Below, in pieces: positions 1 to 64,000 of a stretch of 64,000 nt of DNA. How positions within the stretch are numbered: position 1 is the stretch's first letter; every line of letters begins with the position of its first letter. The stretch is from an uncultured Alphaproteobacteria bacterium (GTDB lineage: Bacteria > Pseudomonadota > Alphaproteobacteria > Rhizobiales > Xanthobacteraceae): the NCBI GenBank assembly GCA_963836765.1, contig CAWILG010000033.1:186494-250493 (forward strand), given 5' to 3'. The notes beneath the pieces are model-generated. The model was not told the origin of the DNA. It did not search any database and saw only the letters and a program-made list of their open reading frames with translations. The position numbers were made by a program, and so were the translations under genes.

Positions 1-8
1 CCGCTACG

Positions 9-1242
9 ATGACGATCTGCTTCACCGCGGTCGAGCCAGGCCCGGCGGCCGGCGCTGAAATTCCTTCGGTAGACGGACTGAAGCGCATCACCGAATTTTT
101 CGACAATGAGATCGCCACCGGGAAATTGCCGGGCGCCGTTGTCCTGATCCAGCAGCACGGCAAGCCGGTCTATCTCAAATGTCTCGGCGTCCGTGACATC
201 GCGACCAATCTTCCGATGACGCCGGATACGATCTTTGCGCTGCACTCGATGACGAAGCCCATAACCAGCGTCGCGGCGATGATGCTGGTCGATGCCGGCA
301 AGCTCGCACTGTCGGATCCCGCGTCAATATACATTCCGGGATTTGCCGAAGTGAAGGTCGGCGTCAGTTCCGTCGCCGCGGATGGAACGCGCGTTCTGAA
401 GCTGGTGCCGGTGGACCGGCCGGTTACTATCGCGGATCTGCTGCGGCACACCTCGGGCATCACCTACGACTATATCGGCGGCAAGCTGATCGACAGGGCC
501 TATTCGGAATCGGGCCTGTTCGACGGGCAGTTCGACAACAAGGTGTTTGCCGAGCGCATCTCCAGACTGCCGCTGGCACGACAGCCCGGCATGCTGTGGC
601 GCTACGGCCATTCGACCGACGTCGTCGGCCGCATCATCGAGATTGTCTCCGGGCAAAGCCTCTATCAATTCGAAAAACAGCACATCTTCGATCCGCTCGG
701 CATGACCAGCACCAAATTCGTACTCGACAGCGCCGACGAACGTGCCCGGATGGCGGAGCCCCTGCCCAATGACACGATCCTGAAAGCCGCGGAGGCCGAC
801 CGTCGCGCGCATCCGGAATGGGAGTTCGGGCGGCGGCGGATTGGTCTCGACGCTGAACGACTATGCGCGCTTTGCGCAAATGATTCTCAACCGCGGGCAA
901 TTCGGCCGCAAGCGCTATCTCAGCATGCGCGCCTTCACGTCGATGACGACCGACCATATCGGGCCCGGCTCCGGGGTAGCGCGCGATTATTACTATTTCC
1001 CGGGCGATGGCTTTGGCTACGGTTACGGCCTTGCGGTGCGCACCGACCCCGGCAACGCCAAACCGCCGCCGCCGGGTTCAATCGGCGAACTGAAATGGGA
1101 CAGCGGCAGCGGGACCTATTTCGGCGTCGATCCGAAACTGGACATGGTCTACATCCTGCTGGAGCAGACCCAGAATGAACGCGGACGCATTACGCCCGCG
1201 TTCAAGAAACTGGTCTACGACGCATTCGGCGTTGTGAATTGA
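9..1242 (+). CDS. Serine hydrolase, beta-lactamase class C-like (EstB family); one frameshift near 835; start may lie upstream of window
   Basis: SxxK motif (HSMTKP), LLRHTSG, YG-x-S-x-D; sequence resumes as (G)LVSTLNDYARF in the frame of ORF 841..1242. Confidence 0.85.
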
Positions 1243-1364
1243 TATTGCAGACGCGCCAGTATGTCTTCGGCGCATGACGGATAACGCCCACGAAACAGGC
1301 TGTCGGCTGCGGCATCAAGAGGCCGCGGGCAGTTAACCCGCGACCTCATCACTGGCTTCTCGGC

Positions 1365-2678
1365 CTATCTTTCGGCGCGCTCGTCCCTGTGTTCCCCGTT
1401 TCCATAGACCGCGATGCATCCGGTCAGGCAGTTGGGGAACACATTATTTGCGCCAAGCGGCACAAACACATGGTTGTTGTCGGCATTGGCGGCCACCGAA
1501 TGGGCGGTGCTCGCGGCATGAAGGAGCGGTCCCGTGGTTACCGCGGGCGTGTTGAAGGTGGGCACCAGTTGCTTGACGGATTTCTCGCGCGCATCGATGA
1601 CGCCGAGGATTGCTGCTCCCTGAGCGGTCAGGGGTGCGGCGACCACCTCGGTCGGACGCAACGGGCTGGTCGAGGACGCTGTGTAGTAATTTCCGTCACC
1701 CTTGTTGAACCATACCTCGTCGCCAACGCCGACGCCGGGCACGATCTTGTCGATTGCACCCGTCCTGGCGTCGAGAATCACCTGAATCGGCGCCGCGGTC
1801 ACGTTCTTGGTCGAATCCCAGACACCGCCGTCGGTGCCAAACACCGTGTTGCAGCCGGCGAGCAGATCGAGGTTCGGGCCCAGGGTAAGGCCGGCCGGTT
1901 GACAGAACTGGATCGGATATTGAGCCTCTACCGTACCGGCAGGCGATATCCGGATGACCGCCCCGTCTTTGACATTCGGGCCAACCTGCGGGATCGACAG
2001 GTAGAACTTGCCCGTCACCGGTTCCCACACCGGTTGCTCGGCGCCATTGGTCGCGTCGACCCCGGTATGTGCGATGTCGAGCGTTACGCGTTTTCCGACG
2101 GTGAGAGCACCGGTCGTCTTGTTGACGCTGATCAGCGTCCCAAAGGGCGGCGTGTCGGCGTTGTTGGCGGCAAGCAGCAGGCCGTCGTCGGCGTCATACG
2201 CCAATTCGTCTCCGCGCAGGCCCGGTGCGCCGCCGGTAGACACGTCGCCGACCGTTTTGCCGGTCCTTAAATCGATCGAGACCACGCGGCTGTTGGCGTC
2301 GGTCACAAAGAGCCACGGAAACGCCGCAACGACCCCGTTGGGCCCGGAGGTGCCGTTGTTGCCGGTAAAGCCCTTGAACGGCGGCGTGGCGCTGATTTGG
2401 GAAATCAGCGTGTTGTTTCTTGCATCGACGACATCGACGACGGCGTTGGAGCGATCGGCCAGATAATAAGTCTGCGTCGCCTGATCGACGAAGCTGATGT
2501 CGAACACGTACATATTGCCGCCGGTTGTGTTCGCCTTCGTTCCGGGGATGGGAACGGTCGTCAGAAGACGGACGGCTCCTCCCCCTCCTTCGCGGTCCAT
2601 CGCGAATGCGTTGGTTCCAAGCGTCGCTGCGGCCAGCAGGCCGATTGCGGTGCACAACAATGTTCGATTTTTAGGCAT
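1365..2678 (-). CDS. Secreted hypothetical protein, probable beta-propeller (YVTN/YncE-like)
   Basis: Signal peptide MPKNRTLLCTAIGLLAAATLGTNAFA; repeated beta-strand units; 445-aa ORF with native codon usage. Confidence 0.65.
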   Translation of the reverse strand: MPKNRTLLCTAIGLLAAATLGTNAFAMDREGGGGAVRLLTTVPIPGTKANTTGGNMYVFDISFVDQATQTYYLADRSNAVVDVVDARNNTLISQISATPPFKGFTGNNGTSGPNGVVAAFPWLFVTDANSRVVSIDLRTGKTVGDVSTGGAPGLRGDELAYDADDGLLLAANNADTPPFGTLISVNKTTGALTVGKRVTLDIAHTGVDATNGAEQPVWEPVTGKFYLSIPQVGPNVKDGAVIRISPAGTVEAQYPIQFCQPAGLTLGPNLDLLAGCNTVFGTDGGVWDSTKNVTAAPIQVILDARTGAIDKIVPGVGVGDEVWFNKGDGNYYTASSTSPLRPTEVVAAPLTAQGAAILGVIDAREKSVKQLVPTFNTPAVTTGPLLHAASTAHSVAANADNNHVFVPLGANNVFPNCLTGCIAVYGNGEHRDERAER

Positions 2679-2845
2679 TGTTTCGCTCCCCTTTTTTATC
2701 AAGCCGGTTCTTCCGGCTCGCTGGCATACAACTAAAGGTTTATGTCCGTTTTTGGATTGCCGGGCCGGCAGCGGTGCATGGAACTCGCGTTATTTCGAAT
2801 ATCAAATCGATGCGTCCACCGGCATGCCGCCGTCACATCTGGTCA

Positions 2846-2880
2846 TTTGACACTTCATTCAATTCTGTCAAAATTGTCAA
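2846..2880 (+). promoter_or_regulatory. Putative sigma70 promoter overlapped by a TetR operator (TTTGACA-N13-TGTCAAA)
   Basis: Inverted repeat at 2846-2852 / 2866-2872, extra TTGTCAA at 2874-2880, directly before the TetR ATG. Confidence 0.55.
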
Positions 2881-3540
2881 ATGAGCACCCGTGACCGCAT
2901 TCTCGGCGCCGCGATGACCGTGTTTCGTCACCACGGCTTCCGGCGATCGTCGATCGAGCAGGCGGCGGAGGCCGCGGGGCTAACGCGGCAGGCGCTGTAT
3001 CATCATTTCAAGTCCAAGGAAGCGCTATTCCGCGCCGTGATCGAGCGGCTGCATGAGAGCGCGCTCGCCGCCGAGATCGCCGCCGCCCAGGCCGCGGAAA
3101 AGGCAGGCCTCGGGCTTGCCGATATCCTGATCGCCGAGGTTTCCGGACGGCTCGGGCAGTTGCTCGCGTCGCTCGAGGGCTCGCCCCATATCGAGGAGCT
3201 GTTCTCCGAGCATCTCGTTCATGGCCGCGACCTCTATCAGAAATATGCGGTGCTCTATGCCGAGGCGCTGGTGGCGACGATCGAGAAGGTCTGCCGCAAG
3301 CAGCGGCTGATCCCCCGCGACGGCATGACGGCGCCGGAACTGGCGCGGTGCGTCGAGATGGCCGTCAACGGCGCCAAGTCGATGCATCCGGCGATGCAGC
3401 CGCGCGACGCGTTCCTGGCCGATCTCGCCATCCTGCTGCGCACGCTGGTCGCCGGCGCCGTCGCACCACCGAAACCGCGTCCCGCAAAACCAACGCCTGC
3501 GAAAAAATCCGTCCGCCGCAAATCTGGAGATCGCAAATGA
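2881..3540 (+). CDS. TetR/AcrR family transcriptional regulator
   Basis: N-terminal HTH RILGAAMTVFRHHGF...AAGLTRQALYHHFKSKEALF. Confidence 0.95.
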   Translation: MSTRDRILGAAMTVFRHHGFRRSSIEQAAEAAGLTRQALYHHFKSKEALFRAVIERLHESALAAEIAAAQAAEKAGLGLADILIAEVSGRLGQLLASLEGSPHIEELFSEHLVHGRDLYQKYAVLYAEALVATIEKVCRKQRLIPRDGMTAPELARCVEMAVNGAKSMHPAMQPRDAFLADLAILLRTLVAGAVAPPKPRPAKPTPAKKSVRRKSGDRK

Positions 3541-6215
3541 GCACCATGACGATCAACGGCCGCACAGCCCCCCTCCCCGACGATCCCGACGCGCTCCTCA
3601 TCGACGTCGTGCGCGATGCGCAGGGCCTCACCGGAACAAAACTCGTCTGCGGCGCCGGCGTCTGCGGCGCCTGCACCGTGCTGGTCGACGGCGCGCCGGT
3701 CGTTAGCTGCCTGATGCCCGCGCGCCATGCCGCGGATAAATCGGTCACAACCGTGGAAGGGATCGGCGCGACCAAACTGCATCCGGTGCAGAAGGCGTTC
3801 ATGGCGCACGACGCCCTGCAATGCGGGTTCTGCACGCCGGGCTTCATCGTCGAGGCCGCGGCATTTCACGATCGCTGGCGCGCAACGAAGGGAACGGCGG
3901 TGCCGTCGCGCGAGGACATCGGCGCGGCGCTGTCGGGCCATCTGTGCCGCTGCGGCGCCTATGACGGGATTTTTCGCGCGGTCGCGGCCGCTTGCTCCGG
4001 CCAGTTCGATGGCGACAATTTTGCCTCGCCGCGCGTCGAGGCCCGCGCCAAGGTCACGGGGTCGGCAAAATACACCGTCGACATCCATCATGACGGTCAG
4101 CTCGAAGGCGTGATCCTGCGCTCGCAGCTGGCGCATGCGCGGATTGGCGAAATCGATCTGGCGCCGGCGCGCGCGATCTCGGGCGTCGGTGCTGCGATCT
4201 CGCTGCTCGGCGACGACCGCATGGTGCGCTATGTCGGCCAGCCGATCGCAGCGGTCGCGGCAAAGGACCGCAAGACTGCGTTGGCCGCGATTGCCGCCAT
4301 CAAGATCAAGAGCGAACCGCTGCCGTCGGTGATCGGCCTCGATGCCGCGCGCAAGCCGGGTGCTGCGATCGTATTCGACAAGGCAAATCGCAAGAAGGCC
4401 GCCAACGTCTCCGAGGGCGCCGGCGGACCGGCGGCCTGGAACGGCAATATCCGGGGTCCGTCGGCGGCGTTTTCGCAAAAGGCCAAGAAGGCGCGCAACT
4501 GGATCTGCGAGGCGCGCACGGCCAAAAATCCATGGCTGGTCGAGGAAATTTTTCGCACCGGCACGCAATCGCATGCCTGCCTCGAACCGCACGCCACCGT
4601 CGCGCGCTTCGATGGCGATGCACTGACCGTGCACGCCTCGACCCAAAACGTGTTTCACGTGATGGAGCTGCTGGCCAAACGCTACAAGCTCGCGCACGAC
4701 AAGATCCGCGTCATCGCCGATCATGTCGGCGGCGGTTTTGGCTCCAAGGGCGCGCTCGGCATCGAGACCACGGCGGCAATCGATCTCGCGCGCGAGGCGA
4801 AAGCGCCGGTCCGGATCGCCTATGACCGGCACGAGGAGCTCGCCGTCTCCGGCTACCGGCCGGCGGCGGAGATCAAGATCGCGTTGCTGCCCTCAGCGGA
4901 AGGCGCCTTCAAGGCGCTGTCGCTGACCGCGCATGCCGACACCGGTGCTGCGACCAACTCGACGCTGGCGGCACTCGCCCGGCTGATCTATCCGGCCGAG
5001 GCCAAGGAACTCGTCGACTTCGACGTCATCAGCAATTTGCCGCCCGGCGCGCCGTTCCGCGGCCCCGGCGGACCGCCGATGGCGTTCGCGCTGGAGCAGG
5101 CGATCGACGAAGCGGCGCTGCGGATGAAAGTCGATCCGATCGCATTGCGCAAACGCTGGGATCCCTATCCCAACCGGCAGCGGCTGTACGACTGGGCCGC
5201 TTCGCTCGATGCCTGGCGCAACAAGAAAACCCCGGAGTCGCAGACCGGCCGCTATCGGCGCGGCGTCGGGGTTGCCACCGGCTACTGGCTCTATATCTGG
5301 CAGCCCGGCTCCAAGGTCGATCTTGCCGTCGTCGGCGGACACCTCGTCGCAAGCTGCTCGACGCAGGACATCGGCCAGGGCAGCCGCACCGTGATCGCCA
5401 ACACCGTGGCGCGCGAATTCGGGCTCGAGCCGCACGAGGTCGAGGTGCGGATCGGCGCTTCCGATCTGCCGGAAGGTCCGGGCGCGGGCGGCAGCCGCTC
5501 GACCGCCTCGATGATCCCGCCGGCGCTGCTCGCCGCGCAGAAGCTCAAGGCTGCGATCGAACAGAATTCAAAACGGCAACCGGTCCCTGGCTCGAATGCG
5601 CCGTGGCGGGAATTGCTCGCAGCCTCGCCCGAACTCAGCGTGTCCGCCACCCGGCCCGAGGACGACAAACGCGTGCGCTCGACGCTGAAGGATGCTGGCG
5701 TGATGGGAACGATCTTCGGCTGGATGCTGCGCCGCTTCTCCAACCTTGCGGTCGGCGGCGGCGTGCCGAGCTCGGTGCAGGTGATCGAGGTTGAGGTCGA
5801 TACCTGGCTCGGCCATGTCCGCGCGCTCAATGTTCACACCGGCATCGCGGTCGGCAAGGTCGCAGCGCCTGCGCTGGCGCACAGCCAGGCGGCGGGATCG
5901 GTCATCCAGGGCCTCGGCTACGCGCTCTACGAGGCGCGCGAAACCGACGCACGCACCGGCGATATCCTCACCGCGGGCATGGAGGATTACCGGATCCCCG
6001 GCATTGCCGACATTCCCGAGATCGATGTGCATTTCGACGAAGGCGGTTTCGACCATGTGCTCGGCGGCAGCGTCGGCATCGGCGAGGTCGCGACCGTGCC
6101 GACCTCGCCCGCGCTCGCCAACGCCATCCGCAACGCGACCGGCATCCGGCTGACCGAAATTCCGATCCGGCCCGATCGCCTGATTGCCGCGCTGAAAGGG
6201 AGGACCGCCGCATGA
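3537..6215 (+). CDS. Xanthine/aldehyde dehydrogenase family molybdopterin subunit fused to an N-terminal 2x[2Fe-2S] domain
   Basis: GTKLVCGAGVCGACTVLVDG and QCGFCTPG, then GGGFGSK, FRGPG, QDIGQGSRT, GIGEVATVP; ATGA overlap with tetR stop. Confidence 0.92.
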   Translation: MSTMTINGRTAPLPDDPDALLIDVVRDAQGLTGTKLVCGAGVCGACTVLVDGAPVVSCLMPARHAADKSVTTVEGIGATKLHPVQKAFMAHDALQCGFCTPGFIVEAAAFHDRWRATKGTAVPSREDIGAALSGHLCRCGAYDGIFRAVAAACSGQFDGDNFASPRVEARAKVTGSAKYTVDIHHDGQLEGVILRSQLAHARIGEIDLAPARAISGVGAAISLLGDDRMVRYVGQPIAAVAAKDRKTALAAIAAIKIKSEPLPSVIGLDAARKPGAAIVFDKANRKKAANVSEGAGGPAAWNGNIRGPSAAFSQKAKKARNWICEARTAKNPWLVEEIFRTGTQSHACLEPHATVARFDGDALTVHASTQNVFHVMELLAKRYKLAHDKIRVIADHVGGGFGSKGALGIETTAAIDLAREAKAPVRIAYDRHEELAVSGYRPAAEIKIALLPSAEGAFKALSLTAHADTGAATNSTLAALARLIYPAEAKELVDFDVISNLPPGAPFRGPGGPPMAFALEQAIDEAALRMKVDPIALRKRWDPYPNRQRLYDWAASLDAWRNKKTPESQTGRYRRGVGVATGYWLYIWQPGSKVDLAVVGGHLVASCSTQDIGQGSRTVIANTVAREFGLEPHEVEVRIGASDLPEGPGAGGSRSTASMIPPALLAAQKLKAAIEQNSKRQPVPGSNAPWRELLAASPELSVSATRPEDDKRVRSTLKDAGVMGTIFGWMLRRFSNLAVGGGVPSSVQVIEVEVDTWLGHVRALNVHTGIAVGKVAAPALAHSQAAGSVIQGLGYALYEARETDARTGDILTAGMEDYRIPGIADIPEIDVHFDEGGFDHVLGGSVGIGEVATVPTSPALANAIRNATGIRLTEIPIRPDRLIAALKGRTAA

Positions 6216-7129
6216 CATCCGCAGCCATTCATGCCGCCGAATTCCGCGCCGCTGGCACCGATCTCTCCGAACGCCGCCGCAGCGGCGTCTCGACGGGGCC
6301 GCTGATCGATATCGCTGCAGCACCGGATTTGACCAGCATGCATTGGGGCGCGGACGGGACGCTGCGCATCGGCGCCTTCACCACCATCGCCGCGATTGCC
6401 GCCGACACCGCCATCGCTGCCGCATATCCCGGCGTTGCGGCGGCGGCCCTGGGTCTGGCGACGCCGCAGGTCCGTCATCTCGCCACCCTCGGCGGCAACC
6501 TCGCGCAGCGTTCACGCTGCTGGTATTTCCGCAATCCGCATATCGACTGCCTGAAGAAGGGCGGCACCGATTGTCCGGCGCGATCGGGCAATCATCTCTA
6601 TGGCGTCGCGTTCGATCTCGGCCCCTGCGTGGCGCCGCATCCCTCCACCATGGCTGCGGCGCTGTTGGCCTATGACGCCTCCGTCGTCACCGACCACCGG
6701 GACCGGCTGACGATCGGCGAGGCTTTTGGCGACGGCTCCAACGGTGCCGCCGACAATGCGCTAAAGCCGGGCGAGATGATCAGGGGTGTCGAACTCCCGG
6801 CGCCGCTGCCGAACGAGCGCGCGCGCTACAAGCGCGCCATCAGCCGCAGCTATGCCGAGTGGCCGCTGGTCGAAGTATGCGCGCGCGCGGTCATCACGGA
6901 TGGCGCATTCCAGTTCATCCGGCTCACCGCCGGCGGCATCGCACCGGTGCCGCTGCTTCTATCGGCGTCCGAAGCGGTGTTGCAAGGCAAGCCCGCCAGC
7001 GCCGCCAACATCGCAACCGCCGCCAGGCAAGCGACGACGGGTGCAAAACCGCTGCCGATGACCGGCTACAAGCTCGATCTGCTGGAAGGCGTGGTGCGGG
7101 ATGTTTTGGAGCAGCTGGGGGCTTCGTAG
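6212..7129 (+). CDS. Xanthine dehydrogenase family FAD-binding subunit (PaoB/YagS-like)
   Basis: AAGTDL, ATLGGNLAQRSRCWYFR, CLKKGGTDC, CVAPHPS; overlaps upstream stop. Confidence 0.92.
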   Translation: MTSAAIHAAEFRAAGTDLSERRRSGVSTGPLIDIAAAPDLTSMHWGADGTLRIGAFTTIAAIAADTAIAAAYPGVAAAALGLATPQVRHLATLGGNLAQRSRCWYFRNPHIDCLKKGGTDCPARSGNHLYGVAFDLGPCVAPHPSTMAAALLAYDASVVTDHRDRLTIGEAFGDGSNGAADNALKPGEMIRGVELPAPLPNERARYKRAISRSYAEWPLVEVCARAVITDGAFQFIRLTAGGIAPVPLLLSASEAVLQGKPASAANIATAARQATTGAKPLPMTGYKLDLLEGVVRDVLEQLGAS

Positions 7130-7153
7130 GGTGGGCCGCGCCACCATCTATGC

Positions 7154-7236
7154 CGTCATTGCGAGCAAAGCGAAGCAATCCATCGTGCAACAAAGCAAGT
7201 CTGGATTGCTTCGGCGCTTCGCTCCTCGCAATGACG
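7154..7236. repeat. CGTC-tagged palindromic repeat (long form), copy 1 of 4
   Basis: Terminal IR cgtcattgcgag / ctcgcaatgacg with inner gaagcaatcc / ggattgcttc. Confidence 0.9.
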
Positions 7237-7275
7237 TCGTTCTAATTTCAAATGTCCGGCGAACTCTCGGAGCCC

Positions 7276-8097
7276 TCAATTCGCCGACGCCACCGGCGTG
7301 GCGGCTGAGGCGTCCGGATCGAAGCCGAACACGCCGACCAGATATTTGAAATATTCGGGCTGCTTTTCTTTCAGGTTGGCCCGCGTGTTGGGCTCATGGA
7401 CCGCGTCCTTGCCGGCCAGGAACAGGCTCGCGGTGACCGCGAAGAACTCCTTGTGGTTCTTCATCAGGTAGGCATCCTTGTCATACAGCCCCTTGGCCTT
7501 GGCCTGGCCGTAGAAGTCCTTGATGCCCCTGTTCTCGAAACCGTTCGGCATCAGCTTGGCGTGGTAGACGTGGAGGAACTCGTGCAGCATGACCGGGTCA
7601 TCCGCATACTTCATCATCGCCGGACGGAACATGACGACACCGCGCCCGGAATCGACGGCGAGGTCGACCAGATCCGGATTGCTCCATTGCGCCTTGTCGT
7701 GATCCCAGGTCGTCACCCCGCGCGTATGACGGTCCCTGGTGGGTACCGACAAGCCGTAGCATGCCGCGGCGGCGGCTTCGTCCAGGCAGGCCATCTCGCT
7801 CGCGACGATCGGCACCGAGCGGAAATACTGCAGCACTTTTGGGCTCAGGCCAACGCTCTCGACGACGTCGAGCTGACGCCGCAGCATGTCGGCGAGGGCT
7901 GTGACATCCTTGCGTTCCGAATTTTCGGAAAGGTCGAAAACGTAACCGTGATAGGTTTCGTAGCCCGATGCCGGCGCCGCGGCGGCTGGCCGGTCATTGG
8001 CCTGGGGATCAACCTGAATGACCCGGGCACCCGCGCTTGCGAAATCGGGGGCCAACGAAAAAATGACGACGATTGAACTCAGCAGCACCCTGCGCAT
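7276..8097 (-). CDS. Secreted zincin-like metallopeptidase (HExxH)
   Basis: Signal-like N-terminus; MLHEFLHVYH and downstream NHKEFFAVTAS. Confidence 0.65.
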   Translation of the reverse strand: MRRVLLSSIVVIFSLAPDFASAGARVIQVDPQANDRPAAAAPASGYETYHGYVFDLSENSERKDVTALADMLRRQLDVVESVGLSPKVLQYFRSVPIVASEMACLDEAAAAACYGLSVPTRDRHTRGVTTWDHDKAQWSNPDLVDLAVDSGRGVVMFRPAMMKYADDPVMLHEFLHVYHAKLMPNGFENRGIKDFYGQAKAKGLYDKDAYLMKNHKEFFAVTASLFLAGKDAVHEPNTRANLKEKQPEYFKYLVGVFGFDPDASAATPVASAN

Positions 8098-8374
8098 GAT
8101 GTAACCCCTACCGCGATCCATTGGCTTCGGCGACCGGTCGGCCATGACGACGGGCCGACGCCGGTTGTCGGGCCGCGATCGTACCAACGCGCCGTTGCGG
8201 CACTGTTAATTTCCGTTCCCGCGCAACTTCGCCGGCGTTATCGCCACATTAACCACGCCACGCTGGACAGGACGGCGCGGCAGGGTGACAATCCCGGCAA
8301 GGCAACCGGCATTGCAGGGTCTGCACATGAGAAGCGCCAAGAAAACTGACGTGAGAACCGCCGTGGGAACCGCC

Positions 8375-8674
8375 ATGAGAAACGCATCGGCTCCGATCGC
8401 CGCCGTCGTTCTGGCCGCGATCGCCATGTCCGTGCCCGAACCGGCGCACGCGCGCGTACTCTGGCCCGATGTGCCCTACGAGATCGGCGTGCGCCGGATC
8501 GGCAGCATCGGCGAGGTTCCCTTTCGCTGCAGCGACGGGCCCGCCTTTAACTATTACCACGGCGGCTTTTACGACGTGCCGCCGGCGCTCTATCGCGGCT
8601 ACGTTTACCGGCCGTATTATCGCTACACCGCCTATCGCGTGATTCCGCGAAAATATTTCTGCACCGAGTGGTAG
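8375..8674 (+). CDS. Small secreted hypothetical protein
   Basis: Signal peptide ending PAHA; Tyr/Gly-rich C-terminus. Confidence 0.65.
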   Translation: MRNASAPIAAVVLAAIAMSVPEPAHARVLWPDVPYEIGVRRIGSIGEVPFRCSDGPAFNYYHGGFYDVPPALYRGYVYRPYYRYTAYRVIPRKYFCTEW

Positions 8675-8711
8675 CGCCGGTCGCAGCAACCGCTGCCAAC
8701 AGGTTTGCCCG

Positions 8712-9158
8712 ATGCCTGCCGCCCGACTTGCCGATGCCGCCGATCTCGACGCGCTGCTGGCGCTGTTTGCGGCCTCCGACGTCAGCCGCGCCGCGGAGCC
8801 ACGCGCGAAGGCCGAACGGATCTGGCGGGAGACGCTGTCGCGCGAGGGCGTTGCGGTTTTTGTTTCGGCAGATGCAGCCATCGTCTCGACCTGTATGCTC
8901 ATTACGGTGCCGAACCTGCTGCGCGGCGGCCGCCAGCATGGGATCATTGAAAACGTCGTCACGCATCCGGATTTTCAGGGACGCGGCCATGGCCGCGCGG
9001 TGATCGTGGCGGCCATGGCCGAAGCCTGGAAGCGGGATTGCCACCACGTCCTGCTGCAAAGCGGCCGGGCCGACCCGCGCGTCCATCGGTTCTACGAAGC
9101 ATGCGGCTTTGTCCCGGGGCTGCGCACCGCCTACGCCGCGCGTCGTCCGGCCGATTAG
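8712..9158 (+). CDS. GNAT family N-acetyltransferase
   Basis: IENVVTHPDFQGRGHG acetyl-CoA motif; HRFYEACGF. Confidence 0.92.
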   Translation: MPAARLADAADLDALLALFAASDVSRAAEPRAKAERIWRETLSREGVAVFVSADAAIVSTCMLITVPNLLRGGRQHGIIENVVTHPDFQGRGHGRAVIVAAMAEAWKRDCHHVLLQSGRADPRVHRFYEACGFVPGLRTAYAARRPAD

Positions 9159-9252
9159 GCCGCGCAGCGTGCCCGATCCGGCCCAAGACAAATGCCACCA
9201 TCTGGCGTAAAAGGCTCTACGGCAGGCGGAAAACCATTCGATGGTGGCCCCG

Positions 9253-9480
9253 ATGAAAAAGCCAGTTCTCTCAATCGACGAGCCGGAGCCCAGGAAGGCG
9301 CCACGCGCCGATCGCCCACCTACGGAAGGCTTCGTGGTGGTCGTCGACGGGCATTTCAAATCGGAATTCGACACGGTCGATGCTGCGGAGGCATCGGGCC
9401 GGAAACTGAAATCGGCCTATCCGATGCTTCAGATCGAAATCTATGACGCCGCCAAGATGGTCCGCACTTTGTTGAGCTAG
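9253..9480 (+). CDS. Small hypothetical protein
   Basis: ORF with native codon usage; FVVVVDGHFKSEF...LKSAYPMLQIEIYDA. Confidence 0.65.
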   Translation: MKKPVLSIDEPEPRKAPRADRPPTEGFVVVVDGHFKSEFDTVDAAEASGRKLKSAYPMLQIEIYDAAKMVRTLLS

Positions 9481-9529
9481 CAAAGCCGAACAAGCAAAGT
9501 TTCGCCATCGTCATGACAAGGAGCGGAGC

Positions 9530-9814
9530 ATGGCTCTCCTCAAACGGGAATTGCATCGTCGGGTCAAAGGGCCGGAAATCACCCATGCCGATCGCTGCAC
9601 CCTGGTGTTCGATACCGACAGCAAGCAACTCTATGTCGAACGCGAGGTCGCGCATCTGGAAGCAAATCCCGGCGGCACGATCGAACTCCAGACCGTCACG
9701 ATGGATATTGCGGATTACCTGACCCAGGGCGGACAGACCGCCGGCCACCGCGAGCTATGGCGCCTGCTCAGATCGCTGTTCGACGAGCGCGGCGATCCCG
9801 CATCCGAGGATTGA
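9530..9814 (+). CDS. Small hypothetical protein
   Basis: 94-aa ORF, RBS ggag upstream, native codon usage. Confidence 0.65.
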   Translation: MALLKRELHRRVKGPEITHADRCTLVFDTDSKQLYVEREVAHLEANPGGTIELQTVTMDIADYLTQGGQTAGHRELWRLLRSLFDERGDPASED

Positions 9815-9822
9815 CGTTACCT

Positions 9823-11022
9823 CTACTCGTCCTCGAATTCGTCTTCCTCGTTGACCCCGGCCTTGCGCCGATGCGGCATTTTGCTGCCGCCGAGCGATCC
9901 CGTCACATAGGGCTCACGCTGCGCATAGGGATTGCGGCCGCCGACCCTTGCTGCGATCTCCTCGCCCGACACCGCCGCCGGCTCGCAGATGATGCGGCGG
10001 CTGGAGCGGCGCATCAGGTCGACATGGATGTGATCGTAGTGATAGCGGTTGGAACCCGGCGCCAGCACGGTGTTGAACTGCTGGCAGGCCGCACCCTGCA
10101 CGTCGCGCAGAAAGCCCTGCTCTTCCGGCAGGCCCTTCCAGCCGTCCTTGACCGAGATGCGCCTTCCGTCGGCGAGTGTGAAGGCGGCGATGTCGAGCGC
10201 ATTGCCAAACGCGTGTTCGGAAATGTGCCCGTTCGGATTGCCGTTCATGCCGCGGCAGGAATAGGCGGATATCTGCTTGATCTCGACCACGCGCGCGCCG
10301 AACCAGCGCTGCGCGGCCGGCTGCACGGAATCGGCGAGCCAGCGGTCCAGCACCGAGACGATCGGACAGGCCAGCGTCGCCGTCGGCTTGACCGCCACTG
10401 GACCGACCGCATTGACGGGATCGCCGCGCGACGGTCCGAGCCGCGGCAAGGGTGCGGCAGCCGGCTGCTGCGGATAGGGCGCCGCTGCTGAATATGGCGC
10501 TCCGCTGCGCTCGCGCGGCGGATAGGCCGGCGCGTTCATGTAACGGCCAACCTGGTCGGGCGTGCCCTGGGCCGGCAGGTCGATTTCATCTTCCTGGGCG
10601 GCAACGCCCGGCGCCGTCAGCGAAATCGGTCCATTGGCGGGCGCCGCGTAATTCGGCTGGCGCAGCGCGTTGTCGGAATAGGGAGCCTGCGCCGGTGCCG
10701 GAGCCGGTGAGATCGGCCAGCGCGGCTGGTTGCCGATGCTGCCGGGCGGCCGCAGTTCGTCATTATACCCGAAGGTGCCGCTGCCCTCGCCGAGCGCCGC
10801 GACCTTGAGCGGGAATTCAGCGCCGCAGGCGCCGGGGCCGGAAATCGGATCGATCCGGACCAGTTCCGGGGTCTCCTTGACCGTGCCGGATTTCAGGCAA
10901 GCAACCTCGGCCTCGGCCCGCCACGGTTCGCGCTCCGCGGATTGGAAAAATCCGCGGCCGCAGCCCGCCAACGAAACAAGGACGAAGGAGCCGACCAGAT
11001 ACAAACGAACTCCGCGCGTCAT
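9823..11022 (-). CDS. Extensin-like C-terminal domain protein (probable lipoprotein)
   Basis: Lipobox LAGC; SAYSCRGMNG, SEHAFGNALDIAAF, PGSNRYHYDHIHVDL. Confidence 0.88.
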   Translation of the reverse strand: MTRGVRLYLVGSFVLVSLAGCGRGFFQSAEREPWRAEAEVACLKSGTVKETPELVRIDPISGPGACGAEFPLKVAALGEGSGTFGYNDELRPPGSIGNQPRWPISPAPAPAQAPYSDNALRQPNYAAPANGPISLTAPGVAAQEDEIDLPAQGTPDQVGRYMNAPAYPPRERSGAPYSAAAPYPQQPAAAPLPRLGPSRGDPVNAVGPVAVKPTATLACPIVSVLDRWLADSVQPAAQRWFGARVVEIKQISAYSCRGMNGNPNGHISEHAFGNALDIAAFTLADGRRISVKDGWKGLPEEQGFLRDVQGAACQQFNTVLAPGSNRYHYDHIHVDLMRRSSRRIICEPAAVSGEEIAARVGGRNPYAQREPYVTGSLGGSKMPHRRKAGVNEEDEFEDE

Positions 11023-11069
11023 CCGCGCAGGTTCGACGAATTTATTTAAGGACTCTTCAACGTGTTGAT

Positions 11070-11085
11070 TTAACTATTTTTTAAC
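11070..11085. promoter_or_regulatory. CtrA-binding box
   Basis: TTAA-CTATTTT-TTAAC matches the TTAA-N7-TTAAC consensus exactly, 48 nt upstream of the extensin-like gene. Confidence 0.6.
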
Positions 11086-11151
11086 CACGTTGCCGGAGAC
11101 GGCGCGCTGTGGAGATCCGGGAACCGACAGCAACGCTGACTTTTTCCGCCG

Positions 11152-11176
11152 GGAACGCATTGCTAGCCTGAGCGTT
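11152..11176 (+). promoter_or_regulatory. EcfG/SigT general-stress promoter
   Basis: GGAAC-N16-CGTT. Confidence 0.6.
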
Positions 11177-11212
11177 ATGTGCGGGCACGACGTGAACCAA
11201 GGGAGTTTTCCC

Positions 11213-11296
11213 ATGCCACTCGTCAGCAAACTGAGCGTTGTAGCCGCGTACGTCGTGTTCGCCTTCGTCGGCGCCATCGTGCTCGGCGTGTTCTAG
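11213..11296 (+). CDS. 27-aa single-helix membrane peptide
   Basis: MPLVSKLSVVAAYVVFAFVGAIVLGVF; RBS agggag; promoter upstream and terminator downstream. Confidence 0.55.
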   Translation: MPLVSKLSVVAAYVVFAFVGAIVLGVF

Positions 11297-11321
11297 GCTT
11301 TCCGTCCAGAACTGGGCGTTG

Positions 11322-11352
11322 GCGCCCGGTGGTCCAGCCACCGGGCGTTTTT
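11322..11352 (+). terminator. Intrinsic terminator
   Basis: cgcccggtgg / ccaccgggcg stem followed by TTTTT. Confidence 0.7.
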
Positions 11353-11583
11353 CATGGGCATCAAGCCCCCTTCGTGAGCGACCCCATTTCCTGCCAATTT
11401 TTGTCCGCGATTCAGGCGCCATGCAGATGCGCCCGCCAATGGACCAATTCGGACTTCGCTATGCGTTTGACCAGGGTGCAAGTTGCTACCAAGCTGAGCG
11501 CTTCCAGGTTGAGGCGGCCTGCGCCGCAATCGTCTGTTTGCAGGTTCGAGTCATGCCGGCCCCCCGAAGCATTGGTGAGAGAC

Positions 11584-12363
11584 ATGGCCAAATTCTCCGA
11601 ACTCATGGATGGCATGCGACGGGAGGGCGACGCTTGGACCGCGGCCGTTAGCGAAGATTGGCTACAAGGTCGCACGCTGTTCGGCGGGCTATCAGGAGCG
11701 CTGTGTCTTGAAGCGGTGAAACGGGAGTTCAGCGATCTACCGCCGCTACGCTCGGCCCAATTCTCGCTTACCGGACCAGCCGCAGGGCCAATTACCATTC
11801 GGCCCACGCTACTTCGCCGGGGTAAATCAACGGCGTTTATCTGCGCCGACCTTTCCGGCGACTGCGGTCTAGCGATGCGGGCAACGTTCTGCTTCACCAA
11901 TCCGCGAGCTTCCGCCTACAACCACGAAGCCATTCCGGCACCCGTGGTCAAACGACCCGACGAATGCCCCACCTTCGCAAGACAAGTGAATTTCGCGCAG
12001 CATTTCGATAACCGTCTAGCGCACGGCAATTCGCCATTCAGTGAGGCGGACGACCCCACGATGGTACTGTGGATGCGCCTGCGCGAGGATGTTCGCAGCA
12101 CGTCGCAGACTGCACTCGTTGCGCTTGCCGATTCTCCGCCGCCTGCTGCGCAAGTCCTGTTCAAGCAACAAACGCCGATCAGCACGATGACATGGGCATT
12201 CGATTTGCTCTCTGATGATATTGAGACCGAAGGCGGCTGGTGGTTGATCCGTGCATCGGCTGAGAGCGTGCAAAATGGCTATTCCAGCCAGGCGATGACG
12301 GTTTGGAATTCCACTGGCAAGGCGGTGCTCGTGGGCCGTCAGAACATCGCGATCTTCGGCTGA
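11584..12363 (+). CDS. Acyl-CoA thioesterase (TesB-like double hotdog)
   Basis: WLQGRTLFGGLS, LRRGKS, LVALADSPPPA, GYSSQAMTVW; atypical codon usage. Confidence 0.88.
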   Translation: MAKFSELMDGMRREGDAWTAAVSEDWLQGRTLFGGLSGALCLEAVKREFSDLPPLRSAQFSLTGPAAGPITIRPTLLRRGKSTAFICADLSGDCGLAMRATFCFTNPRASAYNHEAIPAPVVKRPDECPTFARQVNFAQHFDNRLAHGNSPFSEADDPTMVLWMRLREDVRSTSQTALVALADSPPPAAQVLFKQQTPISTMTWAFDLLSDDIETEGGWWLIRASAESVQNGYSSQAMTVWNSTGKAVLVGRQNIAIFG

Positions 12364-12432
12364 ACCCCAAAAGACTGACTATCAACCTATAAGATTGCAC
12401 CGCGTTCTACTGACAAGGTGATCACGGTGCAT

Positions 12433-12553
12433 GAGTCCGGTTACGGCACATCGCGTCATTTCGCTGCATGCGGAATTTGGTCGCCACCGGAGCACGGCGA
12501 ACATTGGTCAAGCCGGCACCGATCAAGCTCGATTTACGAGTACGCGCCCCTAG
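12433..12553 (+). repeat. Imperfect palindromic element A, a direct-repeat partner of 17253-17365
   Basis: gagtcc-N6-ggcacatcgcgtcatttcgctgc (23-mer identical in D); ends in gagtacgcgccc(c)tag. Confidence 0.8.
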
Positions 12554-12894
12554 TCGAAATTCGAACAGCTCGATCCGGTGATGCCGCCAACCACAAAATC
12601 CCTGCACATCAATCCGGGATTATCGGGATCGGGATAGCGATCGTCGCGCTTCACCCGCTCGCGGATCGTGTGGCTGAAGCGCCAGCCATGGCTGCGCATG
12701 CAGTTCTTGTAGGCCCGCGATGTCGGCACGCCGTTCTGCGGTGCGCCGAATTGCGCATCGCATGCCGCCGTGTCGGCGTGCAGCGCATCGTCGCCGCGCG
12801 GCTGCTTCAGCGCGTTGTTGTAGATGTCGTTGTCGGCATGGGCGTTGATCGCGCTGCCCAGCAACAATATGGCAATCAGGCTTAGACGTTTCAT
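12550..12894 (-). CDS. Small secreted hypothetical protein
   Basis: Signal peptide [20 protein letters not shown]; four Cys; native codon usage. Confidence 0.75.
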
Positions 12895-13114
12895 GGTCGG
12901 TCTCCATCTCAGGCGAAAAGCGTTACAGCTATCGGTCGCATCAGATGGAGGACGCGGTTCGAACCCAATCGATTACAAATTGGAAACGTCGGGCCGGCAT
13001 GCGCTGGTCAACGGACCAATGCCGTGGACAGCTTCGCCGAGTCATGACTGCGTCCATGGTGACGCCATCAACCGGAAACGGTCGGTGGCGGAGCAGCAAA
13101 TCCTCTGAATTTAT

Positions 13115-13193
13115 TTCCGCTTTCGCCCTGCATAACGGACATTGCCAGTCTGCCTGCTGGCTCGACCCGGTCGCGAATGACCCGTTTCGGACA
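13115..13193. repeat. Imperfect palindromic element B
   Basis: ttccgctttcgccctgcataacggac hairpin, ccag/ctgg hairpin, ggtc/gacc hairpin, ends cggaca. Confidence 0.6.
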
Positions 13194-13269
13194 ATGAGAA
13201 GAACATCTTGCTGTCTTTGCGACTGCCGCAGGATAGGATCGCCGTTGGTCGAACCTCGCGGAGGAATCG

Positions 13270-14820
13270 ATGCAGGACGTGAGAAGAGTTCCCGTTCTCG
13301 TTGTCGGAGGTGGTCCGATCGGCCTTGCTCTTGCAGTCGCCCTTGAGCGTTTCCGCGTCGATTGCCTGATCGTCGAGCGTTCGCCGACGACAACCGATCA
13401 CCCGAAATCCCGCGGCTGCCAGGTTCGCACGATGGAGATATTTCGCCAGTGGGGAGTAGAGGAGGCCATTCGTTCACGCGGCTTGCCCGACGATACGGAC
13501 ATTTGGCTGATGATGGAGCGTCTGGTCGGCCCGGAGTATGGCCGCACCAAGCCTGAACCGCGCAAGGGTGAAAGTCCGACTTGGAAGAGCCAGGCGCCCC
13601 AGGATGTGGTCGAGGAAAAACTATTGAAGGCCGTTTGCGTCGGCAAGCACGCGACCGTTCGCTATTCTACCGAGATGGTGGATTTCGAGGATCTTGGCGA
13701 CGGCGTGAGCGTGCGGGTTCGCGATGTTCGCTCGGGTGAAATCGAGATATGGCAGGCCGAATGGCTTGTCGCTGCCGACGGGGCGGGGAGCGGGACCCGA
13801 AGGGCTGCAGGAATCGAGATGGTCGGGCCGCCCTGCCTCGGGGTCATGCTGAACGAATACATTCGTCTCGATTTGTCGAACCTACCAATCGCAAGACAAG
13901 CGGCGATTATCCGGGTGGTCCCACGCGATCCCGTTCGACCGGTCATCTCCCTGCTAAACACAAACGCTGCCGATCGCTGGCTTATGGTGATGCGCATCGG
14001 CGCAACCGAAGACGAAAGAACGCCTGAACAACGTGAGATGAATATCGACGAATTGCTCCGCCACTATGTCGGTCGAGATGACCTGGTTGCGACAAGCATC
14101 AACAGTTCAACCTGGAGAATGAGCAAGCAGGTGGCAGCGAGCTTCCGTAAGGGTCGTGTGCTGTTGGCCGGCGATGCCGCCCACCGTTTTCCGCCAACTG
14201 GCGGCTTCGGGCTCAATACGGGTGTACAGGATGCGCACAATCTCGCTTGGAAGCTGGCTTATGTATTGAACGGCCGGGCGACGGAAAAATTGATCGACAC
14301 TTACGACGAGGAGCGTCGACCAATCGCGCAGGCAAATGCCGATTTTAGTCTTGGCAATTCGCTGCGGATACCGCACGTCGACCGGGCGATGCGCAGCAAC
14401 AACCGGGAGCGCATCGACTTCTGGATCGAAGATCTAGATAACCACCTGCACGGCGTGGGCCAATCACTCGGATTCATTTACGAATCAAGTGCCGTGATCG
14501 CTGACGGTTCAACGCGCCCGTTGCACATTGCTCGCCACTATGTCCCGGTCGATCGCCCAGGCAGCCGCTTTCCACACCTTTGGCTTGACGCCGATCACAC
14601 GAAATCGACCCTCGATTGGTTCGACAAGGATTTTGTGCTCGCGGTGGGGGATGAAGCTGACGAATGGATTGCGGCGGCAGGCGAGGTTTCTCGCCAATTG
14701 AATATGCCTCTGATTGCAAGGCGTCTACCGCGGAATGCACGTGACGCCGGATGCTTGATTGGCCGCAAGGGCGCGGCATTAGTGCGTCCCGATGGCCAGG
14801 TCGCCTGGCGTGTCGCATAA
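13270..14820 (+). CDS. FAD-dependent monooxygenase (PheA/TfdB-like, group A flavoprotein hydroxylase)
   Basis: VLVVGGGPIG, LVAADGAGS, GRVLLAGDAAHRFPPTGGFGLNTGVQDAHNLAWKL, C-terminal LVRPDGQVAWR. Confidence 0.93.
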   Translation: MQDVRRVPVLVVGGGPIGLALAVALERFRVDCLIVERSPTTTDHPKSRGCQVRTMEIFRQWGVEEAIRSRGLPDDTDIWLMMERLVGPEYGRTKPEPRKGESPTWKSQAPQDVVEEKLLKAVCVGKHATVRYSTEMVDFEDLGDGVSVRVRDVRSGEIEIWQAEWLVAADGAGSGTRRAAGIEMVGPPCLGVMLNEYIRLDLSNLPIARQAAIIRVVPRDPVRPVISLLNTNAADRWLMVMRIGATEDERTPEQREMNIDELLRHYVGRDDLVATSINSSTWRMSKQVAASFRKGRVLLAGDAAHRFPPTGGFGLNTGVQDAHNLAWKLAYVLNGRATEKLIDTYDEERRPIAQANADFSLGNSLRIPHVDRAMRSNNRERIDFWIEDLDNHLHGVGQSLGFIYESSAVIADGSTRPLHIARHYVPVDRPGSRFPHLWLDADHTKSTLDWFDKDFVLAVGDEADEWIAAAGEVSRQLNMPLIARRLPRNARDAGCLIGRKGAALVRPDGQVAWRVA

Positions 14821-14989
14821 CCTGATGCGACTAGCCAGCTGCCGAGTGCTGTCAAGAAGGTGGTTTCGGCCCCCGGCTGATGTTACCGCTCAAGCATCAG
14901 TAAAGTTCGAGATGGTCTAACCTGAAGACTGCAGGACCGTGGACCTCATCTGCCGCCAAGCTCGCCCGCGCCGACATCCAATGGCCCGC

Positions 14990-15745
14990 TCCACTTCCGG
15001 TTTTCTGAGATTAAATTGGGCGCCCGAGCAGATAGCCGGCTGGCTTAAAAGAGCCCATCTTGAAGGCGAGTGTTATCAGGTGTCCCACGAGACGATCTAT
15101 CGCAGTCTATTTGTTCAAGCCCGCGGGGTGCTTAAGAAAGAGCTGCTTTGCCATCTTCGATCGAAGCGCACGATCCGGCGATCAAAACAGGCGGGTCTCA
15201 ATGGCGATGGCCGGGGGCAAATCAAGGATCCCGTCTCGATCCGTCAGCGACCAGCAACGGTTGAAGATCGGGCGGTGCCTGGCCATTGGGAAGGCGATCT
15301 CCTGTCTGGGTCGAAGAACAGCTATATCGCGACCTTGGTCGAACGTCATACCCGCTACGTGATGCTGGCAAAGGTGGCCAACAAGGATACCCAGTCGGTC
15401 GTATCCGCGCTCATCAAGCAGGCAAGAAAGCTACCAAGCGAACTCTATAAGTCGCTGACCTGGGACCGTGGCAAGGAACTTGCGGATCATCGACAATTTA
15501 CGTTGGCGACCAACATCGACGTTTATTTTTGCGATCCGCAAAGCCCGTGGCAGCGCGGTTCGAATGAAAACACCAATGGTCTCCTCAGACAGTACTTTCC
15601 CAGGGGCACCGACCTGTCGGTACACTCGCAAGCTTATCTGAACAAAGTGGCTCGTCAGCTCAACGAACGCCCCCGTGAGACCTTGCAATTTGAGACCCCA
15701 GCGGAGAGATTTAACGCCTGTGTTGCGTCGACCGGTTGAGCCGGC
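14990..15745 (+). mobile_element. IS30-family transposase remnant, 5' truncated
   Basis: WAPEQIAGWL, SHETIYR, PGHWEGDL, SLTWDRGKE, PWQRGSNENTNGLLRQYFP; N-terminal HTH region absent. Confidence 0.9.
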
Positions 15746-15856
15746 TGCACAACTCGGACATACCGCCGTGGTCGCTCTATGTCTGTTGTTGGGGGGCAGA
15801 GCGGAAAACATATGCTCACATTGAGCCTTTCAACTTTCGCCACCCCTATCGGACAT
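15745..15856. repeat. Imperfect palindromic element C, abutting the IS30 right end
   Basis: cggacat...atgtctg, atgtctgttgttggggggcagagcggaa, gctc/gagc hairpin, ends cggacat; resembles reverse complement of element B. Confidence 0.6.
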
Positions 15857-15941
15857 TTGACCGAGATTCGAAAAAGGCGCATTGTGATGGGCGTTACTTA
15901 GGTCGCCTGGAAATCATCGATTTGGAATCTGGGAGCGCCAA

Positions 15942-17210
15942 GTGCATCGCAGAGCATTCTTGGCTGCCGGCGGCCGCACAGCCGTGGCGACGCTCGCGGC
16001 CGCGACCGGCGGTCCGAACCTGCTGTTTGCAAGAGATCGGACGCCATCGTCGGACGCGCTTGAGCAGCGGATCGCAGACGTAATCGCGGCTTTCGATGCC
16101 CAAGGAAATCACCGTACGGGGACGCCGGTTGATAATGCATCAGCAGAATGGCTGGCGAGACAGGTACAGCAGTTGGGCGCCGAGCCTGAGCTCGAACACT
16201 TCGCGCTCAACCGGGTTGATCCGCAATCGTCTTACTTGCGCATCGCGGATCGGCGCATCGACGGAGTGCCTCTATTCGACGCTACCTTCACCGACGGGGA
16301 AGGAGTGCGCGGTAGACTCGGACCGCTCGGTAGCGATGCTGAAATCGGGTTGGCAGAAACCGTGCCGGTTACGCTCGGGGATCCTCTCATAGGGCAGGCC
16401 GCACTCGCGGTAGTGCGGCGGAGCCGCCACAAGGCGGTCGTCCTGATCACCCGCGGCAGTCAACCCGGACTCTTCTTGCTCAACGCCGGATCGTTCTCGA
16501 AGCCTATCGGACCGCCCACCGTACAAGTCTCGAGCATCGAAAGCGAGTGGCTGAAGGAGCAAGCCCAGCAGCGCGCCGAGGCGACGCTCGTTGCTCATGT
16601 AAGCCGGACGGCCGCGCAAGCCTTCAACGTCGCGGTCAAAATCGCAGGCAGCAACCCGGCGCTGGCACCGCTCGTCCTCATGGCACCGCGCAGTGGCTGG
16701 TGGCAATGCGCGAGCGAGCAGGGGAGCCGTCTTGCGTGTTGGCTGGAAGCGATTCGCGTCCTAGCGACTGGCAGGCCGGCGCGCGACTCTTTCTTCGTTG
16801 CCCTGAGCGGTCATGAGCTCGGATTTCTAGGCATTGATGCGTATCTCAAACGCCGAGGAGACCTGGTGAAGCGCGCGCGCATGTGGATTTTCTTTGGCTC
16901 TGATATTGGTGCACCGGGACAGCCGAATCTGATCCACGCATCCGACGACGAGCTCGAACAGTGGGCCGTCCTAGCAATGGAGAAGGAGGGGCTGACCGTG
17001 AACGCGAAAGAGCGGCACGGCTCCGCGGCTCGCGGAGAGGCCCGTGCCGTCCAGCAAGGTGGCGGGCGGTTCGTGACGCTCGTGTGTGGCAGTGACCTCT
17101 ATCACAACGTAACCGACCGCTGGCCGGAAGCGCTCGATGTTGCGACACTAGCTCGCTATGCCAGCGCGCTTGCGAACGGCGCCTTGGAGGTTGCAAAGCA
17201 ACAAAGCTGA
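15942..17210 (+). CDS. Tat-exported hypothetical protein, PA + M28 peptidase-like fold
   Basis: RRAFL Tat motif; FNVAVKIAG, FFVALSGHELGFLG, LYHNVTDRWP; atypical codon usage. Confidence 0.6.
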   Translation: MHRRAFLAAGGRTAVATLAAATGGPNLLFARDRTPSSDALEQRIADVIAAFDAQGNHRTGTPVDNASAEWLARQVQQLGAEPELEHFALNRVDPQSSYLRIADRRIDGVPLFDATFTDGEGVRGRLGPLGSDAEIGLAETVPVTLGDPLIGQAALAVVRRSRHKAVVLITRGSQPGLFLLNAGSFSKPIGPPTVQVSSIESEWLKEQAQQRAEATLVAHVSRTAAQAFNVAVKIAGSNPALAPLVLMAPRSGWWQCASEQGSRLACWLEAIRVLATGRPARDSFFVALSGHELGFLGIDAYLKRRGDLVKRARMWIFFGSDIGAPGQPNLIHASDDELEQWAVLAMEKEGLTVNAKERHGSAARGEARAVQQGGGRFVTLVCGSDLYHNVTDRWPEALDVATLARYASALANGALEVAKQQS

Positions 17211-17252
17211 CGGGGCCGAGGAGCGCTCCAACCCCATTGAGGCATGGGAACA

Positions 17253-17365
17253 GAGTCCACTGTTGGCACATCGCGTCATTTCGCTGCGTCGCGAAATTTG
17301 GTCGCTATCGAGGCATAGCGGACTCCGGCAAGCCGCCCGCCCGGCACATCTATGCGTTCACGCCC
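17253..17365 (+). repeat. Imperfect palindromic element D, a direct-repeat partner of 12433-12553
   Basis: Outer gagtcc / ggactc, inner tttcgc / gcgaaa and gctat / atagc stems; 23-mer identical to A. Confidence 0.8.
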
Positions 17366-17374
17366 GGAATTGCG

Positions 17375-18220
17375 CTACGACCTCGACTCCGGCGATATCT
17401 GCCGCGACGATATCATCGGCCGGTTGCGGGCTATGATTCGGGTCCAGTTGTTGCCCGAGCAGTAAAACCGGCCGAGCGCGCAGGCTTCGACGCGGAGCCT
17501 GTCCGGTCCCCTGAAGTCCATCGTGCCGTAGTAAGTGTCGCCGCTGTCGTGGCTGTAGACGCTGCCGGTCCACTGCGTCTCCGTCTTCGGCTTCATGTTG
17601 ATCAGCACCGCCTCGCCCCTGTCGTCCGACGAGCTATTGAGCACATAGCCGCACAGTGCCTGCCCGCATTTGACGATGCGAACCGATCCCTTGCCTTCGG
17701 TGCGCCAGTCGCCGACCGGCGTGTCGGCCGGCTCTTCTTCCACTTCATGCGAAACCTTCGAGATTTGCGGCACAGGGGCGGGCGCGGCCCGCACCGCCTC
17801 GGTCAGTTTCTCGACCGGTGGCGGCGGCGCGATCGCGGCCGGCTGAACCGGCGTTGGCGCTGGCGCCGCGACGATCTGGGTCGTGGTTGCGGCCGGTTTG
17901 AACACCGCCGGCGGCGGCGCAACGACGGCGGGCTGAGCGGGAACATTTTTGGCGGGCACGGTTGCGATGACCGGAGCCGTCGGCGTTGGCGCCGGCGAGG
18001 TTTTCACCGGATCGACGGTATCCCGATCGTCGTCATAGCGGTCACGATTGCGGCGCGATGAAGTGATGCCGGAGATCGAAATCGACGCGCAGGACGTCGA
18101 GCGACAATATCTCGACGATTCGATGTGGATCCGATGTCCACCGATCGAGAACGAGAACGAACCCGCATGAGCAGGCGGACTGAGCACCATCAGCAGCGCG
18201 AGAAATCCGAATCGTCGCAT
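17375..18220 (-). CDS. DUF2147 domain secreted protein
   Basis: Signal peptide, Pro/Ala linker, PVGDWRTEGKGSVRIVKCG...LRVEACALGRFYCSGNNWTR. Confidence 0.85.
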   Translation of the reverse strand: MRRFGFLALLMVLSPPAHAGSFSFSIGGHRIHIESSRYCRSTSCASISISGITSSRRNRDRYDDDRDTVDPVKTSPAPTPTAPVIATVPAKNVPAQPAVVAPPPAVFKPAATTTQIVAAPAPTPVQPAAIAPPPPVEKLTEAVRAAPAPVPQISKVSHEVEEEPADTPVGDWRTEGKGSVRIVKCGQALCGYVLNSSSDDRGEAVLINMKPKTETQWTGSVYSHDSGDTYYGTMDFRGPDRLRVEACALGRFYCSGNNWTRIIARNRPMISSRQISPESRS

Positions 18221-18389
18221 CGCAACCTCCCCGGTAGCGCAGGGAAACTAGGCCGATCGCGGCCGTCGTGGATGTGATTTGGGTCACCCGCCCTCCCCGT
18301 GACGCACATCACGGAACGGGCCGCTCGCGGGGCCTAGGGTTTTGGCAAGTTGACCGCCAACGCATTCACCAGCCGCCCAGGAGGCTCAC

Positions 18390-19106
18390 ATGAAGAAGCT
18401 CATTGTTCTCGCCGCGCTGTTCATGGCCACCACCTCAGCCCATGCCGGCAATGGCATTTCGTTCGAGATCGAAGGCCAGAAAATCCGCATCGAGGCGCCG
18501 CGCAACTGCAACTCGCTGTCCTGCATCAGGATTTCGGCGCCGGGCTTCAAGGGCTTCAAGTCCAACCACGCCGACGACGATGACGATGCCGTCTCCGGTC
18601 CGCCGCCGGCAAAATCCGCGCCCGCGCCTGCCCCCGTTCAGGCCACAGCGCCGGCGCCCGTCGCTCCCGTGGCGACGACCACTGCACCGGTCGCGGCCCA
18701 GACAACGGTTGCCACCGCCGCACCTGTTGCCAACGACGTTGCGCCCCGCGCTTCTGCGCCGGCTGTGGTTACGGCACCCGCGGCGCAGCCGGCCCCGATT
18801 GCCGCTGCACCCATTGCCGCGCCGACCACGCCGCTCGGCGTCTGGGCGACCGAAGAAAACAAGGGCAACGTTCGCATCGAGGAGTGCGGCGCCAGTCTCT
18901 GCGGCTATGCCATCAAATCCGGCGAGCGGATCCTGATCAACATGAAGCCGGAAGGCTCGAAATGGCGCGGCCGGATCCACGATCCCGACAGCGGCCGCGA
19001 CTACGACTCGACGATCGCCTTGAAGGGCAGTAATTCGCTCCAGGTTCAGGGTTGCGCCTTCGGCGGCATGTTCTGCGGCGGCCAGACCTGGAAGCGCGTC
19101 AGCTGA
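18390..19106 (+). CDS. DUF2147 domain secreted protein (divergent paralog)
   Basis: PLGVWATEENKGNVRIEECG...LQVQGCAFGGMFCGGQTWKR. Confidence 0.88.
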   Translation: MKKLIVLAALFMATTSAHAGNGISFEIEGQKIRIEAPRNCNSLSCIRISAPGFKGFKSNHADDDDDAVSGPPPAKSAPAPAPVQATAPAPVAPVATTTAPVAAQTTVATAAPVANDVAPRASAPAVVTAPAAQPAPIAAAPIAAPTTPLGVWATEENKGNVRIEECGASLCGYAIKSGERILINMKPEGSKWRGRIHDPDSGRDYDSTIALKGSNSLQVQGCAFGGMFCGGQTWKRVS

Positions 19107-19135
19107 ACACGAGCATCATTTTGCGCCGCGCCCCT

Positions 19136-19176
19136 CGTCATTCCGGGTTCGATGCTTCGCATCGCTCCGGAATGAC
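19136..19176. repeat. CGTC-tagged short REP-like palindrome
   Basis: cgtcattccgg-gttcgatgcttcgcatcgct-ccggaatgac. Confidence 0.75.
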
Positions 19177-19313
19177 TCCTGTCCGGGACGTGGCGCTTGA
19201 TCGTTTTGCCCCGGCCGTGACAACAAAACGGCCACGTTCATCCTGCATTCAGGCCGGCGAGGCTGATATCCCCCTCCGTTGTTCGTTCAATCCCTCGTTG
19301 CCCGGAATCTGTC

Positions 19314-20741
19314 GTGATGCGGCGCTGGCTTTCATTCGCGCTCCTGCTCATCGTCTTCTGTATCGGCGCGACGGATGGTTTCGCCGCACCTGATGACATC
19401 ATGCAAGTAGCGCAGGCACAGCCGGCGCCGCCCGCAGCACCTGGAGTACCTGCTCCCGCCGCACCCAATGCCGCGGCACCTGGCGCCGATGCGCAGCCTG
19501 CGGTCGAGGAGCCGATCGGCAATGTCGCGACCCTGACCGGCACCGCCAGCGTCACCCGCAGCAACGAGACCACGCCGCTCAAGGTGAAGGACGATATCTA
19601 TCTCAACGACGTGGTGCAGACCGCGGCGAGTTCGACGCTCGGCATCACCTTCAACGACGCCACCACCTTTAACCTCAAGGCCAACTCGCAGATCACGATC
19701 GACAATTACGTCTATGAGGATGGCGGCAAGAACAATTCGGGGATTTTCGACGTCGGCAAGGGCGCTGTGGCTTTCGTGGCCGCGGCAGTGGCAAAGACCG
19801 GCGACATGAAGATCACGACGCCGACCGCAACGCTCGGCATTCGCGGCACCACGGGCCTCGTCGAAGTGCCGCAAGGTGCTGCCGCCAACAATCCGAACAA
19901 TGTCGCGATCAAGCTTTATCCCGACGCCGACGGCAAGGTCGGGCGGATCGAGGTCAACGACCGCGCCGGCGCGCGGCTCGGCTTCCTCACCCAGGGCGCC
20001 AGCGGCTTCACCATCCGGCCCGGTGTCGGCGGCGCGCGCGTCGCCGCGGTGCCGCTGACGATTTCGCCGCAACAGATCGCGCGCGATCAGGGCTTTGTGC
20101 GCCAGGTTCACACCGCGCAGACTGTCGGCCGCCAGGTCGTCGACGAGCAGCGCGCGTTCCGCCGCGCCAATCCCGGCGTGATCCGTGGCAACCCGCCGCG
20201 CCGATCCGGCCTGCAGCAGCCAAACGGAACACCAGGTCAGAACCGGACTGGACCGCAGCAGCCGGGTCAACAAAACCGTCCGGGACAACCGCAGCAGCCC
20301 GGTCAGCCGAATCGTCCCGGTCAGCCGCCGCAACCGGGCTCGCCGAACCGGCAGGGATCGACCCAGCCGCAGCAGGGAACGCAGCCGGGACAAGCGACGG
20401 TTCCGCCGCGATCAGGCCAGGCGTTGCCCGGTCAACCCGGCGGCACGCCGCTGCCGCGCACAACGGCGCCAGCCGGCGCGCAGCCTGGCGTTCAACAGCA
20501 AGGCGTTCAGCAACCCGGCACGCAGCAGCCGAATGTCCAGCGCCAGGGTGTGCAGCCAGGCGCTCGTCCGCCAGCCGCGCCGCAACCGGCTGCGCCACAG
20601 CAGGCCCAGCCGCATCCGCCCGGCGCGGCGCCTGCCGTGCCCGGCCTGCAGCGGCCCGGATTGCAGAACCGGCCGGCGCCGCCGCCGCGTCGGCTGCCGC
20701 CTCCGCCGAGGGGCAAGCCGCCGAAGGAAAGGCGTCACTGA
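19314..20741 (+). CDS. FecR domain protein with a long Pro/Gln/Gly-rich tail
   Basis: IYLNDVVQT...TPTATLGIRGT FecR motif; QPG repeats. Confidence 0.85.
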   Translation: MMRRWLSFALLLIVFCIGATDGFAAPDDIMQVAQAQPAPPAAPGVPAPAAPNAAAPGADAQPAVEEPIGNVATLTGTASVTRSNETTPLKVKDDIYLNDVVQTAASSTLGITFNDATTFNLKANSQITIDNYVYEDGGKNNSGIFDVGKGAVAFVAAAVAKTGDMKITTPTATLGIRGTTGLVEVPQGAAANNPNNVAIKLYPDADGKVGRIEVNDRAGARLGFLTQGASGFTIRPGVGGARVAAVPLTISPQQIARDQGFVRQVHTAQTVGRQVVDEQRAFRRANPGVIRGNPPRRSGLQQPNGTPGQNRTGPQQPGQQNRPGQPQQPGQPNRPGQPPQPGSPNRQGSTQPQQGTQPGQATVPPRSGQALPGQPGGTPLPRTTAPAGAQPGVQQQGVQQPGTQQPNVQRQGVQPGARPPAAPQPAAPQQAQPHPPGAAPAVPGLQRPGLQNRPAPPPRRLPPPPRGKPPKERRH

Positions 20742-20763
20742 CGGTGTTGCGATGGTGGCCAGA

Positions 20764-21493
20764 TCAGGCCGCGCGCCGCAGCCAGTCCCTGACTTTCTGA
20801 ATCAGGCTTTTGCGCGGGGGATGCACCGCGCTTGTCGCAGCAACGCCGGGCTCTGGCGCAAATGACGGCGCGATCGCAGACGGCGTGGTCTCAACGGAAA
20901 TTTCAGCTTCAACCCCATCGTCCGGCACGGCCACGTAATCGTCGGGCGCAACCGGCAAAGAAACCGGATCCGATGGCGGCAGAGCCGGTATTGGCGCGAC
21001 GACCGAAGGCGGCGGCGCAACCGGCCGCCGGGCTCTGCGCTTTTCCGGCGCGGTCGGCTTTTCCGGCCGCCGCATTGCACTGCGCGACCGTGGCAAGCGC
21101 GATCGGTCCGACATTTTCAAGGAACGCGCGCTCATATCCGCGCGAGAGCCGCTCGACCGCATCCGCGAGCGGCAGCCAGTCCACCGCCCTGACGTCATGC
21201 ATCAGTTCATGAACGGGCTCGCCCTCGGCTTCCATGCGCCAGTAGTGCACGACCTTGGAGCGTCCGCCGGACTCATAGACCAGCGTGCCCAGAAATTCGT
21301 GCACGGCAACGTCGTGCCCGGTTTCTTCGTTGACCTCGCGCTCGGCAGCGGCGCGCGGCGTCTCGCCCTCGTCGAGCTTGCCCTTCGGCAACACCCATTC
21401 ATTGCGCTTGCGCAGGCGCACCACCGCGATCAGCGGCGTGTCCTCCTGCCGCAGCACAATGCCTCCCGCCGCCAGAACCGGCGTCCGCGCCAT
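20764..21493 (-). CDS. NUDIX hydrolase; probable frameshift near 21080
   Basis: Nudix box LPKGKLDEGETPRAAAEREVNEETG; C-terminus continues in the frame of ORF 20764..21198. Confidence 0.8.
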
Positions 21494-21569
21494 CTCTCTT
21501 CCTGTGTTTGCGATTTCGAAATCTTGCTTCGACCGCGACTATATAAGGGAAGCGCGCGGCAGAATCGAG

Positions 21570-22441
21570 ATTACGCGGACGGTTTTCGCAACAACGGCTC
21601 GCCGGCGCGGATGCGCGCGCCTTCCACGACGTTGGCAGCAAAATTCAAAATGATCCGGCGTCAGCACGATGATGGTCGAGCCGTGCTCGAACCAGCCGAG
21701 TTCGTCGCCCTTGCGCACCTCTGCGTCGCAGGGAAAGTCGACCGGTCCCCTGCTCTGCGCGTTGAGCGTGACGTCGAGGAAATGCAGGCGGATGCTGGCG
21801 ACCAAAATGGCGGCGACCGGCACCAGCGTCAGCGCCTCGCCGCTCGCGAGCTGCGTCTGCAGCACCGCGCGCTCGTTCTTGCAGAACAGCCGCTCGACCC
21901 GCTTCAGCGCGATCGGATTGACGTTCCAGACGTCGCCATGAATGAACGTAACCTTCTCGATCTTGCCGTCGCAGGGCGCATGAAAGCGGTGATACATGCT
22001 GGACGTCAGCCGCAGCGTGAGGAAGCGCCCGTTGCGGTGTTGTTCCACCAGCGCGGGATCGCCGAGCAGGTCGAGCAGCGAATAAGGCGCGCCCTTGATC
22101 TGGAACAGTTCCGTATCCGCGATCCGGCCGTGCGCGCCGATGATCCCGTCCGACGGGCTGGTCACGACAGCGGGATCGGGATCGACCGGCCGCAGGCCGG
22201 GGCGGAGTTCGCGGGTAAAGCAATCGTGCAGGCTCTTGAACTCGGTCTTTTTGGCTTCCGACAGGTCGAGGTCGGAAAACAGCCGCCAGCAGGCGATCGA
22301 GGCATCGCGCACCAGCGGATTCTCGATTTTGCTGAACCAGCCCATGAACCGGGTCAGCGCCGCCCGCGGGATGCGGTTGGTCAACAGGAAGTTGAGGTCC
22401 TCCTGCTGGGTCAGGCCCGCAATCAGGCCCCGGACTGTCAT
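21570..22441 (-). CDS. psd: Phosphatidylserine decarboxylase (type I-like); frameshift near 21635
   Basis: FFTRE-like CFTRELRP, SPSDG, YHRFHAP, cleavage motif FEHGSTIIV. Confidence 0.88.
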
Positions 22442-22475
22442 TAATTTGTTAGCTGGATTGGCTAGCGCTGGTGGC

Positions 22476-24157
22476 ATGGATTCGCCCCTTTCGATTCTGT
22501 CGCTGTCCGCCGCCGCGATTGCCGGCGCCGCGGTGACCTTCCCCAAATTGCAGGCGCGGCTGGCGCTGTCGCGGGCCAAGCACCGCTCGCTGACCGGACA
22601 TTCCAAGATGTCCAAGATGGTCGCGCGCCTGGTGCCGCATTACGAATTCGATATCGACGATTTCTTCCGCTCCGACGGCGCGCCGGCCGCAGTCGCCATG
22701 CAGCGCCAGGACGGCTTCTTCCGTCTCGCCGGTCTCTACGCCGATCGCTACGCCAAGGGCCGGCAGATGACGGCGGAAGCGGCGAGACGGATCTCGGACC
22801 TGCAATTCACCGAAGCCTACCGGGTGCCGTTCCAGTACAGCCGGTTGGTGCGCGAGCATCTTTCGACCAGCGCCTTCGTGCAGTCCTCGTCCGGCGTCAC
22901 CGTCACCGATGTCGACGGCAATGTGTCCTACGACCTGACCGGCTCCTACGGCGTCAACATTTTCGGCAATGATTTCTACAGGGAATGCATCGACGAAGGC
23001 CGAGAAGCGCGCCCGCGCGCTCGGCCCGGTGCTCGGTTCCTATCATCCCGTCATCACCGACAATGTGCGGCGGCTGTGCGAGATCTCGGGGCTCGACGAA
23101 GTCTCGTTCCACATGTCCGGCACCGAGGCCGTGATGCAGGCGGTGCGGCTGGCGCGCTACCACACCCGCCGCACGCATCTGGTGCGGTTCGCCGGCAGCT
23201 ATCACGGCTGGTGGGGCGACGTGCAGCCGGGCGTCGGCAATCCGGTTTCGCCGCACGAGACCTATACGCTGGCCGAGATGTCGGAACGGACGCTGCATGT
23301 CCTGAAAACGCGCCGCGACATCGCCTGCGTGCTGGTCAATCCGCTGCAGGCGCTGCATCCCAACGCCAACGCGCCCGGCAATTCCGCGCTGGTCGACAGT
23401 TCGCGAATCGGAAAGTTCGATCGCGAAGCCTACACGGCGAATGGTTGAAGAAGCTGCGTGAGGTCTGCACCGAGCGCGGCATCGTGCTGATCTTCGACGA
23501 GGTGTTTGTCGGCTTCCGTCTCGCCGCCGGCGGCGCGCAGGAATATTTCGGCGTCCGCGCCGACATGGTGACCTATGGCAAGAGCCTCGCGGGCGGATTG
23601 CCCGTCGGCATGGTCTGCGGTCGAAAGGATTTGATGCGCCGGTTCCGCGACGACCGGCCCGCCGACATCTGCTTTGCCCGCGGCACCTTCAATTCGCATC
23701 CCTACGTCATGACGGCGATGGACGAATTCCTCGGCCGGCTCGCCAGCCCGAATTTCCGCTCGGTCTATATCGGGCTCGACGAGACCTGGAACGGGCGCGC
23801 CAAACAATTGAACGACCGGCTGACCGGCGCGGACTGCCGGTGCGCGTCAGCAATCTGTCGTCGATCTGGATGGTGCATTACACCGAGCCGTCCCGTTACA
23901 ACTGGATGCTTCAATATTACCTGCGCGCCGACGGGCTGGCGCTGAGCTGGGTCGGAAGCGGCCGGCTGATCTTCAGCCTGAACTATACCGATGCCGATTT
24001 TGCCGCGGTCGCCGACCGCTTCGTCGCCGCAGCTGAGAAGATGAAGCGGGACGGCTGGTGGTGGCACGACGCCGCTCTCACCAACAAAGGCATCAAGCGG
24101 CAGATCCTGAAAGAGATGCTGACGAGCGCCGTCTCCCGCAAAGCGAAAGCCGCCTAG
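22476..24157 (+). CDS. Class III PLP aminotransferase (GSA-mutase-like) with N-terminal extension; about 3 frameshifts (near 22995, 23440, 23830)
   Basis: DLTGSYG, FHMSGTEAVMQAVRLARY, LIFDEVFVGFR, ADMVTYGKSLAGGLPVG, GTFNSHP spread across frames. Confidence 0.82.
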
Positions 24158-24202
24158 AGCATAGCGGCTTTGACGATAAATCAGCGCCGGTGTTCTGTTC
24201 AC

Positions 24203-24323
24203 CTCGCCCCGCTTGCGGGGAGAGGTCGGATTGCGAAGCAATCCGGGCTGAGGTGGACTCTCCGTAGACCGAGCTCGCGGAGAGTCCCCCTCACCCCAAC
24301 CCTCTCCCCGCAAGCGGGGCGAG
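24203..24323. repeat. MITE-like palindromic element with 23-bp terminal inverted repeat, copy 1 of 3
   Basis: ctcgccccgcttgcggggagagg ... cctctccccgcaagcggggcgag is a perfect IR. Confidence 0.9.
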
Positions 24324-24365
24324 GGAGAAGTAAACCGGGCGGCCGTTCTCTGATCCGTCACTCGC

Positions 24366-24983
24366 TCAGGCGTGCTTGACGTGCTTCTCGAGGCCGGGAT
24401 CGATCAGTTCGCCCTTCAACAGGAACAGCGGCGCCTTGTGGTAGAGTTTGAAATCGTTGAAGGGGTCGGTGATGATCTTCGTCATCCAGACCAGGCCGGT
24501 CTCGACATCGCGGATGAAGAACAGATGGAAGGTGCGGAACAGCAAGCCGCCGAGACCCACCGCGAGCCAGACCTTGGCCACCTGACGGGTGAAGTCGGCG
24601 AATGAGACCCAGGGCTTGAACAGGCCGAACAGCGTCGGATCGACATACAGCACCAGCGGCGACAGCGCCCAGATCGTCATCAGTACGACCTTGCGCTGCA
24701 AATTATAGCCGACCTTGATCTCTTCCTTGTGCTCATGGGTCGCGTGGTTGACGTGGTCGTAACCCTTGGGCTCGAAGAAGAAGTGGCCGGCCTGGCGCGA
24801 GGTCATAGAGACCAGCCAGCCCAGCAGCGCCGACACCATCGGATCCACGAACAGCATCACATAGGCAACCAGGAAGCTCACCGAACTGACGAAGTGCAGC
24901 GACTGGTTGATGCGGCTGTGATGATAATAGCGATGGTCGTCCCAGCGCTGGGTTCGCAGTTCCTGCAGGAAGTTCTTGATCAT
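24366..24983 (-). CDS. Conserved membrane protein (DUF962/Mpo1-like)
   Basis: YHHSRINQSLHF, QAGHFFFE His motifs with transmembrane helices. Confidence 0.7.
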   Translation of the reverse strand: MIKNFLQELRTQRWDDHRYYHHSRINQSLHFVSSVSFLVAYVMLFVDPMVSALLGWLVSMTSRQAGHFFFEPKGYDHVNHATHEHKEEIKVGYNLQRKVVLMTIWALSPLVLYVDPTLFGLFKPWVSFADFTRQVAKVWLAVGLGGLLFRTFHLFFIRDVETGLVWMTKIITDPFNDFKLYHKAPLFLLKGELIDPGLEKHVKHA

Positions 24984-25103
24984 TGTCTCCCCCAAAATTC
25001 TTTCGGGATCATGGTTACAGGGATTCGATGTCCGGCGTGTGACATCATGATATTGACATATGACACGGTGCGGCGACGGCGAAGTCGCAGCCCCGCCGCG
25101 GAA

Positions 25104-25784
25104 TCAAGCGGCTTTGGCGACGTCGATCTTGCGGAATCGCACCAGCGAGAAATGGCCGAGCGGCGGCACCAGGCGGCGCTCCGCCAGTTCGATGCCGCGC
25201 GCGCCGGCCAGCCATTTGCGCGTAGCGCGACCAGGCGAATTCGGCGGTCCGGAAGCCGAGCGGACGCACCACCGGCTGCAGCCGCTGCTCGATGAAGCGG
25301 CGCACGCCGGCGTCGGCGCTGACACGGGTCAGGATGATCAGTTCGCCGCCCGGCCGCAGCACGCGGGCGAATTCGTCGAGCGCGACTTCAGGGTTCGGCA
25401 CCGCGGTCACGACATATTGCGCCATCACGACGTCGAACGAATTGTCGGGGAATTCGAGTTTCTCGGCGTCCATCACCGCGAGGCCCTCGACATTCTTGAG
25501 GCCGAGTTCGGTGACGCGCTTCTTGGCCTTCTCCAGCATCGCTTCGGAAATGTCGGTGCCGAAGATGCGCAGATGCGGCGCGTATTGCGGCAACGAGATG
25601 CCGGTGCCGACGCCGACCTCGAGCACGCGGCCGCCGATCTTGTTGGTTGCCTGGATCGCCGCCTTGCGGCCCTTGCTGAACACGCCGCCAAATACGAGAT
25701 CGTAGATCGGCGCCCAGCGATCGTAGGCGGTCTCGACCATTGCACGGTCGAAGTAGGGCGGCCGAGCTTGATGATTTCTGCCAT
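25104..25784 (-). CDS. SAM-dependent phospholipid N-methyltransferase (Rhodobacter PmtA / Bradyrhizobium PmtX type); two frameshifts
   Basis: AYDRWAPIYDLVFG, VLEVGVGTGISL, AVPNPEVALDEFARVLRPGGELI; tail PPLGHFSLVRFRK in another frame. Confidence 0.8.
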
Positions 25785-25883
25785 GATTGTCTTCTCGTCT
25801 CTTTCGTTCGATGAATTCTCGATTGGACTGCTGTTTTGACGCGTTTTTTACGCGAACCGGTATCCACTTCGCTCGAAACCGCT

Positions 25884-26939
25884 TTACCCCTGCACTGCAC
25901 TGGTACCGGCGACGCGGCGGGCGGGCCGCAGCGAACGGCTCGGCTGCAACGCCGTCAGATTGCCGATGAACTGACGCGCACTGTTTTCCCAGGAACGCGC
26001 CAGCGCAAAATTCCGGCACGCCTCGCGCGACATGCCGAGCGCGCGGATGCAGGCGCTGCGCAAATCCCAATCCAGCGCGCCGATCGGATGGTCGGCGATC
26101 ACGTCGAGCGGTCCGGTGACCGGGAACGCAGCAACCGGCGTGCCGCAGGCCAGCGCTTCGAGCTGCACGACGCCGAACGTGTCGGTGAGGCTCGGGAAGA
26201 CGAACACGTCCGCGGCGGCGAGATGCGCGGTCAGATCCTGACCTTTCTTCTCACCGAGGAATTTCGCTTTCGGATATTTCAGCGCCAGCGCCGCCTTCTG
26301 CGGCCCGTCGCCGATCACGACCTTGGTTCCCGGCAAATCCAGCGCGAGGAACGCTTCGAGATTCTTTTCGACCGCAACCCGGCCCATGGTCATGAAGACC
26401 GGCCGCGGCAGATCGAGTTCGGCAGGCTGATCCGGCCTGAACAGATCGGTGTCGACGCCACGGGTCCAGAAGCCGAGCTTGCGGAAACCGCGCGCACTCA
26501 ATTCCTGCCGCAACGATTCGGTCGCGACCATGATCATGCTCGATGCGGCGTGAAAGTATCGCAGCACCGCATAGCCGACGCTGGCCGGAATCATGGTGCG
26601 GACCGCGACATATTCAGGGAAGCGGGTCGTATAGGACGTAGTGAACGCGAGCTTGCGGCGGCGGCAATAGGCGCGCACCGCCCAGCCGACCGGTCCTTCG
26701 GTCGCAATGTGGATAGCATCGGGTGCGGCCGCCTCGATCCGGCGCGCAATCTCGCGCCGGTTCGGCAGCGCCACGCGCAGGCCCGGATAGGTCGGCACGC
26801 CGACCGACGGAAACCCGTCGGGCGTGAGAAAGTTAATTTCGGCGTCGAGCGCCGAGGCGCTGCGGGCCAGCGAGGTCAGCGTCCGCACCACGCCGTTAAC
26901 CTGCGGATGCCAAGCGTCGGTCGCAATCAATATCCGCAT
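25884..26939 (-). CDS. GT4 glycosyltransferase, Agt-like (glucuronosyl/glucosyl diacylglycerol synthase)
   Basis: MRILIATDAWHPQVNGVVRTL, HIATEGPVG, SLTDTFGVVQLEALACGTPV. Confidence 0.85.
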   Translation of the reverse strand: MRILIATDAWHPQVNGVVRTLTSLARSASALDAEINFLTPDGFPSVGVPTYPGLRVALPNRREIARRIEAAAPDAIHIATEGPVGWAVRAYCRRRKLAFTTSYTTRFPEYVAVRTMIPASVGYAVLRYFHAASSMIMVATESLRQELSARGFRKLGFWTRGVDTDLFRPDQPAELDLPRPVFMTMGRVAVEKNLEAFLALDLPGTKVVIGDGPQKAALALKYPKAKFLGEKKGQDLTAHLAAADVFVFPSLTDTFGVVQLEALACGTPVAAFPVTGPLDVIADHPIGALDWDLRSACIRALGMSREACRNFALARSWENSARQFIGNLTALQPSRSLRPARRVAGTSAVQG

Positions 26940-27077
26940 CGTCGGGAACCCGGGGTTCGATGATTCTCGATTTACCAACGTTAAGGACATGGATATTTCA
27001 GGCGTGTGACGTCACCGATCTGTAAGAGATGTTTTTTAAGTCCGCTTGCACGCTTTTTCGTGTAACGTGACAGTACG

Positions 27078-28478
27078 ATGTCAAACCCTGACCAAAACAT
27101 TGCTCCAGCCCGCCCGCGACGGAAGCGAAAGAACTATTCGCTGCTGATCCTGGCCGCCGGCATGTTCCTGTTCGGCCTCGCCGCTGAGCACACTCTATTA
27201 CGCGTTGCGGCCGGTCACCTTGCGGATCGCGGTCGGACCACCCGGCAGCGACGACCAGAAACTGGTCCAGCTGCTGGCGCAGACCTTTGCCAGTGAGCGA
27301 AGTCCGGTTCGGCTGGCGCCGATCACGACGGCAGGGGCGACCGAGAGCATCGCGTTGTTCTCCGCCGGCAAGACCGACCTTGCGGTTGCACGCGGCGATC
27401 TGAACCTGCCTGGCAACGCCGAATCCGTCGCCATCCTGCGCAAGAACGTCGTGGTGCTGTGGGCGCCGTCCGGCCTCGCGCCGAAAGGCTCGAAGAAAAC
27501 GCCGGCACCCAAGATCAAGAGCCTCGACGAACTCGCCGGCCATCGCATCGGCGTCATCGGCCGCACCCAGGCCAATGTCACGCTGCTGCGCGTGATCCTG
27601 ACCGAGTCCGGCGTCAATCCCGACAAGGTTGCGGTGACCCAGTTCGCCACCAACCAGATTGCCGAGATGGCGCGCGACCCGACCCTCGATGCGTTCATGG
27701 CGGTCGGCCCGCTCGACAGCAAGATCACCGCGGACGCCATCGCCGCGACCGCCACCGCGAAGGGCGAGCCGAAATTCCTCCCGGTCGATGTCTCGGAAAC
27801 CATCGCCCAGAAGCACCCGCTCTATGAGGCCGAGGAAATTCCCGGCAGCATTTTCTGCCTCGTCGCCGGCGCGGCCGGAAGACAAGATCGATACCGTCAG
27901 CGTCAATCATCTGATCATCGCGCCGAAGTCCCTGTCCGATACCGCGGTCGGCGCCTTCGTCCGCCAGCTCTTCACGGTGCGCCACGAACTCGCCCGGGAA
28001 TTGCCGAGTGCGGCCAAGATCGAGAAGCCGGATACTGACAAGGACGCAGCATTGCCGGCGCATCAGGGTGCTGCGGCCTATATCGACGGCACCGAGCGTA
28101 CCTTCCTCGAAAAATATTCCGACTATATCTGGGGCGCCATCCTGCTGCTCTCGGGTCTGGGTTCAGCCGGCGCCTGGCTGCGGCACTCCTGGAAGCGCAA
28201 CGAACGCGAGCAGTACATCGAGCATCGCGAAAATCTGCTCGACCTGATTTCGCGGGCGCGCCAGGCCGAAACGGCGGAAGAACTGGCGGAGATGCAGGGA
28301 CGAGGCCGACGCCGTGCTGCGCGAAGCGCTCGATTGCTACGAAGACGGCGCCATCGAGGAAGGCGACCTGTCCGTGCTCGGGCTGGCGCTCGAGCAATTC
28401 CATCACGCCGTCACCGACCGCCGCCTCACGCTCGGCACCGCGCCACCGCCCGGCGTCGCCCGCGTGCGCGTGGGCTAG
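27078..28478 (+). CDS. TAXI family TRAP solute-binding-like protein with transmembrane segments; about 3 frameshifts
   Basis: LRIAVGPPGSDD, ALPAHQGAAAYIDG, ERTFLEKYSDYIW spread over frames. Confidence 0.75.
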
Positions 28479-28691
28479 ATTTACCTCGCCGCGCGTCCCC
28501 CGGGCGCGGCAAGACCGCCGCGGAGAGGCGGTGTTGAAGATCCACCCCGCGAAACCGTCCTGAAACAATCCTTAACCCGACGAAACCATTTTGGCGGTTT
28601 CGTGCAAACGTCCTGAAACGCCTCACCTGTACTCATTTGCCCAACGACGCACCGACACTGGTGTGCATGGGCGCTAAAACAGGGGACGACA

Positions 28692-29378
28692 ATGTTCAAC
28701 TCAATCAGGCTGAATACCCGCGTTGCTGCCTGCGCTTTGGGCGCGCTGGCCATCGGCACCGTCGCTTTTTCCGCTTCCGCCGCAGCCGCTCCGCTGCAGC
28801 TGTTTCCATTCTTCCTGGTACCGCAGACCGAAGCGGCGCCGCCGCCGGTTCAGGCCGCCCCGTCTCAGGACGAAGGCACCGTGGTCGAGATGCCGGCTCG
28901 GCTGAAGCGCCAGGTCGTCAACTACGCCACCCGCGAGGCGCCCGGCACGATCATCATCGATACCCCCAACACCTATCTTTATTATGTGCTCGGCAATGGC
29001 CAGGCGATCCGTTACGGCATCGGCGTCGGCCGCGAGGGCTTCACCTGGTCCGGCACCCAGACCATCACCAAGAAGGCGGAATGGCCGGATTGGACCCCTC
29101 CCCCGGAAATGATCGCCCGCCAGCCCTATCTGCCGCGCCATATGGCCGGCGGCCCCGGCAACCCGCTCGGCGCCCGCGCGATGTACCTCGGCGGCTCGGT
29201 CTATCGCATCCACGGCACCAACGCGCCGGAAACCATCGGCACCCGGGTTTCGTCGGGCTGCCTGCGCCTTACCAATGAAGACGTCGCTGACCTCTATTCC
29301 AGGGTCAATGTCGGCACCAAGGTGATCGTGCTGCCGATGACGGACCGCCGCGCCGACCTCGGTTCGACCATCCGCTAA
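28692..29378 (+). CDS. L,D-transpeptidase (ErfK/YbiS/YcfS)
   Basis: NPLGARAMYL, YRIHGTN...VSSGCLRL. Confidence 0.95.
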   Translation: MFNSIRLNTRVAACALGALAIGTVAFSASAAAAPLQLFPFFLVPQTEAAPPPVQAAPSQDEGTVVEMPARLKRQVVNYATREAPGTIIIDTPNTYLYYVLGNGQAIRYGIGVGREGFTWSGTQTITKKAEWPDWTPPPEMIARQPYLPRHMAGGPGNPLGARAMYLGGSVYRIHGTNAPETIGTRVSSGCLRLTNEDVADLYSRVNVGTKVIVLPMTDRRADLGSTIR

Positions 29379-29404
29379 GCCGACCGCCATTCGAACACCG
29401 CCAA

Positions 29405-29438
29405 GCGGCTCCGGCATTCGCCGGGGCCGTTTTCGTTT
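29405..29438 (+). terminator. Intrinsic terminator
   Basis: GC stem gcggctccggc / gccggggccgt followed by T-rich tract. Confidence 0.6.
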
Positions 29439-29567
29439 CGGCCGCGATCGCCTCAATGTGTCTGCCTGGAAATGTGAGCCTCAAGGCGGACACCAAATTG
29501 CCCTCACTGGCGCACCTTTGCCCTTCCCTGTAGAACCCGTTTTGGGCTCAATCGGTTCGGGGGGACG

Positions 29568-31133
29568 ATGCGTCTGCCGATGCATCTGAAGGCAATTCTG
29601 ATCGGGGTCGCGATAACAGCGGTCTCGTTCGGGATCAGCCTGAAGGCGATGGACTGGCTGGCGCCGCGCGGCACGGTCAGCGGCCCGGTGCTGGTCGAAT
29701 TGCCGCCGCTGCCGCCGGCGCCGCGCAGCTCTGTCGTGATGGTGCCGGTCGCGGTGGCGCTGTCGGCGATCCGCGACGCCGCCGATCGCGGCGCGCCAAA
29801 AACCTTCAACGGCAAGGCCGAGAATCCGATCTCGCAGATCCTGCAGAACGCCGATATCGGCTGGACCGCCCAGCGCGGGCCGATCGCGGCGACCGGCGCG
29901 CAGGACGTGCTGTCGCTGGCAACGCCGCTGACCGGCACCCTCAACGTCACAGGCTCGCTGTCGGCGAAGGCGACGGGCGCGGTCGGCGATGCGCTCGGCA
30001 GCCTGCTCGGCGGCAATGTCGCCAAGCAGATCGGCAGCGTGAATATCAAGAACCTCAACGCCAGCGCCGAAATCAAGGGCAACGTCGTCATCACCGCGCG
30101 GCCGAAAATCGCCGCCGCCTGGCGCATCGAGCCTAATCTCGCCGCACAGGTCAATCTCGGCGACACCAGCCTTACGGTGGCGGGCGCGCACGTCAGCGTG
30201 CCGGCGCAGGTCAAGCCGCTGATCGACAAGACGGTCGCCGATCAACTCGCCCTGGTGCAGGCGCGGATGCGCAACGATACCGCGTTCGAGCAGAACGCAC
30301 GGGTGCAATGGGCAAAAGCCTGCCGCTCGATCCCGCTGCAAGGCACCGGCGCCACATCCGTGCCGCCGCTTTGGCTGGAGCTGCGGCCGACGCGGGCGAT
30401 CGCGGCACAGCCGCGTGTCGATGCGTCGGCGGTCACGCTGACGCTCGGCATCGAGGCCGAAACCCGCGTGACGGAGCTCGAGACCAAGCCCAATTGCCCG
30501 TTCCCGGCGACGATCGCCATCGTGCCGCCGACGCCGGGCCGGGTCTCGATCGGCATGCCGGTCGACATGTCCTTCACCGCGCTGAGCCAGCTCGTGGAAG
30601 CGCAGTTGGTCGGCAAGACGTTCCCCGAGGACGGCTCGGGGTCGGTCGACGTCACCGTCAAACATGCCAGCGTGGCTGCTTCCGGCGACCGCCTTTTGAT
30701 TTCGCTGCTGGTCAAGGCCAAGGAGAAGAAGAGCTTCCTCGGCCTCGGCGGCGAGGCCACCGTCCATATCTGGGGCCGGCCCGCGCTCGATCAGGCGCAA
30801 CAGACGCTGCGGCTGACCGATATCGAGCTGGCGGTCGAATCCGAGGCCGCGTTCGGCCTGCTGGGCACCGCAGCCCGCGCCGCCATGCCACATCTGCAGA
30901 AGGCGCTGGCGGACAAACTGATCGTCGACCTCAAGCCGTTCGCCAGCAATGCGCAGAAGAAGATAGCCGCCATCATCGCCGATTTCCAGACCAACGAGAA
31001 CGGCCTCAGGGTAGCGGCCGAGATCAACAGCCTGCGGCTCGCGGGCATCGCCTTCAACTCCAAGACGCTGCGCGTGATCGTGGAGACCGAGGGCATCATC
31101 AACGCCACCGTCAGCGCGTTGCCGGCGCTGTAA
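29568..31133 (+). CDS. DUF4403 family protein
   Basis: 521-aa ORF with N-terminal TM, native codon usage; family resemblance from memory. Confidence 0.7.
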   Translation: MRLPMHLKAILIGVAITAVSFGISLKAMDWLAPRGTVSGPVLVELPPLPPAPRSSVVMVPVAVALSAIRDAADRGAPKTFNGKAENPISQILQNADIGWTAQRGPIAATGAQDVLSLATPLTGTLNVTGSLSAKATGAVGDALGSLLGGNVAKQIGSVNIKNLNASAEIKGNVVITARPKIAAAWRIEPNLAAQVNLGDTSLTVAGAHVSVPAQVKPLIDKTVADQLALVQARMRNDTAFEQNARVQWAKACRSIPLQGTGATSVPPLWLELRPTRAIAAQPRVDASAVTLTLGIEAETRVTELETKPNCPFPATIAIVPPTPGRVSIGMPVDMSFTALSQLVEAQLVGKTFPEDGSGSVDVTVKHASVAASGDRLLISLLVKAKEKKSFLGLGGEATVHIWGRPALDQAQQTLRLTDIELAVESEAAFGLLGTAARAAMPHLQKALADKLIVDLKPFASNAQKKIAAIIADFQTNENGLRVAAEINSLRLAGIAFNSKTLRVIVETEGIINATVSALPAL

Positions 31134-31257
31134 GCGGGATTGACCGCGCGCGGGCCGGAAACCTCAAGCTCGCCCGCTGCGACCGATCGCCGATATCTCC
31201 GCGGTCCCATCTCGGTTATGCTGGCGCACGCGGAGAGGTTGATGAGGGCAATTTACC

Positions 31258-32988
31258 ATGATCCGGCTATCGATCCGACGAAAGATCATGGGTATCGCCG
31301 TGATGCTGATCGCCCTGATGGCGATTACCGCGGTTATGACCGTGGTGCTGGTGATGCAGGTCGGTACGCGCATCGAAGAGCTGACCTACAGCTACGTGCC
31401 CGCCTATGGCGACCTGGCGCGCGCGAATATCCGCTCGCTCGAGCGGGCGCTTTCGATCCGCCGGATCATCATCGAAAAACTCCGGTCGCCGACCGACAAC
31501 GGCCAGTATACGGCGCTGCGCAACCGGTACGATTCTCTGGGCGGACAAATCGAACTCGAAATCCTGGCCGCGCGCGCATTGATCCACGGACTGATCGAGA
31601 AAGGTGCTGCGTTCGGCGACGTGGTGACGCTCAGTCAGTTCGAGACCCGTACCGACGCAATCAACGACAATTCTCGCCGCAGGCTCAACGCAGAGAACGA
31701 TCGGCTGCTGGCGGTACTCGACACCGGCGACTCGAAAGCGCTCGCCGAGGAGATGGAGCGCATCGACGAACTTCGCGACGAACTCAATCGGAAGCTGGAC
31801 AGTATTCGAGCCGATATGTTGGTGCTGCTGCGCAAGGACGCCAACATTACGGTGCAAAAGCAGCACCAGGTGATGCTGATCTCGGTGGCGCTTACCGCGC
31901 TGGCCGCCATACTCGGTCTGGTGTTCGCGACCCTGGTCAGTGCCGGCGTGACGCGTCCGGTCCGGCGGTTGCTGGAAGGCGCCAAGGCGGTTGAAGCGGG
32001 CGATCTCGACGGAACGCTTGTCGCCACCTCGCGGGACGAAATCGGCCATCTGACCGCCGCGTTCAACCAGATGGTCGAGCAGTTGCGCCTCAAGGAGCGC
32101 CTGCGCGAGACCTTCGGCAAGTATGTCGATCCGCGAGTCGTCGAAGGGCTGATCGCAGGACCGGCGCTGGCGGCCGAAGGTCAGCGACGCGTCATGACCG
32201 TGCTGTTCTGCGACGTCAAGGGATTTACCTCTACCAGCGAAGGGATGACCCCGCAGGGGCTGGTCAAGGTGATGAACCGCTATTTCTCGACGATGTCGGC
32301 GCCGATCCGCCAACACCAGGGGGTCATCGACAAATATATCGGTGACGCCATCATGGCCTATTGGGGACCGCCCTTCGCCGCCGATGCCGAGCAGACGCGG
32401 CTCGCCAGTCTCGCCGCGCTCGAGATGTTGCAGCTCGTGCCGCAGTTGCGCGACGAGCTTCCCGAACTGCTCGGCGTTCGTACGCTTCCGAACACGTTCG
32501 ACATCCGCATCGGCATCGCAACCGGCGAAGTGCTGGTCGGCAGCATCGGCTCGGAGCTGATGATGAGCTACACCGTGATGGGCGACACCGTGAACCTGGC
32601 ATCGCGCTTGGAGGGTGCTAATAAAGAATATGGCGGCCGCATCCTGGTGTCCGAGGCTACCGTTACCGGCGCCTCCGACGCGATCGAGGCGCGCGAGATC
32701 GACCGCGTGGTCACGCTCGGCCAAACCCAGCCGCAGACGGTGTTCGAGATCATGGCACCGAAAGGCGAGTTGACGGCGGCGCAGCTCGATCTGCGCGCTC
32801 GCTTCTCGGAGGGACTTGCTGCCTATCGGGCGCAGCGCTGGGAGGATGCACGTCGCGCCTTCGAAGCCGCGCTGCTGGCAACTCCCGGCGACGGGCCGTC
32901 GATGACGTTCATCAAGCGCATCGACGGGCTGATGGCGGCTCCGCCCGGGGAGAACTGGGACGGCGCGTGGCATCTTGAACGGAAGTAG
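31258..32988 (+). CDS. Class III adenylate/guanylate cyclase with TM-HAMP input
   Basis: TVLFCDVKGFTS, IDKYIGDAIMAYWG, YTVMGDTVNLASRLE, HAMP DEIGHL. Confidence 0.93.
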   Translation: MIRLSIRRKIMGIAVMLIALMAITAVMTVVLVMQVGTRIEELTYSYVPAYGDLARANIRSLERALSIRRIIIEKLRSPTDNGQYTALRNRYDSLGGQIELEILAARALIHGLIEKGAAFGDVVTLSQFETRTDAINDNSRRRLNAENDRLLAVLDTGDSKALAEEMERIDELRDELNRKLDSIRADMLVLLRKDANITVQKQHQVMLISVALTALAAILGLVFATLVSAGVTRPVRRLLEGAKAVEAGDLDGTLVATSRDEIGHLTAAFNQMVEQLRLKERLRETFGKYVDPRVVEGLIAGPALAAEGQRRVMTVLFCDVKGFTSTSEGMTPQGLVKVMNRYFSTMSAPIRQHQGVIDKYIGDAIMAYWGPPFAADAEQTRLASLAALEMLQLVPQLRDELPELLGVRTLPNTFDIRIGIATGEVLVGSIGSELMMSYTVMGDTVNLASRLEGANKEYGGRILVSEATVTGASDAIEAREIDRVVTLGQTQPQTVFEIMAPKGELTAAQLDLRARFSEGLAAYRAQRWEDARRAFEAALLATPGDGPSMTFIKRIDGLMAAPPGENWDGAWHLERK

Positions 32989-33147
32989 ATCCGATTTGAG
33001 GCCAACAGGCGGATCGCTGTCCCGGCGGCGGACCATCGATATTTGCGCAGCGCCATGCTCAAAACTTAGCTTGGCGCGCGCCGCCCAAGCCGGATAGAAG
33101 GGGCCGCTGAAACGAAGCCCTCAACAAGAAGCCTGGGAGAAAAGACC

Positions 33148-34362
33148 ATGAGATCATTCGCAGCCGCGGTCGCGGCCGTCCTCGCTACTGCCGTTTCCGG
33201 CGGCACGGCGCGCGCGCAGATTTCCGACGACGTCGTCAAGATCGGCGTGCTCACCGACATGTCCAGCCTCTATGCGGACGCGACCGGCAAGGGTTCGCTG
33301 GCCGCGGTGCAGATGGCGGTCGCCGACTACGGCGGCAAGGTCAAGGGCAAGCCGGTCGAAGTGGTCGCCGCCGACCATCAGAACAAGCCGGACGTCGGCG
33401 TCAGTATCGCCCGCAACTGGTATGACAATGAGAAGGTCGACGCGATCTTCGACGTGCCGACCTCCTCGGTCGCGCTGCCGGTCTCGGCGCTGACGCGCGA
33501 GAAGAACAAGATCAACATCAATTCCGGCGGCGGCTCATCCGATATTACCGGCGTCGCCTGTTCGCCCAATACCGTGCACTGGACCTACGACACCTACGCG
33601 CTGTCCAACGTCGCCGGCAAGGCGATGGTCAAGCGCGGCGAGGACACCTGGTTCTTCGTCACCGCCGACTACGCCTTCGGCATGGCGCTGGAGCGGGATG
33701 CCGCCAACGTTGTCAAGGAGAGCGGCGGCAAGGTGCTCGGCGACGTGCGCCATCCCCTCAACTCGTCGGACTTCTCCTCCTTCCTGCTGCAGGCGCAGGC
33801 TTCGAAGGCCAAGGTGATCGGTCTCGCCAATGCCGGCGGCGACACCACCAACGCGCTGAAACAGGCGGCCGAATTCGGTATCACCCAGGGCGGCCAGAAA
33901 ATGATCGCGCTGCTGATGGAGATCACCGACACCCACGCGCTCGGCGTCAAGGCGACCGAGGGCCTGATCGTCACCGACGCATTCTACTGGGACATGAACG
34001 ACGAGACCCGTGCGTTCTCAAAACGCTTCAACGAGAAGGTCGGCCACATGCCGACGATGATCCAGGCCGGGCTGTATTCGGCGACCATGCATTATCTGAA
34101 GGCGATCGAGGCGATCGGAACGGATGAAGCGCCGAAGGTGATGGAGCAGATGCGCGCGACCCCGGTCAACGACTTCTTCGCCAAGAACGGCAAGATCCGC
34201 ATCGACGGCCGCATGGTCCACGACATGTATCTGTTCGAGGTGAAGAAGCCCTCGGAGTCGAAGGGCGAATGGGATCTCTACAAGCTGATCGCCACCGTGC
34301 CCGGCGACGAAGCGTTCCGTCCGCTCGACAAGGGCGGCTGCCCGCTGGTGAAGACGAATTGA
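33148..34362 (+). CDS. ABC transporter substrate-binding protein (branched-chain amino acid / LivJ-like)
   Basis: VKIGVLTDMSS, ADHQNKPD, TADYAFG. Confidence 0.93.
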   Translation: MRSFAAAVAAVLATAVSGGTARAQISDDVVKIGVLTDMSSLYADATGKGSLAAVQMAVADYGGKVKGKPVEVVAADHQNKPDVGVSIARNWYDNEKVDAIFDVPTSSVALPVSALTREKNKININSGGGSSDITGVACSPNTVHWTYDTYALSNVAGKAMVKRGEDTWFFVTADYAFGMALERDAANVVKESGGKVLGDVRHPLNSSDFSSFLLQAQASKAKVIGLANAGGDTTNALKQAAEFGITQGGQKMIALLMEITDTHALGVKATEGLIVTDAFYWDMNDETRAFSKRFNEKVGHMPTMIQAGLYSATMHYLKAIEAIGTDEAPKVMEQMRATPVNDFFAKNGKIRIDGRMVHDMYLFEVKKPSESKGEWDLYKLIATVPGDEAFRPLDKGGCPLVKTN

Positions 34363-34367
34363 GGGTT

Positions 34368-34498
34368 CTCCCTCTCCCGCTTGCGGGGAGAGGGTTGGGG
34401 TGAGGGGGACTCTCCACGCATTCGGACTCGCGGTGAGCCCCCCCACCCGAAATTCGCGCTTGCGCGAATTTCAACCTCTCCCCGCAAGCGGGGCGAGG
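34368..34498. repeat. MITE-like 23-bp-TIR palindrome, copy 2 (opposite orientation)
   Basis: cccgcttgcggggagagggttggggtgagggg ... cctctccccgcaagcggggcgag. Confidence 0.88.
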
Positions 34499-34517
34499 TA
34501 AGAAAGAAATCGAACGT

Positions 34518-34732
34518 TTACGAACCCTCGAACTTGAACGAGACTCTCAACTTGGCGCGGTAGGCTTCGATCTTGCCCTTGGCGTCCAGTTGCAGATCGA
34601 GCTTGACACCTCGGCGACGCGAAGATCGCGCAGGGATTTTCCGGCCCGGCTGACGGCCGCCGCAGCCGCCTTCTCCCAGGAGTCCTTGCTGGTACCGATC
34701 AGCTCGATGACCTTGTAGACGCTATCAGCCAT
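34518..34732 (-). CDS. Dodecin family flavin-binding protein; frameshift near 34610
   Basis: VYKVIELIGTSKDSWEKAA...LRDLRVAEV then YRAKLRVSFKFEGS in another frame. Confidence 0.85.
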
Positions 34733-34843
34733 GTCGTCCTCCCGTTGCTGTCAGGCAGGACGCAGGGTGCTCCTGCCGCGCCGCAGCCTAACATCGGGAT
34801 ATCGGCGCTGATAGGATGCGGTGCAGCATTCCGATGCTTCTGT

Positions 34844-34929
34844 CGTCATTGCGAGCGAAGCGAAGCAATCCATCTCACCGAGCGAGCGGCGAGATGGATT
34901 GCTTCGTCGCTACGCTCCTCGCAATGACG
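34844..34929. repeat. CGTC-tagged long palindrome, copy 2
   Basis: cgtcattgcgagcgaagcgaagcaatcc ... ggattgcttcgtcgctacgctcctcgcaatgacg. Confidence 0.9.
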
Positions 34930-34932
34930 GAC

Positions 34933-34963
34933 AAAAAAACGCGCCCGGCGACCGGGCGCGTTT
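34933..34963 (-). terminator. Intrinsic terminator
   Basis: cgcgcccgg / ccgggcgcg stem with an A7 tract on the + strand. Confidence 0.7.
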
Positions 34964-34978
34964 CGATTGTCAGTCAAC

Positions 34979-35531
34979 TTATCTGTCAGTCAATTCGTCC
35001 GAATACTTGAACTCCGGCATCGCCTTCAGCTCATCCTTGGTGGCGTTGAACACGGCGTGGTCCGGATACCAGGGATTTTGCTTCGGCATATTGCCGCGGC
35101 GGGCGAACGTTGTCGCCGCACCCGTGGTCGTGGTCGACGATCGGCCTGGCGCCGCCCGCGCGGCGTGTTGGCTGCGCCGGTATAGGCCACCGGCTCGTTG
35201 ACGAACTTCACCTTGTCGAAGGGCACCGCGACCAGATGTTCGCCGACGCCGAGGAAGCCGCCGACGCCGATCACCACGGCCTTGATGTTACCGCTCTTGT
35301 CGGTCAGCAGATCGTTGATCGAGCCGACGCTTTCATTCTTGTCGTTGTAGACGCTGAGCCCGGCTAGCTTCGACGCGCGCCAGTCGCCCTGGAACGACGA
35401 CGAGGTATCGGATGCGGCGGCGGGCGCCATGCTTGGTGCTGTCGGTGGTCGCGGTCGGCGTCTGCGCGAACGCGACACTTGCCAGCAACGCGGAACCAGC
35501 CAAAGCCGGCGATGGTATATTTGGCTAACAT
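34979..35531 (-). CDS. Secreted PRC-barrel domain protein; several frameshifts
   Basis: WRASKLAGLSVYNDKNESVGSINDLL...VIGVGGFLGVGEHLVAVPF. Confidence 0.8.
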
Positions 35532-35568
35532 ATCGGTTCTCCTCAGTTCGAAAAAACGATGCTGAGAA

Positions 35569-35593
35569 AACCCGTCAAGTCGGCCAACGTTCC
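35569..35593 (-). promoter_or_regulatory. EcfG-type promoter
   Basis: GGAAC-N16-GGTT on the minus strand, 38 nt before the ATG at 35531. Confidence 0.45.
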
Positions 35594-35623
35594 GCAAATT
35601 CGGGAACAGCGGGAACACGTGCG

Positions 35624-36005
35624 ATCAGAAAGCCGCCCCAGTACGGCGGCATGCCGTAATAGCGATGCAGCTCCGCTTCCTGCGAGCGATCGCCCCAGTC
35701 GAAATCCTTGTCGGCGCGGAACGACGGCGCGCGCTTCAACTCTTCATCGTCGATGTCGAGTTCGTAGGCTTCGAACCTCGTGCATTGTAGCGAAGCCGGC
35801 CCCAGGGCAACGGAAGCAGATTGGTTCCCATGCCGAGGAACCCGCCGAAACTCAGAACCGCGTAGGATACCTTGCCGGAGACCTTGTCGATCATCAGCCG
35901 TTCGATATGGCCGATCATGTCGCCGTTCGGCCGCCGCACCGCGGTGCCTTCGACGCGATCGCTCGCGATCAACTGATGCGGCTTGGTCATGACGTCGGAT
36001 GCCAT
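35624..36005 (-). CDS. PRC-barrel domain protein; frameshift near 35785
   Basis: LIASDRVEGTAV...IERLMIDKVSGKVSYAVLSFGGFLGMG, tail ELHRYYGMPPYW. Confidence 0.85.
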
Positions 36006-36038
36006 CGGACCCTCCACCAATCATGCAATGGCGAGAAT

Positions 36039-36063
36039 AACGTCGCAATCGGCGGCCAGTTCC
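36039..36063 (-). promoter_or_regulatory. EcfG/SigT general-stress promoter
   Basis: GGAAC-TGGCCGCCGATTGCGA-CGTT (N16). Confidence 0.6.
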
Positions 36064-36153
36064 CGCTTCGCAAAATGCGACAACCATCCTTCCCTTTCGG
36101 AAAGGATGGTTGCCTGCACGATGGCTGTCGCGCGTCGCCGCGTCAGGCAGATG

Positions 36154-36792
36154 TCAGGTCTGGTAGTCGATCAGCAGCGCCGAGAAGCGACGAGCTGGTG
36201 CTGCTCGACGTGCCTGAGCTGCCGGTCGCGCTGTAGGAGTCGACGACGAGGCTGACAGCGATCCTGCAGCGATTGCAGGAACTGCTTCAGGATGTCGTCG
36301 GCGGAAGTCGTGCTCGACGAGCTGCTGATGCCGGACTGCTGTCGAGTCGACGACGACTTCATCCGCCGGCGGCGGACCGCCATGGCCGCCATGATGGCCG
36401 TGGGCGGCCACCGGCGCCGCCAGCGCCACCGGGACCGCCCGCACTGCGCCGTCGCGCCACCAGCCCCGCCGGGACCGTTGGCGAACGCCGCCTTGAACAC
36501 GCCCTGCAATTCGGTGGCCTGGTCGCTGGTCAGCTTGCCGCTGGAAACTTCGCCGTTGATCAGGTCGTCGATCTTGGATTTGAGATCGCCGGGCGAAGGC
36601 TTGCGTGCCGCTGGCCTGGTCGCTGGCGCGGCTGGACTGCAGCGAGGAATCGATATCGGTCAGCGCCGACGACAACGCGTCCTGGTCGGACGAGCTGATG
36701 GCGCCGGAGGTTACTTCGGACTGCAACTCATCCTGCAGCTTCTGCAGGGGCGACTGGTAGGTGCTGGCGGAGGCCGCCGAGATCGAGGTCAT
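36154..36792 (-). CDS. Ser/Gln/Gly-rich hypothetical protein; several frameshifts
   Basis: MTSISAASASTYQSPLQKLQDEL..., GHHGGHGGPPP, ends LLIDYQT. Confidence 0.6.
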   Translation of the reverse strand: MTSISAASASTYQSPLQKLQDELQSEVTSGAISSSDQDALSSALTDIDSSLQSSRASDQASGTQAFARRSQIQDRRPDQRRSFQRQADQRPGHRIAGRVQGGVRQRSRRGWWRDGAVRAVPVALAAPVAAHGHHGGHGGPPPADEVVVDSTAVRHQQLVEHDFRRRHPEAVPAIAAGSLSASSSTPTARPAAQARRAAPARRFSALLIDYQT

Positions 36793-36990
36793 GATAGCTC
36801 CAAGGATCTTGGGAGGTTCGGGGAGTGTGCAGAGTTCGTGTAAGACGCACCGACCGTAGGGTTAACGGTCTTAACGAGACCTTTTCGCCGGCGCCCCAGC
36901 CTGTTGCCCCGTGTTGCCCGCGTCATTCAGAAACATCCGGAAACAAAAATCCTTCGCCGCACGGCCCCGAATCACCGACAAAAGGTCGAT

Positions 36991-37745
36991 ATGGCCCAGG
37001 CAATGCCCAACATCCTTGTCGTTGAGGACGACCGCGAGACGCGGACGCTGATCGCGAAATATCTGCGCACCAACGCCTGCAACGTGACCACCGCGACCGA
37101 CGGCCGCGAAATGGCGCGCGCCATGACCGACCATCGCGTCGATCTCTTGATCCTCGACGTCATGCTGCCCGGCGAGGACGGCCTCAGCCTGTGCCGCAAG
37201 GTGCGCGCGCGAATCGCAGACGCCGATCATCATGCTGACCGCGCGCGGCGAGGACGTCGACCGCATTCTCGGTCTCGAGATGGGCGCCGACGACTATCTG
37301 GCCAAACCGTTCAACCCGCGCGAATTGCTGGCCCGCATCAACGCGGTGCTGCGCCGGCAGGCGGCGGCCCACACCGCCAGCGCCACCGAGGGCGCGACCG
37401 CGCTGGCATTTGCGGGCTGGCGGATCGATTTCCGGCTGCGCGAGTTGCGCAATCCCGAAGGCGCGCGCGTCGCGATGACCAGCGCCGAATTCGACCTGCT
37501 GCGAACGTTTTGCGAGCGGCCCGGCCGCGTGCTGTCGCGCGACAGCCTGCTCGACCTCACCCAGGGCCGCAACGCCGGCTCGTTCGAGCGCTAGATCGAC
37601 GTGCTGGTCAGCCGCATCCGCCGCAAGATCGAACCCGATCCGCAGGATGCCACCATGATCAAGACGGTGCGTTCCGGCGGCTACATGTTCACGCCGAGAG
37701 TTGAACCCGTCAAGAGTTGAGGCGGTGACCGCCGCCGGCAACTGA
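36991..37745 (+). CDS. OmpR family response regulator; one frameshift (about 37210) and an in-frame TAG at 37592-37594
   Basis: ILVVEDD, LLILDVMLPGEDG, MLTARGE, GADDYLAKPFNPRELLARI, IKTVRSGGYMF. Confidence 0.88.
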
Positions 37746-37747
37746 TC

Positions 37748-39113
37748 ATGAAGCTGATCGGCTTTCTGAACCTGCGCGGCATCAGCGGCCAGATCGCAGC
37801 ACTGGTCGTCGTCTCGATCGTGGCGCTGCATCTGATCATCACCGCGAGTTTCCTGATCCACCGGCCGGACCAGCCGGATCCGTCGTTCGACCGCGGCCAC
37901 GCCCAGCTCGCCGCGGCGGCGCAGTTGCTCGGCGCCGCGCCCGCGTCGGAACGGCCGCGGCTGTCGGCCGATATCGCGCGCGCGTTTCCGCAACTCGGCA
38001 TCGAAATCCTGCCGCCGGGCCCTGCGCCCGCGGCCGGCGAACCCGAGGGCCCCAACCTGCGCGGCCTGCATCGCCGCCTCGGCAACGGCTATCGCATCTT
38101 CGCGCTGGCGCCGGACGGCGAGCACCGCAAGGCTCGGCATCGCGCTGCCGGACGGCGCGATGATTTCCGCCAACATCCTGCCGGAGCAGCGGCCGCGGCC
38201 GCCGTTCTGGGCGGGCCCTGGATGATGACGCTGCTGTTTGCCGTCATCAGCGTCACGCTGCTCGGCCTGTGGGCGGCGCGCGCGCTGACCGCGCCGCTGT
38301 CGTCATTCGCCAAGGCCGCCGAGAGTTTCAGCCTCAACGGCGCCGCTGCGCCGCTGCCCGAACGCGGGCCGGAGGAAATCCGCTCGGTGGCGCAAGGCGC
38401 TCAATCGGATGCGGGAGCGCATCACCGGCCTGATCGACGACCGCACCAAAATGCTCGCCGCGATCAGCCACGATCTGCGCACGCCGATCACGCGGATGCG
38501 GCTGCGCTCGGAATTCATCGAGGACGAGACCCATCGCAGCCGCATGCTCGGCGATCTCGACCAGATGCGCTCGATGCTGGAATCGGTGCTGTCGTTCCTG
38601 CGCAACGACCGCAGGCTCGAGGCGATGACGCTGGTCGATATCGCCAGCACGCTGCAGCTCATCACCGATCAGTTCGCCGACATGGGCCGCAAGGTCGCCT
38701 ATGACGGCCCCGGCGCACGCCATGGCGACGGTGCGGCCGGACGATCTGCATCGCAGCGTCACCAACCTGGTGGAGAACGCGGTCAGGTTCGGCGCCGAAG
38801 CGGTGATCCGCCTCGCGTAGCTCGCCGGACAGCGTCACCATCGATGTCGAGGACGACGGCCCCGGCATTTCCGACGCGCAGAAGGAGCAACGTGCTGGAG
38901 CCGTTCGTGCGCGGCGACGACGCCCGCAACATGGACGAGGCCGCGGGCTTCGGCCTCGGCCTTTCGATCGCCAACGCCATCGTGCTCGCGCATGGCGGCA
39001 CGCTGTCGCTGCACGACCGCCAGCCGCACGGACTGGTGGTGCGGATTCAATTGCCGGTGCATCAGCAGACGCAGAACGATCGGCGGCGTGAAGATCTCTT
39101 GAAGCGCCTTTAG
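37748..39113 (+). CDS. Sensor histidine kinase (TM-HAMP-HisKA-HATPase); several frameshifts
   Basis: ERGPEEIR, AISHDLRTPITR, NLVENAVRF, DDGPGI, GFGLGLSIA. Confidence 0.88.
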
Positions 39114-39317
39114 GCCGCGAGCGCGTCGGGCTCGGCCTCATCGTAGATCGCGATCGCCTCGAAGCGATAATCGCAGGCGCGGCAGAACCAGAGGAAGGAC
39201 GTGCGGCCCGGGCTGCTCTCGACCCAGTCCGGCCTCGCGATCGGCTTGCCGCATTGCGCACAGGGATTTCCGCGAGGCAAATAGCCGGAATTGAATCGGC
39301 CAATCCGATTGAGTCAT
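39110..39317 (-). CDS. Small CxxC...CxxC zinc-ribbon protein; not in the ORF track because of a frameshift near the start
   Basis: Minus strand reads RFNSGYLPRGNPCAQCGKPIARPDWVESSPGRTSFLWFCRACDYRFEAIAIYDEAEPDALAA*. Confidence 0.6.
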
Positions 39318-39617
39318 GGCGCATCTCCCTTGATTTTATGATTTGTTTTGAATGTGACAGGTTTGCTGTCGGAACTCGAACCGCGCTGTCGCGCAGAGCT
39401 TCTAGACCTTCATTGAGTCATTTGCACGACAATCTGCGTGTCTGCATGCGAAATTGTCGTAGCGTGCAGCAAACCAGTCGTTAACGTCACGTTTAACGGA
39501 GTCGTCAACCGATGCCGCGGATTTCCGCCACGATTCGTCCGCTTTTCGCCACATCTGCCCAATTGGAGTACTAACGCGGAACCGCCAATCACGCGCACGC
39601 CGCCCGAGACCGTTTTG

Positions 39618-40297
39618 ATGAAACGTTTGCCTGGCTTCCTTGGCTTCGCCGCCATGGCCGCGCTGTGGTTTGCCCGCGCGCCGAGGCGCAGAGCGCGCGC
39701 AATATGAAAACATGGTCGCCACCCACGCCAGGGCCAACAACGTGCCGGAAGCGCTGGTGCACCGGGTGATCGTGCGCGAGAGCAAATATCATCCCGACCT
39801 GGTCGGGCGCGGCGGCACCATCGGGCTGATGCAGATCAAGCTCGCGACCGCGCGCGGCCTTGGCTACACCGGCGACGCCGACGGCCTGCGCGATCCCGAC
39901 ACCAATCTGGCCTACGGCGTCAAATATCTCGCCGGCGCCTATCGCGCCGCCAACAGCGATCACGCCCGCGCCATGCATTATTATGCGAGCGGCTATTATC
40001 ACGTCGCAAAGCGCCAGCGGCTGGAGCGACTGAAGCATCCCGAGCCGGTGGTCGCGAGTGCAGCGCCGAAAGAAGGGGCGAAGCCGGTGGAGGCCGAACA
40101 AGCCACTGTTGTGGCGCCTGCAGAGGCCAATGTCGCGCCGGACGAAGCCGAAAAAACCGGCGGAAGCGCCCGCAAAGTCCAAAGCGGCGGCCGCCAAGCC
40201 GAAAAAGCCTTCGAGGAAGCTCGCCGAGGCCAAACCGCTGGATCTCCGTCCGCCGGCCAGCATCCCCGGCGGTGCACACGCCGCAAAGCCGCGTTGA
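39618..40297 (+). CDS. Lytic transglycosylase (SLT domain) with a Lys/Ala/Pro-rich tail; two frameshifts
   Basis: LVHRVIVRES, GLMQIKLATAR, NLAYGVKYL, HYYASG. Confidence 0.85.
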
Positions 40298-40323
40298 CAC
40301 TCCCGCCCATCGGCCTACATTAG

Positions 40324-50702: not shown

Positions 50703-51470
50703 ATGCCCCTTCTCCAGAACCACATCGCGGTCGTCACCGGCGCGGGCTCCGGCATCGGGCGCGCGATCGCGAAGGGCTATGCCGGCGAGGGCGCGCGCGT
50801 GGTGCTACTTGACATGAACGAGCAGGCGGCGGCCGATGTAGCCAAAGAAATCCGCGACGCGGGCGGCAAGGCCGAGAGCTTCGCCCTCGATGTCACCAAG
50901 CGCAACGACTGCGTCGCGATGGCAGAGCAAGTCGCCGACAAGGTCGGAAAGGTCTCGATCCTCGTCAACAATGCCGGTATCGCCCGCCGCAACGGCATGC
51001 TGGGCGCGGCGGAAGCCGTGATCAACGACTGGGAAGACATCATCGCCATCAACCTGACCGGCGTCTTCAATGTCACGCATGCCTTCCTCGAGCCGTTGCG
51101 CGCCGCCAAGGGACGCATCGTCAATATCGGCTCGATCCAGTCGTTCGTGCATCTGCGGACGCCGAGTTCGCCGGCCTATACCGCCTCGAAGCACGGCGTG
51201 CTCGGCTTCACCAAGGCGCTCGCCGCCGAACTCGGCAAGGACGGCGTACGCGTCAACGCGATCGGCCCCGGCTTCATCGAAACCCCGCTGAACGAGAAGG
51301 TGCGCGCCAGCAATCCGGCGCTGGTGCAGGTCTTCATGGACCACACCCCGCTCGGCCGCCCCGGCAAGCCCGAGGACATCGTCGGTCCCGCGATCTTCCT
51401 CGCCTCCGATCTCTCCGCCTATGTCAGCGGCACGATCGTGATGGTGGATGGCGGCTACCGGACGATCTGA
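50703..51470 (+). CDS. SDR family oxidoreductase
   Basis: VTGAGSGIG, LVNNAG, YTASKHG, GVRVNAIGPG. Confidence 0.95.
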   Translation: MPLLQNHIAVVTGAGSGIGRAIAKGYAGEGARVVLLDMNEQAAADVAKEIRDAGGKAESFALDVTKRNDCVAMAEQVADKVGKVSILVNNAGIARRNGMLGAAEAVINDWEDIIAINLTGVFNVTHAFLEPLRAAKGRIVNIGSIQSFVHLRTPSSPAYTASKHGVLGFTKALAAELGKDGVRVNAIGPGFIETPLNEKVRASNPALVQVFMDHTPLGRPGKPEDIVGPAIFLASDLSAYVSGTIVMVDGGYRTI

Positions 51471-51542
51471 GGTCCGGCGGCGAGCGGCGATCGTGGCGAA
51501 TTCTGGGTATTCCCGTGGTTTTACGGGCTCCTCAGCCCTGCG

Positions 51543-51558
51543 TTAAGGACTTGTTAAC
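51543..51558. promoter_or_regulatory. CtrA-binding box
   Basis: TTAA-GGACTTG-TTAAC, an exact TTAA-N7-TTAAC. Confidence 0.6.
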
Positions 51559-51642
51559 CAACTCCGCCCACCGTCGCCCGGGGGTAGTTGGTTCTCGATG
51601 TTTCCGCTTCAACGCAGAAGCGGGCGTTGATCGGGAGGTGTT

Positions 51643-51894
51643 ATGTCGCACGTGTCCACGCCGCTCGCGCCGGAAATGCCGGCGCCTTCGCTGGCCCTCA
51701 ATGAAGTCGTCCCATTGCTGATCGGATCCACCGTCGAGGAGATCGAGCGCGAGCTCGTGCTGCAAACGCTGGCGCGTTGCGACGGAAACCGGACGCGCGC
51801 CGCGCGCGTGCTCGGCCTGTCGGTGCGCACGCTGCGCAACAAGATCAGGCTGTATCTGGCCGACGGAATCGACGTGCCCGCGCATTGTGATTAG
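51643..51894 (+). CDS. Stand-alone Fis-type HTH protein resembling the FlbD C-terminal domain
   Basis: TVEEIERELVLQTLARCDGNRTRAARVLGLSVRTLRNKI. Confidence 0.85.
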   Translation: MSHVSTPLAPEMPAPSLALNEVVPLLIGSTVEEIERELVLQTLARCDGNRTRAARVLGLSVRTLRNKIRLYLADGIDVPAHCD

Positions 51895-51939
51895 GGTGGT
51901 TCCAGCCGGGCGGTACGTCCCGGATGGAGCGAAACCCTG

Positions 51940-53115
51940 ATGTCGAATGCGCCGCGTTACGAGATCGACGTCCAGAAGTTCTGGGCCGATCCCTATCCGG
52001 ATCTGGCGCGGATGCGGAAGGAAACGCCGATCGCGTTCGTGCCGCAGCTCGGTTCCACGGTGTTCACGCGGCGCGACGACATCTTCAGCCAGGAGAAGCG
52101 CATCGACGTGTTCTCCTCGCATCAGCCCGCGGGGCTGATGAATCTGCTGATGGGCCACAACATGATGCGCAAGGATGGCGAGGCGCACATGTCGGAACGG
52201 GCGGCGATGTTTCCCGCGGTGTCGCCGCGCACGGTGCGCGATAGCTGGGTCCGGCAGTTCAAGGCCCATGCCGACCGCATCCTCGACGAACTGGCGCCGG
52301 CCGGAGCTGCCGATCTCTGCAAGGCGTTCGCGCTGCCGCTGTCGGCGGAATGCCTGAAGGACGTCACCGGGCTGACCAACATGCGCTTTGAGGACATGGA
52401 CGCGTGGTCGCAGGCGATGATCGACGGCATCGCCAATTACACCGGCAACAAGGAAGTTGAGGCGCGCTGCCATGCCGCCACCGCCGGGATCGATGCGGCG
52501 ATCGACGACATGATCCCGGTGGTGACGAAGCACCCGAACAGCTCGATCCTCAGCGTGCTGCTGGCCGCGGGCCAGCCGTTGCCGAGCATTCGCGCCAACG
52601 TCAAGCTCGCCATCTCGGGCGGGCAGAACGAGCCGCGCGACGCGATATCCGGCACGGTCTGGGCGCTGCTGACGCATCCGGACCAGCTCGCGCTGGCGCG
52701 CGCAGGCCAAGCGAAATGGCTCGACGTGTTCGAGGAATATGCGCGCTGGATCGCGCCGATCGGAATGTCGCCGCGCCGGGTCGCCAAACCCTGGGCCTAT
52801 GGCGGCGTCGACTTCGAGCCTGAGGATCGCGTATTCTTCATGTTCGGCTCCGCCAATCGCGACGAAGCCTGCTTTGCCGACCCCGATCGTTTCGACATCA
52901 CGCGCGATACCGCCAAGAGCATCGCCTTCGGCGCCGGCCCGCATTATTGCGCCGGCGCTTTTGCCTCCCGCGCCATGGTCGCCGACGTCGCCCTGCCCGG
53001 CATCTTCGCGCGGCTGAAGGGCTTGCGGCTCGACCTCCGCGAGCCGGTGCGGATCGGCGGCTGGGCGTTTCGCGGGCTGCTCAATTTGCCGGTGAAATGG
53101 GACGCGGACTGTTGA
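51940..53115 (+). CDS. Cytochrome P450
   Basis: EEYARW (ExxR), [10 protein letters not shown] heme motif, I-helix ISGGQNEP. Confidence 0.95.
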
Positions 53116-53201
53116 TCCAGTGCAAAAGCGCCGCTTGCGTAATTGAACCCATCATCCAACGTCTGATAAACACGGATTCAGTTTTTCAGCGGAGCACCCA
53201 A

Positions 53202-53714
53202 TTGGCCGACGACACATCAACCCGGCAGGGACGACAGGGACCGCCCGGCCTGCGCGGCAAGCCGGGCGAACCGGGACGCCCCGGCCCGCAAGGCCATCCG
53301 GGACGACCCGGCCCCGAAGGTCCGCGCGGCAAAGCAGGCCCGCCAGGCAAACCCGGTCCCCAGGGCAAGCGCGGCGAAGCGGGTGCGCAGGGCAAACCCG
53401 GCGCTCAGGGCGCGCGCGGCGAAGCCGGCCCCGACGGCAAGCCCGGTCCGCAAGGCCAGGCCGGTCCGCGCGGCGAAGCCGGTCCGCCCGGCCCATTGCC
53501 GTCGATCGAACAGATCATCCCGTGGCTGGAAGTGGTGTTCGATGCCTGGGAAGATCACCGGCGCATGCGCGAATTCGAAGCCGCCGAGCGCCAGGCTGCC
53601 GAACGCGAGGCGCTGGCGGCGACCGAGAATGTCGACGACGCCTCCGGCGATCCGGAGGAGGACGATGACGATCACAAGAAAAAGAAGAAGCACCGGCGCA
53701 AGGACAAGAAGTAA
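53202..53714 (+). CDS. Collagen-like protein (about 30 Gly-X-Y triplets)
   Basis: TTG start with ggag RBS; uninterrupted GXY run from GRQ to GPL; C-terminal helical domain and D/K-rich tail. Confidence 0.85.
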
Positions 53715-53863
53715 CCGCGTTTCAAGGATGCGGTTGCGGACCCTGCCGAAATAATTGGCAAGGTACAGCGACATCACGAAAAACGCGCCGGCGAAAAACC
53801 AGCCGACATAGGTCGATGATCATAGTGGCGGGAATGGCATGAACCGCCACTACCGCCACGTGC

Positions 53864-54106
53864 CTAGCAGCGATGAGCGCGGCGCCATTGTGCCGGCTCA
53901 ACGGGACGATCGTACCGCGGCAGCAGGCCGATCAATTGAAGGACCCAGCGCACGGCGTAGTACAACGCCGAGCCCGCGAGCGCGCCGCAAACGACCAGCA
54001 TGACGACGTTGGCGCGATCGACCGGTTCATTCGCCCACAGCATCCAGCCGGTCCACATGACCGCGAAAACGAGCGAGCACAGTTTGAGCGGGGTTGTCGG
54101 GTTCAT
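53864..54106 (-). CDS. Small membrane hypothetical protein
   Basis: Two hydrophobic segments. Confidence 0.55.
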   Translation of the reverse strand: MNPTTPLKLCSLVFAVMWTGWMLWANEPVDRANVVMLVVCGALAGSALYYAVRWVLQLIGLLPRYDRPVEPAQWRRAHRC

Positions 54107-54275
54107 GGCGCTTCTCCCAATGGCTGCGACCTGGGGCCATCATGCGCGCTACCGCCGTGCCATACTGTGAGGTACGTCACGCTAGGCCTGAACAAATTCT
54201 GGAGCCCGACGCAGCCATTGTGCCGTCCGTAAATTCGCGACGCCGGCTTCGGTCCGGCAGCACGATCTGCGCACG

Positions 54276-54542
54276 TCATCCGAATCTCGCCCGCGACCGC
54301 TCCCTCGCCTTCTCGGCCTCCACTTCGCGGTCGCGCGCCGGCGCATTGGTCTGCAGCGACACCAGCAGACGGCGCGCGGAATCGGAGACCTCGGAAACGG
54401 CGCGGTTGAACGCTTCGGCATTGGCCTGGGACGGCGAATTGAACCCGGAAAGCTTGCGCACGAACTGCAACGCCGAGGCGTGGATTTCGGCCGGCGTCGC
54501 CGGCGGTTCGAAATTGAACAGCGTTTTGATGTTGCGGCACAT
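54276..54542 (-). CDS. DUF2277 family protein
   Basis: MCRNIKTLFNFEPPAT...ALQFVRKLSG. Confidence 0.9.
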   Translation of the reverse strand: MCRNIKTLFNFEPPATPAEIHASALQFVRKLSGFNSPSQANAEAFNRAVSEVSDSARRLLVSLQTNAPARDREVEAEKARERSRARFG

Positions 54543-54685
54543 GGTGTCCTCCTGAAGCGCGGACGGCGGGCGGATCGCTCGCCTGAGGACGATCGGCCAA
54601 TGCAAATTGCGACATGCCGGCCTATTCTGTCATAGAATAGGACCCGCGTTCACCCCTGCCGCTGGCACCAGCAAGCGAGTTCCCG

Positions 54686-54931
54686 ATGAGCCATATCACC
54701 TACAAGATCGTCGAACATGACGGCGGCTGGGCCTACACCGTCGATGGCGTATTTTCGGAACCGTTCGCGACGCATGCCGCAGCACTTGCGGCGGCGAGGC
54801 GAGCCGCCGCCGAGCAGCGCGTGCCCGGCCGCACCGAGGCGATCGAATACGAGACCGCGGACGGAAAATGGCACACCGAAACTGCCGCCGGCAACGACCG
54901 TCCGGAGACCGACGTCGAGGACAAGGCGTAG
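54686..54931 (+). CDS. Small hypothetical protein (DUF2188-like)
   Basis: YKIVEHDGGWAY, SEPFATHAAALAAA. Confidence 0.7.
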   Translation: MSHITYKIVEHDGGWAYTVDGVFSEPFATHAAALAAARRAAAEQRVPGRTEAIEYETADGKWHTETAAGNDRPETDVEDKA

Positions 54932-55076
54932 GCGTAATATTCCCCGCCCTGGTTGCGCCTTTCCAAAAATTTCCCTTGGGTCCGCCAATGCTTCGTTCTC
55001 GGCTGTGTTTTCCCAACATGATAGGCTCGTCCGCAACAGGCCCCGGCAAGGCGGCCGATGCGTTGGGAGAAAATTC

Positions 55077-56138
55077 ATGGAATTGCTGCGAGCGGCGCTG
55101 TGCGCCGCGTTTGCCGTGACCTCGTTCGCCGCGGTTGCGGCCGATTATCCGGCGCCGAAGCAAGGCGACTGGATCGCAAAGGATTTCAAGTTCCACAGCG
55201 GCGAGACCATGCCGGAACTGCGGCTGCACTATACGACCGTGGGGGAGCCCTCCGGCCAGCCAGTGCTGGTGCTGCACGGCTCCGGCGGCGATGCATCGCG
55301 GATGCTGACGGCGGATTTCGCCGGCCAGTTGTTCGGGCCCAGCCAGCCGCTCGATGCGTCGAAATATTACATCATCATCCCGGACGGCATCGGCCACGGC
55401 AAATCGTCAAAGCCGTCCGACGGCATGAAGACGGCGTTTCCGAAATACGACTATAACGACATGGTCGACGCGCACTACCGGCTGGTCACCGAAGGCCTCG
55501 GAGTCAAGCATTTGCGGCTGGTGATCGGCAATTCGATGGGCGGCATGCACGCATGGACCTGGGGCGTGCGCTATCCGCAGATGATGGATGCGCTGGTGCC
55601 GATGGCGTCGCAGCCAACCGCGATGGCGGCCCGCAACTGGATGCTGCGGCGGATGATGATCGAGACCATCCGCAACGATCCCGACTACAATTCCGGCCAA
55701 TACACCGCACAGCCGCGGATGATGAAATACGCCATCAACGCCTACGGCATTGCGACCGGCGGCGGCACGCTCGGCTACCAGACGCTGGCGCCGACCGCAG
55801 CCCAGGCCGACAAGATGGTCGACGAGCGGCTGGCGACGGCTGTCACCGCGGATGCCAACGACTACATCTACCAGTGGGAAGCCTCGCATGACTACGATCC
55901 GTCCGCGGGCCTTGAGAAGATCACGGCCACGCTGCTCGCGATCAATGCCGCCGATGACGAACGCAATCCGCCGGAAACCGGCGTCACCGAGGCTGCGATC
56001 AAGCGCATCAAGAACGGCAAGCTCTATCTGATCCCCGCCAGCACCGAGACGCGCGGCCATCTCACCACAGGCAACGCCAAATTCTATGCACGGCAACTGC
56101 AGGAACTGCTGCAGACCGCGCCGCAACGGACGATGTGA
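55077..56138 (+). CDS. Secreted alpha/beta hydrolase (homoserine O-acetyltransferase-like fold)
   Basis: LRLHYTTVG, VIGNSMGGM nucleophile elbow, NAADDERNP, RGH. Confidence 0.88.
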   Translation: MELLRAALCAAFAVTSFAAVAADYPAPKQGDWIAKDFKFHSGETMPELRLHYTTVGEPSGQPVLVLHGSGGDASRMLTADFAGQLFGPSQPLDASKYYIIIPDGIGHGKSSKPSDGMKTAFPKYDYNDMVDAHYRLVTEGLGVKHLRLVIGNSMGGMHAWTWGVRYPQMMDALVPMASQPTAMAARNWMLRRMMIETIRNDPDYNSGQYTAQPRMMKYAINAYGIATGGGTLGYQTLAPTAAQADKMVDERLATAVTADANDYIYQWEASHDYDPSAGLEKITATLLAINAADDERNPPETGVTEAAIKRIKNGKLYLIPASTETRGHLTTGNAKFYARQLQELLQTAPQRTM

Positions 56139-56275
56139 GCCGACGCGGCTATCTTCGCCACGCTCAGTTATCCCGATGACGGTTGGGGCATGGTCAAGCT
56201 GACGCCGGAACAACAGTCGAGATGACGCCGGTGATGCCGGATGATAGTCTGCCCTGAACCTGACGGAGGCCTTCC

Positions 56276-56878
56276 TTGACCGATCTTGCGCCTTGCGACC
56301 TTGCCGCGATCTATCCAAAACCCTCCGAGCGCGTGATCGCAAAGGCGCGGCCGGAAATCGACGTCCATGCGAAAAACTTCATCGCGATGTCGCCGTTCTG
56401 CGTGCTCGCGACGTCGGGCTCCGACGGCAGCGTCGATGCTTCGCCGCGCGGCGGCAATCCCGGCTTTGTCCACGTCGCCGGACCGAACGCGCTATTGATG
56501 CCGGATCGTTCCGGCAACAACCGCATCGACAGTTTTCGCAACATCGTCCAGGGCTCGGGCTTCGTGCAGTTGATCTTCTTCGTGCCCGGAATCGACGAGA
56601 CGCTTCGGGTCGGCGGCAAGGGCAAGGTGTCAGCGGATCCCGATCTGCTGGCATCGATGGTGGAATTCGGCAAGCCGCCGCGCGCGGTGCTGCGCATCGA
56701 CGTGCAGGAGGCCTATTTCCACTGCGGCAAGGCGCTGATGCGCTCAAAATTGTGGTCGGCGGATCGGGTCGAACGCACGGTCATGCCCAGCATCAGCCAG
56801 GTGATCCACGACCAGACCAGTCTCGGCGAACCGGAAGAGCAGGCCGTGGTCGAGGCGCGTTACAAGACGCAGTTGTGA
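56276..56878 (+). CDS. Pyridoxamine 5'-phosphate oxidase-like FMN-binding protein
   Basis: DASPRGGNPGFV, PDRSGNNRIDS, YFHCGKALMRS. Confidence 0.9.
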   Translation: MTDLAPCDLAAIYPKPSERVIAKARPEIDVHAKNFIAMSPFCVLATSGSDGSVDASPRGGNPGFVHVAGPNALLMPDRSGNNRIDSFRNIVQGSGFVQLIFFVPGIDETLRVGGKGKVSADPDLLASMVEFGKPPRAVLRIDVQEAYFHCGKALMRSKLWSADRVERTVMPSISQVIHDQTSLGEPEEQAVVEARYKTQL

Positions 56879-56899
56879 AGTGACGGAGTCGCTGATTTT

Positions 56900-56933
56900 C
56901 GCCATCATGGCCGGGCTTGTCCCGGCCATGACC
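56900..56933. repeat. Short palindrome (CGTC-REP-like) between convergent genes
   Basis: catggccggg-cttgt-cccggccatg. Confidence 0.7.
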
Positions 56934-56956
56934 AGTCTGCGGTGCCGCGTATCGCC

Positions 56957-57442
56957 TCAGCTCTCGCTCTCGAGCCCGCCGACGTGCTTCTGGGTGTACA
57001 ATTCGAGCCCGATGCGCTGGATCAGGTCGAGCTGGGTTTCGAGGAAGTCGATGTGGTGCTCCTCGTCCTTCATCAGGCTCTCGAACAGGTCACGCGTCAC
57101 GTAGTCCTTGACGCCATGGCAGTAAGTCGCGCCTTCCTGGTAGAGCGCGCGCGCGGCGATCTCCGAGTCCAGATCGCACTGGATGATTTCCTTGACGTTC
57201 TGGCCGATCCGCAGTGGATCGAGCACCTGCATGTTGGGAAATCCGTCGAGGAACAGGATCCGGTCGGTGAACTTGTCGGCGTGCTCCATCTCTTCGATGG
57301 ATTCCTTGCGCCAGACCTTGGCCATTTCCAACAGGCCCCAATTGTTCAGGAGCCGGTAATGCAGCCAGTACTGGCTGATGGCGGTAAGCTCGCTGCGCAG
57401 GCCCTTGTTGAGATAATCGATGACTTTTGGGTCGCCCTGCAT
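56957..57442 (-). CDS. bfr: Bacterioferritin
   Basis: [27 protein letters not shown] ferroxidase ligands. Confidence 0.98.
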
Positions 57443-57485
57443 GGTGCACTCCGCGTTTTGAGGCCGAAACCGGCCTGAATCATTC

Positions 57486-57502
57486 TTTAGAATGCTTCTA
57501 AG
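57486..57502. promoter_or_regulatory. Irr iron control element (ICE)
   Basis: TTTAGAA-TGC-TTCTAAG against consensus TTTAGAA-N3-TTCTAAA, upstream of bfr. Confidence 0.8.
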
Positions 57503-57577
57503 TCAGTTGAGGGACAAGGGCAACCGTTCCCGAAACAAAGCTTCGGGAACCGTGAAATCCGCAGGATTCAGGGATTT

Positions 57578-57835
57578 TCAGTAGGCCGCGAGCGCGAAAT
57601 CGTGAGAGGATTTGTCGTTCGCATGGCTATGCGGACAGCCGGAGCAGCAGGCCTTGGCGCAGGGACCGAGCGCCTCGTCGATTATGGTCTTGATGGTACG
57701 CGCGCACCGGCCGCATTCGGCGCTGCAGCCGAGGCAACCATAAATCTGCTTCGCATTGCGCGGCAGTTCGCCGGCGGCGACCACAGCATTGCGGACATCG
57801 TGGTCGCTGATGACGTTACAGGAACAAACAATCAT
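57578..57835 (-). CDS. bfd: Bacterioferritin-associated ferredoxin
   Basis: MIVCSCN...CGRCA; adjacent to bfr. Confidence 0.92.
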   Translation of the reverse strand: MIVCSCNVISDHDVRNAVVAAGELPRNAKQIYGCLGCSAECGRCARTIKTIIDEALGPCAKACCSGCPHSHANDKSSHDFALAAY

Positions 57836-57946
57836 AGAAACGGCAGGCCCATCGGTGATGCTGTACTGACAGATATTGAACGCCGCGACGGGATGCAAAA
57901 GGAAAAACCGCACTTTCAAGCAATTCCAAATTGATGGCTAAACCAG

Positions 57947-57963
57947 TTTGGAACGGGTCTAAA
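57947..57963. promoter_or_regulatory. Second ICE-like site upstream of bfd
   Basis: TTTGGAA-CGG-GTCTAAA. Confidence 0.55.
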
Positions 57964-58027
57964 ACCCTTGCGCCACAGGTATCAAACGCGGAACTGCGGA
58001 TCTGGCCAAGGTGGGTTGCAGGTAGCG

Positions 58028-58312
58028 TTAATCGCCCCCGCCACCATCGCCGCCTCCACCACCGCCATCGCCGCCGCTATCTCCGCTGCCGGCGTCACCC
58101 GATGGGCCTGAATTGTCCGAAGTGGAATTGTCGCCGCCGAACCAGTTGGCGAAATGCCAGCCGCCGCTGCCGGAATCATAGCTCGCCCGGTCGCCCGAGC
58201 CATCGCCGGCCACGCGGCGTCTGGCGCTTCGGTTCTCCACCCGGGTCATCAGCAGATAGCAACTCAGCGCGGTGCCGCTGACCGCGATCATGAATACCGT
58301 CATCCCGCTCAT
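58028..58312 (-). CDS. Small TM protein with a Gly/Asp-rich tail
   Basis: N-terminal TM; GDSGGDGGGGGGDGGGGD. Confidence 0.65.
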   Translation of the reverse strand: MSGMTVFMIAVSGTALSCYLLMTRVENRSARRRVAGDGSGDRASYDSGSGGWHFANWFGGDNSTSDNSGPSGDAGSGDSGGDGGGGGGDGGGGD

Positions 58313-58495
58313 CTGCATCCTCTCGGCGCACGGCCGAAACAGCGCCGCCTTGCGCCGCAATAGTGCCCGTTAATCACCGCCATTGGTCGCCAAATGAGGC
58401 ACAGCCGTTCATTGATCATTCAAGCGAAATGTGGAACTTTCGCTGCGACAGACTGCTTATCCGCTGTCCTTTGCTCCCAAGAGAGAGGTGAGGCC

Positions 58496-58816
58496 ATGAA
58501 GAAGACATTGGTGGCACTTGCTGCCGTCGCCACGCTGGCGGTTTCGGCCGTGGCGATCCCCGCCCCTGCCCATGCGCAACGTGGTGTTGCCGCGGGAGTC
58601 GCTGCAGGCTTGATCGGCGGCGCCATCGTCGGCGGCGCGATCGCATCGCAGAACGGCTATTACGGCCCCGGCTATTATGGTCCCGGCTACGGTTACTATG
58701 GCGGAGGTCCGGCCTACGTTGCCGATCCCGGTTACGGGCCGCCCTGCGTCTGGCAACGCCAGCGCTTCTGGGACGGCTATGGCTGGCGGGTTCGCAACGT
58801 CAGGGTTTGCGACTGA
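58496..58816 (+). CDS. Secreted glycine-zipper / Tyr-Gly-rich small protein
   Basis: Signal peptide; GVAAGVAAGLIGGAIVGGAIA; CVWQRQRFWDGYGWRVRNVRVCD. Confidence 0.8.
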   Translation: MKKTLVALAAVATLAVSAVAIPAPAHAQRGVAAGVAAGLIGGAIVGGAIASQNGYYGPGYYGPGYGYYGGGPAYVADPGYGPPCVWQRQRFWDGYGWRVRNVRVCD

Positions 58817-58845
58817 TCCTGTTCACCTTCATTAAATCGACCGCA

Positions 58846-58878
58846 ACGTCCCGGAAAACCATCGGTTTTCCGGGACGT
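58846..58878. terminator. Strong hairpin, probable terminator
   Basis: acgtcccggaaaacc / ggttttccgggacgt. Confidence 0.6.
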
Positions 58879-59050
58879 ATGCGCATTGTGGCCTGAAAAA
58901 ACCGTTTTTTCGGCCCAACAGGCCACCACGTTTACTTTCGATTGACCGTTGTGCGCTTTTTAGTAGCGAGACGGCAGTTCGAGACCAGCGTGCGAGTTAC
59001 CCTTAAACCCGGCGTCGGCTGAAGGCGCCATCTCCAGGAGAGCCCTAGAC

Positions 59051-59320
59051 ATGAAGAAGACATTTGCTGCCTTCGTCGCGGTCGCAACGATCGCCGCTTC
59101 GCTCGCCGCGACACCCGCCAGCGCCCAGCGTGGCGTTGCCGCAGGCGTGGCAGCCGGCCTGATCGGCGGCGCGATCGTCGGTGGCGCCATCGCCTCCAGC
59201 CGCCCGGCCTATGGCGGCCCGGTGTATGTGGAAGAAGCCCCCCCGCCCTGCCGCATGGTTCGCGAGCGCTATTGGGATGGTTACGGCTGGCGTTTCCGCC
59301 GCGTCGAGTACTGCAACTGA
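59051..59320 (+). CDS. Paralog of the 58496 glycine-zipper protein
   Basis: Identical AQRGVAAGVAAGLIGGAIVGGAIAS; CRMVRERYWDGYGWRFRRVEYCN. Confidence 0.8.
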   Translation: MKKTFAAFVAVATIAASLAATPASAQRGVAAGVAAGLIGGAIVGGAIASSRPAYGGPVYVEEAPPPCRMVRERYWDGYGWRFRRVEYCN

Positions 59321-59359
59321 TCTGACCGACCGGCGCGAAGCTTTCGCGTTCTGATCTTC

Positions 59360-59388
59360 AAAACCCGACCAGCGCGGCCGGTTTTTTT
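59360..59388 (+). terminator. Probable intrinsic terminator
   Basis: GC stem followed by T7. Confidence 0.5.
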
Positions 59389-59416
59389 GTGCCGGTGTCA
59401 GGAAAGCTGCCGTCAT

Positions 59417-59980
59417 TCAACCGACCCAGACCGTATCCTCCGTCCAGCCCAGTTCCGCAAATTCCGCGGCGCGCAACGGCGCCTCGCCTGCGGGGAAGAA
59501 CTCGTCGAGCTGCGGCGGGCGGACGTCGGTGGCGCTCAACATCGCATGGGCCTGACCCCGATGATAAATCTGATGCTGAAACAAATGAAGCAGCAACCGG
59601 TCGATCCGCTCGCGTTGAATGCGATCACCGCGGTGGATGTCGACGATACGACCGAGACCGGCCGTATCCACGCGCTCGACGACGGCGATCAATCGCCGGT
59701 CCATTTCGCTCTGCGCATTCCGAAGCATGGTCGCCGTTCCGCAGGGCTCCCGGTCCGCCCAGGCTGCCGGCCCCAATGTGCCGCCCTCCATGGCGTCCAC
59801 GTAAAAGCGATCGACAATCAGGATGTGGTTGAGCGTCGCGCGCAGGCTTGGAAAGAAACCGGTCCGCGGCGCCACGAAATCAGCCTGCGAAAGCCGCACG
59901 CAGGCCGCGAGCAGACGATGGTTGGCCCAGCCATTGTTGTAGGCCATCGCACGATAAGGAAGGACAGCATCCATCGGCAC
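59417..59980 (-). CDS. DinB family protein
   Basis: YNNGWAN, SLRATLNHIL, HLFQHQIYHRGQAH. Confidence 0.9.
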   Translation of the reverse strand: MPMDAVLPYRAMAYNNGWANHRLLAACVRLSQADFVAPRTGFFPSLRATLNHILIVDRFYVDAMEGGTLGPAAWADREPCGTATMLRNAQSEMDRRLIAVVERVDTAGLGRIVDIHRGDRIQRERIDRLLLHLFQHQIYHRGQAHAMLSATDVRPPQLDEFFPAGEAPLRAAEFAELGWTEDTVWVG

Positions 59981-60046
59981 CTCCTTTGGTCCAAACCACT
60001 TGAAGTTCTTCGGCTTCGGCTTGCTCTACCGCGCCCGCCGCAAGCG

Positions 60047-61288
60047 TCAGCGCGCTGTGCCGAGCGAACGCAGCACCGCTTCGCTCGGCCAGCAATCGAC
60101 CTTGAGGCCCGCGGACTTCTGGTAGGCCCCCAGGGCTGCGCGGGTCTGCATGCCCGCCTTGCCGTCCAGCTTGTCCTTGTAGAGACCGATCCGCGTCAGA
60201 TGGCGCTGCATGGCCTCTACATCCTTGGTCCGCATCTGCGACGACGCCGACCACGGGGTGGCGAACGGCAGCGGACTCGTCATGCGATCGCTGAGATGAC
60301 CGACGTACAACACATACAAATCCGAAAAATTATATTCCTTGATGACGAAGTAATTTTGCGTGGTCAGGAACGCCGGGCCGTAAACGCCCTCGGGCTGCAG
60401 CAGCGAGGCCGGCTGCGCCTGTTCGGCCGCGCTCAATTTCTGTTCGCGCACCGGCACGAAGCCCGCGCGCAGCCATTCGCCAAGCGGTTTTGTGACTTCC
60501 GGAACGCCCATCGTGCAGTCGACGTTGGCAGGCGCGCGTACTTCGTAGGCCCAGCGCACGTCCTTCTGCCATCCCTTGTTGACGAGCTGTTGCGCGGCGG
60601 AGGCCAGCGCATCCGGCACCGAATGCCAGATATCGACGCGGCCGTCGCCGTCGAGATCGACGCCGTGCTTGTAATATTCGGACGGCAGGAATTGCGTGTA
60701 GCCGGTGGCGCCGGCCCAGGAGGAGCGGAACTCCTTGCGAGTCACCGCGCCCTCGCCAAGGATTTTTAGCGCCAGGATGAATTCGGTGCGGTACTGATCC
60801 TTGCGGCGGCCGACAAAGGCCTGCGTCGCGACCACCCGCAGCGTGTCGTAGGGCAGCGTGTAACGGCCAAAGTCGGTCTCACGGCCCCAGATCGCGAGCA
60901 CGACCGACGCCGGCACGCCGAAGCGGGATTCGATTTGGGTCAACGCCGGGCGGTATTTCGCCATCAGCTTTTGCCCCTCGCCGGCCAGCCGCGCGATCGA
61001 GGCTTCCTTGATGTAATCCGCCGGCACCTGCACGAACTCGGCCTGCGACGGCGCGCCCGTCGGCGGCCGCCCCGGCAGGATCAGGTCGGGCAGTTTGTAG
61101 TCCGGCTCGAGCCCGCGGGTCTCCGTATCGAAGGTCGCGCGCGACACCCCGGCCGCTTGCGCCTCCGGCCAGAGCGAGGCGATGAACTGGGTGAAGGCAG
61201 CGTCGGCGGCGCGGGCGGGTGAATGGAGCACCAACACGACCCCCAGGACGCCCAGCCCGTCTTTCAAACGCGAAAATCCATATTGCAT
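60047..61288 (-). CDS. Lytic murein transglycosylase (MltB-like) with a PG-binding domain
   Basis: LAIWGRETDFG, SSWAGATGYTQFLPS, DLDGDGRVDIW, KLDGKAG. Confidence 0.92.
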   Translation of the reverse strand: MQYGFSRLKDGLGVLGVVLVLHSPARAADAAFTQFIASLWPEAQAAGVSRATFDTETRGLEPDYKLPDLILPGRPPTGAPSQAEFVQVPADYIKEASIARLAGEGQKLMAKYRPALTQIESRFGVPASVVLAIWGRETDFGRYTLPYDTLRVVATQAFVGRRKDQYRTEFILALKILGEGAVTRKEFRSSWAGATGYTQFLPSEYYKHGVDLDGDGRVDIWHSVPDALASAAQQLVNKGWQKDVRWAYEVRAPANVDCTMGVPEVTKPLGEWLRAGFVPVREQKLSAAEQAQPASLLQPEGVYGPAFLTTQNYFVIKEYNFSDLYVLYVGHLSDRMTSPLPFATPWSASSQMRTKDVEAMQRHLTRIGLYKDKLDGKAGMQTRAALGAYQKSAGLKVDCWPSEAVLRSLGTAR

Positions 61289-61324
61289 CGGCACACCTTT
61301 TTGTATATATCTATCATATACACA

Positions 61325-61624
61325 ATGATCGATTTTGACCAGATCACAGGCTTTGACTGGGACGATGGCAATAGCCGCAAGAGCGCGGACAAACACGGCG
61401 TCAGTCAGGCGGAAGCGGAGAGTATCTTCTTCAACGATCCTCTGATCGTTGTCGAGGATGCAAGGCATAGTGACGGCGAGCAACGTTTCAATGCCCTCGG
61501 GAAGACCACACTAAGCCGGCTGCTTCATATCACATTCACTCTCAGACAGAATGGAACCTTGATCCGCGTGATTTCGGCGCGAGACATGCACCGAAAGGAG
61601 AAGAAAGCGTATGAGCAAGCTTAA
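61325..61624 (+). CDS. brnT: BrnT family toxin
   Basis: FDWDDGNSRKSADKHGVS, IRVISAR. Confidence 0.92.
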   Translation: MIDFDQITGFDWDDGNSRKSADKHGVSQAEAESIFFNDPLIVVEDARHSDGEQRFNALGKTTLSRLLHITFTLRQNGTLIRVISARDMHRKEKKAYEQA

Positions 61625-61868
61625 ACCAATTCCCACCTTCAAAACAGAAGCCGAGGAACGGAAATTCTGGGAAACACACGACTCCACCGATTACGTCGAC
61701 TGGAGCAAGGCCGAGCGCGCGCGCTTTCCGAACCTGAAGCCCTCGACGACTGCAATTTCAATTCGTTTGCCGCTCGGTTTGCTCGAGCAGATCAAAATCG
61801 CCGCTAACAAACGCGACGTCCCGTATCAGTCGCTGATCAAGATGTGGTTGGCGGAGAAGGTGGGGTGA
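61611..61868 (+). CDS. brnA: BrnA/CopG family antitoxin
   Basis: EERKFWETHD, ISIRLP, VPYQSLIK; overlaps the toxin. Confidence 0.9.
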   Translation: MSKLKPIPTFKTEAEERKFWETHDSTDYVDWSKAERARFPNLKPSTTAISIRLPLGLLEQIKIAANKRDVPYQSLIKMWLAEKVG

Positions 61869-61936
61869 AGGGCAAGCGGCTTTCCGGTTCGCGGAGAGAG
61901 CCAAATGGCGTCACGGAAGGTCACTGGAGCAAAAAA

Positions 61937-62518
61937 ATGGATGAAGCCATGAGTTGGGCCAACAAGCAGGAAAAGCTTATAGAGGGTGACTACTATGATG
62001 GCTATTCGGCGCTTCGAAATCTCTTCAACCAGCTCGATCTAAAAAACGAACTGAACGTAATGGGAGCGGCCTATGCCGTTTACGGTTGGATGCCGACCAT
62101 CCTAAAAAAGGAACCAGATGCCGCAGAGCTGGTAAAGTTTGCGCGGAACTGGAAAAACAGCACTCGGAAAAAAGACGCCTTAGGCCAACTAAGAAAGCGA
62201 CCACATATTACGCAAGCTGTTAATGGCTCAACTGTCGGTACAAGCAAATTTCTGCATTTTGTTGCGCCGGAGATTTTCCCGATTTGGGATAGCAATATTG
62301 CGTTCGTGTTCAGGATCACTTCTAAAATCAACGACCCCGCCACATATCTTGACTATTGCGACGCGGTTCACCGTCGTCTCGACGATACAGCCAAGCCGAT
62401 CAACTGGCCCTCGGAACTCCAAGATTCGGAACTCCGAGACCTTGTGAAAATCTCTAACGTCCGCAAGATGGAGTTCTGCTTATACGCGTACGGCAAGAGG
62501 AGCAGATCGTCCACATGA
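61937..62518 (+). CDS. Uncharacterised protein with an HhH-like motif
   Basis: AT-rich ORF; YGWMPTIL and GTSKFLHFVAPEIFPIWDS. Confidence 0.65.
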   Translation: MDEAMSWANKQEKLIEGDYYDGYSALRNLFNQLDLKNELNVMGAAYAVYGWMPTILKKEPDAAELVKFARNWKNSTRKKDALGQLRKRPHITQAVNGSTVGTSKFLHFVAPEIFPIWDSNIAFVFRITSKINDPATYLDYCDAVHRRLDDTAKPINWPSELQDSELRDLVKISNVRKMEFCLYAYGKRSRSST

Positions 62519-62521
62519 GCC

Positions 62522-64000
<1,479 letters not shown>

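Follow-up and report, generated by a model that had tools for sequence, protein, structure and literature searches.

A low-G+C accessory-gene patch in a Bradyrhizobium-like chromosome probably consists of two immobile insertions of a cargo-carrying IS427-group transposon

The question raised by this locus is whether three accessory genes, which lie close together in a low-G+C patch of a Bradyrhizobium-like chromosome and are interspersed with four supposed palindromes (A–D), make up an integron-like array. An earlier note had proposed such an array, with the palindromes acting as recombination sites for a recombinase encoded in trans. We followed up this proposal in the window, i.e. the whole 64,000-nt stretch of DNA under analysis. 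The G+C content of the region is 0.555–0.60, vs. the higher values of 0.62–0.68 in its flanks. ORF and domain calls agree with the three co-oriented genes described in the note (coding for a thioesterase, a FAD monooxygenase and a 422-aa protein), and so does the search for sigma-70-like promoters (0 found in the region vs. 1.9 expected) with the description of these genes as promoter-poor. For the third gene, which had been called Tat M28-like, the ORF and the Tat-like N-terminus stand, but the likeness to M28 peptidases is weak: the 422-aa protein has no match in Pfam or NCBIfam, its closest solved structure is the aminopeptidase YwaD (E 0.015), and the name PF04389 or M28 is carried by some of its homologues. 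The features of the region are the following (L102–L106 are five related loci, described below):

11352–12549, no strand: insertion 1, missing in related genomes (empty-site alignments)
11361–11435, minus strand: fragment from the central part of a transposase gene (IS5 family, IS427 group), on the left margin of insertion 1 (blastn, translation)
11584–12363, plus strand: passenger gene 1, acyl-CoA thioesterase-like, 259 aa (Pfam 4HBT_3, E 6e-14; 4HBT_3C, E 3e-23)
12433–12549, plus strand: element A, a diverged copy of a ~112-nt right-end module with an IS427-type right inverted repeat (nhmmer family profile, empty sites)
12550–12894, minus strand: conserved core gene of a 114-aa secreted protein, outside both insertions (L102–L106, ~90% DNA identity)
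12990–17371, no strand: insertion 2, missing in related genomes (empty-site alignments)
13050–13183, plus strand: hairpin B, the terminal 134 nt of a 925-bp IS (IS5 family, IS427 group; nhmmer, blastn)
13270–14820, plus strand: passenger gene 2, FAD-dependent aromatic-ring monooxygenase, 516 aa (Pfam FAD_binding_3, E 7e-83; Rng_hyd_C)
15005–15744, plus strand: IS30-family element, 5'-truncated (NF033563 transpos_IS30, E 2e-76)
15745–15856, no strand: hairpin C, intergenic DNA native to insertion 2, straight after the IS30 end
15942–17210, plus strand: passenger gene 3, coding for a 422-aa protein (Tat-like N-terminus, weak likeness to M28 peptidases)
17253–17366, plus strand: element D, a right-end module with an IS427-type right inverted repeat, the right terminus of insertion 2 (nhmmer, empty sites)

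The 114-aa gene, overlooked in the earlier note, divides the supposed array into two. In L102–L106 it sits between the genes for a DUF2147 protein and an extensin-like protein, all three being immediately adjacent (i.e. both sites are empty), while the two extra segments are present in the window and in L101. Insertion 1 is flanked by the terminator of a tiny peptide gene on the left and by the stop codon of the 114-aa gene on the right; the homology ends at 11351 (L102–L104) or 11362 (L105/L106) and restarts at 12549 or 12547. Insertion 2 is flanked by the start of the 114-aa gene on the left and by the stop of the DUF2147 gene on the right; here the homology ends at 12989 (L102–L104) or 13004 (L105) and restarts at 17372 or 17374. 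In all five loci the right junction of each insertion falls within a few bases of the 3' end of A or D, which bears out the suggestion that these two elements delimit strain-variable DNA with precise junctions. The final bases of A adjoin the 114-aa gene at its stop codon; the TA at this end of the insertion is the same TA as that of the empty site. The terminus of D has diverged (CACGCCCGGA in place of CACGGCCTAG) and is without an adjoining TA, and the left ends of the window insertions are eroded.

The profile scan revealed that A and D are homologous to each other and that B and C lie outside their family, contrary to the view of the four palindromes as one family. The nhmmer matches extend over 12435–12549 for A (E 1e-17, with the whole profile length covered) and over 17255–17365 for D (E 1e-30). 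The two are direct repeats with ~78% identity and a 23-nt exact core, for which 0 matches are expected by chance. D shows 71–85% identity to plasmid copies from Bradyrhizobium, Rhizobium, Ensifer, Sinorhizobium and Aminobacter; its identity with copies from other genomes (84.7%) exceeds that with A, which argues for two independent events. The ~112-nt element is widespread in Alphaproteobacteria, with more than 100 sharply delimited copies from many genera among the fetched loci. At present it is unannotated or overlain by spurious small ORF calls, and a profile of this tag would aid annotators. The hairpins themselves did not withstand the comparison with dinucleotide shuffles, as none of A, B, C and D folds better than these (z -0.66, -1.12, -1.03 and +0.42, respectively), and the stems of the GTCCG..CGGAC type said to be common to them are not enriched in the window (2 pairs seen vs. 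6.7 expected).

B and the left edge of insertion 1 turned out to be remnants of one and the same kind of IS, also overlooked in the note, so that both insertions have traces of the 925-bp IS in cis, on their left margins. B is the IS end beside the start codon of the transposase and finishes with ...GGTCGCGAATGACCC; it matches positions 477–609 of a 611-position profile made from 16 IS copies (nhmmer, E 1.4e-23), with a concordant blastn match to L040:3697–3776. The remnant at 11361–11435 is short (75 nt) and was identified by blastn against L040:3255–3322 (77% over 70 nt, E 6e-5 for the whole window; tblastn on its own gave E 0.044); its translation, RAHLHGA*IADKNWQEMG, can be aligned with RVHQHGACVADNNHQDMG. 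Between the monooxygenase gene and the 422-aa gene there is another unnoticed element, the IS30-family fragment (ORF 14939–15739, right inverted repeat at ~15720–15744). Its site is empty in L001 and occupied by a different, complete IS30-family IS in L101; this element is a secondary arrival within insertion 2. C, which follows it, is continuous with the DNA 3' of the monooxygenase gene in L001 and is a member of none of the repeat families identified here (no better than E 26 with the A/D profile).

In other genomes the A/D element is linked to the complete 925-bp IS, which codes for an IS5-family DDE transposase (NF033580, E 1e-90; domains DUF4096 and DDE_Tnp_1). The transposase gene, adjoined by a conserved ~130-nt module, is intact inside the units in L040, L010 and L080, while the window has remnants only. 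In 52 of the 56 IS-element pairs the IS is found on the upstream side of the element and in one orientation, and the cargo between them is varied and 0.55–6.2 kb long. Of the 46 element copies with 5 kb or more of sequence on their upstream side, 22 have the IS there, and 1 of 47 has it downstream; in PLSDB, each of the six loci that contain close relatives of the IS also has the element, 1–5.7 kb downstream. A whole unit, comprising the IS, MFS, ApbA and Ada/AraC genes and the element, occurs in two contexts: L040:2852–6919 and L010:606–4674 are 98.8% identical over 4069 bp, with different flanks and with TA bounding both. The right 1.8–3.4 kb of this unit is common to five further genomes and ends exactly at the 3' end of the element. 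In general, the units are 1.6–7 kb long and contain 1–7 unrelated ORFs in either orientation, with passengers as diverse as transporters, kinases, cyclases, oxidoreductases and hydrolases. The 925-bp IS has also a sharp end of its own (...GACCC), followed soon after, in three loci, by a second end of the GGCCTAG type; the distal A/D element may have been the right end from the start or may be a surrogate.

The identity of this right end was revealed by the comparison with IS427 from Agrobacterium tumefaciens, the prototype of the IS427 group of the IS5 family. The A/D consensus finishes with 20 nt, TTTATGGGTTCACGGCCTAG, that match the IS427 right inverted repeat (the window copies are more diverged there), and the IS427 left end, CTAGGCCGTAGACTCAT, is related to TAGGGCGTGGACTCAT of the units described here. 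When the left end is compared over its first 16 nt with the A/D terminus, taken as reverse complement, 13 of 16 positions agree; this is the highest score along the whole element and is reached by 2 of 2000 shuffles. The transposases belong to the same family (66% DNA identity, DUF4096 and DDE_Tnp_1, NF033580). The layout is also shared: in the Agrobacterium copy (L107) the transposase gene, located on the opposite strand, is followed by a passenger ORF (SMI1/KNR4) and then by TTTATGGGTTCACGGCCTAG with a TA flank, and TA is present at both ends of this copy as well as of the L040 and L010 units. However, IS427 has a length of ~1.27 kb and one fixed small ORF, whereas the cargo here varies per copy, and the units possess an additional conserved ~90 nt inside the right end and the ~130-nt module beside the transposase gene. 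Ordinary IS427-group elements are cargo-free and 832–865 bp long, and in Paracoccus two-base duplications and 13–21-bp inverted repeats are the rule for them (PMC3281130). Because of their size and their content of unrelated ORFs, in comparison with the compact IS of ~0.83–1.3 kb, we file the units as a cargo-carrying variant and not as a plain IS.

Given what was observed, i.e. homologous parts, the junctions, a linkage in fixed orientation and a whole unit in two contexts, the region most probably represents two independent, now immobile insertions of an IS427-group transposon carrying passenger genes. The IS remnants, the right-end modules and the empty sites together point to two fossil transposons, each made of transposase, passenger genes and right-end module; we call them fossils because both the left inverted repeat and the transposase have been lost, and only the diverged right ends (A and D) are kept. 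In other genomes the intact form starts with the left inverted repeat (TAGGGCGTGGACTCAT...), followed by the gene of a ~260-aa DDE transposase on the strand opposite to the element, the ~130-nt conserved module ending with ...GAATGACCC, 0.55–6.2 kb of unrelated passenger genes, and the ~112-nt right-end module, whose final 16 nt, ATGGGTTCACGGCCTA, are the inverted repeat of the left end. We infer the use of the A/D end by the transposase (it would pair the left end with this distal end and mobilize the whole segment), the duplication of TA, and the way in which the cargo comes to vary. The predicted target is TA, often within a stop codon, e.g. in CTAG or CTAA. Of insertion 1, the window still has the 75-nt remnant of the transposase gene, the thioesterase gene and element A; of insertion 2, it has B (the 134-nt IS end on the transposase side), the gene of the monooxygenase, the later IS30-family element, the M28-like gene and element D.

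Could A and D be instead solo repeats, similar to MITEs or REPs, which spread alone and favor the 3' ends of genes, both gene insertions being unrelated horizontal transfers and their coincidence with the junctions secondary? About half of the A/D copies are without a recognizable IS within 5 kb upstream, and so some of them may be solo or otherwise mobile; moreover, at most loci the flanks of the element are unrelated and it stands as a discrete unit, and its left end is targeted by an IS110-family element, as is the case with REPs and transposon ends. We nevertheless consider this explanation rather improbable, since IS remnants on the left are combined with the element on the right in both window insertions, the bias of side and orientation is strong (52/56), and units of 3.3–4.1 kb finish exactly at the element. 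At its left end the element agrees with the left end of the IS in 9 of 16 positions, which equals the shuffle mean; it has a single good terminal inverted repeat and hence is without the two ends that a MITE needs. A MITE proper was rejected on the same grounds, as only the 3' end matches the IS repeat and no TA precedes the left end. MITEs and mobile insertion cassettes (MICs) resemble the window copies in being non-autonomous IS derivatives that need IS ends and have no working transposase, but they carry two terminal inverted repeats, while the window insertions have lost the left one. REP/BIME palindromes with their RAYT (a Y1 HUH transposase) are 20–40 nt long and clustered; the A/D unit is ~112 nt long and single.

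A structured RNA or 3'-UTR element with a host function (terminator, stabilizer or small RNA) would agree with the 70–85% identity kept across several families, with the frequent position directly 3' of a co-oriented gene, and with two short stems whose pairing is slightly above that of shuffles. Yet this conservation is explained by the linkage to the IS, and the covariation is weak and biased by the search pattern. RNAalifold predicted zero pairs and thus no consensus structure for 71 A/D copies, the Rfam covariance models gave no match for A–D or eight homologous copies even at E up to 1–5, and no terminator-like site exists at A or D, which makes a role of this kind very unlikely. Still more improbable, indeed hardly credible, is the reading of A–D as attC-like single-strand sites of a new integron-like capture system with a tyrosine or HUH recombinase in trans. 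To its credit are the diverse, strain-variable cargo closed in each insertion by the element, as with genes followed by attC at precise junctions, and the inverted repeats S1, S2 and S3 inside the element (paired in 67%, 83% and 93% of cells, respectively). The note was also right that no integrase is in view (Phage_integrase has no match among the genes ~10 kb on either side, the sole integrase fold being the rve domain of the IS30 fragment) and that the RYYYAAC/GTTRRRY cores are absent on reading A–D. However, it had named beforehand identity with a known MITE or IS end as a refuting result, and such identity was found in the IS427 right inverted repeat; with it, and with a DDE transposase linked in cis and its remnants present in the window, the idea of a recombinase acting in trans fails. 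Integrons differ also by IntI and attI, which have no counterpart here, by folded sites, and by single co-oriented cassettes vs. the cargo of 1–7 genes in either orientation. An integron cassette, i.e. a repeat travelling with a single gene, was rejected also because homologues of the 422-aa gene (72–94% identity) at five other loci (L108–L112) are without the element, and the cargo often comprises several genes in both orientations.

A parallel to the IS427-group units is offered by transposable modules (TMos) and by the ISEcp1/ISPme1-type elements (IS1380 family), in which an IS moves variable-length neighboring DNA via a distal right end (PMC3281130). In both cases one IS copy mobilizes adjacent DNA of variable length using a distal sequence, but the transposase of TMos is from a different family, and its surrogate ends are weak, varied look-alikes, in contrast to the distal end described here, a single conserved element of 112 nt whose inverted repeat is near-canonical. 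It is conceivable, if unlikely, that the units possess a dedicated cargo slot, located between the transposase-side module (...GAATGACCC, then the AGCGGACAT motif) and the right-end module, with the inverted motif ATGTCCGC at its start, and that genes are exchanged at both sharp boundaries by a specific process. If so, the units would be a transposon-borne gene-capture platform of soil Alphaproteobacteria, as opposed to products of accidental one-ended mobilizations.

Thus, the low-G+C accessory-gene patch in this Bradyrhizobium-like chromosome is accounted for without a new recombination system, and there is still no evidence of integron-like arrays in this group. IS427-type units, recognizable by the 112-nt tag at their right end, have moved varied accessory genes among Bradyrhizobium, Rhizobium, Mesorhizobium, Ensifer and other Alphaproteobacteria, and a profile of this tag provides a cheap marker of recently acquired genes in such genomes.

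The region that the earlier note had read as an attC-like cassette array, served by a recombinase in trans, is an element of a known kind, in a variant that carries cargo; the note is borne out in part, right that its elements delimit strain-variable DNA but wrong about the mechanism. The region holds two segments missing from related genomes (insertions 1 and 2) and includes the three co-oriented genes that the note had named:

11352/11363 to 12546/12548, insertion 1, bounds from the alignment with empty sites
11361-11435, minus strand, short transposase remnant (77% over 70 nt, E 6e-5)
11584-12363, co-oriented with the other two cargo genes, acyl-CoA thioesterase-like gene
12550-12894, minus strand, 114-aa gene in the middle of the supposed array
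12990/13005 to 17371/17373, insertion 2, bounds from the alignment with empty sites
13050-13183, B, the terminal 134 nt of a 925-bp IS on the transposase start-codon side, ending ...GGTCGCGAATGACCC (E 1.4e-23)
13270-14820, co-oriented with the other two cargo genes, FAD aromatic-ring monooxygenase gene
14939-15739, ORF of an IS30-family transposase fragment with an rve domain (NF033563, E 2e-76)
15942-17210, co-oriented with the other two cargo genes, 422-aa M28-like gene

The IS30 fragment, which sits between the monooxygenase and 422-aa genes, and the minus-strand 114-aa gene inside the supposed array had both been overlooked. The four supposed palindromes (A, 12433-12553; B, 13115-13193; C, 15745-15856; D, 17253-17365) show no significant folding, as none of them beats its own dinucleotide shuffles when folded as single-stranded DNA (z -0.66, -1.12, -1.03 and +0.42 for A, B, C and D). 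Neither GCGGACAT and CGGACAW/CGGACAT-type motifs nor GTCCG..CGGAC pairs, the stem type described in the note, are enriched in the window. A and D are homologous to each other: these direct repeats have about 78% identity across some 90 nt and a common 23-nt exact core for which the chance expectation is zero matches. The profile built from this family (hereafter the A/D element) picked out just two sequences in the window, D at 17255-17365 (E 1e-30) and A at 12435-12549 (E 1e-17); weak hits at 57736-57797 lie within an apparent coding region and were taken as chance. B and C do not match the profile, and therefore the four palindromes are not the single family they had been taken for.

The G+C content is 0.555-0.60 at 11 to 16 kb versus 0.62-0.68 on both sides, and the search for sigma-70-like promoters, with none found against 1.9 expected, agrees with the description of the genes as promoter-poor. 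The 422-aa protein matched no Pfam or NCBIfam model; the label "M28-like" is plausible but weak, since its top match among solved structures is the M28 aminopeptidase YwaD (E 0.015) and PF04389 or the name M28 is attached to some homologues. Its closest homologue in a complete genome (80% identity; L108:5445-8272, a locus of Bradyrhizobium sp. Ash2021) has as neighbours an ABC_sub_bind gene and a DDE transposase of another kind (DUF772 + DDE_Tnp_1), and the contexts of this gene elsewhere are also rich in mobile elements; neither the A/D element nor the 925-bp IS was found with its homologues in other loci. The exact-protein look-up for the extensin-like gene product gave no match. Elsewhere in the window, a TPP riboswitch was identified on the plus strand at 40324-40457 (RF00059, 71.8 bits).

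Six related loci were reached through orthologues of the flanking DUF2147 protein. One of them (L101), with about 99% DNA identity to the window (98% for the protein), has the same layout, and in the other five (L102-L104, L105 from Bradyrhizobium sp. Ash2021, and L106), whose flanks show about 90% DNA identity, the DUF2147, 114-aa and extensin-like genes are directly adjacent. Alignment to these five revealed the two separate extra segments. On its right, insertion 1 finishes with the last base of A, where the TA of ...CCCCTAG coincides with the TA in the empty-site stop codon of the 114-aa gene (plus-strand CTA); insertion 2 finishes on the right within a few bases of the end of D. Thus, the predicted precise junctions hold at the ends of A and D. 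D is 84.7% identical to copies in other genomes, closer than to A, which argues for insertions 1 and 2 having been two independent events. Insertion 1 starts directly 3' of a segment (11213-11350) kept in all related loci, in which a tiny hydrophobic ORF of 27 codons precedes a strong hairpin resembling an intrinsic terminator. A left-end motif common to both insertions, ATGCGC..CAAYGGACCAAT, was attributed to chance (alignment score 24, where shuffles average 18 and reach at most 29; the offsets differ).

Each IS remnant occupies the left edge of its own insertion, in the expected orientation, and the translation of the one at 11361-11435, RAHLHGA*IADKNWQEMG, aligns with RVHQHGACVADNNHQDMG. 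Insertions 1 and 2 contain neither a left inverted repeat nor a working transposase, and no other copies of the IS were found in the window. Within insertion 2, the site TTCCGGTTTTGG/CTGCACAACTCGGACAT is empty in the comparison locus L001 (1840-1860), carries a 5'-truncated IS30-family element in the window (15005-15744) and, in L101 (reverse complement 7143-8345), another IS30-family element, complete at 1202 bp and oppositely oriented (73% identity); it looks like an IS30 insertion hot spot. C begins directly after the IS30 right repeat, which stops at 15744, and is native intergenic DNA of insertion 2; it was rejected as an IS30 end or as a member of the A/D family.

D matches intergenic plasmid DNA of Bradyrhizobium, Rhizobium, Ensifer, Sinorhizobium and Aminobacter (71-85% identity over about 105 nt). 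When species-representative genomes were scanned for a two-block pattern, 91 loci were identified, nearly all from Alphaproteobacteria, including Bradyrhizobium, Rhizobium, Mesorhizobium, Xanthobacteraceae, Beijerinckiaceae, Reyranella, Stellaceae and many MAGs. The copies are sharp-ended, starting near (ATG/GAG)GTCCGC and finishing ...GATTTATGGGTTCACGGCCTAG; no description of the element was found in the full-text literature searched. Could the element act as an RNA? Of three stems drawn by hand, one is paired in 67% of cells, one in 83% and one in 93%, with weak covariation in a biased test, one arm being fixed by the search pattern. No Rfam family matched even at relaxed thresholds, RNAalifold predicted zero pairs from 71 copies, and there is no terminator-like site at A or D; an RNA structure was accordingly rejected.

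IS110-family insertions (352-aa transposase) were found at the left end of several A/D copies in one MAG, just after GTCCGCT (L021:2584-4090, L072:1190-2699, L047 and L017); this IS110-family element appears to target the A/D element, in the way that relatives target REPs, attC sites or transposon ends. The sequence just 5' of A (12405-12432, GACAAGGTGATCACGGTGCATGAGTCCGG) resembles the ...GACGAGGTGATCGAATAA 3' ends, presumably of ABC_sub_bind genes, that precede the element in three other loci (L022, L027 and L053), and may be a remnant of an earlier passenger gene.

Comparison of loci from different MAGs linked the element to the 925-bp IS, of the IS5 family, IS427 group. Seven loci have 1.8-4.1 kb in common at about 98% identity, all of it upstream of the A/D element; the common stretch stops exactly at the element's 3' end, with unrelated DNA beyond. 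The longest pair (L040:2852-6919 and L010:606-4674, 4069 bp in common) presents the whole unit in two contexts, with unlike flanks and TA at the bounds of both copies: the 925-bp IS with its 264-aa transposase (DUF4096 + DDE_Tnp_1; NF033580, E 1e-90), MFS, ketopantoate-reductase-like and Ada/AraC genes, and the A/D element. The linkage is oriented: in 52/56 pairings the IS or its remnants lie upstream of the element and share its orientation (distances 0.55-6.2 kb). Among the 46 copies with 5 kb or more of sequence upstream, 22 have the IS there; it lies downstream of 1/47. Close relatives of the IS (at least 83% identity) occur at six plasmid loci, and at each of these the element is present 1-5.7 kb downstream. 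Intact units include copies on Ensifer adhaerens pCTYH.Ch1_2 and Bradyrhizobium sp. 4 p4_1. Between IS and element lie one to seven ORFs in both orientations, encoding an MBL-fold protein, solute-binding protein, SDR, cyclase-TPR protein, PAS-HWE kinase, membrane transporter or DUF1254. The IS end by the transposase start carries a hairpin-like CTTCCGCTTTCGGCGGCATAGCGGACATGG in about 15 loci (L040:3700-3776 and equivalents); after its ...GACCC a AGCGGACAT-like motif is usual, and in three loci (L014, L073 and L077) a second end of the GGCCTAG type comes shortly afterwards.

The A/D element ends in an IS427-type inverted repeat: its terminus (TAGGCCGTGAACCCAT), reverse-complemented, agrees at 13/16 positions with the 16 nt that open the IS left end (TAGGGCGTGGACTCAT), the best match anywhere in the element and one reached by 2/2000 shuffles. 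An IS427 copy annotated by PGAP in Agrobacterium (L107:2503-3774, plasmid pAtCFBP5877b) has the same layout, opening with TA/GGCCGTAGACTCAT... and closing with ...GTTTATGGGTTCACGGCC/TA. Its terminal 20 nt are identical to the A/D consensus, and between the transposase gene and the right inverted repeat it has a SMI1/KNR4-family passenger ORF; thus, the passenger position exists already in the group prototype. IS427-group elements surveyed in Paracoccus are 832-865 bp long, with 13-21-bp repeats and 2-bp duplications (PMC3281130).

The transposase would pair the left end with a distal A/D end and insert the intervening DNA at TA, and the window copies would be fossils of such events. Two readings may account for the variation of the cargo. 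The 925-bp IS could be complete, with the A/D element acting as surrogate for a distal end in the manner of "transposable modules", where adjacent DNA is moved by a single IS (PMC3281130). Or perhaps the A/D element has been the right end from the outset, with genes taken up in a slot that the ...GACCC module and the element delimit? We lean towards this latter possibility, because close relatives of the IS always occur with the element and IS427 itself has a passenger ORF. A paired hairpin bracketing the cargo (AGCGGACAT after the IS end versus ATGTCCGC at the element start) was rejected, as complementarity within units (6.35) is not above that between units (6.45). For the window itself the finding is of modest importance; in soil Alphaproteobacteria it matters somewhat more, as a marker of gene traffic at the family level.
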